Below the pieces are notes generated by a model. The model saw only the letters and a list, made by a program, of their open reading frames with translations. It ran no database searches and was not told where the DNA came from. The translations under genes and the position numbers were made by a program. Below are positions 1 to 64,000 of a DNA stretch of 64,000 nucleotides, one piece after another. The stretch spans positions 160,001-224,000 of the forward strand of contig JAHPZH010000005.1 in NCBI GenBank assembly GCA_019058315.1, in the 5' to 3' direction. Origin of the DNA: Candidatus Helarchaeota archaeon. Its GTDB lineage: Archaea; Asgardarchaeota; Lokiarchaeia; Helarchaeales; RDOG01. Each line of letters starts with the position of its first letter. Position 1 is the first letter of the stretch.

Positions 1-246
1 ATCAAATGTTGGAGCGTTTTCTTCATAAACACTAGATGGACCTCCAGAAAAAATTATTCCTTTTATTTGGAACTTATCCTTCAATTTCAGTAAATCATTA
101 GGTTTTATTTCACAAGGGATTATTTCTGAGTAAACTCTTTGTTCTCTGACTCTTTTAGTAATAAGATGAGCATATTGTCCTCCGAAATCCATAATAAGAA
201 TAGTATCGAATTTTTTAATATGTTTATTTGATTTTAAATTACTCAT
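1..246 (-). CDS. guaA: GMP synthase glutamine amidotransferase, N-terminal part (runs off the window edge)
   Basis: Manual translation from ATG at 246: MSNLKSNKHIKKFDTILIMDFGGQYAHLITKRVREQRVYSEIIPCE...GIIFSGGPSSVY. DFGGQY and SGGP are GuaA GATase motifs. Not in the ORF track. Confidence 0.93.
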   Translation of the reverse strand, partial: MSNLKSNKHIKKFDTILIMDFGGQYAHLITKRVREQRVYSEIIPCEIKPNDLLKLKDKFQIKGIIFSGGPSSVYEENAPTFD

Positions 247-373
247 GGGTCTTACGCCATTAATTTAATTTATAATGTTAAGATGTTTTTTTAATAATAT
301 TTTGATTTAAATTATTTAAAGAATAAATGTTAAACCACCTAAATTAAATAACAAGCTTAAAATATGTGATAAA

Positions 374-475
374 ATGCCATCAAAGAAGAAAAAAAAACCT
401 AAGAAAAAAAAGAAAAAAGTTGGTAGATTGAAAACAAGTAGAAAAGTAGACAATATTCAATTAAGTGTTGAATAA
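374..475 (+). CDS. Candidate 33-aa lysine-rich small protein
   Basis: ATG at 374 to TAA at 473-475: MPSKKKKKPKKKKKKVGRLKTSRKVDNIQLSVE. GTGAT lies just upstream. Sits divergent to guaA and convergent to hisF. Confidence 0.45.
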   Translation: MPSKKKKKPKKKKKKVGRLKTSRKVDNIQLSVE

Positions 476-551
476 CCTTTATTATTATTTTTGAAAGCAA
501 CTCTACTTAACAATCTATTTTTCGTTAAAATACTATTAATTACTTATAAAT

Positions 552-1364
552 TTATAATCGGACAGACACACCTTTTTTTGCCAGAAATTCTTTTATTTCT
601 TTAATTCTGTATGTGCCGTAATGAAAAATACTTGCAGCTAGGGCAGCATCAGAATTTCCAATAGTCAATGCCTCTAATAGATGCTCAGGTGTCCCTGCTC
701 CACTACTTGCAATTATTGGAACTGGCACTCGATCAGATAATTCCCGTAAAAATATTAAATCATACCCTTTTTGTGTTCCATCAAAATCCAATGATGAAAT
801 CATAAACTCCCCAGCACCGAGTTCTACTACCTTTTCGCACCATTTAAATGCATCTAATTCTACTTCTTCTCTTCCACCGTAAATATAAATGCTCCACCAA
901 CATTTACCTTCTGGAGTTTCTAGAACTATTCTTTCTGGAGCTTCTGATTCATCAGAAACATACACACGCTTAATATCAACAGAGGATACAATACATTGAC
1001 TTCCAAAAATTCCTGCAGATTCTTTTATTAAATTCGGATTTTTAACAGCAGCTGTATTAATTGTAACTTTATCAGCTCCGTGAGAGAGAATTTGACGGAT
1101 GTCCTCAATATTTCGAATCCCACCACCAACAGTAAACGGAATGAATATTCTATCAGCAGTTCTACTGACAACATCAATCAGAATATCTCTTTTTTCATAA
1201 GATGCTGTTATATCCAGAAATACTAACTCGTCAGCACCTTCCTCATTATAAAATGCAGCTAATTCAACCGGATCTCCAGCATCTTTTAGTTCTTTGAATT
1301 TAATTCCTTTTACAACCCTACCTTCAGTCATATCCATACATGGAATAATTCTCTTTGCTAACAA
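552..1364 (-). CDS. hisF: Imidazole glycerol phosphate synthase, cyclase subunit
   Basis: MLAKRIIPCMD...RVVKG...GDPVELA, ADELVFLDITAS, TVGGGIR, AALAASIFH. Confidence 0.97.
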   Translation of the reverse strand: MLAKRIIPCMDMTEGRVVKGIKFKELKDAGDPVELAAFYNEEGADELVFLDITASYEKRDILIDVVSRTADRIFIPFTVGGGIRNIEDIRQILSHGADKVTINTAAVKNPNLIKESAGIFGSQCIVSSVDIKRVYVSDESEAPERIVLETPEGKCWWSIYIYGGREEVELDAFKWCEKVVELGAGEFMISSLDFDGTQKGYDLIFLRELSDRVPVPIIASSGAGTPEHLLEALTIGNSDAALAASIFHYGTYRIKEIKEFLAKKGVSVRL

Positions 1365-1384
1365 TGACTTATCTCACTTTCCTT

Positions 1385-1996
1385 TTACTTTTTTACATAT
1401 TCGATGAAATTTCCTAGCATTTTTAATCCAGTTTCTCCAGATTTTTCAGGATGGAATTGGGTTGAAAATACTTGTCTATTAGCTAAAATCGAAGGAAATA
1501 TTACTCCATAATTTGTGTTAGTAATGATATCATCTTTATTTTCTACTTCACCATAAAAAGAGTGAACGAAATAGACGTAAGAGCCATCTTCAATACCATT
1601 CAAGAGAGGATTTTCAGGTTTTGCAAAATCTAAAGTATTCCATCCCATATGAGGCACTTTAACTGTGCCAGGAAGTTTTATAACTTTACCTTTATAAACA
1701 TCTAATCCCTTATAAATGCCTCCTTCAGTACTCGTGGTAAATAGTAGTTGTAGACCCAGACATATACCTAATAATGGTTTACCTAGACGAATTTGATCTA
1801 AGATAATCCCAGAAATTGGCATTAACTTATCTATTGCACCTTTAAATGCACCAACACCTGGCAATACAAGTGCATCAGAAGCATCCATCTCTTTTTTTTC
1901 GTGGGTCAAAATTATTTCAGCATTTACTTTTGTAAGACCGTTTGAAATGCTTCTTAAGTTTCCTACGCCATATTCAATAATAGCGACTTTTACCAA
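1385..1996 (-). CDS. hisH: Imidazole glycerol phosphate synthase, glutaminase subunit
   Basis: GNLRS, LPGVGAF, GICLGLQ (catalytic Cys), VPHMGWN, YFVHS, QFHPEKS; adjacent to hisF. Confidence 0.97.
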   Translation of the reverse strand: MVKVAIIEYGVGNLRSISNGLTKVNAEIILTHEKKEMDASDALVLPGVGAFKGAIDKLMPISGIILDQIRLGKPLLGICLGLQLLFTTSTEGGIYKGLDVYKGKVIKLPGTVKVPHMGWNTLDFAKPENPLLNGIEDGSYVYFVHSFYGEVENKDDIITNTNYGVIFPSILANRQVFSTQFHPEKSGETGLKMLGNFIEYVKK

Positions 1997-2168
1997 AGAA
2001 AAAACCTATCTAATTAAAATCATGATATATATTTTTTAATCAATTATACAAATATGACTATATTTAAAGGTATTTTAGTCAAAATTGACAGAACATTCGT
2101 CTTTTTTTATCATATTGGCTATAAATTCATCCTTCAGTATTTAAAAATTCTCTTATAGAGATATGAAT

Positions 2169-2837
2169 TTAATCAAACTCTATACCACGTGACTTATAAA
2201 CCAAATATACATAGAGGACACCGCCGAGAAAACCACCAACATGAGCCCAATAAGCAACGCCAGACCCACCTGCGATTATTCCATATAAAACTTGTAAGGC
2301 AAAATAGAATATTACTGCTACCCATGCTCTTGTTCTCCAAAGGAACCTACCAGCATAGACCAAAGCTTGATTCTCCGGAAATAGTAGTGCATACGCCCCC
2401 ATGACTCCAAAGATTGCGCCTGAGGCGCCTATTGCAGGTATAGTTGGATCCATGAACACTGAAGCGATCAATCCATAAATTAAATTTGCGACTATACCTG
2501 AAAGAAAATACATTATTAGAAAAGATATACGCCCTAATATAAAGGAGTCCCGTCCTAAACTTCCCTCAATATCGAGTGAAAATAGGAAAAAATAAAACAT
2601 GTTAAATCCAATGTGAAAAATATCTCCATGAATAAACAATGAAGTAATTATTGTATAGAGTTTTCTTCCATTAAAAAATTCACTAGCGGTGAAACCAAGA
2701 TTAATAAAATGGATGTCAGGCTCACCCAAAATCCAATTTGCCATTACATTGACTCGTATAAAGACAATTATATTAATTATAATTATACTAATGGTAACTA
2801 TTGGTTTTCTAAAATATCTAGGAAAAACAATTGCCAT
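2169..2837 (-). CDS. Rhomboid family intramembrane serine protease
   Basis: HGDIFHIGFNM, GASGA (catalytic Ser), AHVGG (catalytic His); multiple TM segments. Confidence 0.93.
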   Translation of the reverse strand: MAIVFPRYFRKPIVTISIIIINIIVFIRVNVMANWILGEPDIHFINLGFTASEFFNGRKLYTIITSLFIHGDIFHIGFNMFYFFLFSLDIEGSLGRDSFILGRISFLIMYFLSGIVANLIYGLIASVFMDPTIPAIGASGAIFGVMGAYALLFPENQALVYAGRFLWRTRAWVAVIFYFALQVLYGIIAGGSGVAYWAHVGGFLGGVLYVYLVYKSRGIEFD

Positions 2838-2962
2838 CCTTCAAACCTCATTAGATTAATAAACAATTGTATTAGTAACTAATAATTTCTTATTAAATTA
2901 AAAGAATTGTGTTTTCATTAATAATAAAACTTTTTATAACCAGATAAATAAAGGATAACTTA

Positions 2963-3649
2963 ATGTTAGACATATTAATTAATACAATTAATCATCTGAG
3001 TTATATAAACACTCCACTTTTTTATGCAGAGTTAATTTCCAAAATTATACTTAGTGCAGCATTAGTTATTGGGGGATTCATTTTTCTAAGGCGATTCTTA
3101 AAGATTATAAATAAGACCGAAGAATCTTTTCAAAAATTTTTCGCTTTAGGCATCTCCTTATTTGGTTATTTTTATGCATTAACCCGAATTTTTTACATTT
3201 TTTCAGATTTTTTAATTGAAGGTACTCCAGAACATTTGCTTTTTTGGCGTTTGGCTGCTTTGACTATGTTAATAGCTTTGACTTTCTTAGAAATAATTAT
3301 TGAAACGTATTTAGTTAAAACATATTATTTCTTTACTTTAATTGCTATAATAGCAGCGTTTCTGTTACTAATTTTACCCCTAAATCAAGCAAGAATAATT
3401 TCATATACACTTTCTCCAACTCTATTAGTTAATATTGTTGGGATATATATCTACGTGGCATATAAATCACGGGGAGAGGGGGAAACAAGTAAAAAGGCAA
3501 TAACCAGTATGTTTGGTATTTCATTAATTGCAATCGGTATTGTAATTGATGGAGTTGTTATAAAGAACATCGTTGGTTTTGATACTGGTCTGATTGGTGC
3601 AATTGTAATGATGGCTGGTCTTGCTTTATTTTTTAAAGCAAATTATTAA
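2963..3649 (+). CDS. Multi-pass (~7 TM) membrane protein, paralog of 6157-6888
   Basis: About 7 hydrophobic segments; shares QK.F..G..F...YA..R.F...D, FW and IE.YL patterns with 6157-6888. Confidence 0.75.
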   Translation: MLDILINTINHLSYINTPLFYAELISKIILSAALVIGGFIFLRRFLKIINKTEESFQKFFALGISLFGYFYALTRIFYIFSDFLIEGTPEHLLFWRLAALTMLIALTFLEIIIETYLVKTYYFFTLIAIIAAFLLLILPLNQARIISYTLSPTLLVNIVGIYIYVAYKSRGEGETSKKAITSMFGISLIAIGIVIDGVVIKNIVGFDTGLIGAIVMMAGLALFFKANY

Positions 3650-3688
3650 ATTTATTAATTTCTATAATTATTACTTAATTTTATTAGA

Positions 3689-4003
3689 TTGGTTATTAAA
3701 TTGAAAAAAAAAGAATATGATTCTATTTCAGAAGATATGATTGGAAAGGAAATTACCCTAATTGGTTTGGCTGTTGATGCCAAAGCTGGAGCGTGTGTAT
3801 TGTTAAAAGATGATGTTGCTATATATGTTCAAGAATGGGAGCATTGGGAACCTGAAATTCTGGGAAAAAAGGTATCTGTGACAGGAACACTTGTAGAAAA
3901 AAAATTCATTCCTGATCCAATAATTGATGAAAATGGAGCTATAAGTCAAGGAGCAGAAGGATCTCAGTTAGTTTTAGAGAATGCAAATTGGAAATTGGTA
4001 TAA
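3689..4003 (+). CDS. Hypothetical protein (small beta-rich, possibly OB-like)
   Basis: 104-aa ORF in a co-oriented run; GKEITLIG / GKKVSVTG internal similarity. Confidence 0.65.
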   Translation: MVIKLKKKEYDSISEDMIGKEITLIGLAVDAKAGACVLLKDDVAIYVQEWEHWEPEILGKKVSVTGTLVEKKFIPDPIIDENGAISQGAEGSQLVLENANWKLV

Positions 4004-4019
4004 AACCTAAAATATTTCT

Positions 4020-4397
4020 GTGGATTTGATAGTCTTGAGCGATGAAAACATATTTGAGGAGTATAAAAGAGTCGCTTTGTCCATAAAAAAAGTACATGTA
4101 ACTGATGAAGAACTAATTCTGGAATGGAAATATGAGAAAAGAGAAAATGATGTATATTTATTTAAAGATTTAAAAAAAGCTACAATTATTACTACAGATC
4201 AAGGACCATTTGAAGAAGATGTATTCTGGTTATTATTATTTAAAATACCCATTATGATTCCTCAAGCTGCTGGAACTGATAAACTGTTAGAAAAGTTACA
4301 AAAATTGCCAGGATTCGATAATGAAAATGTGATTAAAGCAATGACATGCACAGAAAATGATTCTTTTCTTGTGTGGGAAAAAAAGAATAAAGAATAA
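4020..4397 (+). CDS. Hypothetical protein
   Basis: 125-aa ORF; TTDQGPFEEDVFWLL and LPGFDNE look like conserved motifs. Confidence 0.7.
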   Translation: MDLIVLSDENIFEEYKRVALSIKKVHVTDEELILEWKYEKRENDVYLFKDLKKATIITTDQGPFEEDVFWLLLFKIPIMIPQAAGTDKLLEKLQKLPGFDNENVIKAMTCTENDSFLVWEKKNKE

Positions 4398-4470
4398 TTA
4401 GTTTACGTTGTTTATTTTAGTTATTTTTTAAAAATCTTAAAATTTTTTTGAGAATTGGGTTGAATCTAAA

Positions 4471-5478
4471 TTGTTGGTTCCGAGACCAATTTCTGGAGGT
4501 ATACTACTTTCTTATAAATGTAGCAGTGAATGCAAACATTGTATGTATGCTTGTTCCCCAAACTGGAAAGCAGATTGGATCTCTTTAAAAGATGCAGATA
4601 AAATTTTAAACCAATTGGCTGATAAGATTCAAGCAAGTCCCCTTGGACCAGATAAAATTGATATTAATCATGGTCTTCATTTTACAGGTGGAGAACCGTT
4701 TTTAAATTATGATCTACTGCTTAAAATTACCGATTTAGCGTCAAAGCTTAAAATCCCATCAATGTTTGTCGAAACTAATTGTTTTTGGTGTAAAGATGAC
4801 GAAGCGACTAGAAATAAACTCGTAGAATTAAAAAGAGCTGGTTTAAATGGAATATTGATTAGTGTAAACCCATTCATTCTTGAACAAGTACCTTTCGAAA
4901 AAACAGAAAGAGGATTTAGGATAAGTAGTGAAATCTTTGGAGAAAATGCTATAATATACCAGGATCTTTTTTATAATATATTCAAACTTCTTAAATTAAA
5001 AGATACTTTGCCATTTGAAGAATTTTTACGGAAATCTCCCGATAGCTTACAATATGTAGAATTGATACCTATGGGTAGAGCAGTCTATAAAATAGGACAT
5101 TTATTTAAAAAATACAAAGCGAAAAATTTCTTTAATTTATCATGCAAAGGAGACTTACTGAGGGATTGGCATGTTCATATCGATAATTATGGTAATTATA
5201 TGACTGGATATTGTGGTGGAATTAGTTTAGGAGATGCTAAAGACCTTAATCTTATACTTGAAGGTATTGATTTAGATGAATTTCCTATACTTAAAGCTTT
5301 GATATCTAATTTAAAACAACTTTATAGAATTGGAGTTGAACAATTTGGTTATAAAGAGCGGAATGAGGGTTATATTTCAAAATGTCATCTTTGCGTTGAT
5401 ATAAGAAGACATATTGTGCAAATAACTGATAAATTTAAGGAGTTGAAACCAAAAGAATTATATTATAATTTAGAATAA
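4471..5478 (+). CDS. Radical SAM protein
   Basis: CSSECKHC (CxxxCxxC), FTGGEPF, ETN; C-terminal Cys cluster (CHLC). Confidence 0.9.
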   Translation: MLVPRPISGGILLSYKCSSECKHCMYACSPNWKADWISLKDADKILNQLADKIQASPLGPDKIDINHGLHFTGGEPFLNYDLLLKITDLASKLKIPSMFVETNCFWCKDDEATRNKLVELKRAGLNGILISVNPFILEQVPFEKTERGFRISSEIFGENAIIYQDLFYNIFKLLKLKDTLPFEEFLRKSPDSLQYVELIPMGRAVYKIGHLFKKYKAKNFFNLSCKGDLLRDWHVHIDNYGNYMTGYCGGISLGDAKDLNLILEGIDLDEFPILKALISNLKQLYRIGVEQFGYKERNEGYISKCHLCVDIRRHIVQITDKFKELKPKELYYNLE

Positions 5479-5527
5479 ATATTTATACACTTAAAATCTA
5501 GATTTAACAACTTAGAGGGATTGAATC

Positions 5528-6085
5528 ATGGAAATTATAATTAATAAAACCAAATTACGTCTAATTAGAGGAGATATAACCGATCAAGAAACCGATGCTA
5601 TTGTAAATGCTGCCAACTCAGGTTTAATGGGAGGTGGTGGTGTAGATGGAGCTATTCACCGGAGAGGTGGTCCGAAAATACTTGAAGAATGCAAAAAAAT
5701 ACGGCAGTCAGAATGGCCAAAAGGTCTTCCTACAGGAAAAGCAGTTATAACAACTGGAGGGAATCTTAAAGCAAGTTTTGTAATCCATACTGTAGGACCC
5801 ATTTGGCGTGGTGGAAATAATAAAGAACCCGAATTACTTACAGATGCTTATCGAAACTCATTGAAATTAGCTGTTTCTAAAGGTTTGAAATCAATTGCAT
5901 TCCCCTCAATCAGCACGGGTGCATATGGTTATCCGATATGGAAGGCTAGCTTAATCGCTCTATCTACGGTGAAGGAATTCTTGGAGAAAGAAAATAAATT
6001 AGATGAAATTATTTTTGTACTTTTCAGCCAGAGTGACCTAGAAACTTATAAAGATGTAGCAAAAGAAGTTATTCCAAATGTTTAA
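5528..6085 (+). CDS. Macrodomain O-acetyl-ADP-ribose deacetylase (YmdB-like)
   Basis: GDIT, AIVNAANSGLMGGGGVDGAIH, VIHTVGP, IAFPSISTGAYGYP. Confidence 0.95.
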   Translation: MEIIINKTKLRLIRGDITDQETDAIVNAANSGLMGGGGVDGAIHRRGGPKILEECKKIRQSEWPKGLPTGKAVITTGGNLKASFVIHTVGPIWRGGNNKEPELLTDAYRNSLKLAVSKGLKSIAFPSISTGAYGYPIWKASLIALSTVKEFLEKENKLDEIIFVLFSQSDLETYKDVAKEVIPNV

Positions 6086-6156
6086 TTCTTGATATAAAAT
6101 ATTTAATTTAAAAAATATATGATTTTCAATGTTTAAAATATCAAAGAGATGATTTT

Positions 6157-6888
6157 ATGGCAATTCCTTCGGGTGAATTAAATCCCAATTATTTTATTCA
6201 AGACATGAGAGTCGGATTATGGCTTGTAGCCATTAGTCTTTTACTTTTATTTGCTAAGGATTTTTTTTATAGGAGTAGAAAAGCAGAATTAGAAAATCAA
6301 AAGAAATTATTTTCAGGTTTTGCTATTTTTTTTACTTTATATGCAATAGCAAGAGTTTGTTTCATGATTGCTGACTATGGTTTTATTCATATTAATGGAA
6401 TTCCTCTTCCTGAATTCCAATTTGGAAGAGATTGGGTAGGTGGTTTTTATTTTAATATTTTCTGGCAAATTGGAACACTTTTTGGAGTAATAGGATTTAC
6501 AACTTTAGTATTTTATATAGAGAATTATTTACTAGAGAAAAAAACCAAGTTGGTTTTCAGTGTTATAGGATTAGCATTAATAGGGCTTGTATCATCGTTA
6601 GGGTTAATAGTTCGAAATTTAGTATATATAGCTATTGCATTTATGGCTGCAGTTCCAGTTATTTTATATTTTTATTATGCCAATTTATCTGAGGGTGATA
6701 TAAAAAAGAAAGCAACAATATGTGGGATTGCGCTCTCATTTTTGTTGGGAGGAATAGGATTGGATAGTAAATTAATGCAAAATATTTTATTTCCTTTAAA
6801 TATTCCAACGAAAATAATTGGAACTTTGTTATTAATTCTTGGACTCTTCATATTTAACCACGAATACAGCACCACAAGTGGAATTTGA
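6157..6888 (+). CDS. Multi-pass (~7 TM) membrane protein, paralog of 2963-3649
   Basis: Hydrophobic pattern and shared motifs with 2963-3649. Confidence 0.75.
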   Translation: MAIPSGELNPNYFIQDMRVGLWLVAISLLLLFAKDFFYRSRKAELENQKKLFSGFAIFFTLYAIARVCFMIADYGFIHINGIPLPEFQFGRDWVGGFYFNIFWQIGTLFGVIGFTTLVFYIENYLLEKKTKLVFSVIGLALIGLVSSLGLIVRNLVYIAIAFMAAVPVILYFYYANLSEGDIKKKATICGIALSFLLGGIGLDSKLMQNILFPLNIPTKIIGTLLLILGLFIFNHEYSTTSGI

Positions 6889-6942
6889 GCAAGGTTTAGA
6901 AAATAAGTAAAATTTAAATGATTTATTATTGAAGAGTATATT

Positions 6943-8772
6943 TTATTTATTTAATTCCGCTAATTCTTTCGCCATTTTTGCACATAATTCGGAATTTTTC
7001 TTATCATTAATAGCAGAGAATAAATTAGTAGCGATATTATAATAAAGGACAGCTTGTTTGAACTTTTGTTGTAATTCTGCATCATAGGCTCTCTTCAAAT
7101 TTTTTTTAATTTTTTCATCCTCTATATCCTCAAGGGGAATAATAGGAACAAATTCTTCAACACGTGCTTCTATATCAGCTAATTTATTAAGTTCATCGAT
7201 TTTCATTATGCATAATTCTCTATTTTTAGTATCATTATAATCTGTAAACTTTCCACACGCTTCTGAATAGAATTTTAAAGCCCGATCATATAATTCTAAT
7301 CTCTCAGCTATGGCAGCGTTCTTCAACATATTTTTTATTTCTTCATTTGGGATTTCTTCTTCAGGAATTAATAATTTCTCTCCTTCTTCACTTGATTCGA
7401 TTGAAATAGGTTTTTCTTCGATTTGTAGCCTTTCATTTAGTTCATTAATTTTCATTCTGCATTTTGTAAAACTATCTTGATCTTCATTAATTGCAAATTT
7501 TTCGGCTGCTTCGAAATAAAATTTTAATGCTTTGTCATAAATTTCTAGCTTTTCAGCAAGAGCTGCGTTCTTTAATAAGCTCTTAATTCTCGGATCCGAA
7601 ATTAATTCTTCATCTATTAATAATTCTACCTTTTCTTCAACAGCTGAACTTATTTGTGAAAAAGCTGTTTCTTCTGAAATTTCTTCTAAAATAGGGGGTT
7701 GTACGGGACTAATTTCTACTTTTTTAGCCTCTTCTTTAACAACTTTTGGTTTACTTGCATCTAATTGTTGCTTTTTAATTAATTCTTTTATCCTTTCTGA
7801 ACATTTATTAGAACTTTCACGATCTTTATTTATTAAAAATAATCCTGCTGCGGAATTATAATATGTAATTGCTTCAGCATATCTTTTTGCATTTTCTGCT
7901 TGATATGCTTTTTTAATTATGGACCTCGTTTTTTCATCATAAATTAACGCCTCATCAATTATAGGTTCAATTTCCGCTAAACTTTCATCAATTGCTACAA
8001 TAGGGACAGGTTTGGTTTTTTGCTCCTCAATTTCTTGAAGCACTAATTCTTCTTTATATAAAGCCATTTCCTTTGATTTATTGGCATATTGATAGCAAAT
8101 TTGTGCATTATCGTAATCCCCTAACCCGTTAAAAAGCCCTGCGGCAACACCGTAATAGATAGTAGCTTCTTCAAATTGGCTATTATTAATAGCATATTCA
8201 GCATTTTCCAAAGCTTCAATCACCCTATCTCTAATCACTTCTGCATCTCTGATATTTACACCTGGAAGTTCTCTTACCTTCATTGCATCTACGAGAGGAT
8301 TAGAAATTTGTGGTTTTGGTATTTTTGGAGTTTCTAAAGTAGTTCCTCTATCTTTTCTTTCTTCTACAATAATTTTTAGATCTTGATTTGCATTTTGAAT
8401 AATTCTATCTAATACTGGTGCAAATGGTTGGAATAACTGTTCATTAAGACCGTCTGCGGTTAATTTATTACCATAACCTTGGACTAGAAATTCGGAAATG
8501 ATTTCTTCCATAATTGGACCAATATCAGCTTCATTTAAATTAAAATCAGCTGCTACTGTTAAAATCATGGTTTCGGTTGATAGATAAAAAAATTTGAACG
8601 ATCCCATAGTAACGGACCTAATAGCTTCCCCACTAAGCTCTTCAGAAAAATTGAAGAATGCTGTTATAAAACCGCCGAATAAATCCTTGTCTATTTTGTT
8701 GAATTCTCCATAATTCTGTTGTAATACGCATAAGCTATTATTTTTATTGATAATCCAGACGTTAGAAATCAA
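6943..8772 (-). CDS. N-terminal longin-like domain plus five MIT/TPR-like helical repeats
   Basis: N-terminus NVWII...LFGGFITAFFNFSEEL..EAIRSVTMGSFKFFY (longin pattern), then five ~60-aa repeats LK.A..AE....Y..A..YY..AA..F....D......C...I.EL. Confidence 0.75.
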   Translation of the reverse strand: MISNVWIINKNNSLCVLQQNYGEFNKIDKDLFGGFITAFFNFSEELSGEAIRSVTMGSFKFFYLSTETMILTVAADFNLNEADIGPIMEEIISEFLVQGYGNKLTADGLNEQLFQPFAPVLDRIIQNANQDLKIIVEERKDRGTTLETPKIPKPQISNPLVDAMKVRELPGVNIRDAEVIRDRVIEALENAEYAINNSQFEEATIYYGVAAGLFNGLGDYDNAQICYQYANKSKEMALYKEELVLQEIEEQKTKPVPIVAIDESLAEIEPIIDEALIYDEKTRSIIKKAYQAENAKRYAEAITYYNSAAGLFLINKDRESSNKCSERIKELIKKQQLDASKPKVVKEEAKKVEISPVQPPILEEISEETAFSQISSAVEEKVELLIDEELISDPRIKSLLKNAALAEKLEIYDKALKFYFEAAEKFAINEDQDSFTKCRMKINELNERLQIEEKPISIESSEEGEKLLIPEEEIPNEEIKNMLKNAAIAERLELYDRALKFYSEACGKFTDYNDTKNRELCIMKIDELNKLADIEARVEEFVPIIPLEDIEDEKIKKNLKRAYDAELQQKFKQAVLYYNIATNLFSAINDKKNSELCAKMAKELAELNK

Positions 8773-8874
8773 ACCATAATCACAAACTTAAGATATACCC
8801 ATTTATCAATTTACATTTGTATTTTTTTATTCTTAATATTTTCTTGTTTATAACATAATAATATTTTTTTACTC

Positions 8875-10023
8875 TTAGAAATCTGATGCTTGTGAAGCGA
8901 CCATAGTCTCTAGTTTTTCCCAATTTTCATCAATAACTTCTTCAGTTTTAAAAGATTTAAACAAGACATTTCTGAGCATTTTCCCAGCACTCTGTTCTTT
9001 CTTTAAAAACTTCTGAATTTGTGATTTTTTATATTTACGTGTGAATTCTTCAACCATCCCCTCCGTAATTTCCCCTTCTGTAAGGAGTGCATTTGCTACA
9101 AATTCGGCAACATCGAAACCAGTTGACATGCAAGAAATGATTCCTGCAGCACCGATTGCCCCTACATGCCCTCCTGCATCCCCGACAAATGCTACTCCAT
9201 TACCAAAAATATTCTTAATTGGTCCCCCAAAATTCAAAAAATCTCTAGAACTATAATAGCTCTTGGCTTTTTCTATAATTCCTCTCATTCTATCATTTTC
9301 AATACTTTTCTTTCTCCATAGTTCTAGGATATCAAAATTATCAGGTAAATCATGTGTCCAAACCGTTATACCAGTTTCTCCAGAACTTGGACCCTTAGGA
9401 AACATCCACATTGCACCAGGCGGATTTGTAATGAGGTGTAATTCGATATGTCGAGGATTTGGAACGTTTAAATTTTCAAAATTAAATTTTAAAGCATAAT
9501 ATATTTCAGATTGCTTAATATTAAGTTCATTTCCAATTTTTGACTCATTTCCATCTGCAGCAATAATGAATTTAGTCTTAATATTGAATTCCTTATTATC
9601 TTTTATGCAAGTAGCTCCTACAACTTTCTCATTTTCTTTAATAGTTTTTAAAAATTCAGTGTTTAGTAATACTCTACAATTGGTTTTTGATAATTCTTTA
9701 AAGATTTCAACAATAAAAAGGCGATAATCAATTGCAACCAACGGTTCTGAATGTTCCATCTCCATATATTTTTTTGCACTAGGAGAATAGATTCTTCTCC
9801 CCGTTAATTCATTTAGAGTAACTTCTTTAGGTAACCCTTTTCCGAAAATTTTTTCAAATATGGGAGATTTTTTTTGAATACATTCTCCTTTTATCTTATA
9901 CCCAATCTCTGACTCTTTTTCAATTAAAATTGTATCTAATTTATTTCTAGCAGAAGCAATTGCAGCGCATAATCCTGCAACACCAGCACCTACGATTAAA
10001 ATATCACAATTTAGATTTTTCAT
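8875..10023 (-). CDS. Geranylgeranyl reductase family FAD oxidoreductase
   Basis: DILIVGAGVAG, IAADG, WMFPKG, GDAGG. Confidence 0.85.
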   Translation of the reverse strand: MKNLNCDILIVGAGVAGLCAAIASARNKLDTILIEKESEIGYKIKGECIQKKSPIFEKIFGKGLPKEVTLNELTGRRIYSPSAKKYMEMEHSEPLVAIDYRLFIVEIFKELSKTNCRVLLNTEFLKTIKENEKVVGATCIKDNKEFNIKTKFIIAADGNESKIGNELNIKQSEIYYALKFNFENLNVPNPRHIELHLITNPPGAMWMFPKGPSSGETGITVWTHDLPDNFDILELWRKKSIENDRMRGIIEKAKSYYSSRDFLNFGGPIKNIFGNGVAFVGDAGGHVGAIGAAGIISCMSTGFDVAEFVANALLTEGEITEGMVEEFTRKYKKSQIQKFLKKEQSAGKMLRNVLFKSFKTEEVIDENWEKLETMVASQASDF

Positions 10024-10098
10024 TGGAGTAACTTCCCGTAAACATTATAAGCTATTTCCAATACTAATATAAAATTATTGAATCTTGAGAGATAAACT

Positions 10099-10878
10099 TT
10101 GGAAAAAGATATAGATTTAAAGGGGAAGTACATTTTAATTGTTGGTGGGGGTAAGGCTGGACTCCATGCATTTAAATATTGTAAGAAGAAAAAAGCCAAA
10201 ATTCTCATAGTTGACCCCGATCGTAATTGTATTTTAAGACATCATATTGAATATTTTTTAGAACCAAATGAAATTTCAGAAATTGATTCAATAGCAACTT
10301 CTTCAGAGTCCATATTAATTCAAGGAGGATTGAAAACTAGTTTTAGCATGCTTAATCAATTTAAATTTATATATGTTTTTCCTACTGTGCCCCTTCATCT
10401 CGCAGCCACTTTTGTTGTTCATTATTTGACAAAATTGGGAAAAAAAGTTTATCCTGATAAAGAAATGTTCTCTAAAATAATAAATAAAATTCCATCAGAC
10501 TTAATTCTTGATGTAGATAAGCAAAAAGCAATTGCAATTTTGAGTTACATGCCAGAAGGATTAGAATGTAAAAAAAATTGTTCTTCTCCAATAGTTTGCC
10601 CAGTTTCAGGTATTGAAAAATCAGCTCCATTATTTGAAATAATTAATTCAAAAATCAGTAATTTAAATGGAATAGTTCTCGAAAGTAAGCAGTTGGAGCC
10701 CGGACTAGGAGCAATTGAGGGAAATTCTATTTATAATTTATTTGAATTTATAAAAAATAAAAATCATATTATTATCGCAACTGCAAGTCGGTGTCATGGG
10801 CTTTTAAATACATTTAGAGTGGGGATAGATTTTCTGAAGATTATTAATCAAATAGCTCATCTAAATCTTCCAAGATAA
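10099..10878 (+). CDS. NAD(P)-binding Rossmann protein with C-terminal Cys cluster
   Basis: ILIVGGGKAG; CKKNCSSPIVCP and ATASRCHG. Confidence 0.7.
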   Translation: MEKDIDLKGKYILIVGGGKAGLHAFKYCKKKKAKILIVDPDRNCILRHHIEYFLEPNEISEIDSIATSSESILIQGGLKTSFSMLNQFKFIYVFPTVPLHLAATFVVHYLTKLGKKVYPDKEMFSKIINKIPSDLILDVDKQKAIAILSYMPEGLECKKNCSSPIVCPVSGIEKSAPLFEIINSKISNLNGIVLESKQLEPGLGAIEGNSIYNLFEFIKNKNHIIIATASRCHGLLNTFRVGIDFLKIINQIAHLNLPR

Positions 10879-10913
10879 TCTAAAAATTAGAGAAAATAAT
10901 TTTTAAAGGAAGA

Positions 10914-12377
10914 TTAGACCAAGATTTTTTGTTGTTTAAAGTAATCAAATAGATCTAGAGCTGATTTTGCTGCCAGCTCGGTTCCAACTCCCCAACCACC
11001 AGCATCAGCAGAGCTATAATATAGATTCTTAATTGGAGATATTTGAGATGGTCTATTTTTTCCAACTTGACCCACTATTTGCCCAATACCCGTTCCAGCA
11101 CCTTCCTTGCCCAATTTAGCATCTAAGAATACGTCAGAAACGAAATCAGTCCAAAGGATGTGCCCCTCAATTTCTGGCCATAGATCTAGGAGTGTGTTCA
11201 TACATGCTTTCTCAAATGCTTTAGAAATTTTTTTCCTTTCTTCATCTTGAGTAACACCAAGCGTTGGTGTAACAGTATGGAGATTTTGACAACCTGGAGG
11301 CGCAAGATTAGGGTCCAAATTTGAAATAGGAACAATCATTAAAACAACTTTTTTTGGGACATCTTTGGCTGTTATATCTCCTTCTATCAATTTATTCGGA
11401 TCCAAGACTTTCATATCGCTTGCATCCATTTTGGGGACATAATTCAACCATTTATCGTCGGTGACATGAATATCAACACCCAACTTTAAGGAGCATACTT
11501 GACCACCCCACACTAGATTCTTAATTCTTTCTACGTAATCCTTTTCAAAATGATTTTCTCCTACTAATTTCAGAACTGTGGATTTGATATCAGCATTTGA
11601 AATTACAATATCACTTTCTACAAATTCATTATCTTTACCTACTTCCACACCTATTGCAGAACCATCTTCGACAACAATTCGATTTACTTTGGTTTCTAAC
11701 TTCACAATTCCGTTATTCTCTTCGATTGCTTTACAATAAGCGGTAGGAATTGCCCCTGTACCTCCAAAAGAATAGCCAAAAGCCCTGTTTGTTGCATTTA
11801 ATTTTGAACAACGTAAAAATTCACCAGCAGAGGTTTCTGTTGGTTTGGTTCCAAACATTAAGCCAGCTTGTAATGTGTACATAAATGCATTAAGTTTTTC
11901 TTGTTTTAAATAATCGATTAATGGAACATCATCAAATTTATAGGTATCCTCATAACTCATTTCATTTATAATTTCTCTAAAACCCCGTTTTTTGCTTTTT
12001 CTTGGTTTTTTCTTCTTTTCAGCCCCCGATTTCTTTGAAATTTTTTTGAGTCCAAAACTAAGAATGTTTCCCATCATATTTATACGAGGACCAGGATCTC
12101 GACAATAAGCCCACTTGACTGCATCTGGTTTTCCAATTTTATTTAAAATTTCCCCAAGGAATCCCTTATCACAATTTCCGAAAATATGAGTTCCGACATC
12201 ACATACCCATTCACGGCCAAGTTTATCTTTTTTTAAGTATGAGCCACATCTTCCCCCAATCCAATTATTTTGCTCATATAAATTAATTTTCGATTTAAAT
12301 GAAGTTGCTATTAATGCTCCTATTCCACTTCCGCCAATTCCGCTTCCAATAATTGCAATTCTTTTCATGTTTATCAT
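10914..12377 (-). CDS. Phytoene desaturase/COG1233-like FAD oxidoreductase (paralog 1)
   Basis: IAIIGSGIGG, E..WIGGR, DVGTH, VISNAD, SPIKNLY..ADAGGWG. Confidence 0.88.
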   Translation of the reverse strand: MINMKRIAIIGSGIGGSGIGALIATSFKSKINLYEQNNWIGGRCGSYLKKDKLGREWVCDVGTHIFGNCDKGFLGEILNKIGKPDAVKWAYCRDPGPRINMMGNILSFGLKKISKKSGAEKKKKPRKSKKRGFREIINEMSYEDTYKFDDVPLIDYLKQEKLNAFMYTLQAGLMFGTKPTETSAGEFLRCSKLNATNRAFGYSFGGTGAIPTAYCKAIEENNGIVKLETKVNRIVVEDGSAIGVEVGKDNEFVESDIVISNADIKSTVLKLVGENHFEKDYVERIKNLVWGGQVCSLKLGVDIHVTDDKWLNYVPKMDASDMKVLDPNKLIEGDITAKDVPKKVVLMIVPISNLDPNLAPPGCQNLHTVTPTLGVTQDEERKKISKAFEKACMNTLLDLWPEIEGHILWTDFVSDVFLDAKLGKEGAGTGIGQIVGQVGKNRPSQISPIKNLYYSSADAGGWGVGTELAAKSALDLFDYFKQQKILV

Positions 12378-12420
12378 AATTAATACTTTGTCTTAAATAA
12401 TTAATTCAAATTATACCAAG

Positions 12421-13434
12421 CTATATAATCTCTTGTATTAAAGTTACTATAGATGTAATATCTAACGCAGGTCTAGTTCTGATTATTAACAATAGAACAT
12501 AAGAAAACAGATAAAGCCCAATTAATACGATTCCAGCTATTTTATCAACTTTTCCTCTACAACAAAGAATAAAAATAACACCAATAGAAGCAATAATTAC
12601 ATATAGTATTGCAGGTACTATAAGTTCGGCAGATACTTCATTTGGAAATAAAACTTGTCCAATACCAATCGCAAGACTTGCGTCAATAATACAGCTTCCA
12701 ATTACATCGCCAACTGCAACCTCAACCTCACCCTTTCGAATTGCCCCTATATCAACTACAAGTTCTGGAAGTGAAGTACCAATCGATACAACAAAAAAGC
12801 TGATAATAAAAGCGGGTATATTAAAGAGTCTAGATATCTCTAAAACTCCCGTTATTATCATAGTCACACCAACAGCGACTCCAATGAAACCTAAAGCGGT
12901 AAGTATTATATGAAATAATTTGCTGTGAGTTGTGTTATGTAATTCAGGGTCCATGCATACTTCCCCCAATTTTTCTTTATCAACTACCGCATCAGTTAAT
13001 AATAGATAAATAGGCCAAGTGCCTACTAAAAATAGCCCGTTAACCCAGGTAAAATATCCTTTTTCAACGACGGAAAGTAAAATTATGAGTGCCAGAATTA
13101 AACATCCTCCCATTATAAGAATCTCTCTGCGTTTAATAGCAAATGATTTCCCAATAAAAGGTAATAATCCTAAAACTAGAGTTAATTGAGTGAGCACAGA
13201 TCCGGATGCATCTCCGATATTGATGTTCGCACGACCTAGAGAAGATGATATTATTGAATTAACAATTTCAGGCATATCCGTTCCTAAAGCAACTATCGTC
13301 ATACCAATAATAAGAGAAGGAACGCCAAATATACATGCAAGCGTTATACTATTCTTTACAGCAACATCACTAGCGTAAATCATAATAATTGAGCCAATAA
13401 TAAGAAGAATTATTGCAATTGTTAAGTCCATCAT
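12421..13434 (-). CDS. Na+/Ca2+ antiporter (CaCA family)
   Basis: Alpha-repeat motifs GTDMPE and GTSLPE; about 10 TM. Confidence 0.92.
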   Translation of the reverse strand: MMDLTIAIILLIIGSIIMIYASDVAVKNSITLACIFGVPSLIIGMTIVALGTDMPEIVNSIISSSLGRANINIGDASGSVLTQLTLVLGLLPFIGKSFAIKRREILIMGGCLILALIILLSVVEKGYFTWVNGLFLVGTWPIYLLLTDAVVDKEKLGEVCMDPELHNTTHSKLFHIILTALGFIGVAVGVTMIITGVLEISRLFNIPAFIISFFVVSIGTSLPELVVDIGAIRKGEVEVAVGDVIGSCIIDASLAIGIGQVLFPNEVSAELIVPAILYVIIASIGVIFILCCRGKVDKIAGIVLIGLYLFSYVLLLIIRTRPALDITSIVTLIQEII

Positions 13435-13463
13435 TTTTTTATAGTATTTTTTATTTATAAAAA

Positions 13464-14870
13464 TTAGACTTTTTGCCGTTTAATGAATTTTATAAAGCGT
13501 TTGACTTTTCTAGATGTGAACATGCCTTTAGCTCTTAAAATATAGAACATAATACCAATAGCAATTACAATTAAAGTAAAAAAAATCATGTCAAAATGAA
13601 GCATAGCAAAAATTGGGATTATTGCAATATTAAAACCACATGCAATTATAGGAATAATTGGGTATAGTGGTGTTTTATTTTTAATTTCATACTTATCTTG
13701 TTTTTTTCTTAAAAAGAATATACATAAACAAATCAAAGTAACTCCAAAAAGATAGCCAACATCAGCTATAATTGCCACCTTTTCAATTACTCCTAGACTT
13801 GCAAAAATTATAGAAAAAATAAGTCCAATAAAAATGGCATAATGGGGAGTTCGATTTTTAAAATGTAAAACACCAAAAATTCTCGGAAAATAAGCATCTT
13901 TTCCGAATGCATATATAATACGAGAATTAGAACAAATAGTTGCATTAATTGCTGATGCGACTGTTGCAATAGCTGCTGAATTTAATAAAACTCCTCCCAA
14001 CCTCGGTAATATTGTTTCAGCTGTTAGTGATAATACAACTCCATGACCACGTGTAAATTCATATATTAACTTTACTTGAAATTCTCCTGTTACAATGATT
14101 ATTACATAAATAATTCCAATATAGACAATTGTAGAGATTATTATGGTCAGAATAATTGATAATTTTATGGTTCTTTGAGGATTTTTCATTTCTTCTGCCA
14201 CATTATTGATTATTTCAAATCCGTAAAAACTGATATAGATTAATCCTAGTGTTTGAATAAAAAATAAAAAATTATCAGGGGTTGGTATAACATTTGTAAA
14301 ATTTATTGGAAAACTTCTTGGAAATAAAAATTCTTTTGGAATAGAAATACCTAAACATATTATGAATACTAAAACAAATATTTGCGTCGATGTAAGAATA
14401 ACTTCTACATTTCCAGCTTCTGAAATTCCCTTGTAGTTAATCATACTAAATATTATTAAAATTAAAATTGCAAAAATAGGGATTAGAATTGCCTCAGAAC
14501 CTGATAAGGGATTACCTAACCAATTAAATAAAATATCAACAAAACCAATTGCATATACTGCATTAGCAGCAGAATTGCCAATCAACATAAACCAACCAGT
14601 TATGAAACCGTAAAAACCTCCTTTTAATTCTTCTGCGTAAGTGTAACCTCCACCAGCTTTTGGAATAGTAGAGCCTAATTCAATATAGCAAAGACCTGTA
14701 AAAAGACTTATAATGCCTAATATGAGATATGCTAATATTGCCGAGGATCCCGAAAGCGATATTGCTGCACTGGATAATATAAAAATTCCAGCACCGATCA
14801 TAGCCCCAATTCCAATCATAAGAACTTGTAATAAGCCCAGGACTCGTTTAAATTCAATTTTTTCAGTCAA
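13464..14870 (-). CDS. APC superfamily amino acid permease
   Basis: GAMIGAGIF, PKAGGGY, FYGFE, AEEMKNPQR; about 12 TM. Confidence 0.92.
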   Translation of the reverse strand: MTEKIEFKRVLGLLQVLMIGIGAMIGAGIFILSSAAISLSGSSAILAYLILGIISLFTGLCYIELGSTIPKAGGGYTYAEELKGGFYGFITGWFMLIGNSAANAVYAIGFVDILFNWLGNPLSGSEAILIPIFAILILIIFSMINYKGISEAGNVEVILTSTQIFVLVFIICLGISIPKEFLFPRSFPINFTNVIPTPDNFLFFIQTLGLIYISFYGFEIINNVAEEMKNPQRTIKLSIILTIIISTIVYIGIIYVIIIVTGEFQVKLIYEFTRGHGVVLSLTAETILPRLGGVLLNSAAIATVASAINATICSNSRIIYAFGKDAYFPRIFGVLHFKNRTPHYAIFIGLIFSIIFASLGVIEKVAIIADVGYLFGVTLICLCIFFLRKKQDKYEIKNKTPLYPIIPIIACGFNIAIIPIFAMLHFDMIFFTLIVIAIGIMFYILRAKGMFTSRKVKRFIKFIKRQKV

Positions 14871-14936
14871 ATAACTTCACAATCAAGAAAATATCAAATA
14901 TTAGGATTTTTAAGGAATCTGAATCTAAATAACCCA

Positions 14937-15284
14937 TTAAGTATTAATATCAGTATCTAGGGAGGTTAATATTTTCTTTTCAAAAAAATCTTTATCAAAT
15001 TCAGAAACATAACCACAATTATAACAATTAAATATGAGATGGACCCGATTTGTCCTATTTGCCTTATTTGGATTTAAATAATTTGCTTGTAGAACATGTA
15101 CATGTCGTATACCTGTAACTTTCATTGATGAGTTACAGAATGGGCAGTTTATTTCTAATTTTTTTAAGTCATCAGAGATTTTAATCCATAATTTTTTCAA
15201 TTTATCTTTTTGAACTTTTTTCTTTTGATCTTTTTTCTTATCTTTTTTAATTTTTTTTTCATGATCTAATTTAGAATCTTCCAC
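14937..15284 (-). CDS. Zinc-ribbon protein with basic N-terminus
   Basis: CPFC ... CYNCG; Lys-rich N-terminus. Confidence 0.65.
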   Translation of the reverse strand: MEDSKLDHEKKIKKDKKKDQKKKVQKDKLKKLWIKISDDLKKLEINCPFCNSSMKVTGIRHVHVLQANYLNPNKANRTNRVHLIFNCYNCGYVSEFDKDFFEKKILTSLDTDINT

Positions 15285-15698
15285 TTTCTACCACATGATT
15301 CTTTCATTCTAAATTCAAGGGATTCTTAATTAAATAAAGAGGTTTCATTAAGTCAAAATAATGAATTAAAATGTTAATTTCTCAAATTTTGAGCTTAATT
15401 GAGAAAGTATCTATATAAATTTTATTAAAATAAAAAAAAGTTTAAATAAATTTATTTTAATTTACTACATTTTATATTATCTCCAATATACCAACCCAGA
15501 TTTTTAAAAAATTAGCATATAATTTTTTGAAATTTAATTGAGAAATATTATTATTTCAATAATAAAACTGAGTTTTAAGAATTTGGATAATTTTTCTATT
15601 TTATTTTAAATTAGGATATTACAATTTAATAAATTATTAATAGAAAATTAGAAATTTCGAATAATATTTTATGAATTATAATAATACTAGATAAAAAA

Positions 15699-16880
15699 AT
15701 GAAAAATAGTGAGGGAATAAGTTTGCCTTATAATTATGCGGACATTCCGGATAAATTTGCAACAAAATCTTTTTGGCCCCTTGGTAGACACCTATGGAGG
15801 ATTTATAAAGAGATGGGATGGGAGATTTTTTATCAAGTTCTTGAATGGGGGCAAAGGACGCTTTATGAGCTCATGAGCCAACGATTAGACGAAACAATTT
15901 TAACAGCGAAAGATACTATTGCAGGAAAAATTAAGAATCCCGAGAAAGTTCTTTCATATCCCATGTTTCCACCAGTAGGATGTATGCGGGCCGATCTTCA
16001 GCAAGGAACGATGAAATTACTCTACGGAGAATCTGCAGATGTGTCATATGTTGCCATCGATGATGAAACAGAAGAAATAATTATGATTGTGGATGGTCAT
16101 GTAGAAGACGGAATTCCGGTGGACTGGTGGACTGTAAATACGGATGATGAGTTGTTAGATCGTCGACATCAGAAATTAGGTTATAAATTACGAGATATTA
16201 CTAAAAAAATTCGGTTTAATATGAATAAAGCTGGTCATAGAATAATAGATGTTCTTAAAGATGTGCGCAATGAAAGAGCACCTCAATGGGCTACTTCAGA
16301 TTTTATGGTTTGCACAGTGTGGTTGACTTCTGCTGTTAGTGTAATAGCTGAACCTTCGTCCTGGGAAGCGTTTAGCGCCATCTGGGATGGAATTAATGCA
16401 AAAGCGCAATACGGGCTTCCTGATTATTGGATGACGTATATTCCATGGCCTCCTATGATCGCAACTATTATTGCAATGGGTCGGTTGGGCTGGCAGCTGA
16501 GAATTAACGGACTTTTTGCAGGACATGTATTATATTTACTCGGTATAGAGGAAGAAATTATACAAGGTATAAAGGAAGATTTCCCCGAGTTCTATGAATG
16601 TGCCTATGTTTCGGGTACAACCCAACAAGGGATTCCACGTCCTATGCAGACTATAAATTCGGTTCCTCCTGATCTAAAAAGTAAAGCAACTTATAAAAAT
16701 GAGAAATTCGACTGGAAATATCCTGAAGGTTGGATACAATTGGAAGATTTGGGATTAACAATTGAGGAGATGCTCGAAGGTATATATTTAGATGTTACTC
16801 ATGAGACACCATTAGATGAAAAAATAGATGCTTCAAAAATTGTTTCACGAGGAATTGGACGGAATACAAAATTTGAATAA
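15699..16880 (+). CDS. Uncharacterised expanded family, paralog A (subfamily I)
   Basis: Shares RADL, YG.S.D, H.E.G.P.DWW, RRH.KLG, D.RNER.PQWA, WDG and Y.PWP.M with five other ORFs in the window. Confidence 0.85.
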   Translation: MKNSEGISLPYNYADIPDKFATKSFWPLGRHLWRIYKEMGWEIFYQVLEWGQRTLYELMSQRLDETILTAKDTIAGKIKNPEKVLSYPMFPPVGCMRADLQQGTMKLLYGESADVSYVAIDDETEEIIMIVDGHVEDGIPVDWWTVNTDDELLDRRHQKLGYKLRDITKKIRFNMNKAGHRIIDVLKDVRNERAPQWATSDFMVCTVWLTSAVSVIAEPSSWEAFSAIWDGINAKAQYGLPDYWMTYIPWPPMIATIIAMGRLGWQLRINGLFAGHVLYLLGIEEEIIQGIKEDFPEFYECAYVSGTTQQGIPRPMQTINSVPPDLKSKATYKNEKFDWKYPEGWIQLEDLGLTIEEMLEGIYLDVTHETPLDEKIDASKIVSRGIGRNTKFE

Positions 16881-16899
16881 TTGATTAGAACGTCTCAAA

Positions 16900-17919
16900 T
16901 TATTTTAGTTTTGATATTAAATATTCTGCAACTCCAGCTCCCTTTTTTCCATCTATTTCAAATGTTGCAATTTGTTCAAAAATTTCAGTAAATCCTTCTG
17001 AAGAGGGAAGAGGGAGATATATATTATGAACAGTTTTTGATTCTATGGTCCTTTTTTTTCCATGTTCATCTATAAAATTAAAAACAGAAGAGATTGGTGT
17101 TTTTCCATCACTTTTTGTTTTAGTAGATATTTCGACACTTTCTATTGTTGTATTTCCTTCATTATTTGAATAAAAACCATTCAATAATTTTTTTCCAACA
17201 AATTCAATTTGGAATATATTAAGTGTTTCATCTTCGAATTGAGCCGAAATCCAATACCAGCGATCAATTTTTACCCAATCTCTAGTTCCCCAGCTGTGAT
17301 CTCGATGTCCAAGGCAATTAATTTTTAAAGTTTCCCCTTTTTTCTTTAAAGTTAAAGTCCCAGTTGCCCTCAAGCCTTGTTCGTAATGGTGTTGAGCAGT
17401 TCGCTCTAGTAATTCAACACCTAATTCTTTAATCGACTTCAAGGGATCTTTATGGGATAAATAGTTATATACAGGAAATCTGCCTTCAAAGCTGATATCT
17501 AGCTCAAATCTTTTATCTTGATAAGTAATTCTCCATTTTTTCATTGGTTCAATACAATAATATTTTACTTTTTTATCAAAATCTAAAGTATCAAACATTT
17601 TATCGGTTGGAATATCATTAGCATAGCCAGTAATTTTACCATCAAGTAATAACACCAACATGATTCTAGATCTTTTTTGACCCATCTCATAAGAGATACG
17701 AGTTATAAAATATAATTTATTTGATGGATCTATTAGATTAAAATACCAACTTTCGTTATGATGAGGCGGAAATGTTCCAAAGTCATGTTTATATTCATCT
17801 TTTTCTGAAACATCAACTCCACTCTCAAGGTAATTCAATAAATTTGCATCAATTTTCTGATTTTTTTCTTTCAGATAGTCCAATATTTTATCTTTCATGT
17901 TATCTTTCTCCAATTTCAA
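16900..17919 (-). CDS. CrtC/AttH/tocopherol-cyclase-like beta-barrel protein
   Basis: NESWYF, EPMKKWRI, HYEQ, GHRDHSWG.RDW, G.GVAEY. Confidence 0.7.
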   Translation of the reverse strand: MKLEKDNMKDKILDYLKEKNQKIDANLLNYLESGVDVSEKDEYKHDFGTFPPHHNESWYFNLIDPSNKLYFITRISYEMGQKRSRIMLVLLLDGKITGYANDIPTDKMFDTLDFDKKVKYYCIEPMKKWRITYQDKRFELDISFEGRFPVYNYLSHKDPLKSIKELGVELLERTAQHHYEQGLRATGTLTLKKKGETLKINCLGHRDHSWGTRDWVKIDRWYWISAQFEDETLNIFQIEFVGKKLLNGFYSNNEGNTTIESVEISTKTKSDGKTPISSVFNFIDEHGKKRTIESKTVHNIYLPLPSSEGFTEIFEQIATFEIDGKKGAGVAEYLISKLK

Positions 17920-17925
17920 TAATTT

Positions 17926-19239
17926 TTAATCTTTTAAGGAATAATATGATGGATCTTTCATTCTTTTTTTTCTAGTTTGAAAAAAACGATTAAGAAATGG
18001 ATGAAATCCTGTTGAACCTTTTAAGAAACCCATTTCATGCTTCCTTAATTCTTCAATATAACGTTTAACATCCTTTGTATTGACTAGATCTGAATTTTGC
18101 TGATCTAATGCAACATCATTAGTCCATCCCCAATCCCATTTATTTTCCAATTTAGCAAAAGGGGTAAATTTGGATACAAAATTAGTGTATACATTAACAC
18201 CTGCCATTATTCTCCTAATTTCATTCCAACCTGCAACTTCAATAAACATTTCATTTAAAGATTTTTGACTATAATCTATTAAATGATCCAGAATATCTAT
18301 GGGGAGTTTTTCTATATTGCCAAGATTATCCGGATAACTTAATTTTGAAGGATGAATTAATTCTTTTGTCCATAATCCTATTGAAGTAATATTTTGAGAA
18401 AAATCAGAGGGTTCAGAAAAACATGTGCCCCAATCATTGAATTTTACTGATTTCATGTTTTTTAGAGTCATACCAATGATAATATTTGGAATTTTAGACT
18501 TAATCTCAGTTTTCTGGTAATCTAACAGAAAAATATCCAAATCTAACGGATTTTTTCCTGTATAGAGATCTGTGAATTCCTTAAATATTAGAACCTCATC
18601 CGGAGAATCAGTTTCGTAAGGACCATGATTAAAATTTCCAGATCTACAATCTGCACTTGCTAAAAAATTTCTGCTTGTTAATAAACCGATAGTTCTTTTA
18701 AGCTTTTTATTTAATTCTGGTTTTATAGGTCTCATTTCTTTTAATAATGAATCAATAAAATCTTGTGAGAGAAAACGAATTGAACCATCTTCTACTGCCA
18801 TTGTGCCACTATCAAGATAATTTGGGCATAATTTTGACCAAAAATCTAAAATAAATTTGGTTTCTTTCTTTTTTTCCTCGGGTTCAACTATGATATTGGT
18901 GTTGCCAGTAGCTTTTTTTTCTAAATTATCGTAGATTATTTGCGCTCTACCATGTAAGTATAACATTATATAAGAATTAAAATCTAATTGATTTCTATAA
19001 CTTGCCAGAGTTTTATTTCGCTTGCCAATTTCCTCAGGAGTAATTATTTTTGCTATTTCTTTTGTTATTTTATATGAGAAAGCTTGATCATACAGTAATT
19101 GACAGGCAACATGAATATAATGAGTTACTGGAAAGAGCTCACTTTCAACGACAACTCTTCCAATTAAATTTTCACGGACATTTTCAGAAACATAATAAAT
19201 TAATTTGTTTGTTTCCTCATCACTAATATTGCCTAACAT
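17926..19239 (-). CDS. Hypothetical protein (437 aa), co-transcribed with the CrtC-like gene
   Basis: Long ORF ending 6 nt before 17919; motif-like ESELFPVT, YLHGR and NHGPY; family not recognised. Confidence 0.75.
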   Translation of the reverse strand: MLGNISDEETNKLIYYVSENVRENLIGRVVVESELFPVTHYIHVACQLLYDQAFSYKITKEIAKIITPEEIGKRNKTLASYRNQLDFNSYIMLYLHGRAQIIYDNLEKKATGNTNIIVEPEEKKKETKFILDFWSKLCPNYLDSGTMAVEDGSIRFLSQDFIDSLLKEMRPIKPELNKKLKRTIGLLTSRNFLASADCRSGNFNHGPYETDSPDEVLIFKEFTDLYTGKNPLDLDIFLLDYQKTEIKSKIPNIIIGMTLKNMKSVKFNDWGTCFSEPSDFSQNITSIGLWTKELIHPSKLSYPDNLGNIEKLPIDILDHLIDYSQKSLNEMFIEVAGWNEIRRIMAGVNVYTNFVSKFTPFAKLENKWDWGWTNDVALDQQNSDLVNTKDVKRYIEELRKHEMGFLKGSTGFHPFLNRFFQTRKKRMKDPSYYSLKD

Positions 19240-19427
19240 TTATCAATACACTTTTCAAAAAGTCTTATTGCAATATACTTCATTTTAATTCTTTTATTGA
19301 TTCTTATTCTCTAAATATATCAAGATTTTCATTTTTCTAGAAAATAATAAAAAGAGTATAAACCATAAAAATTAGCATTATTTAGGTCCTAGTTAATATT
19401 TATTACATGAATAAATGAGGTAAAAAA

Positions 19428-20423
19428 ATGACAAAAGCTAAGAAAAAGGTAAAGAAAAAGAAAACTGAAGAAAAAAAAGCAGATATTGAAATTGGAACAA
19501 AAAAGAAAAAACAAGAAGCTAATGGAGCATTTAAACAGATGTCAAAGGCCTATTCGACCTCTGCTAAACTCATGAAAGCAAAAATGAAAAAAGAAAGAGC
19601 AGATGATTTAGAACTCCTCGACAAAGCAGCAGATGATAATATTATCATAGTTAAAGGGGTTTATGATAAAGTTGAACTTGTTATGGATGCTGTTGGCTTG
19701 GAATATATTTTTTTAGAGGAAGAAGCTGTAGGGAGAGTTGATTTTAGGTCAGACCAAATCCTGATCATCAATTGTCCAGGGAGTAAAATTGATGAGCAAG
19801 GAATTAATGATATACGAGATTTCGTAAAAAAGGGAGGATTCTTATTAAGTACCGATTGGGTACTAAAAAATATCCTGGAAAAAGCATTTCCTGGTTATAT
19901 AGAATATAATGGGCATAGCACTGGAGATGAAGTTGTTGGAATCCAGGTTATTGATAAATCACATCCTTTACTTAAAGGAATGTTTAGTGATGTATCAAAT
20001 CCTCAATGGTGGTTAGAAGGATCTTCGTATCCGATTAGAATTTTAAATAAAAAAGCGGTTAAGGTATTAATTAGTAGTAAAGATATGAAAAAACGTTATG
20101 GGGATGACCCAGTCGTTGTATATTTCGATTATGGTAAAGGTAAAGTAATGCATATGCTTTCACATTATTATCTTCAACGCACTGAAACCAGAACGGAAAG
20201 ACAAAAGAAATCAGCAAAAGCCTATGCTGCCGAAATGAAAATAAGTAAGGATGAAATCGATATGGAAGATTTGGAAGATATCTCACTTGGAGAGGTTGAA
20301 TCAGCTTATACATCGGCTCAGTTTATAGGAAATTTAATTGTTGAAAAACAAAAAGAAAATGTAGAATTGCATAAAGCTAAAGATAAAAAGTTAAAAAAAG
20401 GGAAAAAAACAAAAAAATCCTAG
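19428..20423 (+). CDS. Class I GATase-like fold hypothetical protein with basic termini
   Basis: GAGGT SD-like motif upstream; ILIINCPG, FVKKGGFLLSTDW, YGKGKV. Confidence 0.65.
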   Translation: MTKAKKKVKKKKTEEKKADIEIGTKKKKQEANGAFKQMSKAYSTSAKLMKAKMKKERADDLELLDKAADDNIIIVKGVYDKVELVMDAVGLEYIFLEEEAVGRVDFRSDQILIINCPGSKIDEQGINDIRDFVKKGGFLLSTDWVLKNILEKAFPGYIEYNGHSTGDEVVGIQVIDKSHPLLKGMFSDVSNPQWWLEGSSYPIRILNKKAVKVLISSKDMKKRYGDDPVVVYFDYGKGKVMHMLSHYYLQRTETRTERQKKSAKAYAAEMKISKDEIDMEDLEDISLGEVESAYTSAQFIGNLIVEKQKENVELHKAKDKKLKKGKKTKKS

Positions 20424-20523
20424 AATTTCAAAGCTTTTACAATTCATTATATAAAAAAATGGATTTATTTTTGTTAATATGTAAGATAAAAAAAAAGGTT
20501 GTATAATTTTTAATAGACTTAGC

Positions 20524-21090
20524 TTATGCTTCTTTTAATTTAATTAGTTTTGGGATTAATAAGACTAACATTCCACCAAGTGTTACCAATGTTGCAATAA
20601 TTGCTAATGCAGTTGGTTTTGCCATATAGATTAGTAGACCTAACAGAATATAAGGAGTCCTGTTACCTCTACTTACACCACTAGAGGCAAGTGCTATAAT
20701 GAGATCTGTAAGGCGAAGTTGTTGCCATTGATTTAAAGTAATTGCACCTAAAATTGCTCCAGTTATACCTATCCCGATTGAAACCCATTCCAATATAGCT
20801 AACATTTTATTTTCAGAGTCCCCTGAAACCATCGCAATTATTCTAGAAATTAAAATTAGAATAGGACCAATAAAAGCCAATGTTATACCAGCAATCGCAA
20901 TTCCAGGCGAATATAATATAAATAATATAAGCGGTATAATGTCCGCAGGGGTATCTTGTGCAAGTAAGGCCATGATTATGATAAATAACGTGTTGGAATC
21001 AACGTCAGCAAGACCCAATCCAATTAAAAGCGCACCAATTCCGAGGAGCCCGAGTCCAATAAATGTTAAAATATCTCTCGCTTCTACCAT
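20524..21090 (-). CDS. Hydrophobic membrane protein
   Basis: 188 aa, almost entirely hydrophobic; AGGA upstream. Confidence 0.7.
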   Translation of the reverse strand: MVEARDILTFIGLGLLGIGALLIGLGLADVDSNTLFIIIMALLAQDTPADIIPLILFILYSPGIAIAGITLAFIGPILILISRIIAMVSGDSENKMLAILEWVSIGIGITGAILGAITLNQWQQLRLTDLIIALASSGVSRGNRTPYILLGLLIYMAKPTALAIIATLVTLGGMLVLLIPKLIKLKEA

Positions 21091-21208
21091 TATTATTCCT
21101 TCTATAAATTATTAAATTAGAAAAAAAATTAGTTGATATTTTAAAGATTTTTACTTATTAAATCTTTTTTTATTTTAAAAGAAAAAGAGGGTGTTTTAAT
21201 AAGATTTA

Positions 21209-21907
21209 TTAACCTTTACTCATTGATTTTGCAATTCTATATTTGCATGAGGGAAAATTATCACATTTACATTCAATTTCTTCTACTTGAACATGTAGAG
21301 GGGATATGAATTCATCAATAACACCTTTAAGCAAACCAGCTTGAATCTCGCATATTGACTTAAATTCCTTATTTCCATCACAAATGCAATTTTGAATCTC
21401 TAAAAAAAAGCTATCATTCGAAAGTGGATCTAATTTAACTTCTGCTTTAACATTTGCAATTGGATATGTAATTTCCACAGCGAGAGCTGCTAGCTGCGTG
21501 ATATTTTCGAAACTCAATTCCATTGAATTAAATTGTTTGGAATATAATTGTGCTGCCCCATTTTTTGCCATCTCCAATCCAATTTCCCTAGCGATTTTTT
21601 GATCGTTAAAATATTTTTTAAAAAGAACAGAGTGAAGGAATTGATAAAAAGTAACGCTGTAGATATTTCTATCTTCAAATGCTTTGGATTTGCGAGCAGG
21701 ATAAAATAATTTTGATGTAGGTCCTTTTTCGATTTTGTATATTAAACCTTTTTCTGCCATACCTTCCAAATATTTTGCAGTGGAATTTCTATTAAGTTTA
21801 ATTTTTTTGGCTATTTGTGATATTGTTAATCCCAGATCCTCCTTTTCCAATAAATTGAGGATCTTGATCTGTTGTTTTGAACCACTTTTTTTCAATAGAA
21901 ATCCCAT
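21209..21907 (-). CDS. Winged-HTH transcription regulator with C-terminal V4R domain
   Basis: GLTISQIAKKIKLNRNSTAKYL (HTH); CICDG...CEIQAGLLKG...VEEIEC.....C (V4R). Confidence 0.88.
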   Translation of the reverse strand: MGFLLKKSGSKQQIKILNLLEKEDLGLTISQIAKKIKLNRNSTAKYLEGMAEKGLIYKIEKGPTSKLFYPARKSKAFEDRNIYSVTFYQFLHSVLFKKYFNDQKIAREIGLEMAKNGAAQLYSKQFNSMELSFENITQLAALAVEITYPIANVKAEVKLDPLSNDSFFLEIQNCICDGNKEFKSICEIQAGLLKGVIDEFISPLHVQVEEIECKCDNFPSCKYRIAKSMSKG

Positions 21908-22039
21908 TTAAAAAAATGTTAAATTATTTGATTAAATATCTAATTTCAAGACATTATAAAAAATATATTCTTTATGGATGAAACTTTTTAATCATTATAT
22001 ATTTAGAAACATGATATAATAAAGATCGCATTTAAAAAA

Positions 22040-23521
22040 TTATATAATTTTATCTTGTTTTAGAATTTCAAATAATTCAAGAGCTGACATCGCGGCTAAT
22101 TCAGTTCCTATACCCCAGCCACCAGCATCGGCAGAAGAGAGGTATAATCCTTCAATAGGTGTTTTTTGTGATGGTCTTTTGTGACCTACTTGATCAATAG
22201 TCTGACCAATCCCAGTTCCTGCACCTTCTTTACCCATTCTCTTTTCAAGGTAAACATCAGATACAAAATCGGTAAAAACAATATGTTCTTCAACTTCAGG
22301 CCATAATGATAATAGCGAATTCATGCAAGTCTTCTCCCACTTTTTACTATTAGTTTCACGTTCGGCCATTGTTAGGTTTGCAACTCCAAGTGTAGTGGTT
22401 ACTGTATGAATATTTTGACAACCTTCGGGAGCTAATTTCGGATCATGATTACTCACTGGAACAATTAACAAAGCACTTTTCTCTGGAATTTCTATTTCTT
22501 TACTATCAATAGCAGAACCGTCAAATTTTCCTCTCAAAGTCTCTAGAATTCTCATATCCATCGGTGGGACGTATGTAATCATTTTTTGGTCAGTTATTAT
22601 AGTATCTAAAGATATTTTTTGGCTGCATACTTGCCCGCCCCAAATTAAGCCTTTAATACGTTCAGTATATGCTTTATTAAAATTCTTTTCCCCCGCTAAT
22701 TTAAGGATTGTTGTTTTAATATCTGCATTTGAGATCACAATATCCGCTGGATAGAATTTATTATCAGGACCAGCCTCAATTCCTTTAGCCTTTCCATCTT
22801 CAATAACTATTTTATTTACCGTTCCCTCTTCACCTATAATGATTTTTCCTCCAGAACTTTCAATAGCCCTACAATAAGCTTCGGGAACGGCACCACAACC
22901 ACCAATTGGATAGCCCATCGAACGATTCATGCCATTAAGGCGGACACAACGAACAAATTCTCCCGCAGAAGTAATATCTGGAGCAGTGCCAAACATGACT
23001 CCACCTTGCATCATGTACATCATTTTTGTCATTGCGTATCTTGAACTATCAGGAATAACTTCATTTAAATAATCTATTAGCCTAACTTCATCTAATTTTT
23101 TTATTTCTTCAGGGGTCATTTCAATAAATTTTTGCATAATTTCTTTTCCAGGTGCGGGTTTTTTACTTTTAGTTGGTCTATCCCGTTTCTTCTTGCCTTT
23201 TTTTCTTTGACCGGAATAGGAAATCCAATTACCCATAATATTAATTCTTGGTCCTGGATTAACTGTGTGGCTCCATTCTACCGTTTGACCACATCTGTCT
23301 AGTATTTCGCCTAATGGACCTTTCTCACAATTGCTAATAATATGGCAACCAATGTCCATACGCCAAGTTCTTCCTTGTTCATCTTTTTTATTATATGATG
23401 CACAACGTCCTCCAAGGATCGTGTTTTGTTCAAATAAAATAATATCTGATTTACTTTCTTTACTAAGTAAAGCTCCAATACCTGAACCACCTATCCCGCT
23501 ACCAATTATTATGACTTTCAT
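22040..23521 (-). CDS. Phytoene desaturase/COG1233-like FAD oxidoreductase (paralog 2)
   Basis: VIIIGSGIGG, LGGRC, DIGCH, YPIGG, VISNAD, TPIEGLY; close paralog of 10914-12377. Confidence 0.88.
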   Translation of the reverse strand: MKVIIIGSGIGGSGIGALLSKESKSDIILFEQNTILGGRCASYNKKDEQGRTWRMDIGCHIISNCEKGPLGEILDRCGQTVEWSHTVNPGPRINIMGNWISYSGQRKKGKKKRDRPTKSKKPAPGKEIMQKFIEMTPEEIKKLDEVRLIDYLNEVIPDSSRYAMTKMMYMMQGGVMFGTAPDITSAGEFVRCVRLNGMNRSMGYPIGGCGAVPEAYCRAIESSGGKIIIGEEGTVNKIVIEDGKAKGIEAGPDNKFYPADIVISNADIKTTILKLAGEKNFNKAYTERIKGLIWGGQVCSQKISLDTIITDQKMITYVPPMDMRILETLRGKFDGSAIDSKEIEIPEKSALLIVPVSNHDPKLAPEGCQNIHTVTTTLGVANLTMAERETNSKKWEKTCMNSLLSLWPEVEEHIVFTDFVSDVYLEKRMGKEGAGTGIGQTIDQVGHKRPSQKTPIEGLYLSSADAGGWGIGTELAAMSALELFEILKQDKII

Positions 23522-23584
23522 TTTTTATATCTCTGTTTTCAAATTATATTTTAAAATTTAATTATCTAGTAGAAGAGTACATTA

Positions 23585-23600
23585 ATATCTAGTTAGATAT
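23585..23600. promoter_or_regulatory. Candidate operator ATATCTA-GT-TAGATAT in a divergent intergenic region
   Basis: 7-bp inverted repeat between the desaturase (-) and acyl-CoA dehydrogenase (+); AT-rich, so chance occurrence is possible. Confidence 0.3.
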
Positions 23601-23643
23601 AATTGTTCTTTATATTCCATGTATTATTCAAAAGGGTGTAAAT

Positions 23644-24786
23644 ATGGAAGATTTGTTTTTTTCTGACAAAGAAATACGGTTACAAAAAGAAATTCGAGGA
23701 TTTCTAAAAAAAGAATTAGAACCAATAAAAGAGAATATTAACAAGAATGATGAAATCCCTCTTGAATTAATTAGAAAAATCGGGGCAAAGGGGTATTTTG
23801 GTCCATTGATTTCCAAAGAATATGGGGGTTCAGAATTAGGAATGATAAGTCACATGATCATCACTGAAGAAATTTCCAGATTAAATGTTGCCGTATCAGT
23901 TACACGGACTCCATGTATTTTAGATGGAATAACGCTATTTAGATACGGAACGAAGGAGCAAAAAGAAAAATATTTATCAGTCATAGCCAGAGCTGAAAAA
24001 ATTTGTGCAATTTGCATTACTGAAAAAGGAGCGGGAACAGATGTGGCAGGGATTCAAACAATAGCTGAAAAAAAGGGAGGAGAATATGTAATTAACGGAT
24101 CTAAGAGATTTATTACAAACGCAGGTTTAGCAGATTACTACTTTGTTTGGGCTTTAACCGATCAGAAAGTCAACCCCCGTGATGGACTTAGTATTTTTTT
24201 GGTGGAAAAAGATACTCCAGGCTTTATAACAGATAATCCATACGGATTAATGGGTTTAAGGGGAGTTAAAAATGGAACTCTTGAATTTGAAAATGTTTAT
24301 GTTCCTAAAGAAAATCTTATTGGAGAAGAGGGGAAAGGGTTCCAAATGTTAATGAAGACTTTTAATGTTGAGAGATTAACTCTAAGTTCTGAATGTAATG
24401 GCATATCACTAGCTGCATTTGAGGATTCAAAGAAATACGTCAGAGAAAGGATTCAGTTCGGAAAAAAAATCGCGACATTTCAAGCAATTCGTCTAAAAAT
24501 TGCTAAAATGGCAACAGAAATCCGTGCTGCAAGACTTTTAACTTACAGTTCTGCAAGACTCTGGGATTTAGGAAAAGAAGTAACCAAAGAAGCGTCCATG
24601 TCCAAAGCTTTTTCAAGTAAAACTGCTGTTGAAACTACAACCGAAGCAGTTCAAGTTCATGGCGGAGATGGATATACCGATGTTTACCCCGTAGAACGAT
24701 ATATGAGAGATGCGAAATTCTTTCAAATTGGCGGAGGAACTAGTGAGATACAAAATTTAATTATTGCTAGAGAAGAACTTAAATGA
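23644..24786 (+). CDS. Acyl-CoA dehydrogenase
   Basis: ITEKGAGTD, INGSKRFITN, RIQFGKKI, QVHGGDGY, ERYMRDAK, IGGGTSEIQ. Confidence 0.95.
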   Translation: MEDLFFSDKEIRLQKEIRGFLKKELEPIKENINKNDEIPLELIRKIGAKGYFGPLISKEYGGSELGMISHMIITEEISRLNVAVSVTRTPCILDGITLFRYGTKEQKEKYLSVIARAEKICAICITEKGAGTDVAGIQTIAEKKGGEYVINGSKRFITNAGLADYYFVWALTDQKVNPRDGLSIFLVEKDTPGFITDNPYGLMGLRGVKNGTLEFENVYVPKENLIGEEGKGFQMLMKTFNVERLTLSSECNGISLAAFEDSKKYVRERIQFGKKIATFQAIRLKIAKMATEIRAARLLTYSSARLWDLGKEVTKEASMSKAFSSKTAVETTTEAVQVHGGDGYTDVYPVERYMRDAKFFQIGGGTSEIQNLIIAREELK

Positions 24787-24831
24787 ATTGGGTAAAAAAT
24801 CTTTAATATAAAAAAAAAATTATAATTTAGA

Positions 24832-25764
24832 TCACTTCTTTTTAACGACAATTACTATCACAATAGTAATACCGATTATAACAGCAACAGCAATTCCTAT
24901 GATAAGTCCTGTGTTTGCTCCACTTTCCATGGTCATCAAGGCTAATAGTACTAATGGAAGTAAATTAGTGCCACCAGCATTTTTTGTAAGGTTCATTTCC
25001 CAAACCAGAACCCAACCTCCACTGTATGTATACCATCGACTACAATTTACAATTCCTCTATTATTGATAACTAATTCTTTCATGTGGTCTCCATTAGTCA
25101 TTCCATCCCATACTCTCCAGATTCCTTCAACATTTGGAGATGCAGGATTGCTTTGTGAAACTCCAGATCCGCCACCGCCATGATGTAACATTATTCCCCA
25201 CGTCGTATTTACAATTGTATGATTAGTATGCGTCCAGTTCATAGGAACACAAAACGGAAGAAAATATGTTAGTAAATATCCAGGTGTTATATTTACGTAG
25301 AAGTTATAAAGACCTTGACAATTTGAAATGCCACTCTGTTCCCATTGTCTAAATGAAGAATTATACGCACTTATGACCCAAGGAAGACTTACTCCCATAA
25401 ATTCACTAGTGAGTAAGCTCCAACCAGATGATTGATTATAATAATATACTAACGCCGTTATTAAATCTGCATACCAAAGCCAACCAGTCTCATCATATAA
25501 CAAAAAAGCCCAAGAGTTATATCCATAAGTATACTTAAAATACACTTTATCACAGCTATTCATAGGAATAGATCCAAATAAACTATTACCACCAACAGTA
25601 CAATTATATAGATAATTTCTGATTGTAGAAGAATTAAATCCATTACCCCCTTCTTGCCAAGGTGGTGGTGGTATTTGGGCGGATATTGATTGAATAGGAA
25701 GAAGGAATAGCATTGATGCAATCAAAGTAACTAACAGAGGTAGAAATAAATTATTTTTTTTCAT
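24832..25764 (-). CDS. Secreted, C-terminally membrane-anchored (likely glycosylated) surface protein
   Basis: Signal peptide MKKNNLFLPLLV...; many NxS/T sequons; C-terminal GGTNLL, hydrophobic stretch, TM and KKK. Confidence 0.8.
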   Translation of the reverse strand: MKKNNLFLPLLVTLIASMLFLLPIQSISAQIPPPPWQEGGNGFNSSTIRNYLYNCTVGGNSLFGSIPMNSCDKVYFKYTYGYNSWAFLLYDETGWLWYADLITALVYYYNQSSGWSLLTSEFMGVSLPWVISAYNSSFRQWEQSGISNCQGLYNFYVNITPGYLLTYFLPFCVPMNWTHTNHTIVNTTWGIMLHHGGGGSGVSQSNPASPNVEGIWRVWDGMTNGDHMKELVINNRGIVNCSRWYTYSGGWVLVWEMNLTKNAGGTNLLPLVLLALMTMESGANTGLIIGIAVAVIIGITIVIVIVVKKK

Positions 25765-25978
25765 AGTTTTCCCTACCTATAATATGAACTATTAAAATTC
25801 TATATAAAAAATTTTATATAAAAATTTATTCGAAAATCTAGTTTTTTTATGAAAACAAACTAATATCTATAAGAAATATTACATTCAAACTTACTGGAAA
25901 CAGATTTCCAATAATAGAATTAATACAAAATAAAAAATGAAATAAATTATTTTTTTTATCATTTTGTCCCAATATTAT

Positions 25979-26049
25979 ACTGGAATAAGGAGCGCATCCC
26001 TATCAATAATACATTAAATTTTTTTGTATTATTTCATTTTTCTTCCAGT
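25979..26049 (-). promoter_or_regulatory. Eukaryote-like SECIS element in the 3' UTR
   Basis: Minus strand: ACTGGAA GAAAA ATGA AATAATACA AAAAAATTTAA TGTATTATT GA TAGGGATGCGCTCCTTA TTCCAGT. This gives helix 1 (ACTGGAA/TTCCAGT), an AUGA/GA core, a perfect 9-bp helix 2 and an A-rich apical loop. Begins 1 nt after the TAG stop. Confidence 0.85.
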
Positions 26050-26050
26050 T

Positions 26051-26374
26051 CTATTTTAAATCACCGATTATTAGATAACCTCTTCCTTCATCTATTTTTC
26101 CATCAATTATTATTTTTTCTGCCATAAATAGAAAATATGCTGCATCTTCATCTACAAAAACTTGCAATCCATTTATAGTTCCTAATAATTCTAACTCATT
26201 CAATCTTGATGTATCCTCAAAATGGATCGATGTCCAGTGTGCTCTTTGAGTAGTACATCAAGAAAACCGCTCAAATTCTGTTATCACCAATATTTCATTA
26301 TTTTCTTTATTGTTTTTTAGTCGTTCAGTGATCACACGTTTGGCAAGGTCTGTCAACTCAATCTTTATAGTCAT
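26051..26374 (-). CDS. HesB/IscA-like selenoprotein (107 aa; TGA at 26258-26260 read as Sec39)
   Basis: MTIKIELTDLAKRVITERLKNNKENNEILVITEFERFS-U-CTTQRAHWTSIHFEDTSRLNELELLGTINGLQVFVDEDAAYFLFMAEKIIIDGKIDEGRGYLIIGDLK*. The frame stays open for 68 codons after the TGA and a SECIS follows. Confidence 0.85.
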
Positions 26375-26456
26375 TCTAATTCAACTTTATATTCTTATCT
26401 TGTTAATACTCATTACTATTTAATAAAAACGATTTTGTAAAAATAAAAATTAGATT

Positions 26457-26744
26457 TTAATCTTTTATACCAGGTCCTTTAATAACACCTTCATGGTCAT
26501 CATAAGGGATTTGACGAATTAACGCCCAATTTTTTACTGCTCTGGAGTAAATTCGAACATCCTTAATATCGTCATATGCTCCGAAATAAACTACAACACT
26601 ACAATCTTTATCTTTGGTCTTGAATTTTCCAGCAATTTTTTTGATGAAAATTGGTTCATCTTCTATATCCATTTGAATTTTAGAATTCTTAGATAATAAT
26701 TCAATTGCAAGATCAATACCTGTCTTAATATCATCTTCTTTCAT
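26457..26744 (-). CDS. Small hypothetical protein, tandem paralog of 26760-27026
   Basis: Shared MK..DI..GI, NSK...D and F..K..GKF pattern; GGAG upstream. Confidence 0.75.
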   Translation of the reverse strand: MKEDDIKTGIDLAIELLSKNSKIQMDIEDEPIFIKKIAGKFKTKDKDCSVVVYFGAYDDIKDVRIYSRAVKNWALIRQIPYDDHEGVIKGPGIKD

Positions 26745-26759
26745 ACAACATTCGCTCCA

Positions 26760-27026
26760 TTAACTAACTTCTCCCAAATCTTCTACTTTGATATTTCTTT
26801 TTTGCGCTCCTTTTATAACCATTTTTTCTAATAAAGCTATTTTCTCGGGATCTTCCGAAATTAAAACATACCCCAGAATACTGCGCACTTCATTATTGGA
26901 ATCCAAGAATTTTCCGTCCAATTTTCTCATAAAGCATATATCTTCCTTATAATCTATTTTTGTTTTGGAATTTTTTAGCGTTTCTACGAATATTTCTATT
27001 CCTTTTTCGATATCTTGTTTTTTCAT
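26760..27026 (-). CDS. Small hypothetical protein, tandem paralog of 26457-26744
   Basis: Same N-terminal pattern; 15-nt gap to its partner. Confidence 0.75.
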   Translation of the reverse strand: MKKQDIEKGIEIFVETLKNSKTKIDYKEDICFMRKLDGKFLDSNNEVRSILGYVLISEDPEKIALLEKMVIKGAQKRNIKVEDLGEVS

Positions 27027-27142
27027 ATGATTAAACCCTTAATAATGTGGAATAAAATATTGAAATTCTATCCAATTAATCTATTCTTTATATTAACCTA
27101 ACTCCCTTATAAATTATAATTGAAAAAAATATACCTTTAGAA

Positions 27143-28633
27143 TTATTTTGATAATTTTTCAAAAAGAATTAAAGCACTATCTGCAGCAAGTTCCGCTCCA
27201 ATTCCGTGCATGCCAGTATCGGCTCCAACAACATAAAGATTTTTTATTGGGAGCTCCATTGGGGGTCTAAATTTTCCAACTTGATCTACAGTTTGCCCTA
27301 TTCCTATAACATTACCACCTTGTCCTGCAAATTTTTCAATTTCGGCGGGAGTCGTTATCTCCTTCCACATTACATGGTCTTCCATTTGTGGGAATATGTC
27401 CAATAACCCATTGTAAATTGCATCTGCCCATTTATCATAATCGCAATTACCTTCAGATGGGTTAGCTGGAACACCAGAACCTCCAAAAATTAATTGCTTT
27501 CCTTCAGGAGCCGATGTTGGGTCGAGATTAGATACGACAGGAACCATAATCATATAATGCTTTTCGGGAATATAGTTTTGAAAAGCTTCAGATTTTAAAA
27601 TTTCACCCACCGAAATTCTGGACATTATTTCATCAGTTTTAATTTCTCCACTCATTATTTTAGAAACAATTTCTTGATCAATACCAAATTCCTTACCGAA
27701 TTGTTCTACAGCTCTTGGCAAATCATCAAAATTAACATACATAAACATATTTTCTTCCGTAATTTTCTCATCGAGGGCAACTTTAACCATTAAAGTTGCT
27801 GCAGAAAACGAATAATTTTTTACTTTTTGAACAAAATCCTTTGAAAAATATTTTTCTCCGACTAAATTCAAAGTGGTCGCTTTAAGTCCAGCATTTGAAA
27901 TTACTATATCGGATTCTATAAATTCTCCATCATCTAATTCAACGCCAGTCGCTTTATTTTTTTCAACAATTATTTTCTTTACTTTTGTTTCTGTTTTTAC
28001 TTTACCTTTATCTTGGACTATAGAGTCACAATATGCACTAGGAATAGCAATACAACCACCTGTTGGATATCCACTACTTCTATTATTCATCATCTCTTTT
28101 TGACAAATAATGAATTCGCCAGTGCTAGTGGCTTGTTGAGTAACAAAATAGAGCCCACAAAAATAGGAAATTAGTGCTTGTGCCTTTGGATCATCAGTGT
28201 AACGTCCAACAAATTCATCAATGGGAACGTACATTAATTTCTCAATTTCCTCATCTGAAAATTTCAATACATCACTATATAATTTAATAAAATTGCCAAG
28301 ATCTTTACTACTGAAATTTAGTTTCCCAACATCCCGAGGAAACTTAATGATTTGACCATTAAAATGAAATTTTGGAAGTGGTCGGCAGTAATTCCATTTA
28401 ATGGAATTATTTTCAATGATTTGTGCTATTTTACCTAATCTACCCTTATCGCAGTTTGCTATTAAATGGCAACCTACATCTAGTTTAAAACCCTCCTTTT
28501 CATAGGTAGATAATCTTCCGCCTACAAGTGAATTTTTCTCGAATAACGTCACATCAAAACCGGAATGTTGTAATAATGCGCCCACTCCACTACCACCTAC
28601 GCCAGAGCCTATAATATTAACTTTTGTTTTCAT
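27143..28633 (-). CDS. Phytoene desaturase/COG1233-like FAD oxidoreductase (paralog 3)
   Basis: IIGSGVGG, VGGR, DVGCH, YPTGG, VISNAG, DPTSAPEGKQL, LPIKNLYVVG. Confidence 0.88.
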   Translation of the reverse strand: MKTKVNIIGSGVGGSGVGALLQHSGFDVTLFEKNSLVGGRLSTYEKEGFKLDVGCHLIANCDKGRLGKIAQIIENNSIKWNYCRPLPKFHFNGQIIKFPRDVGKLNFSSKDLGNFIKLYSDVLKFSDEEIEKLMYVPIDEFVGRYTDDPKAQALISYFCGLYFVTQQATSTGEFIICQKEMMNNRSSGYPTGGCIAIPSAYCDSIVQDKGKVKTETKVKKIIVEKNKATGVELDDGEFIESDIVISNAGLKATTLNLVGEKYFSKDFVQKVKNYSFSAATLMVKVALDEKITEENMFMYVNFDDLPRAVEQFGKEFGIDQEIVSKIMSGEIKTDEIMSRISVGEILKSEAFQNYIPEKHYMIMVPVVSNLDPTSAPEGKQLIFGGSGVPANPSEGNCDYDKWADAIYNGLLDIFPQMEDHVMWKEITTPAEIEKFAGQGGNVIGIGQTVDQVGKFRPPMELPIKNLYVVGADTGMHGIGAELAADSALILFEKLSK

Positions 28634-28743
28634 CTTTTCATCCTCTAGTAAAGCAAAAATGAAGAAATTAAAGAATTTTTACATATTTATCAATCTTGTA
28701 ATAATTTCAAAAATATTAATTTTGAAAAATAGTAGCTAAAAGT

Positions 28744-30090
28744 TTAATGTTGTGGTTTTTGGGAAGGTTTAGCTTCGTGATGAAAGACAATAGGTTTAAA
28801 AGACATTGAGAAGGCAGTTATTGCTAATATTGTAGCTACCATAGCGAACCAGGATGAGCCGAAGGTTCCGAGGATAAAACTTCCTAATAATGGACCTGTA
28901 ATTTGTGCAAGATTGTCTAGTGAAGTGTTTAAACCACCCATTTTTCCTTGTTCCTTTGGGCTTACGGATCTGCTTTGAAATGAAATTAATACACCTCTTG
29001 TACATGAAGCAGCATAGCTCACAAGCAAAAGAACCAGAAGGAAACCAATAAAATTCTGAACGAATACCAATGCAAAAAAGGCTATAACAAAACAAGTTAA
29101 ACCAATTTGAGATGTTCGTTTATCACCAAATTTCTTTAATGTAGGTTCAAAAATGTAAAAACGAATAATTAAACGAGCAACACCTGAAAGAGACATATAA
29201 AAGCCTATTTCGTCTGGACCCATATTCAATTTTATATCAGCAAAAAGTGAAATATTTGAAATAAAGACCATAAAAGATATTGTGTGAAAAGCCCATTGTA
29301 TAAGCAAGAACATAGCTAGCCCATTTTTCCATATTGGCTGGTTTTTTGTTTCTAATTTTATTGAAGTTGGCTTGATGGGGATATTTTGAAATCCCTTTTC
29401 CTTTTTGGGCTCCGATTGGGTTTTTACAGGTGCTGATTCTTTTAGATATAAAAATGTAACAATTATTGTAATGAGAGAAAGACATGCAGAAAATAATCCA
29501 GGAGCTATAATGCCCCATCTAGTATAAAGAAATCCTCCTAATGCAGGTCCAAATAAAGATGCAAGAACATGCGCTACACCTACATTAGTCATTTGGGAAG
29601 CACGATGTTTAGGTGGAACAACATCTCCAATTACAGCTTTTGCTATAGGGAAGTTTCCGCCGAAAATTCCATCAATAATTCGACTAATTAATACCATTTC
29701 ATAACTAGTTGAAAAAGCTAACATTACAAATGCAGCTAATGTCCCAAATTGACTAATTAACAATAAAGGTCTTCTTCCATATTTGTCACTTAAACTCCCT
29801 AAAATTGGACCGAAAAAGAATCCAAAAACTGCATTCGTTGAAAGAGCCATGCCAACCATCAAAGCCACAGTTGGAGAATAAGGAAATAAATCAAAGATCG
29901 GTTGTAGTTCAGGTATAGGTAGGTTTAATTCTTTAATAAAAAATGGAAGAAATGGAATAATGAGGGTAAAACCTAAAATATCTATAAAAACAGCTATCCA
30001 TAAGGGAAATAGACCTGGAAATTTTATTTTTGCTATCTTAAGATCGAGTGGTTTTATGTCAGTTATTTCATCATTCATAAATAATACCAA
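28744..30090 (-). CDS. MFS transporter (TetA/DHA1-like)
   Basis: GSLSDKYGRRPLLL (motif A), RIIDG, GPALGG. Confidence 0.92.
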   Translation of the reverse strand: MVLFMNDEITDIKPLDLKIAKIKFPGLFPLWIAVFIDILGFTLIIPFLPFFIKELNLPIPELQPIFDLFPYSPTVALMVGMALSTNAVFGFFFGPILGSLSDKYGRRPLLLISQFGTLAAFVMLAFSTSYEMVLISRIIDGIFGGNFPIAKAVIGDVVPPKHRASQMTNVGVAHVLASLFGPALGGFLYTRWGIIAPGLFSACLSLITIIVTFLYLKESAPVKTQSEPKKEKGFQNIPIKPTSIKLETKNQPIWKNGLAMFLLIQWAFHTISFMVFISNISLFADIKLNMGPDEIGFYMSLSGVARLIIRFYIFEPTLKKFGDKRTSQIGLTCFVIAFFALVFVQNFIGFLLVLLLVSYAASCTRGVLISFQSRSVSPKEQGKMGGLNTSLDNLAQITGPLLGSFILGTFGSSWFAMVATILAITAFSMSFKPIVFHHEAKPSQKPQH

Positions 30091-30303
30091 ATTTTGAGAA
30101 ATTATGATTTATTGAAGTTCGAGAAGGATAATAAAACAAGGTAATTTTTTATAAAACTTTTATCTTTGAAAACAGACTCAAATTTATTGGTGTATCAATT
30201 AAATTATTTTATATCTTCAAAGTTTAAATTAAAATTAAATTATTTTGCACTTAAATAAGGATAACTCATCATAACAGATTTATCAAACAACGGGAGTTTA
30301 TAG

Positions 30304-33300
30304 TTGATTAATGAATTATTTCACAAAGCGGAGGAAGAGATAGACGAATATAATTGGAATAACGCAATAAAGATACTCGAAAATGCAGTAAAAATTAGCA
30401 ACGATAAAGAATCTCAGGGAAATTCCTATTATAAATTAGGAGAAATTTATCAATTTATGGCAGATTTGCAGAAATCAAGAGAAAAAAATTTTGAAAATTT
30501 TAATAATGCAATTTTAAATTTTCAGAAGGCAAATAAAATATTTATAGAACTAAAAAATGAAGGAAAAAAAAGCGCAACTCAAGGTTTTATTAACCTTTTA
30601 AAATATATTTCTGAATCTGTAAAAGGGAAAGAAGAAATTTTACTTGAAAATGCAAAAAAACAGTTTTATCAAGCAAAATTAATATATTTAAAAAATGGCA
30701 ATTTACTAGATTCTTTAAAAATGGAAATTCTAGAAAGTAGAGCCTTAAGTTTACTTATTGGTGAAAAACTCATTCGTATTGATGAAAAAGTGGATTTCAA
30801 ACTATTTGCATTAGAGGCTGAAAAATTAGTTATGGATATATGGAAGAAAATAATTAATCAGCAAGATCTTTCCGAAATTTACCTCTATTTTTTCCTAGCG
30901 AATGTTTTGGAATTTTCTACTTGGAGTATAATTTATTTACCAACAAATGACATGGACATTATACAATTTATAATTAAAATCGTAAATCAATTAGGAGAAT
31001 TTATAAATAAATATGAAAATTCAAAAAAAATAACTGCTTATTTTTACGCTACTGCAATGTACGCATATCTTAATATGATTTTTGCTATACAGCATGTAAA
31101 TAATCAAGTTGAACAAAAATTATTTTTTAGAAAAGCTCAAAAATGGGTGAAAAAAGGGGAAAAAGTACTAACAAAGATACAAAACAATCCTGCTTTGGCA
31201 TGTTTCTACTTTACTAGATTTACAACTTCAATATTTTTAATAGCGACAGGGTTTTTTACTAGAGATTTTAAGAATGTCTTACAAGATTTAGATCTTAGCA
31301 TTGATTCGGCATCGTTCATATTTCCTAAAATAATGGTTGTTAATATTTTATTATATACTGCAGGCATTATTTTGGCTGGTGCACATAATCGCGCTACACC
31401 TAGAGGACAACGTATTGATTTTGCGCAAAAAGCCTTAAATCTTATTGATTTAGCAATGAATGAAATTTCAGTAGTTGAAAGAACAAGTTACAAAATTCTA
31501 ATGACGGATCGCGACGTTCTTTTATGTGCAGCTCATGCAGTAATGGGCGATATAATTAAAGATATTAAAACCAAATCTGAACATTTACAAATAGCAACTA
31601 GTAATTTTAAGAAAATAACAAATTATGATGATCGAAAAATAAATGACACTTATTTCTATTATCATATTTTTTTGTATTTTGCTTCTAGAACTGGACCTTT
31701 ATTAGCTAAAAATTCAATAAATGACTCGGATAAAATTGAATTTTATAAAGAAACGATAGAACTTTTATTAAAAAGTAAAAAAAAGATGGTTCCTCTTTTT
31801 CATCAAGAGAATTTATTTCTAATTGGAGATATTTATCTTAGAATTGGAAAATTATCAAATGATGAGAATATATTAAAACAATCTTATGCGGCATATTTAG
31901 ACGCGATTGAATATTGTAAAAATAAAGGTTATTTCAATTTAGAGGGATCTGCATATGTAAACCTTGCTCAGATTGATGATAGACTGGGAAATTTTGGCTC
32001 AGCCGCTGATAATTATAAAAATGCTATTGATTCATTTGAGAAAGCAATATTAACACTCACTTATTCGAATTTGGGTAAAAAAATTGAGAAGATGAAGAAT
32101 TATATTAAAGCTTGGAACCTTATTGAAATCGCTAAATCTCACCATGCAAATGAGGACCATAATAACGCACAATTGAATTACGAACAAGCAAGCCGGATTT
32201 TAAGTAATCTACGTGAATATAAATTTGAGTCTCCATTTTATTTTGCGTGGTCTTTATTAGAAAAGGCAGAATTTTTAAGTAAACAGAATAACCACCAAGA
32301 AGCTGCAGCTACATACTTGGTTTCTAAAAATAATTTTCAGGAGGCTATTGAAAACCTAAAACTAGCTTTAAGTAAAATAAGATCTTTTAGAGAAAAAGAG
32401 CGACTTCCAAAATTAATCCAAGTCGCGGAACTACGTGCAAATTATTGTTCTGCACGTTATCAGATCGAAACTGCCAGATTAGAAAGTAAAAAAGGAAATC
32501 ATTTACTTGCGGCAGAGCTTTATAATAAAGCAGGAGCAATTTTTGAAAATTTGTGTCAAGTATTTAGAATTAAACGCGAGAAACAAGAGTTAATAGCTAT
32601 ATATTATTTATGCAGAGCTTGGGAACATATGGAACAAGCAGATCTGGAACAGGAGTCCTCAAGTTATGCATTAGCTTCGGAATTATTCGAAAAAGCTTGC
32701 GATAATTTCCCAGAAAGTAGAATGAAAAAATTATCTTTAGGAAATTCACTTTTTTGTTCGGCTTTGCAGTTTGGAGGGTTATTTGACAAATCATCAGATT
32801 TAGAAGAAAAAATAAATTATTATAAAAAAATTAAGATGTTTCTAAGAGAAGCTTCAAAAAATTATCAAATAGGAGGATTCGAACAAGATGCCAAATGGGC
32901 ATTAGCAACTTCAACTTTTTTTGATGGAATTTGGCATCTAATTCTTTCGGATAATGAGATTGATTTTTCTAAAAAGAATCAATTTTTGAATATAGCTACA
33001 ACATATCTCAATAATGCTCTAAACATCTTTGATGATTCGGGATATGATCAAAAAAGTGATGAGGTTTCAAATTATTTGGATATGATTAAAGATGAAAAGG
33101 AAATTCTCACTTCAGCTTTAAATATTATTGAAAAACCTGCCATTTCGGAAAGCTCTATCGGTATTTCAGCCCCTTCTTGCCCTATAGAAATAAGCTCGTC
33201 AGTAAATATTGGTGAGATGCAAAGAACAGATCTACAAACTGAATCGGAGTTAGATTGGAATAAAAGAATTCATCATATCTATTTCTTTATGCCTAATGGA

Positions 33301-33642
33301 GTTTGTATTTATGATCGTTCTTTTAGAAAGGAAAAAGATATTGAACCACAATTAGTCTCGGGTGGACTAACAGGAATATCTGCACTTATACAAGAAGTGA
33401 CTAAAAGCCAAACAAAAGTAAAAATCGTTGAACAAGAAGAAATGACAATCCTACTCGAACATGGAAACTATACGAGCATTGCCTTAATTACAGAAGAAAA
33501 CTTGATAACCCTAAGAAATAAATTAAAACAGTTAATTAATGATGTAGAAGACTTCTACCAAGAAGAATTTGAAACATATTCAGGAAATTTAAGTCTTTTT
33601 TCGAAAATTAGTAAATTTGTTCAAAAAATATTTGAAAATTAA
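30304..33642 (+). CDS. Large TPR/SNAP-like helical protein with C-terminal longin-like domain
   Basis: Repeated A..Y..A...F helices; C-terminal IYFFMPNGVCIY...LVSGGLTGISALIQEV...LRNKLKQLINDVE. Confidence 0.82.
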   Translation: MINELFHKAEEEIDEYNWNNAIKILENAVKISNDKESQGNSYYKLGEIYQFMADLQKSREKNFENFNNAILNFQKANKIFIELKNEGKKSATQGFINLLKYISESVKGKEEILLENAKKQFYQAKLIYLKNGNLLDSLKMEILESRALSLLIGEKLIRIDEKVDFKLFALEAEKLVMDIWKKIINQQDLSEIYLYFFLANVLEFSTWSIIYLPTNDMDIIQFIIKIVNQLGEFINKYENSKKITAYFYATAMYAYLNMIFAIQHVNNQVEQKLFFRKAQKWVKKGEKVLTKIQNNPALACFYFTRFTTSIFLIATGFFTRDFKNVLQDLDLSIDSASFIFPKIMVVNILLYTAGIILAGAHNRATPRGQRIDFAQKALNLIDLAMNEISVVERTSYKILMTDRDVLLCAAHAVMGDIIKDIKTKSEHLQIATSNFKKITNYDDRKINDTYFYYHIFLYFASRTGPLLAKNSINDSDKIEFYKETIELLLKSKKKMVPLFHQENLFLIGDIYLRIGKLSNDENILKQSYAAYLDAIEYCKNKGYFNLEGSAYVNLAQIDDRLGNFGSAADNYKNAIDSFEKAILTLTYSNLGKKIEKMKNYIKAWNLIEIAKSHHANEDHNNAQLNYEQASRILSNLREYKFESPFYFAWSLLEKAEFLSKQNNHQEAAATYLVSKNNFQEAIENLKLALSKIRSFREKERLPKLIQVAELRANYCSARYQIETARLESKKGNHLLAAELYNKAGAIFENLCQVFRIKREKQELIAIYYLCRAWEHMEQADLEQESSSYALASELFEKACDNFPESRMKKLSLGNSLFCSALQFGGLFDKSSDLEEKINYYKKIKMFLREASKNYQIGGFEQDAKWALATSTFFDGIWHLILSDNEIDFSKKNQFLNIATTYLNNALNIFDDSGYDQKSDEVSNYLDMIKDEKEILTSALNIIEKPAISESSIGISAPSCPIEISSSVNIGEMQRTDLQTESELDWNKRIHHIYFFMPNGVCIYDRSFRKEKDIEPQLVSGGLTGISALIQEVTKSQTKVKIVEQEEMTILLEHGNYTSIALITEENLITLRNKLKQLINDVEDFYQEEFETYSGNLSLFSKISKFVQKIFEN

Positions 33643-33672
33643 ATAGAACACCGCTGAGAATAAAAAAAATTA

Positions 33673-34092
33673 ATGGTGATTAAAATAAATTTTGGTAAAA
33701 TTCATCATATTGCATACGTATATAAAGATGGTAAAGCTGCGCTTAAAGAATTTCAAAGCCAATTTGGTGTAGAAGAATTTGAATGGATTGATATGGTAGT
33801 AGGAAAAGTAGCAAGATTCATAATTGGAAATATACAAATAGATTTGATGGAGCCTAGAGAACTTGGGTCCGTTTTTAATAAATTTTTAGAAAATGGTAAT
33901 TTTGGTCTTCACCATATAGCATATTTGGTTGATAACATAGATGAGAAAATTAAAGAGTGGAAGTCAAAAGGTTTTAAGCGACTTCTTGGGGGTATTATTC
34001 CACCACAAACGAAATTTGAATACTTTGATACAACGAATATGCTTGGTCATGTTATTGAGTTTATACAACCTAATTATACAAAAAAGAAATAG
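33673..34092 (+). CDS. VOC family protein (methylmalonyl-CoA epimerase/glyoxalase-like)
   Basis: IHHIAY, GLHHIAYLVDNI, IEFIQ. Confidence 0.85.
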   Translation: MVIKINFGKIHHIAYVYKDGKAALKEFQSQFGVEEFEWIDMVVGKVARFIIGNIQIDLMEPRELGSVFNKFLENGNFGLHHIAYLVDNIDEKIKEWKSKGFKRLLGGIIPPQTKFEYFDTTNMLGHVIEFIQPNYTKKK

Positions 34093-34157
34093 CTGTAATA
34101 TTAACTTACAATCACAAGTTCTGTATCAAAAACTAAAAATAAAAAAATAGGTTTTAT

Positions 34158-35351
34158 TTATAATCGAACATCTTTGAATATTTCTATTTCTCGGCCCCAA
34201 CCTATTGAGACGATTTCATCTTTTGGTTGAAGACTCCATGGCTTCGTCTTATGAGTTATATCAAAAAGTATTCCTTTAGTCATCTCTTCGACAGTCATGT
34301 CTAAATCATCAGGAGTTATCCAATTTCCTTTTGGATATTGCCAGTCAAATTCTTCCTTTATATAAGTAGCCTTCTTTTTTATATTTGGTGCTTTTGCACC
34401 CAGTGATTGCACTGGCCATGGAAATCCTGTTTTCCAAGTGTCCACAAATGCTTTTTCCCAGAAATCTGTCCCTTCAAGGACTTCTTTACCGATATCTTGC
34501 ATTTCTTGTTCAACATGATTCAAGCATAAACGATTACTTGAGAGAAGTCCGGCCATTCTTAAGATGAAATCTTCGCGTTTCATATAAAGAAGCATTTGAA
34601 CCATCGAGGGCCATGGAATATATGCAAACCAATGATCTGGTAAGCCATAAGCTCGTTTTGTTGCAACACCATCCCAAATCATACCAACTAATTCAAACAT
34701 GGAAGGTTCAACAAGAAAACCAGCAATTCCGCTAACCCAAACTGTGCAAACGGAGTAAGGAGCGGTTGCCCACTGCGGAGTTCTTTCGTTTCTTACGTCT
34801 CGAAGAATATCTATAACTTCAAGACCACATTTAGTCATATCTTTTGAATGTTTAAAAGCATCCTTGAGTTTGAAGCCATATTTCAAATGTCTCCGCTCTA
34901 GAAGGTCATCTTCTGGTCCGACCACCCACCAGTCTACAGGTACACCATTTTCGATGTGACCATTTAACAGAAAAATCAATTCTTGGTCAAGATCTCCTAA
35001 AGCGTAAAAAGTCATATCAAGAGAGTCACCATAAAGCAGTTTCATAGTTCCTTGTGTTAAATCTGAACGCAGTGGGAGAACAGGAGGAAAAATCATCCAA
35101 GCTAACCGTTTGTCGGGATTCTGAATTGTACCATCTAATACATCTTTTGCAGTAAGTATACTTTCATCTAGCCTAGCTTTAAAAATATCATAAAGCATTT
35201 CAGTTGAGAGGTTAGGGAGAGCTTCCTCTACCATTTCCTCGTAACCCAGCTCTTTATACAATCTCCATATATGTCTCGATAGAGGGAAATAGGGTTTTGT
35301 AATTAATGTGTCTGGTAGATCTCCATATGTCATTTTTTTTCCTTCAGACAT
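34158..35351 (-). CDS. Uncharacterised expanded family, paralog B (subfamily I)
   Basis: RSDL, QGTMKLLYG, GH.E.G.PVDWW, RRH, DVRNERTPQWA, YIPWP; GAGGT upstream. Confidence 0.85.
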   Translation of the reverse strand: MSEGKKMTYGDLPDTLITKPYFPLSRHIWRLYKELGYEEMVEEALPNLSTEMLYDIFKARLDESILTAKDVLDGTIQNPDKRLAWMIFPPVLPLRSDLTQGTMKLLYGDSLDMTFYALGDLDQELIFLLNGHIENGVPVDWWVVGPEDDLLERRHLKYGFKLKDAFKHSKDMTKCGLEVIDILRDVRNERTPQWATAPYSVCTVWVSGIAGFLVEPSMFELVGMIWDGVATKRAYGLPDHWFAYIPWPSMVQMLLYMKREDFILRMAGLLSSNRLCLNHVEQEMQDIGKEVLEGTDFWEKAFVDTWKTGFPWPVQSLGAKAPNIKKKATYIKEEFDWQYPKGNWITPDDLDMTVEEMTKGILFDITHKTKPWSLQPKDEIVSIGWGREIEIFKDVRL

Positions 35352-35379
35352 TTAAATTACCTCTTTGATAGAGACTTTT

Positions 35380-35730
35380 TTAGAAGGGAGCTACCTTGAA
35401 TTGACCTTTCTTCAATTTATGCCAACCGCCTGTTAATGCCCAGTACAACTTAATAATCATAAAAAATCCTATTACTCCACATTCTATGACTGTTAATATG
35501 GTAACTGCTGTGATATCTAGTTGATAAATCAAGCGGAAAAACAGATTGAATAAGAACGCATAACATATAAATGCCATACCTGAGAGAAGAATTGCGATAA
35601 TGTCTTCAGATAACATAGCACACCAAGAGGCAATCATCGTAAGTAGTGCTATTGCTATTAATATAAATAGTGGGTCTATAAAATCTATTGTAATTGGAGG
35701 TTGTATAAATGCAAAACCAATATTAACCAT
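35380..35730 (-). CDS. Small membrane protein (3-4 TM)
   Basis: AGGTGAT SD upstream; hydrophobic; between 35739-36332 and paralog B. Confidence 0.75.
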   Translation of the reverse strand: MVNIGFAFIQPPITIDFIDPLFILIAIALLTMIASWCAMLSEDIIAILLSGMAFICYAFLFNLFFRLIYQLDITAVTILTVIECGVIGFFMIIKLYWALTGGWHKLKKGQFKVAPF

Positions 35731-35738
35731 AACATCAC

Positions 35739-36332
35739 CTACAGTAAAATAGTTCCAAAATTTATTACAGTCCAGATTTCCGAAAAAGGAACAAGTTTTG
35801 TCTTTCCTTTAATCATCGAAATCATGACGTTGACTAAAGCTTTCAAACGCACCGTTATGGGACCCACAATAAGTGTTCCGAACTTGCCTACTTCCCATTG
35901 GCTTGAAACGTACAAGTTAACATTAGCCATGGGATGGACCCAATCTTTCCAATAAAGATAATTCGTTCTACCACATTTCGGACATTTCTCGATCGTTTCT
36001 TCCACTCTATCTAATAGAATTGACTTTGTATCTTCTTTTGGAATATCAAATTGTACTTTTTCTCGTGGAAGGTCTTTCCAAAAACCTTTCCAACCACATT
36101 TTTTACATTTTAACATTGGCGTAGGATATGACTCATATCGTACCCATCGTTTTGGTTTGCCATCAATTTCTAGTTCTTCGAAGAAAAATACTACCGCTTC
36201 GTTAAAATTCATAAGAGTCAGTTGGATTACTTTGCCAAACATTCTATTCATAATTTTCCTTTGTTCACGCTCTTCTTTAGCTTCTAAACCTTTTATAAAC
36301 ATTTCAGCAATAACTTCTAGTGCACTTTTCAT
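35739..36332 (-). CDS. SCP2-like protein with an inserted zinc ribbon
   Basis: GKVIQLTL..VVFFF ... ANVNL ... MIKGKTKL resemble SCP2 strands; insert carries CKKC and CPKC. Confidence 0.55.
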   Translation of the reverse strand: MKSALEVIAEMFIKGLEAKEEREQRKIMNRMFGKVIQLTLMNFNEAVVFFFEELEIDGKPKRWVRYESYPTPMLKCKKCGWKGFWKDLPREKVQFDIPKEDTKSILLDRVEETIEKCPKCGRTNYLYWKDWVHPMANVNLYVSSQWEVGKFGTLIVGPITVRLKALVNVMISMIKGKTKLVPFSEIWTVINFGTILL

Positions 36333-36460
36333 GAATTATCCCTTTTTCTTTCTTTTTTAAGAATAATTTAAAATGAAGATTAATTCAAAAGGTATTTTGA
36401 ATTTTAAAAATATTTTTCTATCCAAAATTGTCGTATATTAGAGGATAATTTATATAATTA

Positions 36461-36492
36461 ATATCATTTTTAAGTTCTAAAAAAAATGATAT
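36461..36492. promoter_or_regulatory. 11-bp inverted repeat (ATATCATTTTT-N10-AAAAATGATAT), candidate operator
   Basis: Perfect arms at 36461-36471 and 36482-36492, between divergent operons. Confidence 0.4.
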
Positions 36493-36498
36493 AAAAAT

Positions 36499-36897
36499 TT
36501 GTGTGAAAATAATATTAAGGGAAAAAAAATGAGCTCGAAATATGAAGGATTTCCAGCAATTGCTTACGCGGGATTATGGTTTCTTAAAACATTTGGAAAA
36601 TTAAGAAGACAATTTCCAGATTTGAAAATAGACATAGTTTTTTTTGTTACTGATGTACCTCCAGCTACTTTGATTAAAATTGATAAAGGCGATTTTGAAG
36701 TTGAAATATTAGAAGATCTCAAAGATGTTAAAGACTTAGATAATATTGAATGTGATGCTTATCTAGCTTTATCAACAGATGATTTAGCGGGAGGTATCGA
36801 TAGTATTATGGACGGTGTAGCTCAAAAACGAATTAAAATGAAAAATCCTAATGCATTAGGAATATTAGGAAAAATTTTATCAACAGTGGTGGCGTAA
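36499..36897 (+). CDS. SCP2 sterol/lipid-binding-like protein (start probably ATG at 36529)
   Basis: IVFFVTD, LIKIDKGDFEV, CDAYL, KRIKMK pattern. Confidence 0.6.
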   Translation: MCENNIKGKKMSSKYEGFPAIAYAGLWFLKTFGKLRRQFPDLKIDIVFFVTDVPPATLIKIDKGDFEVEILEDLKDVKDLDNIECDAYLALSTDDLAGGIDSIMDGVAQKRIKMKNPNALGILGKILSTVVA

Positions 36898-38058
36898 ATG
36901 GCAAAAGAAGAAAAATCAACTGCTCTTGAAAGAATATTAACAGTTTTAGAAGGAAAAATCCCAGATAGAGTTCCAAGTTTTTGCTTAGGTGGTGATTTTG
37001 AATTTGTTGATAAATTTATGAAATCACCTTATGCTCTTACTGATGAAGATATGGATCAATTAGATAAAGATAGAGTGTCATATGCTGTTCCATATATACA
37101 TGCTATAATAGCTAAATTTGCTCCACCTGATATATTACCAGGTGGAATAGATGCGAAAATTGATTTATGCTGGCAAACAGTTGGAGGTTTGGGTATGATG
37201 AAAATGGATCATACTGATGAGCTCCTTCTTGTTACAGGTGCGTTATTCAAGGTAGCTGTTCGAGATAATGGAATTCCACACTTTTGGTATAAAGGTCCTG
37301 GACTTTTGAAAAAAGAGCATATTGAAGCCTATTGGAATAAAGAAAAGGAAATGAGACCAGATAGATCAAGTTTTAGAAGTATTGCAAGAATTAGAAAAAC
37401 AATGTTAAATAAATATGATATTGTCGTATCCCAAGGAATAGCAGGACCATTTGAGAATTGTATTTTTGGTATTGGACATGCAAATTTTGCTCGTTTTGCT
37501 AGAAAACATCCAGACTTTCTTCAACAACATATAGATTTTCAATGGGAGACGTTTGAAGAACCTACATTGAAGCTATTAATGAAAACCAAGCCAGAAATTG
37601 TCATGTGTGGAGATGACTATGGATACAATTCGGGTTTACAGCTTCCTGGCAAACAATGGCGTGAATTTATTAAACCTATTTTAGCAAAATATGTAAAAAT
37701 TGCACATGATGGAGGAGCTAAATTTCTTTTACATAGCTGCGGAGATATTCATGAAATTTTTCCTGATTTTGTTGAAATTGGGATTGATGGAGTGGAATCA
37801 TTAAAGCCAAAAAATAATGATTTAAAGATGTATAGAGAAGAATATCCTGAAATAACTCTCCTTGGAACAATTGACGATTCTGAATTGTTAAAATATGAAT
37901 CTCCTGAAGTCATTAGAAATTCTGTCAAAACAAGCATTAAAACTTTAGGAAGAAAGGGAGGATATATTCCGGGACCTACAAATTTTCTTTTAGATCAACC
38001 ACCAGAAAATATCGTAGAACAGTTTAAAGCAATACAAAAATTTGGAAAATATCCTTAA
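36898..38058 (+). CDS. UroD/MtaA-family (cobamide methyltransferase-like) TIM-barrel protein
   Basis: PDRVP, GPFE, GDDYG, LHSCG, GIDG, LLGTID, GGYI; starts directly after the previous stop. Confidence 0.88.
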   Translation: MAKEEKSTALERILTVLEGKIPDRVPSFCLGGDFEFVDKFMKSPYALTDEDMDQLDKDRVSYAVPYIHAIIAKFAPPDILPGGIDAKIDLCWQTVGGLGMMKMDHTDELLLVTGALFKVAVRDNGIPHFWYKGPGLLKKEHIEAYWNKEKEMRPDRSSFRSIARIRKTMLNKYDIVVSQGIAGPFENCIFGIGHANFARFARKHPDFLQQHIDFQWETFEEPTLKLLMKTKPEIVMCGDDYGYNSGLQLPGKQWREFIKPILAKYVKIAHDGGAKFLLHSCGDIHEIFPDFVEIGIDGVESLKPKNNDLKMYREEYPEITLLGTIDDSELLKYESPEVIRNSVKTSIKTLGRKGGYIPGPTNFLLDQPPENIVEQFKAIQKFGKYP

Positions 38059-38694
38059 GTGGACTTTATGACATTAAAAAATATTATAGATATACTAATT
38101 AATCTGAAAATTGAAGAAATCGAAAATGCTGTTATGTCTGAGTTAGATAATGATACAAATGTCCAAGATATTATGAATGCCCTTACTCAAGGAATGTATT
38201 CAGTAGGAGAATTATACGAGAAGCGGGAGTTTTACCTTTCAGAATTAGTCGTGGCAGCAGAAATGATTAAGATGGCAATGAAAATTCTGGAACCACATTT
38301 AAATTCAGTTGTAAAAGGTCATGGGAAAAAAATCGTTGTCACAACCGTTAGAGGTGATACTCATGATATCGGTAAAAATATTCTAATAAATATGTTAAAA
38401 TCTAGCGGTTTTGATGTTATCGACTTGGGGGTAGATTGTCCTGCGGAGAAAATTGTTAATGCGATAAAAAAATCAGGGGCGATGGTTCTCGCATTAAGCT
38501 CACTTCTTACTATGTCAATGGAAGAAATTTCAGTCGTTGATAAAGCTCTAAAAGATGAAGGTCTTCGGGATCAAGTTAAAATTATTGTAGGAGGAGCACC
38601 CTTAAATTTAAAATTCGCAAAAAAATTAGGCGCAGATGCTTATGCTGAAGATGCTGTTAGCGGTGTAAGAAAAATTATGGAATTATTCGATTAA
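38059..38694 (+). CDS. Corrinoid (B12-binding) methyltransferase protein
   Basis: GMYSVGELYE.REFYL cap domain; GDTHDIGKNI (DxHxxG); LSSL; VGGAP; GADAY. Confidence 0.94.
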   Translation: MDFMTLKNIIDILINLKIEEIENAVMSELDNDTNVQDIMNALTQGMYSVGELYEKREFYLSELVVAAEMIKMAMKILEPHLNSVVKGHGKKIVVTTVRGDTHDIGKNILINMLKSSGFDVIDLGVDCPAEKIVNAIKKSGAMVLALSSLLTMSMEEISVVDKALKDEGLRDQVKIIVGGAPLNLKFAKKLGADAYAEDAVSGVRKIMELFD

Positions 38695-38772
38695 TCATTT
38701 AAATGACGATGATTTTAATAAATTAAATATACCTTTTTTTTAATTTAAATAAATAAAAATATAAAATCAATT

Positions 38773-39681
38773 TTATTGTAAATGGTCTAGGGTTATTTTT
38801 GTAAGATAAGAAAGTAGTTCTGCAAATTTTTGATTTTCAGTCTCTTTCATCTCATAATAAGTTACATCCAACTCATTAGCTAATGTTTCTATTTCCTTCG
38901 ATTTATTTTCTTTGGATCCTATACCGACAAAGGCGAGTGACATATCCAAAACTCTTCCATTTTTTCGTCCCTTCTCTCTCCACTTAAGATTGGTTGCTTT
39001 CTTTAACTCTGTATATAAATTCTTTACTGATTCTGGGGACTTGGGATCATTATTATCAAATGTAAAAATAACGACTGAACTGTCTTGGTACATTGTCTTT
39101 CTTGTTCCCTTAAACTCATTTTGACCTGAAATATTCCAAAGCACAAGTTTGATGTTTTTATTTTCAAGAAATACATGTCTAACACTAAAATTAACTCCTA
39201 TATGTGAAAAAGATAAAGATTCTTTTTTTTCGGATATTTTTTCAATAAGATCGTGTTTTTGCCCCTCATTTGAACCTAAAATAATTAACTTTATTACTTC
39301 TTCATCTAATTTACCCCATTCTTCGAACTGAGTTATAAAATTTTTATATTTTTGAATCTTTTTGCGAAGTTCATACAATTGACTACGTCCCGTGCTATCA
39401 AGTTTAATATCTAAAACTCTTCTTAAAATTGCTTCAGCTTGTCCATGACTAATTGCTTTATCATACTTCATTTTTAATTTATTAGCGATTTGAGAAATCA
39501 GTTTATCAATATTACAACTTTGATTAAGAATCTTTACTAATTGTTCCATATCTTTTATCGGTTTTTCGATCTTAAATTCTTCCAAAATTAGGTTTGATAA
39601 TTCTGCTTTATCAAAATTATGTTTTTGAAGAAACCCAACTAGTATGCCAAGTTGAGCATCCGTTAATTCCTTATTTTCCAT
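38773..39681 (-). CDS. Rab-like small GTPase domain (degenerate) with N-terminal helical domain
   Basis: KLIILG, HIGVNF, IKLVLWNISGQ, VVIFTFD; G1, G3 and G4 motifs are non-canonical. Confidence 0.8.
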   Translation of the reverse strand: MENKELTDAQLGILVGFLQKHNFDKAELSNLILEEFKIEKPIKDMEQLVKILNQSCNIDKLISQIANKLKMKYDKAISHGQAEAILRRVLDIKLDSTGRSQLYELRKKIQKYKNFITQFEEWGKLDEEVIKLIILGSNEGQKHDLIEKISEKKESLSFSHIGVNFSVRHVFLENKNIKLVLWNISGQNEFKGTRKTMYQDSSVVIFTFDNNDPKSPESVKNLYTELKKATNLKWREKGRKNGRVLDMSLAFVGIGSKENKSKEIETLANELDVTYYEMKETENQKFAELLSYLTKITLDHLQ

Positions 39682-39701
39682 TTTCTAAACATCTTTAAAT
39701 C

Positions 39702-39751
39702 TGTTTCGTCCAAGTTTTGGTTGGACGTCCTTATTTAGATTGGACGTCCAA
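39702..39751. repeat. Three copies of palindrome TTGGACGTCCAA at a 19-bp period (candidate operator array)
   Basis: 39702 tgtttCGTCCAA; 39721 TTGGACGTCCtt; 39740 TTGGACGTCCAA (perfect). GC-rich in an AT-rich spacer, 20-70 nt upstream of the 39681 start. Confidence 0.7.
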
Positions 39752-40139
39752 ATTATTATAAATTAGTATTGTATAAAAATTTTTTGGTTATAAAAAACGA
39801 TTATACAAATGGAAAATTTCAGTCTTTAATAAAGCTCTAAGAAATAAAGTGCTTAAGGATCAATTTAAAATAATTTTTGGAGAAATATATTTAAATTTAA
39901 AACCATCAGAATAATAAGGTGTAGATATTTATTCCAAAGATGCCGTATAATTATTTATTTGAGCTTAAATTCCTAAATCCTTTCGATAATAGGTTTTTCA
40001 TTGGTTAAATAGTCATAATTGTTAGTCAATGAATTTAAAATCTCAGTTTTGCTGTAATTATCTAAAGATTTATATATTGAATAATAATAGATTTCTATAA
40101 AAGATTGTAGATATCTACAAATATAATTAATTTGTTTAG

Positions 40140-41483
40140 ATGATATACTTTTTTGGAGATGAATTTTTGCAATTAGAGGCTTTAGATGATTCAGAATTGA
40201 AACCAAAGAGGACAATTGTAGAAGCTTATAAAAGTATTCCTGATCATGTTTATACAAAGAAGTGGATTCCACTCATACCTCATATGCTTTGGTCATTGCA
40301 ATTTGTAGAGTATGATGATTTTGAACGTGACTTAAGAGATGGTATATCAGAAAGGGCAGGCCAAGCTATGGCTAATCGTATGGAGGAATTTAATGTGGAA
40401 GATTTTGATACTTCTTTTTTAACTTCTGCTGCTGATAATATAAAAAGAAAATCAGAAACAATGATTCCATGGGGTTTCCCGCCCAATATGACAATACGGG
40501 CAGATCTACACTCATCCAGTAGCATCATGATATATGGGCCCTCACACGATATTAGTTTCTGCGGTATCAATGATATAACTCGGGAAATCGAGTTTGCGTT
40601 CAATATTCACATGGAAAACGGAACCCCAGAAGATAGATGGTGGATCGCTGGTGATGATGAATTATTTAAAAGGAGACATATGAAATTAGGATATAAATTA
40701 AAAGAAATGCCTCAAAAATTCGACCATATTTCTGAGTCTGCTGCTAGGGTTCGGGATATAATGATGGATATTCGTAATGAGCGAACCCCTCAATATGCTC
40801 ATGCTTCCTATAGTGTGTGTTTTGTATTCATTGCTGTTGGGATCATAACACCTATTTCTAATTACGACGCATTAGGTCAACTTTGGGATGGCGTCAATGC
40901 TGAAAACATCTATGGTCTACCGCACCCCCTCTTCGGTTATGAGCCTTGGCCCTCTATGCTCAACACTATGTTTGGTCTTTCTCGCAAGGACTGGTGCATA
41001 GCATTATCAAGAATGTTATCTGGTAACTTACTTTACATGCAACCGTTTGGTACAGACATAATGAAAGAATTAAGATCACGGGCTCCAGAACAGTTTGATC
41101 GTATGTTAATAATGCTAAGCTATCAATTAAAGAAGCTTGGCATACCCCTACCCTCTCAAACGGCGAATGTTATCCCTCCAGAATATGATCCGGTAAGGGG
41201 GGAATGGAAGACTTTAGAATTTAAATATCCGCCTGGTCCTCGAGTATTTTATGAAGACTTAGATTTGAGCTTCGATGAAGCGACTCAGGGTGTGCTTTTT
41301 AATATAAATCATAAATCTAAAATCGATAAAGTCACTCGAGACCACATAATTTCAATAGGGCTGGGAGAAAATACAAAATACTTAAAACCCGAGGGTTGGA
41401 TGGAAGAGGAAAAGCGTAAAAGAAGAGCCAAGAAAAAAGTTAAGAAAATCCGAAAGGTCATAAAATATAAAAAGACACCCTAA
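40140..41483 (+). CDS. Uncharacterised expanded family, paralog C (subfamily II); true start probably the TTG near 40167
   Basis: LEALDDSELKPKRT, IRADLHSSSS, YGPSHDI, RRHMKLG, RNER.PQ, YEPWP, basic C-terminal tail. Confidence 0.85.
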   Translation: MIYFFGDEFLQLEALDDSELKPKRTIVEAYKSIPDHVYTKKWIPLIPHMLWSLQFVEYDDFERDLRDGISERAGQAMANRMEEFNVEDFDTSFLTSAADNIKRKSETMIPWGFPPNMTIRADLHSSSSIMIYGPSHDISFCGINDITREIEFAFNIHMENGTPEDRWWIAGDDELFKRRHMKLGYKLKEMPQKFDHISESAARVRDIMMDIRNERTPQYAHASYSVCFVFIAVGIITPISNYDALGQLWDGVNAENIYGLPHPLFGYEPWPSMLNTMFGLSRKDWCIALSRMLSGNLLYMQPFGTDIMKELRSRAPEQFDRMLIMLSYQLKKLGIPLPSQTANVIPPEYDPVRGEWKTLEFKYPPGPRVFYEDLDLSFDEATQGVLFNINHKSKIDKVTRDHIISIGLGENTKYLKPEGWMEEEKRKRRAKKKVKKIRKVIKYKKTP

Positions 41484-41522
41484 ATTTAAAAAAGATATCT
41501 CAACACATAGATTGGGTGGGAC

Positions 41523-41729
41523 TTACCTACATTTAATAATAGATTTTGAAATTTCAGGATAAAAAGCTTTATAACAATCTTTACAAAGATAAATTGGAAA
41601 TTTAAAACCATTAATTTTGAGAATTCCAGACTTTTTTATTTTTTTTGAACTGCAACAAGGACATAAAATTGGGGTTTTTTTATAATTAGGATCAGCATTT
41701 ATGTCGGAAATCAAACTGGAATTTGACAT
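41523..41729 (-). CDS. Small zinc-ribbon protein resembling IS1/IS1595-type ribbons
   Basis: CPCCSSKKIKKSG...YLCKDCYKAF. Confidence 0.55.
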   Translation of the reverse strand: MSNSSLISDINADPNYKKTPILCPCCSSKKIKKSGILKINGFKFPIYLCKDCYKAFYPEISKSIIKCR

Positions 41730-42053
41730 AATTCATTCCAAATTATTGATAGTATATAAATATTGTCATTACGATTATTTCAATTGAAAAAAATTGTCAA
41801 ATAATACGTAAAAAAAATTGATTTTGCGCCTAAATTTAGAAAATCAGCTTAAAATTGAAATAGACTCAAAAATATAGAAAGTTAATTACTATACTCAAAA
41901 ACCACAAAAATAATTTGCAATTCTAAAATTCGTGTAACTAATTTTAAGGTACTTACTTTTCCTAGTTCAATACTTTTAAATATTTACTCAAAAATATGAT
42001 TATAAGCTTAATTATATATAATTATGTAATAAAATACAGAAGGATAATAGAAT

Positions 42054-43643
42054 TTGAGAGAAAAATACATAATTTTGACTCTAGCTCTCTTTCTCATAAC
42101 AAGTTGTGTAGCTGTCAACTTACTCCAGAACACCAATATTGTGAGAATCCAAACTATTAATAACTCAGACCTCAGAATTTCCTCACACATCGTATTGCAA
42201 CCAAATGGAATTGCATTGATCGATGAAGTAAATGATCAAACAAGTATGCGAATTTGTACAGACGGTGCAGGAGGTGCTATCATAACTTGGCAAGATGATA
42301 GAGCTGGACTGGGAACTGGAGATGTATACGCTCAAAGATTTAATTCGACACATACTTACTGGACAACAAATGGGACCTTAGTTTGTAATGAAGAGAATCA
42401 ACAAGATTTCATAAGAATTATAAGTGACGGAAATAATGGAGCAATTATAGCTTGGAGAGACCAAAGAGGGGGATCACAACATTGCTATGCACAAAAAATC
42501 GATTCTGCTGGGAATAGTCAATGGACGGATAATGGAACTGCAGTGTGTATAAACCAAGCTATACTAACTAACCCACAAATGTGTGTAGATGGAGATGGTG
42601 GAGTAATTATTGTATGGAATGATGATCGTAATGGAAATCGCGATCTTTTTGCACAACGTATAAATTCAACTGGACAAGCAAATTGGACAGCAAATGGAGT
42701 TGATATCTGTAATGCAACAGGTGAGCAATCGGCCGTAGATATAATTCCAGATGGAAGTGGCGGAGCAATAATTGCTTGGAGCGACCGAAGAATGGGAGTC
42801 CTAGATTACGATATATATATCCAAAGAATCAATTCAACGGGACATATACAGTGGGCTAATAATGGAACCCCTATTTGTACAGCAGATAATCGACAATTTA
42901 CTCCGAATATATGTACTGATGGAGGAACTGGCGCAATCATAGCTTGGTATGATGAAAGAGATATCGAACGTGATGTTTATGTCCAAAAGATCGATTCAAA
43001 TGGCGTCCCTCAATGGGAAGCAAATGGTACATGTATCTCTAACATGACTGGTGATCAAACAAATACTAAAATGATATCGGATGGGCTCGGAGGTGCAATA
43101 ATCGTTTGGGAGGATACTAGAGGCGCTAATCAAGATATATATGCACAACGAATAAATGGAACTGGACATACACAGTGGACGAGTAATGGTACATTAATTG
43201 TTAGTGCAAGTGATGTTCAAGATAATATTGATCTATGTTCCAATGGTGCTAATGGAGCATTTATCGTTTGGGAAGATTCAAGGGGTGCATCTAATTCACA
43301 AATATGGGGGCAATTGATTTCTATGGATGGCACACTTATATGGTCAACTAGTGGAGCTCCCATCTGCACAGCTGGCGGAGAAAGTAGATATCCTAAAATA
43401 TGTAACAATGGAAGTACTGGAGCTATTGTTGCTTGGATTGACAGTAGAGGTGCTGACATAGATATCTATGTACAAATGTTAACAAATGATACTTATATGC
43501 CCTCAGTTGGAGGTACTAACCTGTTAGGAATGCTTTTATTGGGGATGCAACAACCATCAGACATAATTTTGCCAGTTGTAATAATAGTAATCGTGGTAGC
43601 TGTTGTAATTGTTATAGTAGTGTTCTATAGACAAAAAAAATAA
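42054..43643 (+). CDS. Secreted beta-propeller repeat protein with C-terminal membrane anchor
   Basis: Signal peptide; about 8 repeats of DG.GGAII.W.D.R....DIYAQRI...G...W..NG..IC; C-terminal GGTNLL, TM and RQKK. Confidence 0.88.
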   Translation: MREKYIILTLALFLITSCVAVNLLQNTNIVRIQTINNSDLRISSHIVLQPNGIALIDEVNDQTSMRICTDGAGGAIITWQDDRAGLGTGDVYAQRFNSTHTYWTTNGTLVCNEENQQDFIRIISDGNNGAIIAWRDQRGGSQHCYAQKIDSAGNSQWTDNGTAVCINQAILTNPQMCVDGDGGVIIVWNDDRNGNRDLFAQRINSTGQANWTANGVDICNATGEQSAVDIIPDGSGGAIIAWSDRRMGVLDYDIYIQRINSTGHIQWANNGTPICTADNRQFTPNICTDGGTGAIIAWYDERDIERDVYVQKIDSNGVPQWEANGTCISNMTGDQTNTKMISDGLGGAIIVWEDTRGANQDIYAQRINGTGHTQWTSNGTLIVSASDVQDNIDLCSNGANGAFIVWEDSRGASNSQIWGQLISMDGTLIWSTSGAPICTAGGESRYPKICNNGSTGAIVAWIDSRGADIDIYVQMLTNDTYMPSVGGTNLLGMLLLGMQQPSDIILPVVIIVIVVAVVIVIVVFYRQKK

Positions 43644-43738
43644 CTTTTTTTCCTTTTTTTTGATCAGAATAACTTTAAAAATTAATATTGAAGAAAGTAA
43701 GATCGAACCAAGGTCTAAATCTCTTAACAATTTTATAT

Positions 43739-45457
43739 TTACATCAATCTTTCGCGTACTAATATAACTATAATAAAACAAACGAGTGACATAACGCCAT
43801 ACAATCCAATCATCATAGATAAACCAAGGAGAGATCCATCTGTTGTTAGGCCGTAAAGGTATCCTATAAGGATAAATGAAGCGAAAGCAATAAGATAGAG
43901 ATAATATTTTTCGTAATATCTTTTACCGTGAGTTTCCTCCGCCTTTTTCGTATAAACCTCAGTAACAACGATTTCTTCTAATTCTCTACCTTTACTTTCT
44001 GGAGATAGGAGGTGGATTGTAAAAGCTGCAGTTAGTATAGCTAATAGCATCAAAAAAAACATATATTGATAAGAGAGGTTCAGTCCACCGACTTGTTCAG
44101 CCCCAAACATCAAGAAAAAAGGGACAAGTATAACGGCACCTCGTTGCACGGCGTTTATCCAACCCATGGCAGTGCTTCTAATATGAGTTGGTAACATTTC
44201 TAAAGGAATTAATATCGTTCCAGAACTTATCAATACCAGAGAAAAAACACCTATGGATCCACCAATTACCGAAAGAGTTTGAAGGATAACATCGGGTTCA
44301 CCAGCGATAAAAATCGCAGGAAAAGCATAAAAAATACTCCCAATGATGAGCAGATAGTTAAAGAGCCTAATAACAGGTAACCTGCCGTAGCGGTCAAATA
44401 AAGGACCTGCAAAGACCGCCCCAAGACCCGCTGATCCCGCAATTGGCATCGTAAGAAACCCAATTAATTCCTGAGACATCTTAAGTTCGCGTGCAAAATA
44501 GAGGCCAAAAAAGGTTATTTGACCGAAATATACTAACTGAATTAAAAAGCCTGCAACGCACCCTAATATCATAGGTCTGGCAAATTTCTTTTGTAGGGGA
44601 ACAAACCAGCCAGTTTTTTGCTGTAATCCTCTTTTTTTTCGCCATTGTTCATATTGTTTCATGGCTTTGAACCGTTTAGTTTCTTTTAAGAAGAAGAAGA
44701 GAGGAATTATAAAGATAATGCCTACGATATTTAAGAAGTAAAGCGATTGCCAGTTTGACATATATGTCCCTCCGGGTAAGGGAACCTTTATACCTAACAT
44801 CTGGATTAATCCACAAGCCATTCCACCAAAAGCTGTCATACTTAACACAACCCCTACTAGTCTCCCTCGTAAATGATCGGGGGCTTCTTCTGCCATGATT
44901 ATAACAACAATATCCCCAGATAGAAAAAAGTTAGCAAATAATCGAAAGATTAGAAAATAACCCAGCCCATTGGGACCTGGCGGAGATAATGAGGTCAGGA
45001 CTGCGAATGATATAAAACCTATTGCAGTAAAAATTGTTAATGGTCTGCGTCCAAACTTGTCAACCAAATATTTAAAAGAAACTGCAAGAACAACCCCAAT
45101 TCCTGCAAAACTCAATATCATTCCAAGCACAAGAGGACTGTCTGAAACTCCAAAATAGGAAAATAAATCGGGATCTTGTGCAATCAATTGCTGAAAGAAA
45201 CGAAGTAGACGGGATTGTCCAAATCCAGAAATAGCCAACATGATGGCAATTGTTCCCCAACCGTCGAAAAATGTAACTATATTGGCGAATATAAGGACAA
45301 ACCAAAGATACTTTGTCATTTTTGTAGGAAATCCTGCTTCTGCTTTCTTTTTATCGCGGATTTTCTTGCGTTCTTCCTTAGATAATTTCTTAGAGACTTC
45401 AATGTTAGATTTTTCAACTTCTTCCTTAGAGTTCAACTCTAGATTTCTTTCTGCCAT
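43739..45457 (-). CDS. MFS transporter, tandem paralog 4
   Basis: VDKFGRRP, AEEAPDHLRG, DRYGR, EMLPTHIRST, PESKG. Confidence 0.9.
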   Translation of the reverse strand: MAERNLELNSKEEVEKSNIEVSKKLSKEERKKIRDKKKAEAGFPTKMTKYLWFVLIFANIVTFFDGWGTIAIMLAISGFGQSRLLRFFQQLIAQDPDLFSYFGVSDSPLVLGMILSFAGIGVVLAVSFKYLVDKFGRRPLTIFTAIGFISFAVLTSLSPPGPNGLGYFLIFRLFANFFLSGDIVVIIMAEEAPDHLRGRLVGVVLSMTAFGGMACGLIQMLGIKVPLPGGTYMSNWQSLYFLNIVGIIFIIPLFFFLKETKRFKAMKQYEQWRKKRGLQQKTGWFVPLQKKFARPMILGCVAGFLIQLVYFGQITFFGLYFARELKMSQELIGFLTMPIAGSAGLGAVFAGPLFDRYGRLPVIRLFNYLLIIGSIFYAFPAIFIAGEPDVILQTLSVIGGSIGVFSLVLISSGTILIPLEMLPTHIRSTAMGWINAVQRGAVILVPFFLMFGAEQVGGLNLSYQYMFFLMLLAILTAAFTIHLLSPESKGRELEEIVVTEVYTKKAEETHGKRYYEKYYLYLIAFASFILIGYLYGLTTDGSLLGLSMMIGLYGVMSLVCFIIVILVRERLM

Positions 45458-45560
45458 CCCAAACCTACCTCTTAATATTAAATGAATCTTGTGAAATATA
45501 ATTAATGTCTATATAATTTTATTTATAGAAACGAGAAATAGGGGTTTGAAAAAAAATATG

Positions 45561-47309
45561 CTACATAATTTTTTCTCGCACATAGTAGATTAATAAGAAA
45601 GCAATGAATGACAACAGAGAATAAAATGCAACCATATAAGCTACATTAGGGAGAGGTACATTAGTGGTCTGTCCATAAAGAAAACCAAGACCAATAAATG
45701 CGCAGATGGAGATTAAGTATAGGTGATATTTTTCTTTATATTTTTCATCACGGGCTTTTTCTTTTTTAGTATAGACCTCTGTTGACACTATTTCTTCTAG
45801 CGTTCTGCCTTTACTTTCAGGAGCAAGGATATATATTGTAAAGATCGCTGTCAAGAAAGCTATAAACTGAAGGACGAACATAAACTGATATGAAAGTCCT
45901 AAACCTCCCAATTCTTCTGCACCGAACATTATAAGGAATGGAGCAAGGACCATAGCACCTCTAGTTATTGCGTTTACCCAACCCATGGCTGTGCTTCGGA
46001 TATGAGTTGGAATCATCTCTAATGGTATTATCATACCGCCAGCACTTACAATAACAAGACCAAAGACACCTATCATTCCACCCATTACAACAAGAGCTTG
46101 TAAGAGTGGGTTAGGTATGTCAGCAACAACAAAAACTGTAGGAAATGAAAATAAAGTACCTCCAACGAAAGTAACATAACTAAAGATTCTTACCGTTTTG
46201 ATCCTTCCCCAACGATCCATCAAAGGACCAGCTAAAAATGCGGCAATTCCTCCAGTTGCAACAATTGGAACAGATACAAGCCCTATTAATTCCTGGGACA
46301 TTTTTAATTCTTTGGCGAAATAAAGTCCGAAAAATGTTACTTGAGCAAAAAAGACTAATTGGAGTAAAAAGCCTGCTAAACAACCCAATAACATTGGACG
46401 TGCATACTTCTTTTTTAGGGGAGTAAACCATCCTACTTTTGAATCTAAACCTTTTTTCTTACGCCAATCCTCATACCTTTTCATAGCCTTAAATCTTTTA
46501 GTTTCTTTTAAGAGAAAAAACATTGGAACTATAAAAGCAAATCCGATAATGTTCAAAAAATAAAGGGATTGCCATACCGTCATAGTTGATCCCCACGCAA
46601 AATCAAATCCCCAAGGATTGGGAATTGGAGCTCTAATCTTAAGTGTCTGAATTACTCCGCAAGCTACACCTCCGAAAGAGCTCATTGCAACTACTATACC
46701 GATTAAACGACCTCTTAAATGGTCTGGAGCTTCTTCAGCTATTATAATCACTACAATATCTCCAGAGAGAAAGTAATTTGCTACCAATCGGACTATCAGA
46801 AAATAAATCAAGCCGCCAGGACCGGGGGGAGAGAATGCAGTTAAAACTGCAAAAACCACGAATCCAACGGCAGTAATAAGGGTTAAAGGCCTTCGACCAT
46901 ATTTATCAACTAAAAATTTAAAAGATACTGCAAGTATTACTCCAGAACCTGCAATACTAAGAATCATTCCTAAGACAATAGGACTGTTTGAAACACCAAA
47001 ATATGTAAATAAATCCGGGTTTCCTATCTGCTGGAGGGAGCGGAGAATATTAGTTTCTCCAAACCCCGACATCGCTAGCATAATTGCTATCGTACCCCAA
47101 CCGTCGAAAAAAGACACAATATTTGCAAAAATAAGGACAAACCAAAGATATCTTGTCATCTTACTAGGAATGCTTGTTTCTGCTTTTCTTTTTTCACGAA
47201 TTTTTCTGCGTTCTTCTTTTGAAAGTTTTTTGGGAGTTATATCACTGGTTTCTTCCGATTCAATACTGAAGTTAGGCTCTTTAATTTCTTCCATTATTTT
47301 GAACTCCAT
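45561..47309 (-). CDS. MFS transporter, tandem paralog 3
   Basis: VDKYGRRP, AEEAPDHLRG, DRWGR, EMIPTHIRST, PESKG. Confidence 0.9.
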   Translation of the reverse strand: MEFKIMEEIKEPNFSIESEETSDITPKKLSKEERRKIREKRKAETSIPSKMTRYLWFVLIFANIVSFFDGWGTIAIMLAMSGFGETNILRSLQQIGNPDLFTYFGVSNSPIVLGMILSIAGSGVILAVSFKFLVDKYGRRPLTLITAVGFVVFAVLTAFSPPGPGGLIYFLIVRLVANYFLSGDIVVIIIAEEAPDHLRGRLIGIVVAMSSFGGVACGVIQTLKIRAPIPNPWGFDFAWGSTMTVWQSLYFLNIIGFAFIVPMFFLLKETKRFKAMKRYEDWRKKKGLDSKVGWFTPLKKKYARPMLLGCLAGFLLQLVFFAQVTFFGLYFAKELKMSQELIGLVSVPIVATGGIAAFLAGPLMDRWGRIKTVRIFSYVTFVGGTLFSFPTVFVVADIPNPLLQALVVMGGMIGVFGLVIVSAGGMIIPLEMIPTHIRSTAMGWVNAITRGAMVLAPFLIMFGAEELGGLGLSYQFMFVLQFIAFLTAIFTIYILAPESKGRTLEEIVSTEVYTKKEKARDEKYKEKYHLYLISICAFIGLGFLYGQTTNVPLPNVAYMVAFYSLLSFIAFLLIYYVREKIM

Positions 47310-47455
47310 AATATCATATTCAAAATACCCTCAAAAAATGCTGAATCTTTATTGATTTTTCATGAAAAATGATTAGTAACAATCCAATTTTTTCCTTTAA
47401 AGAGAAATTTCTCTTAAATAACCCAAATGGGTAAGAATTTTGAAAGATTAATTCT

Positions 47456-49189
47456 TTACATAAATTTTTTTCTGACTATAAATACAACTAAAATCCCGAT
47501 GACTGAAAGTAGAGTATAGAATCCAAGCATTATCATCATATTGAAAATAGGTGCACCGCTGGTTTGATAGTAGAGGAAACATAAAGCCACGAATGAAGAG
47601 ATATAAATTGTCCAATATAGATATGGTTTATTATCTATCTTTTTTACTTCTTCTTTTCTCTCAGCATAGACTTCAGTAGCAACTATCTCTTCTAGATCTC
47701 TACCTTTAGTTTCTGGAGCTAACATTAAAACTACATAGATTGCGGTAAAGAAAATCATATCCATAAAAATGAACATAAACTGATAAGATAAACCTAAACC
47801 ACCCAATGTTTCCGCCCCGAACATCATTAAGAACGGTGTTAGTATCATTGCTCCCCGAGTTACGGAACTAGTCCAACCCATGGCTGTACTTCGAATATGT
47901 GTCGGCATCATTTCTAAAGGAAGTAGTGTTACTCCAGTAGTTACTATATATAGACCCAACGCACCCAAACAATCACCTAATACAACAATTGCTTGTAGAA
48001 CTGGGTTTGGTATATCTCCAAGAACAAATACACCAGGAACAGAAATTAAGGTACCTCCAACGAGAGTGATCATAGAAAAGAATTTAATAGTCGGCAATCT
48101 TCCGAAGCGATCCATTAAAGGTCCAGCAGTAAGTGTACCAGCTCCAGCAGATATCATAATTGGAAGTGTAACTAGCCCAATTAATTTTGGAGACATTTTC
48201 ATTTGTTTAGCGAGATAATAACCAAAAAATGTTACTTGAGCATATGTGATGACCATAACCAAAAATCCCGCTATCATACCTAATGCCATTGGACGTAGAT
48301 ATTTCCTTTGTAAGGGTACACTCCATCCAGTCTTTGCTTTTAATCCTCTTTTCTTTCGCCATTCTTCATATTTTTGCATGGCTTTAAACCGCTTAGTTTC
48401 TTTTAAGAAGAAGAAAAGAGGAATTATTAATATGAAGCCTATAATATTCATAAAGTATAAGCTCTGCCAGACGGTCAAATAAGCTCCAAAAATACGAACT
48501 CTTATCCCAAATAGCTGCATTATACCACATGCAAATCCTCCCAAATTACTCAATGCCATTACGATTCCTGTTAGACGCCCCCTTAAGTGGTCTGGAGATT
48601 CCTCCGCCATTATTATAACTACTACATCTGCGGAAAGAAAATAATTTGCTAACATTCTGACAATTAAAAAATAGATTAATCCCGGTGAACCAGGGGGAGA
48701 AAATGCAGTTAGAAAAGCAAATGTCATAAATGCAACAGCAGTGACAAGAGTTAGAGGTCTGCGACCAAATTTATCAACCAAAAATTTAAAAGAAACTGCA
48801 GCAACAACTCCTATCCCTGCGATACTGAGAATTATACCCATTACAACGGGTTGGTTTGAAATATTAAAATATGTGAAAAGATCAAAATCCCCTGTAATAA
48901 ATTGGCGAAAAGCATTTTGAAGATTAAGAGGACTCCCCCAACCGCTCATGGCTAGCATAATAGCAGTTGTGCCCCATCCATCAAAGAAGGAAACAATATT
49001 TGAGAATATTAGTAGAAACCATAAATATCCAGTCATCTTGGTTGGAAACCCTGACTCCGCTTTCTTTTTTTCGCGGATTTTTCTACGTTCTTCTCTTGAT
49101 AAATTATTGGAAATCTCTTCTTTTACCTTTTTTGCTTCAACCTCAGACGAGGGATTTTCAAAGTTTTCTTCCATCTCCAAAACTCCCAA
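47456..49189 (-). CDS. MFS transporter, tandem paralog 2
   Basis: VDKFGRRP, AEESPDHLRG, DRFGR, EMMPTHIRST, PETKG. Confidence 0.9.
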   Translation of the reverse strand: MGVLEMEENFENPSSEVEAKKVKEEISNNLSREERRKIREKKKAESGFPTKMTGYLWFLLIFSNIVSFFDGWGTTAIMLAMSGWGSPLNLQNAFRQFITGDFDLFTYFNISNQPVVMGIILSIAGIGVVAAVSFKFLVDKFGRRPLTLVTAVAFMTFAFLTAFSPPGSPGLIYFLIVRMLANYFLSADVVVIIMAEESPDHLRGRLTGIVMALSNLGGFACGIMQLFGIRVRIFGAYLTVWQSLYFMNIIGFILIIPLFFFLKETKRFKAMQKYEEWRKKRGLKAKTGWSVPLQRKYLRPMALGMIAGFLVMVITYAQVTFFGYYLAKQMKMSPKLIGLVTLPIMISAGAGTLTAGPLMDRFGRLPTIKFFSMITLVGGTLISVPGVFVLGDIPNPVLQAIVVLGDCLGALGLYIVTTGVTLLPLEMMPTHIRSTAMGWTSSVTRGAMILTPFLMMFGAETLGGLGLSYQFMFIFMDMIFFTAIYVVLMLAPETKGRDLEEIVATEVYAERKEEVKKIDNKPYLYWTIYISSFVALCFLYYQTSGAPIFNMMIMLGFYTLLSVIGILVVFIVRKKFM

Positions 49190-49259
49190 AAAAATTAGTA
49201 ATATATTATTTACAATATCCTTTATTTATACTTGATCTAATTCAAAAATTTTGATAAAT

Positions 49260-50996
49260 TCACATATAATGCTTTTTTATATAATAAACGAGAATAAAAC
49301 CAGCAAGAGATAGTATAGTATAAAATCCAAGCATTATTATCATATTACCAAGAGTTGCCTTAGTGGTCTGGACGTATAAGAATGATAATAGCATAAATGA
49401 AGCGATATATATTAAATATAATATGTATGACTCCTTTTTCATCTCTTTGTGAATTTTCTCTCTTCCGGCATAAACTTCGGTTGCAACAATTTCTTCTAAT
49501 GCTCTTCCCTTGCTTTCCGGTGCGAGCATATAGATCACGTAAACTGCCGTAAAAAAAATCATATCCATAAAAATAAACATGAAATGGTAGGTAAGTCCTA
49601 ATCCTCCTACTTCTTCTGCCCCAAACATCATTAAGAAGGGTGTTAATATCATTGCTCCTCTAGTTATAGCGCTAATCCACCCCATTGCAGTGCTTCTAAT
49701 GTGAGTTGGGAACATTTCCACAGGAAGTATCATCACTCCAGCAACTGTAATCACAAGACCAAAAATACCGAGGCAATCTCCAACAACTACTATGGCTTGC
49801 AAAACGGGATTTGGAATGTCTCCGACGACGAAAACAGCGGGAGCTGATATTAGGGTACCTCCAAGGAGAGTAATATAAGAGGCAATTCGAATGGTGGGCA
49901 ACCTTCCCCAACGATCCATAAAACTACCAACCAGCATAATTCCGAGAGCTGCGGCTAGCAAGATTGGAAGAGTAACTATCCCAAGTAATTCTTGGGACAT
50001 CTTCATTTGCTTAGTTAAATAAAGTCCAAAAAACATTACTTGCGCAGAATAAATGACTTGAAATAAAAACCCTCCAAGCATACCGAGTGCCATTGGACGG
50101 AGATATCTCTTTTGTAGAGGGGCAAACCAGGTGGTTTTTGGCTTTAATCCTTTTTTTACTCGCCAATCTTCATACTTTTTCATAGCTTCAAACCGTTTTG
50201 TCTCTTTTAACCAGAAGAATAGCGGAATTATAAGAACGAATCCTATAATATTGATGAAATAGAGACTTTGCCACACACTCATGGACCCTAACCAATTTAA
50301 ACTAAAACCCCATGGATTTGGAATAGGAACTCTTATCTTTAACGTCTGAATTATTCCACAAGCGAATCCGCCTATAGAGCTCATTCCCATGACGACACCC
50401 ATTAAACGGGCTCTTAAATGGTCCGGAGATTCTTCTGCGATAATTATCACGACGACATCACCTGATAGGAAATAATTTGCCAATATTCGGAAAATAAGAA
50501 AAAATAGTAGACCCTCTGGACCGGGAGGAGAAAATGAAGTAGCTAGTGCACATAAAAGAAATGCAATCGCAGTATAAAGGGTAAGTGGGCGGCGTCCGAA
50601 TTTGTCTACTAGATATTTAAAAGAAACTGCAGCGACGACTCCCGTTCCGGCAATACTTAAGACTATCCCCATAATGACGGGGGTGTTTGAAAGACCGAAA
50701 TACGTGAAAAGGTCAGGGTTACCAATTTGTTGAAAATTTCGGAGGAGATTGGTCTGCCCCCAGCCAGCCATTGCGAGCATGATAGCGATAGAACCCCAGC
50801 CATCGAAGAATGAAACTATATTTGCGAAGATAAGTACAAACCATAAGTATCCAGTCATTTTGATTGGAAATCCAGACCTTGCTCTTCTTTCTTCCCGTCT
50901 TTTCTTCCTTTCTGGGCTAATTGGTTTTTTAATAGTATTTTTACCGGCTTCTATTATCTCCTTTTTAGAATCCGGCTTATTACTTATTTCAACCAT
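49260..50996 (-). CDS. MFS transporter, tandem paralog 1
   Basis: VDKFGRRP, AEESPDHLR, DRWGR, EMFPTHIRST, PESKG. Confidence 0.9.
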   Translation of the reverse strand: MVEISNKPDSKKEIIEAGKNTIKKPISPERKKRREERRARSGFPIKMTGYLWFVLIFANIVSFFDGWGSIAIMLAMAGWGQTNLLRNFQQIGNPDLFTYFGLSNTPVIMGIVLSIAGTGVVAAVSFKYLVDKFGRRPLTLYTAIAFLLCALATSFSPPGPEGLLFFLIFRILANYFLSGDVVVIIIAEESPDHLRARLMGVVMGMSSIGGFACGIIQTLKIRVPIPNPWGFSLNWLGSMSVWQSLYFINIIGFVLIIPLFFWLKETKRFEAMKKYEDWRVKKGLKPKTTWFAPLQKRYLRPMALGMLGGFLFQVIYSAQVMFFGLYLTKQMKMSQELLGIVTLPILLAAALGIMLVGSFMDRWGRLPTIRIASYITLLGGTLISAPAVFVVGDIPNPVLQAIVVVGDCLGIFGLVITVAGVMILPVEMFPTHIRSTAMGWISAITRGAMILTPFLMMFGAEEVGGLGLTYHFMFIFMDMIFFTAVYVIYMLAPESKGRALEEIVATEVYAGREKIHKEMKKESYILYLIYIASFMLLSFLYVQTTKATLGNMIIMLGFYTILSLAGFILVYYIKKHYM

Positions 50997-51149
50997 CCCA
51001 AAGTTGTTATTTAAATTCTAATGAAAAACAAAATTATGCTTTATTGTATAGCAAATCACCTTTATAAAATGCATATTCATATTAGATATAATTTTAAAAT
51101 TTCAAATGTAAGATAAATCTTTGAAGTATTGTGTTATAATTATTAAAAA

Positions 51150-52232
51150 ATGATGTCAAAGATGATCAATGGATATATAATTATTGTAGTCATTTCTATA
51201 ATCCCTCTATTAGTCCCATGTTTATTATTCTTTTACCAATTTATAAAAAGAAGAGAACGGTTTATCCTACTTGTGTCACTATCATGGTTTTTTTGGACTT
51301 TATTTATAATAAATTCGTTACTTTCAATATTAAATGCATCAGTCTCTCTCGTGAAGTTAGGGGGAGTTTTGATGGTTCCATTAACCTTCTCTTTTATTCT
51401 ATTCATTGACTCAATCTCCCGTGAATCGGTTGATCCAAAAAAACTTGTAATAATCACTGCTGCATCTATGTCATATCTTATAATTCACTTAACTCCTGGA
51501 TCGATAATAATATTTAAGTTTCCTAATGGATATCTTTACTTCAATGCAACTGCAGCTGATTTTTTATTATATTCATTTTTGATGCTCCTAATAGAAGGAA
51601 ATTCGATCTTTTTCTTAGCAAAAATCTATCGCAATGCTCCAAAGAGCTTAAAATATTATGCAAGTATAGGTTTTTACTCCCAATTACTATCTGCATGTAT
51701 TTTTGGTATTAGTGGAATTTTGAATTTAGAAACCTCAATTCCAGGCATTACTTATTCTATTATAGGGTTCGGTACACTGCCTCTCTCAATTGTATTCCTA
51801 AAAAAACCACAAATAGCTTTTATTCTTCCATTCAAAGCCTTGCGATTAATGGTTATTGAAACTAAAAGCGGTTTGCCTCTTTTTACTCATATTTGGAACG
51901 TAAAAGAGGATACAGTAAGTGAAGCTCTCTTTTCAGGAATGTTACAGGGTATAAGCATAATTTTAAATGAATCAGTAAAGAAAGGAAATGTTCGAGAAAT
52001 ACACTTGGAGCAAGCTGTTCTTATTATACGAAGAAGTGAAAAATTTACTGGTGCATGCGTGCTGGTTACTACTAAATCGTCTCGTTCTCTTCGTCAAGCA
52101 TTGGATGCGTTTGCGGATAAATTTTTCAAAAAATTTTCGCCATATTTTTCAGAACCGAGTAATACAGATAATTTTAAACCCGCTTCCGACTTGATAATGG
52201 ATTATTTTGCGTTCATTCCAGAATATGATTGA
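51150..52232 (+). CDS. ~7 TM membrane protein fused to a C-terminal longin-like domain
   Basis: Hydrophobic N-terminal ~220 aa, then PQIAFILPFKALRLMVI..SGLPLF...LFSGMLQGI...REIHL...ACVLV. Confidence 0.8.
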   Translation: MMSKMINGYIIIVVISIIPLLVPCLLFFYQFIKRRERFILLVSLSWFFWTLFIINSLLSILNASVSLVKLGGVLMVPLTFSFILFIDSISRESVDPKKLVIITAASMSYLIIHLTPGSIIIFKFPNGYLYFNATAADFLLYSFLMLLIEGNSIFFLAKIYRNAPKSLKYYASIGFYSQLLSACIFGISGILNLETSIPGITYSIIGFGTLPLSIVFLKKPQIAFILPFKALRLMVIETKSGLPLFTHIWNVKEDTVSEALFSGMLQGISIILNESVKKGNVREIHLEQAVLIIRRSEKFTGACVLVTTKSSRSLRQALDAFADKFFKKFSPYFSEPSNTDNFKPASDLIMDYFAFIPEYD

Positions 52233-52263
52233 ATAATAAATTTTTTGAGATAAAATACCTTTT

Positions 52264-53655
52264 TTAATTAATTTTCAACAGTATTCTTCCCCAACATGGA
52301 TAAATTTCGGCATTTATGTGATTATTATGAATATAAAACTCTTTTGACCCCCCTTGGTCTAAGAGCTCGACGAATTTTGCCCCATCAAGATGCTGATTCC
52401 AAAGCGGAATGTTTTTGTGTGCCTGCTGCAATTGATTGTTAACTATTACTAATATCGTTTGAGCTGATGATTTTCTTAAAAAGGCGAGTAGATTATTTTC
52501 TGCATAAACTGGAATTAGATTACCATAAATTAGTGCATGATTATTATTTCTGATTTTTATTAATTTTTGAACATGTTCAAAAATGTTTTTCCCATAATCT
52601 GGCCAAGATTCGACTTTTGTAGGCATCAGTTTTCGAACATCATCATCAGAATGTTGGGTTTTTACCCCATACGTGCCAATTTCATCACCATAGTAAATCT
52701 TAGGAATTCCATTACTGGTAAAGAGAAAAATAAACGCAGGATATAGGTAACGTTCATCATGTAGAATTGATCGAATTCGAGTAGTATCATGATTCCCCAA
52801 AAAATTTAATAGCGCAATATTCTTATTCAACCCCCATTGTGGATGAAAAGATCGTTCTAATACCGCTTTAAGTTCATGCATATTATTTGAATTAAATGCG
52901 CTCCAAGTGGATTTATAAACTTGGTATCCTGTGCCAGCATCTAGAAGTTCTGGACCAACCCATTTTGAATAAGGTCCATGAATCATTTCACCAACCAAAA
53001 AACAATCAGGTTTTGCATTTTTACACATTTGTCGGAATTCTCGCCAAAATGCAGGATTTATTTGATAAGCCACATCTAACCTCCATCCATCCATGCCTAT
53101 TTCTTTTAGCCAGTACGCTGCCACAGAAAAAATATAATCTTTCACATCTTTTTCTGACAAATTCAATTTTACCAGTTTATAATGCCCTTCCCAAGTCTTA
53201 TAATCAAAACCATCATTATAAGGACTATTTTTAGAGAAATCAATATAATGCCAGTGTTGCCGCCAAGAGTTTTGCCTATATTGTTGTATGTCCTTAAAAG
53301 AGTCGAATTCTCGACTAACATGGTTGAAAACTCCGTCAATTATCACCTTTAGTCCTACATCGTGGAGTTCGTTTACTATATCTTTAAATAATTCGTTTGT
53401 TCCCAATCTATGGTCAATTTTCATGTAATCAATGGTATCATAACCGTGAGACATGGATTCAAATAATGGTCCAAACTGAATTACGTTAATTCCTAATTTT
53501 TTAAAGTGATCATAATAATTACGAAGCTCTGCAAGGCGATTGACGGTCATATTTTCATCCTTATTGTGTTTGGGAGCACCGAAAAAGCCCAATGGGTATA
53601 TATGATAAAATATGCCACGTTTGGCCCAATCTGGAATGTAGTGTAGATTTTCCAT
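52264..53655 (-). CDS. GH13 alpha-amylase family (cyclomaltodextrinase/neopullulanase-like)
   Basis: HGYDTIDY, DGVFNH, GWRLDVA, VGE, NHD, IYYGDE. Confidence 0.93.
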   Translation of the reverse strand: MENLHYIPDWAKRGIFYHIYPLGFFGAPKHNKDENMTVNRLAELRNYYDHFKKLGINVIQFGPLFESMSHGYDTIDYMKIDHRLGTNELFKDIVNELHDVGLKVIIDGVFNHVSREFDSFKDIQQYRQNSWRQHWHYIDFSKNSPYNDGFDYKTWEGHYKLVKLNLSEKDVKDYIFSVAAYWLKEIGMDGWRLDVAYQINPAFWREFRQMCKNAKPDCFLVGEMIHGPYSKWVGPELLDAGTGYQVYKSTWSAFNSNNMHELKAVLERSFHPQWGLNKNIALLNFLGNHDTTRIRSILHDERYLYPAFIFLFTSNGIPKIYYGDEIGTYGVKTQHSDDDVRKLMPTKVESWPDYGKNIFEHVQKLIKIRNNNHALIYGNLIPVYAENNLLAFLRKSSAQTILVIVNNQLQQAHKNIPLWNQHLDGAKFVELLDQGGSKEFYIHNNHINAEIYPCWGRILLKIN

Positions 53656-53807
53656 TATGTATCACATGCTATTGATTAAGCTGATTCTATAATTACTCAA
53701 ATTTACAAATAATATAAAATTCTAGTTGTTGACATTAGCAATATTAAATTCGTTAGTAAAAACCGAAAAAAAATAATAATAATTAAAAATATGTTTTATT
53801 GGAACAG

Positions 53808-55127
53808 TTACTTATTTTTAAATTTAATGACTTTCCTAATTTTCTTTACTTTTTTCTGCAGCCTTCTTTTTTTCTTCATTTCTTCTGCCCAACCCTCTGG
53901 TTTGAGGTATTTTGTATCTAAGCCATGTCCGATCGAAATTATATGGTCCCTTGTGACCTTCTCTATCTTGCTTCTGTGCGTAATATTGAATAATAAACCG
54001 GAAATTGCTTCGTCGAATGAAAGATCCAAATCTTGATAAAACACCCTTGGACCAGCTGGATATTTCCACTCCACGCTTTTCCACTCTCCTTTTTCAGGAT
54101 CATATTCTGGAGGAATACAATCCATGGTCTGTCTAGGTAATGGGACCCCTAATACCTTCAGGCGATAGCTCATATTACGCAAATTGCGATAAAATTCATC
54201 AGGATAGTTTTTCTTTCCAAATTCGATAATATCCTTATTGACGTGCTGCATATATAATTGATTCATGCTAAGCATTCTAGATATACTTTGGCACCATTGT
54301 GCACGTGTTAAAGCGAACATAGTGTTTAACATAGGAGGCCAAGGCTCATAGAGGAATAAGGAATGAGGTAAATTATATTTATTTTGTGCGTTTACTCCAT
54401 CATATGTCTGTCCTATTGCATCCCAATTCGAAAAGCTCTTAGCACCACCAACCATCATAAAAAATAATGCCACTTGATAAGAGGAATCTGCCCATTGGGG
54501 ATTTCTTTCATTCCTTAAATCGAGCATTATATCCCGAACTCTCGATGCTGCCACCGCTAAATCGTTAATTCTTTTAGGAATCTCCTTTAATCTATATCCT
54601 AGCTTCATATGCCTCCTTTCAAGGAATTCATCGTTTGGCATCATAAACCAGTAGTCTACTGGATAGCCCTCCTCCATATGAATATTAAAGGCGAGCTTTA
54701 TCTCTCTAGTAATATCGTTCACGCCGAGAAAACTAATGTCATGCGATGGTCCATATATCATAACCGAGCTGGATGAGTGAAGATCTGCTCTAATAGTAAG
54801 ATTCGGGGGATAACCCCAATATACCATAGTTTCGGACTTTCTCTTGATTTTTCCTTCTTCTAATGCTTTTTCTAGCTCGAACCCATCCTCCATTCGCTGA
54901 TTGAAAAAGCGTGCTTGACTCTCATCAAACCTTTCGGTCACTAACTTAGAATAATCCCTCCAATCTTCGAACTGGAGATCGTATAAGGTTAGTGGAGCTA
55001 ACGGCGTCCACTTTTTAGTATAAACTTCATCGGGGATGGTCTTATACGCTTCGGTAATTGTGCGTTTCGGTTTCAATTCAGAATCTTCAACGGCCTCTAA
55101 TTGCATTAGCATATCTCCTATATTCAT
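53808..55127 (-). CDS. Uncharacterised expanded family, paralog D (subfamily II)
   Basis: KRKSETMVYWGYPPNLTIRADLHSSSSVMIYGPSHDI block; basic C-terminal tail. Confidence 0.85.
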   Translation of the reverse strand: MNIGDMLMQLEAVEDSELKPKRTITEAYKTIPDEVYTKKWTPLAPLTLYDLQFEDWRDYSKLVTERFDESQARFFNQRMEDGFELEKALEEGKIKRKSETMVYWGYPPNLTIRADLHSSSSVMIYGPSHDISFLGVNDITREIKLAFNIHMEEGYPVDYWFMMPNDEFLERRHMKLGYRLKEIPKRINDLAVAASRVRDIMLDLRNERNPQWADSSYQVALFFMMVGGAKSFSNWDAIGQTYDGVNAQNKYNLPHSLFLYEPWPPMLNTMFALTRAQWCQSISRMLSMNQLYMQHVNKDIIEFGKKNYPDEFYRNLRNMSYRLKVLGVPLPRQTMDCIPPEYDPEKGEWKSVEWKYPAGPRVFYQDLDLSFDEAISGLLFNITHRSKIEKVTRDHIISIGHGLDTKYLKPEGWAEEMKKKRRLQKKVKKIRKVIKFKNK

Positions 55128-55175
55128 TAAAAGGATGATAATAAAAAATTTTGAAATAGTGATTATTTTACAAAA

Positions 55176-56492
55176 TCATGAAGATTTTTTATATTTTATT
55201 ATTTTCTTTATTTTTTTAACCTTTCTTCGTAATCGCTTTTTTTTCTTTTGTTCTTCTATCCAACCTTCAGGTTTTAGGTATTTTGTATCAAAACCATGAC
55301 CGATAGAAATAATATCATCATGTGTTACTTTCTCTACTTTCGATTTATGCGTAATATTAAAAAGGACACCCGAAATAGCTTCATCAAAGGTTAATCCGAG
55401 ATCTTCATAGAATATTAGGGGCCCCTTTGGATATTTAAAGTCAATTGATTGCCACTCACCAATATTTGGATCATACTTTGGCAATTCACATTCCAAAGTC
55501 TGTTTAGGGAGAGGAACGCCGAGAACTTTTAATTGATAGCTATAATTGAGTAATTGCCGTAAATATTCATCATAATAATGCTTTTTTCCATGTTCTAGTA
55601 CATCCTTGTCCACATGTTGCATATATAACTGGTTCATGCTAAGCATTCGAGATAGAGAAACACACCATTGGTCTCTTTTAAGTGCGAAAAAGGTGTTGAG
55701 CATTGGAGGCCACGGTTCATAGAGGAATAACGAGTGAGGTAATTGATACATGTTCCTCGCATTCACTCCATCATAAATTTGACCGATGGCATCCCAATTT
55801 GAAAATTTCGTGATCCCACCGATCATGATGAAAAATAGAGCGACTTGGTAGCTACTGGCTGCCCATTGCGGATTTCGTTCATTTCTGATATCCATCATAA
55901 TATCTCTAACCCTACTGGCAGCAAGAGCGAGATCATCGAACTTTTGTGGCATTTCCTTTAATTTATAACCTAGCTTCATATGCCTTTTTTCAAGTGCTTC
56001 GTCATCAGGAAGCATTATCCAATAGTCAGTAGGATATCCATCCTCCATATGCAGCGTGAAGCCGAATCTAATCTCTCTGGTAATATCGTTTACTCCTAGA
56101 AATGAGATATCGTGCGATGGACCATAGATCATTACCGAACTTGAGGAATGGAGGTCTGCTCTTATCGTTAAATTAGGTGGATAGCCCCAATAAACCATAG
56201 TTTCAGCCTTACGCTTAATTTTTCCAAGATCCAGGGCTTCATTAAGCGATAAACTGTTTTTCATTCGTTCATCGAATAGCCTGGCTTCATTCTCATCCAT
56301 ACGTTCCGCTGCGAGCACTCTGTAGTCCGACCAATCATAAAACTGTAAATTGTAGAGTACGGTCGGAGAAAGTGGAGCCCACCTTTTGGAATAGACATCT
56401 TCAGGAATACTTTTATATGCTTCAGTATATGTTCGCTTCGGTTTTAACTCCGAATCATCTAAAGCTTCTATTAACAAATTCTTTCGCCCCAA
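55176..56492 (-). CDS. Uncharacterised expanded family, paralog E (subfamily II)
   Basis: Tandem with D; same conserved blocks. Confidence 0.85.
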   Translation of the reverse strand: MGRKNLLIEALDDSELKPKRTYTEAYKSIPEDVYSKRWAPLSPTVLYNLQFYDWSDYRVLAAERMDENEARLFDERMKNSLSLNEALDLGKIKRKAETMVYWGYPPNLTIRADLHSSSSVMIYGPSHDISFLGVNDITREIRFGFTLHMEDGYPTDYWIMLPDDEALEKRHMKLGYKLKEMPQKFDDLALAASRVRDIMMDIRNERNPQWAASSYQVALFFIMIGGITKFSNWDAIGQIYDGVNARNMYQLPHSLFLYEPWPPMLNTFFALKRDQWCVSLSRMLSMNQLYMQHVDKDVLEHGKKHYYDEYLRQLLNYSYQLKVLGVPLPKQTLECELPKYDPNIGEWQSIDFKYPKGPLIFYEDLGLTFDEAISGVLFNITHKSKVEKVTHDDIISIGHGFDTKYLKPEGWIEEQKKKKRLRRKVKKIKKIIKYKKSS

Positions 56493-56734
56493 TTTATTTT
56501 AATATTAATAAAATTTTGAATATTTTACAAATAATAAAATCTAGAATTTAAAATTTTAGTTAGTATTAGGAAATTATAACTTTAAAAAATTGTCCAAATT
56601 GTAACATTAGCTATATCAAATATTAGATATTATTTTTAAAACTCAATTTAAGGTATTTTTGATTATGTAAGAAAAAAAAGCTTTGGATTTGGAACTTTAT
56701 CGAAAATATACTGGAATCAAATATTGATTGATGG

Positions 56735-58294
56735 TTAGAATTCATCTTTTGGTAGTAGCATTAATTTCCCTACAAGATCTGTGATTGCTTTAGCAGTTGA
56801 TCCTAATTTTTCTACATCAATTTTATCCAGAGTGTCTTTAGCAGTAAGTAAATAATAGGGTGATCTAATCCAATGAATTACATTAATCCCACTTTGAGCA
56901 ACCAAATGTCCTGCTTCCCCGATCGGCATCGTCCCGAAAAAATTATCAGGAATGAGGATTAGTTTTTCTAGGGGATGGTCTTGGCACATTTTAATCATAG
57001 TAGAAACCAAAGATATTTTCCTCGAAATAAATATGACACCGATAGCCAGCTCATCTTTTAAACTAAAATCATGTGTAACGGGGTCTTCCGAAACATCTTT
57101 CGCACATAAATGTTCTAAATTAACATCAACAAGGACCTTCTTTAATAAATTATTCCTTTGTTTTCTAGCGAATGTTTCTGCACCAATTCCAGCGTATAAA
57201 TGCCCTGCAGTAATTAGGAATAGGATACTCCTAGGTCTTTCTGAACGTGGAATTTTAGACCAAGCAGCTAGTTGTGCAAGGACCATTGCAACACCCGTGC
57301 CATCTTCAGATGCTCCTTTGAACGCGGAATCGTGATGAGTTGAAATCATAATCATATCATCTGATTTACCAGGAAGTATACCATAAATATTGTGAGCCGT
57401 ACCAGGATTTTGTTCTCCCTCTAGTATTATAGTTCCTGTCGCATTGTCTGATCTCGCTATTTTTCGTAGTTGCATTCCATCATATTTACCAACATAGAGA
57501 CCAGGAATGGGTTTCATTACCCCATCATAAGGTCCCCAATGACTGTTTGTATTTGACGGATGATCCTTTAATATTAAAATTATGCCAACAGCACCATGGT
57601 CAACTGCCTGCCAATATATTGATTCTTTATTAGGTTTAGCACCAATGGACTGTGGTGGAAAATTTAATCGTGCAAAAGTTAGGATGGTTTTTGAATTTTC
57701 ATCAATTTCATTATTAGGATCAGAAACATAATAACTATCAAAAGCTTTGGTTAACATTCCATAAGGAAAGGTTGGAAATTCAATATCTCCAACTACTATT
57801 TTCCCTTTAACATCAATTTTTTCAAATTTTTTTGGTTTACCTTTACCTACATAAACAAGGGGTGCAGTGATGCCTGTAGATCCGGTGAATCCCGAATTTA
57901 GAACATAAAAACAGGGCATTTCGATTTGTTTTTCACCAGTTGAAACAATTAATTTCCAATTGGACGCATTCCAAAGGGTTATTTTTAATGGTTCTTTGGT
58001 TATGTTTTCTAAACCAGCATCATGAAATTTATGTGCAATAAAATCTTCAATTAAATGTGCTTCGGGAGTTCCTATCCGACGATGAGGAGGTTCACAAATT
58101 TTTTGTAAAAGTGAGTTTACCTCTTGTGAATCGGGAGTTGACACGGAATAAGGAAAATCTTGAATATTTTTTATTTTTTCCAGAGCATTTTCCTTCATTT
58201 TTGTAATATATGGAAGGATCTTTTGTAAATGTAATAAAAAATTGTCAATTGTAATGTTAAATTCGGGTGTAGGTTCGAGAGTCTCATTACTCAT
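56735..58294 (-). CDS. PA-domain M28 peptidase-like protein (variant active site)
   Basis: RIGT, APLVYVG..DVKGKIVV (PA domain), HNIYG, STHHDS, ASEDGTG, TAGH. Confidence 0.8.
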   Translation of the reverse strand: MSNETLEPTPEFNITIDNFLLHLQKILPYITKMKENALEKIKNIQDFPYSVSTPDSQEVNSLLQKICEPPHRRIGTPEAHLIEDFIAHKFHDAGLENITKEPLKITLWNASNWKLIVSTGEKQIEMPCFYVLNSGFTGSTGITAPLVYVGKGKPKKFEKIDVKGKIVVGDIEFPTFPYGMLTKAFDSYYVSDPNNEIDENSKTILTFARLNFPPQSIGAKPNKESIYWQAVDHGAVGIILILKDHPSNTNSHWGPYDGVMKPIPGLYVGKYDGMQLRKIARSDNATGTIILEGEQNPGTAHNIYGILPGKSDDMIMISTHHDSAFKGASEDGTGVAMVLAQLAAWSKIPRSERPRSILFLITAGHLYAGIGAETFARKQRNNLLKKVLVDVNLEHLCAKDVSEDPVTHDFSLKDELAIGVIFISRKISLVSTMIKMCQDHPLEKLILIPDNFFGTMPIGEAGHLVAQSGINVIHWIRSPYYLLTAKDTLDKIDVEKLGSTAKAITDLVGKLMLLPKDEF

Positions 58295-58494
58295 AATTTT
58301 TTCGCCAAAATTTATATTGATTAGTTATTTCGAATTGTTATTATTAAAAACTATTTATGTTCTTATTTAGATTAAAAAACCATTATATTTTTTACATACC
58401 AAATTTAATTTAATAAATTTACAAAAATATTAAATATTTGATTTTTTGAAGCTTATATGGTAATTATAATATCATTTTATAAGGAGATAGAGTC

Positions 58495-59805
58495 GTGATA
58501 CTAGAACCGTTAGATGATTCTGAATTAAAACCGAAACGGACTATGACTGAAGCGTATAAAAGCATTCCCGATCACATTTATACTAAGAAATGGACCCCTC
58601 TTGCACCTACAGTTCTGTGGAATCTCCAATTTTATGATTGGGGTGAATATGAGGGGTTGGTTTCTGGAAGATATGATGAGCATTTAGCTCGTTTATTTAG
58701 GAAACGCATGGATGACGGAATGGAGTTAGATAGAATGTTAGATGAGGGCGAAATCAAGCGAAAGTCGGAGACCATGGTCTACTGGGGCTATCCTCCCAAC
58801 CTCACTATCCGGGCAGACCTTCATTCATCTAGCTCTGTGATGATATACGGACCATCGCATGATATTTGTTTTTGTGGTATAAATGATATAACCCGTGAAG
58901 TCCGCCTCGCTTATAATATTCACATGGAAGAAGGATATCCCACAGAATTTTGGTTCATGTTCCCTGATGACGAAGCTCTTGATAGGCGTCACATGAAGTT
59001 GGGTTACAAGTTAAGAGAGATGCCTAAGCGATATAATGACCTTCCAATTGCAGCATCGAAGATCCGCGATATAATGATGGATATTCGCAACGAAAGAACT
59101 CCGCAATATGCACTTTCTTCTTTTCAAATCTCCGTATTTTATCTCATGGTCGGAGGTGTTACTAAGTTTTCAAACTGGGATGCACTTGGGCAAATATATG
59201 ATGGAGTCAACGCTAAAAATGTGTATGAACTACCGCATTATATGTTTGGATATGAACCATGGCCCCCAATGCTTAATACTTTCTTCGCACTTGATAGAGA
59301 CCAGTGGTGCATTTCGCTTTCTCGCATGCTTAGCATGAATCAACTTTACATGCAACATGTGGATAAAGAATCGTTGGAGATTATCAAAAAGAACTATCCC
59401 GAGGAATTTAAACGAAATCAACTAACTTACAGCTATCAACTAAAAAAGATTGGAGTACCCCTTCCCCAACAGACGATGAAATGTATTCCACCTAAATTTA
59501 ACCCGACAACTGGCGAATGGGAAAGTTTAGAATTCCAATATCCAGAGGGTTTGCGTATTTTCTACGATGACCCCGCTCTCGATTTAAGTTTTGATGAAGC
59601 GACATCGGGTGTTCTGTTTAATCTAACTCATAAAACAAAGAATTTAGAGAAGGTCACAAAGGATCACGTTATCAGCATTGGACATGGTCTGAACACAAGG
59701 TATCTTAAACCGGAAGGGTGGATTGAAGAAGAGAAGAGAAAGAAAAGACGTCTAAGAAAAGTTAAGAAAGTTAGGAAATTAATAAAGTATAAAAAGACCG
59801 CATAA
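58495..59805 (+). CDS. Uncharacterised expanded family, paralog F (subfamily II)
   Basis: AGGAGA SD plus GTG start; same conserved blocks and basic tail. Confidence 0.85.
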   Translation: MILEPLDDSELKPKRTMTEAYKSIPDHIYTKKWTPLAPTVLWNLQFYDWGEYEGLVSGRYDEHLARLFRKRMDDGMELDRMLDEGEIKRKSETMVYWGYPPNLTIRADLHSSSSVMIYGPSHDICFCGINDITREVRLAYNIHMEEGYPTEFWFMFPDDEALDRRHMKLGYKLREMPKRYNDLPIAASKIRDIMMDIRNERTPQYALSSFQISVFYLMVGGVTKFSNWDALGQIYDGVNAKNVYELPHYMFGYEPWPPMLNTFFALDRDQWCISLSRMLSMNQLYMQHVDKESLEIIKKNYPEEFKRNQLTYSYQLKKIGVPLPQQTMKCIPPKFNPTTGEWESLEFQYPEGLRIFYDDPALDLSFDEATSGVLFNLTHKTKNLEKVTKDHVISIGHGLNTRYLKPEGWIEEEKRKKRRLRKVKKVRKLIKYKKTA

Positions 59806-60054
59806 AAATAAGCTCTTTATAAATTTTTTTTGCTATTTCAATAGAATTACAGTGAAAGATTGAAAAACTTATTTATCATAGATATAACCTTTTATCTATC
59901 TTGTTTTTTATACAAAATTAACTCATTCTACTAAAGATTTTAAAAATTAATTTGGTACTGAAATTTATTTCATACAATGATCTTTATTTTTCATATGAGG
60001 TAAAAAAAATTAAAAGTTTATAAAATTAAAAATTCTTGGTAGAGGTGATATTGG

Positions 60055-60336
60055 TTGCCTACTTGTAAAAAATGTGGGAAATTAATTTCAAACGAACAAT
60101 ATCTCGAGTTTGATGGTCTTTGTACTCAATGCAAAAGGCTATCATATTACAAAAAGTTTGAAAGTGGTGAGGGTTTAAAAGGTTTAGGAGTAATTTTTAC
60201 TTGTATGAGTATTGGTTTATGGTCGTATGTGTTTTTACCTGTTGGAAATCCAATTTACATAGCAATACCTATAGCCTTAGCAGTAACCATTATAGGAATA
60301 TTATTTATTTATTTCGGATATAAAAAGAGTAAATAA
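60055..60336 (+). CDS. Zinc-finger protein with two TM helices
   Basis: GAGGTGA SD; CKKC...CTQC; two hydrophobic segments. Confidence 0.75.
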   Translation: MPTCKKCGKLISNEQYLEFDGLCTQCKRLSYYKKFESGEGLKGLGVIFTCMSIGLWSYVFLPVGNPIYIAIPIALAVTIIGILFIYFGYKKSK

Positions 60337-60546
60337 TAGAGTTTTAGTTTAACCTATAGAATAGACCAACTAAAAATAAACTAGATTAATATGAAAATAA
60401 AATATTCTTTTAGAATTAAACTTATTTTTTATATATCCGGTTAAAAAATCCTAAAAGAGTATTCAAATTTAGAACATACGATTAGAATTTAAACACAACA
60501 ATTTTATTTTCATTTTCTAATACTCTTGAAAGTCTAATTTAACCTT

Positions 60547-61362
60547 CTAAGTCTTTAATCCTTTAAATAATGTATATGTATAAAACCCATGATAATATTT
60601 ATTATTGAGGATATAATCGCTTGAACGTGGATCTCGTATCCTTTCAAATGTTTGCCAATCATTTTTATCAATCTCAGACTCCGCTCCACCCCAAAACATT
60701 TGAAATAAGAATCTTAATGCGTTTTTATCATTTTCGCTAAGCGGAGTGGTAATATCTTCTACATAAGTTTTAGCTTTAACATACTTAAAACCAGCCTTCT
60801 CTAACCAATAGCTTGCATTCAATACGTGGATCATAGGATTCATATTTTTCGTAAACGGTGCTGTTGCAGAAGATGTGTTATTCAGCGTAGCTTCCAGAGT
60901 TGGGTAACCTGCAAGCAATTTTTGTGAGGACCAAAACAAGATAAAAATGGATCCACCCGGCTTAATCACGCGATAATATTCCTTAATAATTGGTAATGGA
61001 TCTTCGGATGGACAACCAAGCTCCTTTGGTCCAGGCCACACTGTATCAGCACTCCACACCCAATCAAAAGAATTATCATTAAATGGAAGTGAATTAATAT
61101 CACCTTCCTCAAATTCCACATTTTTTGTCTTATATTTGTTATTAGCATAAGAGACAAAATCTTTGGATAAATCTAAGCCAATTACATGTCCATTTCTCCC
61201 TACTTCCTTTGAGAGATGCTTTGTAATGGATCCTATTCCGCATCCTGCGTCCAATCCCTTACTTCCCGGTGGAATATCAAGCGATTTTATAATACGGTGC
61301 ATCAAAGGATCTCTAAATGTAGTAAGCATTTCATATGAAGCAATTTCTGTTTCATTTTCCAT
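60547..61362 (-). CDS. Class I SAM-dependent methyltransferase
   Basis: LDAGCGIG, VIGLDLS, GDINSLPF..NSFD, RVIKPGG. Confidence 0.92.
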   Translation of the reverse strand: MENETEIASYEMLTTFRDPLMHRIIKSLDIPPGSKGLDAGCGIGSITKHLSKEVGRNGHVIGLDLSKDFVSYANNKYKTKNVEFEEGDINSLPFNDNSFDWVWSADTVWPGPKELGCPSEDPLPIIKEYYRVIKPGGSIFILFWSSQKLLAGYPTLEATLNNTSSATAPFTKNMNPMIHVLNASYWLEKAGFKYVKAKTYVEDITTPLSENDKNALRFLFQMFWGGAESEIDKNDWQTFERIRDPRSSDYILNNKYYHGFYTYTLFKGLKT

Positions 61363-61476
61363 TTTATCATCATTTAATTATTTGATTACCATGCATTTTT
61401 TTATTTATTTTATCTCCCATTAAATTTAATATATAAAAATGACATTTGAAAATAAAGTAAATTCTTACCAAAAATA

Positions 61477-62619
61477 ATGGTGTTAAAAATAGCTTTTTCT
61501 GTCCCCTCAGAACTTATTCAAATCTATGTTTCACTTGGTTCGATCCCTTTAAATTGGACATTGGCTGTTTTTATTGGAATTATTTCAACCATCTCGATGT
61601 GTATTTCATCTTTAATAAGTTTCTATCAATTATATAAGAATCGATATCGTTTTCTTGTTATCATGACGTTTATGTGGCTTTTAACCGTTGTATGGTGTTT
61701 AAGTCTAACAATGTCATTCCTATTTTTATCGGTTCCATTCTTCATATTAGCAGGCTATTCTCTTGCTTTAATTGGTTTTTTTTTAATTCTTACATATGAT
61801 TTGATTAATGGAGAGTCCATTAACGTAATTAAAATAGTAATTTTAACAATTTTATCAACCTCGGCATTTTTTGTTTCTTTCGATTACAATTCCTTTTATT
61901 TTACCATTTTTCCTAATGGTGACATTGGATTACTTGTGGGAGGAAATATGAGATTAATATTAACTTTATTAACAGCTGTGATAGGTATATTCAGTGCTTA
62001 TTATACACTAAAAATTTATTTAAATGCACCTAAAAAGTTGAAATTTTACTCTCGCCTTATTTTAATAGGTGGAATACTTTTTGGAGTTGTAGCACCCATT
62101 TCTATAGTATTGGGTTTTCATTTAATATTTCCTATGTCCCACCTGCTAATTTTTACAATTGGAACTTCACTTTTTTCAATCTCATTTGCTTTACAACCTC
62201 AATTAGCATTTATTTTGCCATTTAAAGTATTGCGATTAACGGTCATTCACACAAAAACGGGAATTTCACTTTTTTCCAATATTTGGAGTTTAGAGGATGA
62301 CATAATTGATGATAGTCTTTTTTCGGGAATGTTAAATGGTATTAGTTTGTTTTTAAATGAAGCATTAAAAAAAGGTAATCTTCGTGAAATAAATCTAGAA
62401 AATGCAATACTTCTAACAAAAAGAAGTGAAAAAAATCCAGTTGCATGCGTGCTTGTTGCAACTAACTCAACCCATTCACTGAGAACCGCCCTTAATTCTT
62501 TTGCAAACGAATTTTTTAAAAAATACTCGGAATATTTTGATGATGTAATAGATTTAGAAAATTTTAAATCTGCAAATGAATTGGTTGAAAATAAATTCTC
62601 TTTCATTCCTGAATATTAA
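61477..62619 (+). CDS. ~7 TM membrane protein fused to a C-terminal longin-like domain (paralog of 51150-52232)
   Basis: PQLAFILPFKVLRLTVI..TGISLF...LFSGMLNGI...REINL...ACVLV...FIPEY. Confidence 0.8.
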   Translation: MVLKIAFSVPSELIQIYVSLGSIPLNWTLAVFIGIISTISMCISSLISFYQLYKNRYRFLVIMTFMWLLTVVWCLSLTMSFLFLSVPFFILAGYSLALIGFFLILTYDLINGESINVIKIVILTILSTSAFFVSFDYNSFYFTIFPNGDIGLLVGGNMRLILTLLTAVIGIFSAYYTLKIYLNAPKKLKFYSRLILIGGILFGVVAPISIVLGFHLIFPMSHLLIFTIGTSLFSISFALQPQLAFILPFKVLRLTVIHTKTGISLFSNIWSLEDDIIDDSLFSGMLNGISLFLNEALKKGNLREINLENAILLTKRSEKNPVACVLVATNSTHSLRTALNSFANEFFKKYSEYFDDVIDLENFKSANELVENKFSFIPEY

Positions 62620-62813
62620 TTAATAATTTATCCTTATTTTGATAAAAATTTGTTTGATAGCTCTTTCATTTTAAAAATTCAAAATCTATATAATTTTTTC
62701 TATCAATCCTTTTGTGTTTCTTATTAAAACTCATTTTATTGAAATAATTTTTTTAAGAGTATTAATCAGATTTTATTTACCAATAAAAGAAGATATTTTT
62801 AAATGGTGATTAA

Positions 62814-63408
62814 ATGGCAAAAGGAACAGTTATAGGTATTATTATAGCATTAATAGCAGGTGCGACTATAGGAGTTTATGTCTCAAACACATATCTAAGT
62901 CAAGCTAAAACAACATATTTTCCTTTGGATATTTTTTCCAAATGAAGAAGGACGAATTGTAAATCAAAATTTTACCACTCTTCGAACTCTAGCAGTTATA
63001 GACGATACCGATAAAAATTATGAGGACATGCCAGATACATCAGTTTCAATTACGACTTCTGGTTCATCATATCTATATATAAGTTTCACTGCACATTCTA
63101 TACTTCATATTGCAAACGGTTATAGTGGAATTGTACAATTTAATATCACTCTTGTATTGAATGATGTTAATTATTTAATTACAGCAGGAGTAGAGTATTA
63201 CAGAGGCAGTTCTGAAACTTATATACTTGAATTTTCAGATTCTATTGCTATGGAATATGTTACTGACACTTTGGCAGCAGGTACGTATACTATCAAGGTA
63301 ATTTGGGCCTCGAAGTATGATTTAGGTTCTGGAATTAATCAATTAATTGTATGTAGTCCAAATGGCAATTATTCTCGCACCTTATTAGTCCAAGAGATTC
63401 ATACCTAA
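62814..63408 (+). pseudogene. Frameshifted membrane-anchored/secreted protein (~197 aa if repaired)
   Basis: GGTGAT SD and ATG at 62814 give MAKGTVIGIIIALIAGATIG..., which stops at TGA 62943-62945. Removing one T from the T6 run at 62932-62937 joins it in frame to the open frame containing ORF 63028-63408. Confidence 0.7.
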
Positions 63409-63652
63409 TTTTTTATTTTTTATTAAATTACCCTACAAACTTTTTTTTTACTGATCAAATAATAGATCATTCTAACCATTAGATACTATTTTTTACTAGG
63501 GAAGTCATTAATTAAAAAGCAATTTAATGTTTCTCATAATTAAACTAAGTTAAAAAAAAAATCTGTTCTTTTCATATTATCAATTGATTTATATATTACC
63601 ATTGATATTACAAAAAGGATTTCTATCGTTTATATAAAAGGAACGAACTAAA

Positions 63653-64000
63653 ATGATATCTTTATATGGATTTGAATATTCATGGCATAGATTTTTAGGT
63701 ATTTCTGCTTTGAGTGATCCACTGGAGATGATAGGTCTATTAATAGTATTCGCGATTTTAGCCATAGTAATATTTATAACTAGACAAGTATATAAAATGT
63801 ACAAACAGCTTAGAGATACTCCTACATTATCATGGTTTATACACTATATTACTCTATTATTCGCTAATATCTCTTTAATTATGGAAAAACTTAGTTTTTC
63901 GAGCTTAGGTTTGCTGTATTTCGGATATCTTATGGCGATAATTGCATTTATATTAACCAGTATCGCAATTATTGCTATTAATTACTTTGCGTTTTATATG
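63653..64000 (+). CDS. Multi-pass membrane protein, truncated by the window end
   Basis: Open frame MISLYGFEYSWHRFLG...EMIGLLIVFAILAIVIF...; at least three TM segments. Confidence 0.75.
   Translation, partial: MISLYGFEYSWHRFLGISALSDPLEMIGLLIVFAILAIVIFITRQVYKMYKQLRDTPTLSWFIHYITLLFANISLIMEKLSFSSLGLLYFGYLMAIIAFILTSIAIIAINYFAFYM

Follow-up and report, generated by a model that had tools for sequence, protein, structure and literature searches.

What is the folded RNA that lies directly after the stop codon of a small archaeal gene with one in-frame UGA, and which of its features are its own? The window analyzed here is the whole stretch of 64,000 nucleotides from a Candidatus Helarchaeota assembly (5.8 Mb, ~30% G+C, 94% complete, 6.6% contaminated). 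A preliminary description of the locus read the RNA as a eukaryote-type SECIS, assigned it to the UGA-containing gene, and regarded it as a possible structural variant because of a short helix 2 and an additional side hairpin. We conclude, with a probability of roughly 0.88, that the element is the 3′-UTR SECIS of the 107-codon gene just upstream and that it belongs to the Lokiarchaeial type I (lokiSECIS).

Structure of the element and comparison with known SECIS

On the minus strand, between window positions 25979 and 26049, the RNA has three helices (Table 1). The coordinates given earlier match base for base, and every feature that the preliminary description listed is found both in the sequence and in the MFE and centroid structures computed with RNAfold; the GA of the core sits within the UGAU (26005-26002) that had been placed opposite AUGA. 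The 5′ arm of helix 1 is followed by GAAAA and then by AUGA, and a single A lies between the side hairpin and the 3′ arm of helix 1. The gene ends with a UAG stop codon at 26053-26051, and helix 1 begins 1 nt downstream of it. The three-way junction is both the MFE and the centroid structure (-17.3 kcal/mol, z = -3.29); none of 200 dinucleotide shuffles folds as well as the element (RNAfold).

Table 1. Features of the SECIS, of the gene that precedes it, and of the downstream tract, in window coordinates.
Feature	Position	Strand	Remark
Selenoprotein gene	26051-26374	minus	Open frame of 107 codons closed by a UAG stop; contains a single UGA (translated with TGA=U)
UGA codon 39, read as selenocysteine	26260-26258	minus	~220 nt upstream of the SECIS core
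Helix 1, 5′ arm ACUGGAA	26049-26043	minus	Pairs with UUCCAGU; presumed C helix of a k-turn
AUGA of the SECIS core	26037-26034	minus	5′ half of the tandem G.A quartet
Helix 2, 5′ arm AAUAAUACA	26033-26025	minus	Perfect 9 bp with UGUAUUAUU
Apical loop AAAAAAUUUAA	26024-26014	minus	11 nt, A-rich at the 5′ end
Helix 2, 3′ arm UGUAUUAUU	26013-26005	minus	Partner of AAUAAUACA
GA of the SECIS core	26004-26003	minus	3′ half of the quartet, abuts helix 2; UA spacer next
Side hairpin (third or ‘T’ helix) AGGGA-UGCGC-UCCUU	26001-25987	minus	5 bp, UGCGC loop
Helix 1, 3′ arm UUCCAGU	25985-25979	minus	1 nt beyond the side hairpin
Oligo-U tract U6 A U4	25937-25927	minus	First downstream, ~45 nt past the SECIS; candidate archaeal terminator, putative function

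As defined in the main text of Mariotti 2016 (PMC4989117), a lokiSECIS has AUGA before a 9-bp stem, an 11-nt loop in which the first five bases are mostly A, and GA right after the stem, and it is located near the stop codon. The window element shares this arrangement, that is, AUGA, a 9-bp stem, an 11-nt loop that opens with a run of five or more A, and GA, and it is likewise located a few nucleotides past the stop of a UGA-containing gene. The short helix 2 is therefore not the peculiarity for which it had been taken; lokiSECIS as a group are defined by just such a stem of 9 bp and a loop of 11 nt (PMC4989117). The element also falls within the type I, eSECIS-like category described for Asgard archaea in the main text of Huang 2024 (PMC11227280), in which a stem of 7-15 bp with at most two mismatches carries a loop of 8-20 nt and is followed by GA or AA. 

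The window element differs in two respects from the published description of lokiSECIS. The last base of its apical loop is A, not the G that the main text of Mariotti 2016 (PMC4989117) calls ‘ultraconserved’ at this position and that the main text of Huang 2024 (PMC11227280) does not require; in the five orthologous elements (vide infra) the loop begins AAAAA and its last base is A or U, and the vhuD and vhuU SECIS of the same genome are likewise without the G. Furthermore, the published lokiSECIS account, in its main text, covers the core, the upper stem, and the loop together with a featureless ‘internal loop and lower stem’, whereas the window element has a third helix.

The assignment as eukaryote-type and not methanogen-type stands on the motifs, that is, AUGA...GA and an A-rich loop are present and GAA_A is absent. 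The Rfam model for eukaryotic SECIS (RF00031, SECIS_1) gave no match in 25700-26500 at E-values up to 10, so the ‘eukaryote-type’ label rests on motif resemblance; according to the main text of Mariotti 2016 (PMC4989117), lokiSECIS are likewise unmatched by the Rfam eukaryotic SECIS model. No SECIS family was found when the window was scanned with Rfam at the gathering score, and the scans of the locus and the window returned only chance snoRNA-like matches. Relative to eukaryotic SECIS, helix 2 has only 9 bp (the shorter stem is noted in the main text of PMC4989117), and the 3′ side of the internal loop is taken up by the third helix, a departure from the two-helix layout.

The euryarchaeal SECIS (Methanococcales, Methanopyrus) resemble the window element in their 3′-UTR position in an archaeon; however, 25979-26049 contains no GAA_A bulge between G+C-rich 10-bp and 3-bp stems, and we rejected this class on the absence of its motif. 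The euryarchaeal VhuD SECIS is described in the main text of PMC4989117 as having AUGA / GAC motifs and a short extra stem. Two further candidates were rejected: a box C/D sRNA k-turn, since C/D boxes and an Rfam match are lacking, and an intrinsic terminator, since the hairpins do not run directly into a U-tract.

The host genome encodes tRNA-Sec, SepSecS directly adjoining tRNA-Sec, and selD with an in-frame TGA; by its relatives and its SECIS type, it belongs to the Asgard class Lokiarchaeia. The hosts of lokiSECIS and the host of the window element are alike in having PSTK/SepSecS-type Sec machinery and no reported SBP2; this eukaryotic SECIS-binding protein is given as not found in Asgard archaea in the text of the published accounts.

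The third helix in orthologs, in the host genome, and across the class

The element is present at the same place in all five orthologous loci, which past helix 1 can no longer be aligned with one another. In the six-sequence alignment of the orthologs, 96% of the cells are paired. Pair 4 of helix 1 changes on both sides from G-C to A-U in one ortholog (L132), pair 7 of helix 2 is A-U, G-C, or G-U, and pair 2 of helix 3 alternates between G.U and A-U; this ortholog set is small and closely related, with two double changes only. The assignment of the SECIS to the UGA-containing gene, as first proposed, is supported by this retention with compensatory changes behind 5/5 UGA-containing orthologs. 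In two of the orthologs the gene's own stop codon is UGA, located 2 nt before helix 1.

Our scan of the host genome used a pattern for the core only (NUGA, 9 bp with at most one mismatch, an 11-nt loop whose first five positions include three or more A, then RA). It returned 52 matches, nine of which are located behind UGA-containing genes: the window gene, two other IscA-like genes, hdrA, two vhuD/mvhD genes, vhuU, and the genes for a small membrane protein and for a Cys-Sec-Sec protein. All nine SECIS have a hairpin 0-4 nt past GA, and in eight of them the hairpin has at least two G-C pairs; a hairpin with at least two G-C pairs occurs in none of the remaining 43 core-pattern matches and at 6% of random genome positions. 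The link of the three-helix element to UGA-containing genes is exclusive. The expectation that the same architecture recurs downstream of selD, hdrA, and vhuD holds for hdrA and vhuD/mvhD, with vhuU in addition. The selD 3′ UTR has no type I match with the covariance model R3 (vide infra), and its reportedly type II structure was seen neither by eye nor with RNAfold.

For a sample of the class, we searched 40 Lokiarchaeial genomes with a pattern that requires AUGA and GA and chose 40 SECIS by helix-2 pairing alone; their flanks were fetched afterwards. A hairpin is located 0-4 nt after GA in 39 of the 40, vs 0/40 at three control offsets in the same loci. Directly next to the hairpin, helix 1 closes the element with 5 bp or more and no interruption in 26/39, vs 10.5% when the 5′ flanks are shuffled. 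The side hairpin thus does not make the window element a variant, as had been supposed; it occurs in 39/40 SECIS of the class and 9/9 of the genome itself. Because the hairpin is common to the class, the relevance for the transition from archaeal to eukaryotic SECIS that the preliminary description saw in this element attaches to the class as a whole.

For the 3′ halves of paralogous SECIS, MAFFT gave no usable alignment, so we used one guided by a covariance model. In the resulting alignment of 51 elements, 91% of the cells are paired (vs 47% in shuffles and 38-47% with slid partners), and double-sided changes are found at all 21 pairs of the three helices; helix 3 is 88.8% paired. These values lean towards structure, since the alignment was fitted by a model that contains the three helices; the alignment-free hairpin count counters this bias for helix 3 only. 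AUGA is present in 48/51 and GA in 51/51 of the aligned elements, counts that are partly built in because 40 of the 51 were retrieved with the pattern requiring both. At the junction, GA and 1-2 nt precede the hairpin, which adjoins helix 1 with a 0-nt spacer in 41/51 elements. The hairpin loop has 5 nt in 34/51, mostly UGCAA, CGCAA, or UGCGA, and the first pair of helix 2, beside the G.A pairs, is non-canonical in 29/51.

Model R3 is the covariance model built from 51 other Asgard SECIS. It scores the window element at 64.3 bits (E 3e-16), the sole match in the 64-kb window. It finds 3-11 elements per genome in 15/15 genomes of one family, and it also has matches in two of five genomes of a G+C-rich genus from another Asgard class, with an AUGA...AA core and a UGCGA loop. 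Among the best 150 candidates scored, the models R1 and R2 missed known sibling SECIS and most of their extra matches were false; descriptor scans were substituted for them. A search with PF02662 across the phylum gave mostly Cys forms, which makes this family unsuitable as a protein anchor for collecting SECIS.

The third arm is therefore a general, covarying part of the Lokiarchaeial type I SECIS, present in nearly all that were sampled. Might it nevertheless be foreign to selenocysteine insertion? The core hairpin (AUGA, helix 2, and GA) would then be the SECIS, and the side hairpin and helix 1 would be a scaffold, that is, a 3′-end stabilizer or a processing site with no Sec role. Eukaryotic SECIS function without a third helix, and the published models, as set out in their main texts, find Asgard selenoprotein genes with the core, the upper stem, and the apical loop alone; both points count for a scaffold. 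However, the arm covaries and its placement is exact, with 1-2 nt separating it from GA and, in 41/51 elements, 0 nt separating it from helix 1; its YGCRA pentaloop recurs across paralogous genes and in two classes; and it is absent from core-pattern look-alikes that are not located behind selenoprotein genes. Such tight coupling to the core is unexpected for an independent stabilizer, and we consider this alternative unlikely.

The window element could also be conceived as a distinct SECIS subtype of the HesB-like gene family, with the hairpins elsewhere being coincidental. The elements of this family do share small traits: the last loop base is A or U and not G, and a Watson-Crick A-U is kept at the first helix-2 pair, which is non-canonical in 29 of the 51 aligned elements. 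These differences are of single bases, not architectural, and the general model gives the window element 64.3 bits; moreover, coincidence is hard to reconcile with a hairpin in 39/40 blind-picked elements vs 0/40 control positions and in 9/9 of the genome itself. We regard a separate subtype as very improbable.

The third arm is apparently new to the literature. It is undescribed in the main texts of Mariotti 2016, Huang 2024, Sun 2021, and a 2026 review, the figures and supplements of which lie outside this scope and may depict the arm; the full-text literature that combines SECIS with three-way junction or k-junction, or Asgard with L7Ae, also contains no description of it.

The gene served and its protein family

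With UGA read as Sec, the window protein has a Sec-Cys dyad at codon 39 within the motif F-S-U-C-T-T, and U-C-S-T is kept in the orthologs. A word-indexed search of 5.8 billion proteins identified two full-length relatives with 87% and 70% identity, both on short metagenome contigs; they translate only with TGA=W, which means that they share the codon position of the TGA. When 1.84 billion representatives were searched exhaustively with HMMER, only five family members came to light. Four of these are fragments cut exactly at the TGA codon, either N-terminal (37-40 aa) or C-terminal (50 aa), and reading their contigs through the TGA yields full-length orthologs with 63-67% identity to the window protein. 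In total, all six family members have their TGA at one and the same codon, the five orthologs having 63-87% identity, and in the six loci the flanks of the TGA are equally conserved on both sides, without a frame shift.

No Cys-containing or stop-free homologue was found in the word search of 5.8 billion proteins or in the HMMER search of 1.84 billion representatives, and a search of metagenome and genome contigs with the protein alignment gave no relatives. Within genomes of the same order, a protein search gave two distant stop-free matches only (27-32% identity). DNA contigs from four runs contributed nothing but strain variants of the locus.

That the TGA is a true stop (in a split or decaying gene, or between two small ORFs) and the hairpin a terminator or an L7Ae-binding k-turn is scarcely credible: gene callers do cut the family at the TGA, leaving 37-40-aa and 50-aa database fragments, and the family has no confidently assigned fold, but the TGA is kept at one codon in six loci (63-87% identity), its two flanks are equally conserved and stay in frame, no homologue with Cys or free of the stop was found in the protein databases searched, the same RNA is located behind the established selenoprotein genes hdrA, vhuD/mvhD, and vhuU, the genome has the Sec machinery, no U-tract directly follows the hairpins, and Rfam reports no C/D or other k-turn RNA family above chance at the locus.

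To which family does the predicted selenoprotein belong? Pfam PF01521 (Fe-S_biosyn) matches four of the six family members with E-values of 0.03-0.08, at a score of 13.5 that is below the curated cut-off of 26.3. TIGR01911 (HesB-like selenoprotein) matches with E 0.03, aligned as far as the Sec, but scores 14.9 bits vs a cut-off of 66.35; we rejected membership in TIGR01911 because the score is far below the curated cut-off. The UxGP motif is absent from the window protein, which has SUCTT. With BLASTP, the protein matches another small selenoprotein of the same genome over its full length (E 0.02). The AF2 model is of low confidence (pLDDT 57, pTM 0.55), and for this model the best Foldseek matches, IscA 1x0g and SufA 2d2a, are non-significant (E 0.3-0.5, TM 0.35-0.41).

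The window protein and the HesB-like, IscA, and SufA proteins are alike in length (~100 aa) and in having Sec near residue 35-40, the place of the first cluster-ligand Cys in IscA; they are unlike in that the window protein has U-C-[ST]-T in place of UxGP and has no C-terminal CxC. On these matches, the protein is probably IscA/HesB-like, weakly so. The window gene is outside the seven Asgard selenoprotein families listed in the main text of the 2024 survey (PMC11227280) and outside those in the text of the 2026 review. With it, the Asgard selenoproteome gains a small family that carries a Sec-Cys dyad and that homology-based surveys miss. With respect to the main texts of these publications, the third arm and this small Sec-Cys selenoprotein family are new, and the lokiSECIS kind is known.

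k-Junction topology and proposed mechanism

A k-junction is a k-turn whose non-bulged strand carries a third helix, as in the TPP riboswitches (Wang, Daldrop, Huang and Lilley 2014, PMC4005666). In the window element, the 5′ strand, which passes from helix 1 through the loop and G-A into helix 2, corresponds to the bulged strand. Helix 1 then takes the place of the C helix and helix 2 that of the NC helix; the side hairpin is located in the non-bulged strand, between GA and helix 1. At the level of secondary structure, the element thus has the topology of a k-junction. The resemblance extends to the G.A / A.G pairs that open the NC helix 3′ of the loop and to the third helix that abuts the C helix (0-nt spacer in 41/51), as expected for coaxial stacking. 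The class of the window element differs from the k-junction in that it serves recoding and not ligand binding, in the absence of any sequence relationship, and in that the comparison here is one of secondary structure alone. The 5′ internal loop (3-5 nt plus AU) exceeds the canonical 3-nt loop of a k-turn, so the correspondence to a k-junction fold is topological; the 0-nt spacer and the non-canonical first pair of helix 2 fit such a fold without proving it. In its main text, Huang 2024 cites the k-junction paper for GA_AA pairing only (PMC11227280).

We consider the following mechanism the most likely. The AUGA...GA core would form tandem sheared G.A pairs and produce a k-turn-like kink at the base of helix 2, and the 9-bp helix 2 would present the A-rich 11-nt loop. 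The RNA would then recruit the archaeal Sec-specific elongation factor with Sec-tRNA(Sec), either directly or via a SECIS-binding protein, so that the UGA at codon 39, ~220 nt upstream, would be read as selenocysteine and not as stop. The third helix most likely stacks on helix 1, and in this position it may fix the kink and/or offer a pentaloop of the YGCRA type as a recognition surface.

How the 3′-UTR SECIS of archaea is linked to the ribosome is an unsolved problem; archaeal SelB is reported not to bind SECIS in the main text of PMC4989117, and no archaeal SECIS-binding protein is known. The Asgard SECIS has been proposed as the link to the eukaryotic element. We suggest, tentatively and as a possibility that we would not favor over its opposite, that type I SECIS, in Lokiarchaeia and in at least one further Asgard class, are k-junctions instead of simple kinked hairpins, that in them the helix with the YGCRA pentaloop stacks on helix 1 and is an obligatory determinant for recognition by a SECIS-binding factor, aSelB, or the ribosome, and that the arm was lost in eukaryotes when SBP2 took over. 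If the SECIS is a k-junction with an obligatory arm, the published model of an ‘intermediate’ SECIS would be redrawn, and the arm would be a concrete bait for the archaeal SECIS-binding partner. With the third helix, hidden Asgard selenoprotein genes can also be sought with a sharper model, and together with its pentaloop the helix offers pull-down or structural studies a defined RNA surface.

The mechanism requires a transcript that reaches position 25979. Between the stop codon and the last base of the SECIS, runs of U do not exceed 3 nt, and the first oligo-U tract is located beyond the element (Table 1). Two of the orthologs (L010 and L011) have U7-U8 runs at similar distances downstream.

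The third arm in other genomes

SECIS elements of the same three-helix architecture as the one in the window are found at L159 and L160, two loci from genomes of another class of the phylum; therefore, the third arm is older than the class Lokiarchaeia. In these elements the core is AUGA...AA, the closing helix is CUGCUGC/GCGGCAG, and the third helix, GCCCC/GGGG(A/U), is capped by a UGCGA pentaloop.

In the SECIS of an hdrA-like gene (L124), a single unpaired C separates the AUGA from an 8-bp stem, AAUAAUGA/UCAUUAUU; both a third helix (GGGA-AUUGCG-UCCC) and a closing helix of 7 bp are present. The selD 3' UTR of the source genome (L001) has the same layout, that is, a 'third arm' next to helix 1: it contains an AUGA, and the hairpin GUGUCU-GCA-AGACAU abuts the closing helix GCGGC/GCCGC. 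This 3' UTR, whose upper part is reportedly type II, has no type I (lokiSECIS) core geometry and no match to R3, the covariance model built from 51 Asgard SECIS.

Features discussed in this section, with positions and strands
Feature	Position	Strand	Remarks
selD 3' UTR (L001)	G000:C11:696500-696900	-	source genome (G000)
SECIS of hdrA-like gene	L124 = G004:C26:48247-48411	-	genome G004, same order
Three-helix SECIS	L159:1501-1571 and L160:1501-1571	+	genomes G037 and G047, from a different class in the phylum; 51-54% G+C
SECIS after hdrA-mvhD pair	G000:C5:666174-666208	+	UUGA in place of AUGA
vhuU SECIS	G000:C5:1207636-1207670	+	GUGA in place of AUGA
SECIS of small selenoprotein gene	G000:C3:786881-786915	+	canonical three-way; 137 codons (stop to stop), motif SIG-U-GG
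SECIS of small selenoprotein gene	G000:C5:241411-241445	+	canonical three-way; 142 codons (stop to stop), motif SAI-U-GTGG
ORF, 95 aa	window 26457-26744	-	immediately 5' of selenoprotein gene, paired with 88-aa ORF
ORF, 88 aa	window 26760-27026	-	paralogue of 95-aa ORF, same upstream pair
Gene for 310-aa protein	window 24832-25764	-	downstream of SECIS

The core, helix 2 and the stop codon

Two SECIS of the source genome, those after hdrA-mvhD and vhuU, have variant cores and both retain the three-way junction; the UGA within the vhuU core doubles as the stop codon of the gene. The stop codon is also UGA in two orthologs of the window's selenoprotein gene (L132:542-544 and L133:1528-1530), where it lies 2 nt ahead of helix 1, so each of these mRNAs would have one UGA read as Sec and another as stop, the latter about 15 nt or less from its own SECIS.

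The helix-2 pair adjoining the G.A pairs (columns 27/55 of A7, the alignment of the 51 SECIS) is non-canonical in 29 of the 51, so the '9-bp stem' frequently consists of 8 bp and a single non-Watson-Crick pair; this matches the expectation for the 3b.3n position if the core is a k-turn. The SECIS of the HesB-like family have a Watson-Crick A-U at this position, except in two orthologs, where it is A.C.

Related proteins and neighboring genes

Two further small selenoproteins of the source genome, with the motifs SIG-U-GG and SAI-U-GTGG, show weak similarity to one another (E 2e-4), as does the SIG-U-GG protein to the window protein (E 0.02).

The paralogous upstream ORFs share 31% identity, and neither has a match in Pfam. 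Conservation extends to at least some of the neighborhood, since the ORF immediately 5' of the L011 ortholog shares 71% identity with the 95-aa ORF. The 310-aa protein, also with no match in Pfam, has a signal-like N-terminal segment, many N-x-S/T sites and a hydrophobic C-terminal anchor. A 300-aa protein of similar make-up, as judged by eye, is encoded at L135:159-1061, upstream of the ortholog in that locus.

Follow-up and report, generated by a model that had tools for sequence, protein, structure and literature searches.

A predicted selenoprotein gene of IscA/HesB-like fold, with an in-frame UGA and a 3' lokiSECIS, in a Lokiarchaeia-like Asgard archaeon

Does a short reading frame interrupted by a single TGA encode one protein, and is that TGA read as selenocysteine (Sec)? 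The question is raised by a minus-strand locus in the window, by which we mean the whole 64,000-nucleotide stretch of Candidatus Helarchaeota archaeon DNA analysed here (JAHPZH010000005.1:160001-224000; positions are counted from its first letter). The frame running from 26374 to 26051 contains one in-frame TGA, directly followed by TGT, and comprises the following features:

26051..26374, minus strand: predicted selenoprotein coding sequence, complete (ATG at 26374-26372, TAG at 26053-26051; 107 residues in a 108-codon frame)
26258..26260, minus strand: UGA codon 39, predicted Sec (the same codon in six orthologs; a Cys column in TGA-free homologs)
26255..26257, minus strand: UGU codon 40, the vicinal Cys40 (the sole Cys of the protein, kept in the U-C orthologs)

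The original prediction, made for this DNA from its sequence, had an ATG at 26374 and a lone TGA at codon 39, and both coordinates proved correct when the frame was re-read. Its count of sense codons past the TGA needs a small adjustment: Cys does come directly next, but 67 codons follow it, and the figure of 68 is reached by including Cys (residues 40-107). Similarly, the claim that the ORF track shows nothing at this place holds for the N-terminal part, whose 38 codons are under the 40-aa threshold and hence missing from the ORF listing, but not for the C-terminal part, which is listed as a 50-aa fragment with a TTG start (26051..26203). That standard annotation misses the gene as a whole was borne out. 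The frame is split at the TGA, and the databases hold it as a 38-aa stub, a 50-aa stub, or a version with a spurious Trp; the database fragments end exactly at the TGA, P0017 being the 38-aa N-terminal piece and P0008, P0006, and P0012 C-terminal pieces of 50-71 aa. Taken as a whole, the evidence set out below makes it very probable that the locus is a real, formerly unannotated, monocistronic gene for a predicted selenoprotein of an Asgard (Lokiarchaeia-like) archaeon, with Sec39 and a downstream SECIS element accounting for its structure.

A frame split by standard ORF calling is also what would be expected of a pseudogene, that is, a HesB-like gene of the Cys form freshly inactivated by a TGT/TGC-to-TGA change, or of an assembly error, and the presence of Cys-Cys homologs in related genomes fits such an origin. 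However, six orthologs whose protein sequences diverge by as much as 30% (the window gene, L024, L025, L056, L057/L058, and L059) all have the same TGA-TGT; L056 comes from a Logan contig, L057/L058 come from two NCBI assemblies, and L059 comes from an ENA contig. The near-full-length database proteins P0002 and P0003, from independent metagenome assemblies, are 87% and 70% identical to the window protein, and the range of identities among orthologs (70-88%) excludes a single clonal contaminant as their source. Compared codon by codon, the orthologs have a dN/dS of 0.13-0.19 upstream of the TGA (codons 1-38) and of 0.12-0.20 downstream of it (codons 40-107); such low values on either side indicate that both halves are translated and under purifying selection. 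The base calls at 26258-26260, singled out earlier as a point to be checked, were identical in independent contigs. Contigs from another study (approximately 96-97% identical) cover 26254-26269 with the TGA and TGT unchanged and without indels, and they carry substitutions near the TGA, none of them at the TGA or TGT. The recurrence of the same TGA-TGT in orthologs from independent assemblies places the feature far beyond chance. Together with a 3' SECIS conserved with compensatory changes (described below), these observations leave a freshly inactivated gene or an assembly error scarcely credible. A conserved-locus search with the single protein against genome and metagenome contigs returned no match.

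If both halves are translated, a TGA reassigned throughout the genome or in certain contexts might still be decoded as Trp, Cys, or Gly, and three database proteins (P0002, P0003, and P0019) were indeed translated with TGA=W by the gene caller. The recorded sequences of P0002 and P0003 are reproduced only with TGA=W, their DNA reading TGA-TGT, which identifies Trp39 as an artefact of gene calling with table 4. Of the ORFs that reach 250 aa or more in this genome, 15.4% end in TGA, and the reading frames extend past it by a median of 6 codons versus 7-8 past TAA/TAG, no longer than past an ordinary stop. The many long ORFs stopped by TGA and the short extensions behind it rule out a global reassignment.

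The homologs speak against such a reading as well. When 400 genomes of the phylum were searched in six frames, distant relatives with 22-32% identity were recovered, in which the Sec column, one of four invariant columns of the alignment, is TGA in L016, L018, and L019 and Cys in L015 and L017, both of the latter being Cys-Cys forms. In an exhaustive profile search, all full-length matches carry Cys at this column (P0004, P0005, P0009-P0011, P0013, P0015, P0016, P0018, and P0020). The family is rare, with 18 matches among 1.84 billion representatives; two of the proteins retrieved, P0007 (866 aa) and P0014 (3406 aa), matched only profile positions 14-63 and were set aside as composition-driven. 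As the original prediction had anticipated, position 39 is U or C in all homologs, and Trp, Arg, or Gly was found at the Sec column in no homolog of the genome and profile-search alignments. The next column is less constrained: in the wider family it holds C, K, R, S, or Y, with Cys-Cys a frequent combination in the more distant homologs, and this variability marks the vicinal Cys as a trait of the subfamily rather than a family invariant. The vicinal Sec-Cys pair described earlier is therefore present here and in the U-C orthologs but does not extend as an invariant to the wider family.

All components of the Sec machinery named for checking in the original prediction were found in the genome. 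It encodes tRNA-Sec (63.5 bits), SepSecS, which adjoins the tRNA-Sec gene (482 bits), EFSec in the same cluster (287 bits), a PSTK-like gene (170 bits, E 1e-49, under the 290-bit equivalog cut-off), and SelD, whose gene has an in-frame TGA of its own and thus codes for a Sec-containing protein. In the decoding that we propose, Sec-tRNA(Sec) would be made by PSTK and SepSecS with selenophosphate supplied by SelD, following the known pathway, and the Sec-specific elongation factor would deliver Sec at UGA39, directed by a SECIS located 13 nt past the UAG. With this full machinery, a dedicated SECIS, and homologs that carry Cys at column 39, decoding of UGA39 as Trp, Cys, or Gly seems very unlikely.

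The original prediction noted that Lokiarchaeota decode Sec with eukaryote-like SECIS elements in the 3' UTR and did not locate one at this gene. Such an element is present at 26037..26003, beginning 13 nt past the stop and about 220 nt past the UGA:

26003..26037, minus strand: lokiSECIS core with upper helix P2 (identified by pattern, fold, orthologs, and covariance model)
26037-26034, minus strand: AUGA
26033-26025 and 26013-26005, minus strand: the two arms of the stem (9 bp)
26024-26014, minus strand: A-rich loop of 11 nt, AAAAAAUUUAA
26004-26003, minus strand: GA

The stem consists of nine Watson-Crick pairs with AUGA immediately before and GA immediately after it. The published lokiSECIS geometry comprises AUGA, a 9-bp stem, an 11-nt loop starting with adenines, and GA (PMC4989117), and the window element resembles it, as well as the type I eSECIS-like model (PMC11227280), in each of these parts, in the A-run of the loop, and in its proximity to the stop. 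It departs from the published form at the final loop position, where a G has been called 'ultraconserved' (PMC4989117): the loop ends in A in the window, L024, and L057 and in U in L025 and L056, whereas G is found in all eight comparison SECIS elements. In functional terms, AUGA and GA would form the kink-turn core, from which the 9-bp helix leads to its A-rich loop of 11 nt, the whole being held inside a larger three-helix element.

In an AT-rich genome such a hairpin could arise by chance, or it could be a terminator, with the TGA little or never bypassed and only a 38-aa peptide produced. A T-rich tract does lie downstream of the element, near 25937-25926, and relaxed SECIS patterns match hundreds of times by chance (152 and 437 matches in two scans, mostly chance); for this reason the evidence used here is confined to the strict pattern and the covariance model. 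The strict pattern has 4 matches in the 5.8-Mb genome searched on both strands (11.6 Mb), compared with a mean of 1.17 for decoy cores of the same composition and 0-2 for block shuffles. With about 1.2 matches expected per 11.6 Mb, the chance of finding one within approximately 60 nt of the stop is about 6e-6. All four strict matches sit just 3' of TGA-containing frames, the other three after an HdrA-like gene and two small frames with an in-frame TGA; in those two small frames AUGA begins 12 nt past the stop. Elements after HdrA and other TGA genes share its AUGA/GA core, its 9+11+9 geometry, and its A-run, and the 68 codons past the TGA are under purifying selection, both of which count against this reading. 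We consider it extremely improbable that the 3' hairpins are a terminator or a chance stem-loop behind a TGA that acts as a stop. As a side observation, the strict-SECIS candidates of this genome include putative genes for another HesB-like protein and for a membrane protein with UxxC.

Conservation of the element points in the same direction. Among the orthologs the SECIS is better conserved than synonymous sites, and one stem pair varies between A-U, G-C, and G-U, a compensatory pattern. An independent covariance model, trained on eight SECIS elements of other genes only, scored 26003-26037 on the minus strand at 30.1 bits (E 3e-4), the single significant match within the 64-kb window, with the runner-up at 16.8 bits; the count of covariations within the training set is itself partly circular, as its elements were picked by their pairing. 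A SECIS of the AUGA-helix-GA form also follows the distant TGA forms L016, L018, and L019, and none was found after the Cys-Cys form L017. In the other Cys-Cys form, L015, a hairpin lies 12 nt past the stop; it bears the core motifs, its loop is not A-rich, and it is possibly a SECIS relic. The correlation between SECIS and TGA is thus imperfect. An Rfam scan in gathering and E-value modes gave no SECIS match, and as no match of the Asgard type was returned, it carries no weight here.

The minimum free energy (MFE) fold indicates that the SECIS helix P2 is part of a larger structure, in which a basal helix, P1, encloses both P2 and a side hairpin, P3:

26043..26048, minus strand: basal helix P1, 5' strand CUGGAA (MFE fold; pairs with 25985-25980)
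25980..25985, minus strand: basal helix P1, 3' strand UUCCAG (MFE fold and orthologs)
25987..26001, minus strand: side hairpin P3, AGGGA-UGCGC-UCCUU (1 nt past the SECIS GA; UGC in the loop; kept in orthologs)

All six P1 pairs are kept in 5 orthologs, with a compensatory change of G-C to A-U in L056, and 97.9% of the cells predicted to be paired are paired in the five orthologs, versus 29-58% for slid controls. The side hairpin recurs beyond this gene: a GC-containing hairpin lies 0-5 nt past the SECIS core in 11 of 13 elements from this and other genomes (background 7.1%), and the loop of that hairpin contains UGC in 10 of the 13 (background 0.46%). The main texts of PMC4989117 and PMC11227280 make no mention of a P1-enclosed side hairpin with a UGC loop.

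What kind of protein would the complete frame encode? Modelling with AlphaFold2 on an alignment of eight sequences yielded a single compact domain (pLDDT 86.6, pTM 0.75), in which residue 39 falls in the loop that joins strands 27-37 and 44-54. In structural searches with Foldseek and VIA-align, the top seven matches were all of the IscA/SufA/DsrR/HesB fold (PF01521), with Z scores of 9.0-6.6 and the next match at 3.3; a PDB sequence search with the family profile gave no match. Comparison by hhalign with canonical Asgard IscA placed U39 on the Cys of GGCAGF (GGCxGF) (E 4.9e-5, probability 68%). On the strength of the model and these alignments, the product is predicted to be one IscA/HesB-fold domain whose Sec39 lies in a beta-hairpin loop, where it takes the place of the first IscA ligand Cys. 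The original prediction had both halves of the frame forming one domain of HesB/IscA type, with the TGA in the loop where such proteins carry Cys, and in both respects the model and alignments agree with it. It was also right that the C-terminal CxC is absent. No Cys beyond residue 40 occurs in the protein, and the CxC is missing from the whole clade; canonical Asgard IscA proteins carry TCGCG at this place.

These data bear on the alternative of a classical A-type Fe-S carrier, an orthologue of IscA/SufA in which Sec has merely replaced one cluster ligand. The fold is that of IscA and SufA (PDB 1r94, 2d2a, and 1x0g, with Z scores of 9.0, 8.2, and 7.1 over 85-94 residues), Sec falls on an IscA ligand Cys, and no canonical PF01521 gene was found in the genome, which leaves the niche open. 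However, the C-terminal CxC, the pair of ligands that defines these carriers, is missing from the window protein and its whole clade, and in the window protein the ligand residue is followed by a vicinal Cys where the carriers have Ser/Ala-Gly. The PF01521 profile scores P0001, the window protein, at 13.5 bits (E 0.084), well below the gathering score of 26.3. An empty niche is also common in this phylum, where canonical IscA was found in just 4 of the 121 genomes searched. Moreover, the fold can be kept without the ligands. DsrR, an IscA-like protein of sulfur oxidisers (PDB 2k4z), matches the window protein with a Z score of 8.3 and, to our knowledge, has no IscA cluster-ligand cysteines at all; unlike DsrR, the window protein family retains an invariant Sec/Cys. 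An A-type carrier with one substituted ligand is, in our opinion, unlikely, and a divergent protein of the same fold remains the preferred reading.

Which curated family lies closest to this divergent protein is less straightforward, as P0001 scores below every curated HMM cut-off that was tested. The best NCBIfam match is TIGR01911, the HesB-like selenoprotein family, with 14.9 bits (E 0.03) versus a cut-off of 66.35; the locus reached 13.3 bits in a whole-genome scan, and the match of P0001 stops at residue 39. Within the clade, P0015 matches the same model at E 1.8e-4. These scores are too low for membership in TIGR01911 or PF01521 at curated thresholds, and both assignments were rejected. 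For NF041239, the CC/Se motif family, P0001 gave no match at E<=10, and three members of the clade gave sub-threshold scores (19-24 bits versus the 40-bit cut-off); P0019 carries a precomputed tag for Pfam PF28096, CC_Se_fam. Scanning the phylum with NF041239 revealed a separate set of loci in 11 genomes, eight of them with one TGA and reading FERTYxxUCG. The eight aligned CC_Se_fam members (A5) all match NF041239, one of them (L060) above the cut-off with 45 bits, and relatives of these members carry PF28096. When the window clade (A3) was compared with them by hhalign, the two profiles matched with a probability of 97.5% (E 5.5e-12), U-C aligning on U-C. The match between the two alignments, one of which matches NF041239, makes the window gene a divergent sister clade of the CC/Se motif family. 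Judged by these profile comparisons, the closest curated family is the CC/Se motif (seleno)protein family, NF041239 / PF28096, itself HesB-related, and not TIGR01911. The designation as a HesB-like selenoprotein in the original prediction is thus retained for the fold, but the nearest family is NF041239 / PF28096 and not the TIGR01911 family known from Methanococcus.

The likenesses and differences with respect to these families are informative. Like members of NF041239 / PF28096, the window protein is a small protein of approximately 90-110 aa with Sec/Cys-Cys behind a FER-like strand, and the Asgard CC_Se_fam genes, like the window gene, have a 3' lokiSECIS with a side hairpin. Identity between the two groups, however, is only about 22%; the Asgard family members read FERTYxxUCG versus EFERFSUC in the window protein, and their C-terminal GW/FxxFKRL motif is absent here. 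The first prediction of NF041239 (Moor_selen_rel) was made in Moorella thermoacetica; the family appears in Table 1 of PMC13188914, a review that states the motif as CxxU and does not mark the family as archaeal. HesB-like selenoproteins of TIGR01911 occur in Methanococcus and in bacteria and are of unknown function (PMC1794560, PMC11097638). The HesB-like protein of Methanococcus maripaludis, MMJJ_08070, has been verified by 75Se labelling, and the family extends to many anaerobic bacteria (PMC11097638, PMC1794560, PMC13188914). The window protein shares with TIGR01911 its small size, its relation to IscA, and the existence of Sec and Cys variants, but differs in its motif, UCTT versus UxGP (PMC13188914 Table 1), and in its decoding signal, a eukaryote-like lokiSECIS versus the GAA_A type of Methanococcus.

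The role of the protein can be approached from its single reactive site. On its exposed loop, Sec39 would act as the functional nucleophile or as a ligand, and because the protein offers no more than U39 and C40, classical cluster carriage by three Cys is unlikely. Proteins of the IscA fold work as dimers, so that two Sec-Cys loops together could bind a cluster, iron, or a soft metal. The most likely of the roles considered, which we put forward tentatively, is the binding or transfer, between the paired loops, of a soft metal, of iron, or of an Fe-S(e) species. A Sec-Cys selenylsulfide redox couple is a possible alternative of somewhat lower likelihood. A possible parallel is the vicinal redox centre of Cys and Sec in mammalian thioredoxin reductase, with its C-terminal GCUG. 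By analogy with that enzyme, the adjacent Sec and Cys in a flexible exposed segment could form an eight-membered selenylsulfide ring, although here U precedes C in an internal loop of an unrelated fold, whereas the enzyme has C-U in a C-terminal tail. A relay of sulfur or selenium might also be envisaged and seems a rather unlikely function. The redox or Se-carrier role put forward in the original prediction is likewise conjectural. The genomic surroundings favour none of these roles. Synteny was seen only among close orthologs, with a 95-aa ORF upstream and a 310-aa ORF downstream, neither belonging to a Pfam family. The neighbours of distant homologs are unrelated (pirin, WD40, DUF169, aconitase-like proteins, peptidases, a P-type ATPase), and no conserved gene neighbourhood pointing to a function was found across the homologs examined.

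Selenoproteins of this kind are not listed for Asgard archaea in the papers cited here. A 2024 Asgard survey listed seven selenoprotein families, none of them HesB-like or of the CC/Se type (PMC11227280), and a 2026 review listed eleven archaeal families, with none HesB-like or of the CC/Se type in Asgard (PMC13188914); the families in both were all found through homology to known ones. A HesB-like selenoprotein is likewise unmentioned in a 2021 paper on Asgard recoding. What is new here is a divergent member of a curated selenoprotein family which, for Asgard, is absent from the lists of PMC11227280 and PMC13188914, a modest addition to the selenoproteome. It illustrates how small divergent selenoproteins go unnoticed in standard annotation and in homology-seeded searches alike. 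More broadly, it is conceivable, with the balance somewhat against it, that two linked readings hold jointly, namely that a widespread Asgard family of HesB-fold selenoproteins has been missed and that the three-helix SECIS is the true Asgard form. The family would then consist of the window clade and the CC_Se_fam genes of eight other Lokiarchaeia genomes, published surveys would have systematically under-counted Asgard selenoproteomes, and the UGC-loop side hairpin would be a second recognition determinant for the archaeal SECIS-binding factor.

The locus is also attractive as an experimental object. The protein would represent an IscA fold cut down to one Sec-Cys site in a genome without canonical IscA, and the small size of the gene makes it a compact natural module of about 220 nt from UGA to SECIS, suitable for tests of the Asgard SECIS and its side hairpin in the Methanococcus reporter system (PMC9622424). 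As a minor observation, an Asgard origin is supported by a bona fide actin (448 bits) encoded in the same genome, since searches of 14 control prokaryotes gave none.

Immediately 3' of the GA that closes the core of the lokiSECIS, the eukaryote-like SECIS element behind the window's HesB-fold selenoprotein gene, lies a short GC-containing hairpin whose loop usually carries UGC:

26001-25987, minus strand: side hairpin of the selenoprotein gene

Thirteen elements were scored for this feature, namely the SECIS in the window, those of the distant TGA homologs L016, L018 and L019 and of the loci L060, L061, L063, L066, L067 and L069, and three in the source genome G000 (contigs C3:41555, C5:241411 and C10:42157). 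Of these, 11 have the side hairpin (7.1% in the genome background) and 10 also have UGC in its loop (0.46% in the background). Together with the basal helix and the SECIS helix, it makes up a three-helix element. The side hairpin is not described in the main text of PMC4989117 or PMC11227280.

The loci L060, L061, L063, L066, L067 and L069 belong to a set of eight genes of the CC/Se motif family (CC_Se_fam, NF041239 type), each with one in-frame TGA and each from a different genome that shares its class and order with G000:

L060 (genome G130), L061 (G282), L063 (G133), L064 (G132)
L066 (G131), L067 (G141), L068 (G142), L069 (G125)

At all eight loci the in-frame TGA is the U of the motif FERTYxxUCG, and a lokiSECIS lies 3' of most of them. 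The family is not among the selenoprotein families given for Asgard archaea in PMC11227280 and PMC13188914.

Two further candidates were recognized in G000 itself, each combining an in-frame TGA with a strict lokiSECIS:

C5:240985-241398 (L053:286-696), plus strand: candidate small selenoprotein, 137 aa
C10:42173-42442 (L054:374-643), minus strand: candidate small membrane-like frame with a UxxC motif

In the first of these (L053), Sec stands in the context SAI-U-GTGGSD, and 12 nt separate the TAG from the SECIS, which has its AUGA at C5:241411 and is followed by a side hairpin with a UGC loop, enclosed by a basal helix. The product matches Fe-S_biosyn weakly (E 0.12), and in the profile alignment its Sec falls no more than one residue from the U39 column of the window protein (hhalign E 0.01, at a probability of only 4%); the gene could encode a second HesB-fold paralog that has diverged further. 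The second candidate (L054) bears the motif H-V-U-P-L-C and another in-frame TGA, and its terminal TGA is followed after 12 nt by the SECIS (AUGA at C10:42157). A search of this frame against Pfam gave no match; going by the motif alone, its product could be a selenoprotein related to the DsbB- or VKOR-like thiol oxidoreductases.

The genes for EFSec, SepSecS, tRNA-Sec and a SelD/AIR-synthase-like paralog follow one another in a cluster at C5:124363-128115 of G000, while the main SelD, with a TGA of its own, is encoded outside it (C11:696903-697751).

The surroundings of the window gene comprise the following:

22040-23521 and 27143-28633, both minus strand: two paralogous flavin amine-oxidase/phytoene-desaturase-like genes
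23644-24786, plus strand: acyl-CoA dehydrogenase
24832-25764, minus strand: downstream 310-aa ORF, no Pfam family
26457-26744, minus strand: upstream 95-aa ORF, no Pfam family
28744-30090, minus strand: MFS transporter

No connection to the selenoprotein was found for the amine-oxidase-like pair, the dehydrogenase or the transporter around the gene. In close relatives, the selenoprotein gene keeps its synteny with the 95-aa and 310-aa ORFs (identity 71% in L025, 85% in L024).

The Cys-Cys homolog L015 (genome G125) has, about 12-45 nt past its stop, a hairpin composed of AUGA, an 8-bp stem and GA. Its stop-to-AUGA distance is the usual one and its loop is short and not A-rich, an appearance that may reflect a SECIS decaying after Sec-to-Cys replacement.
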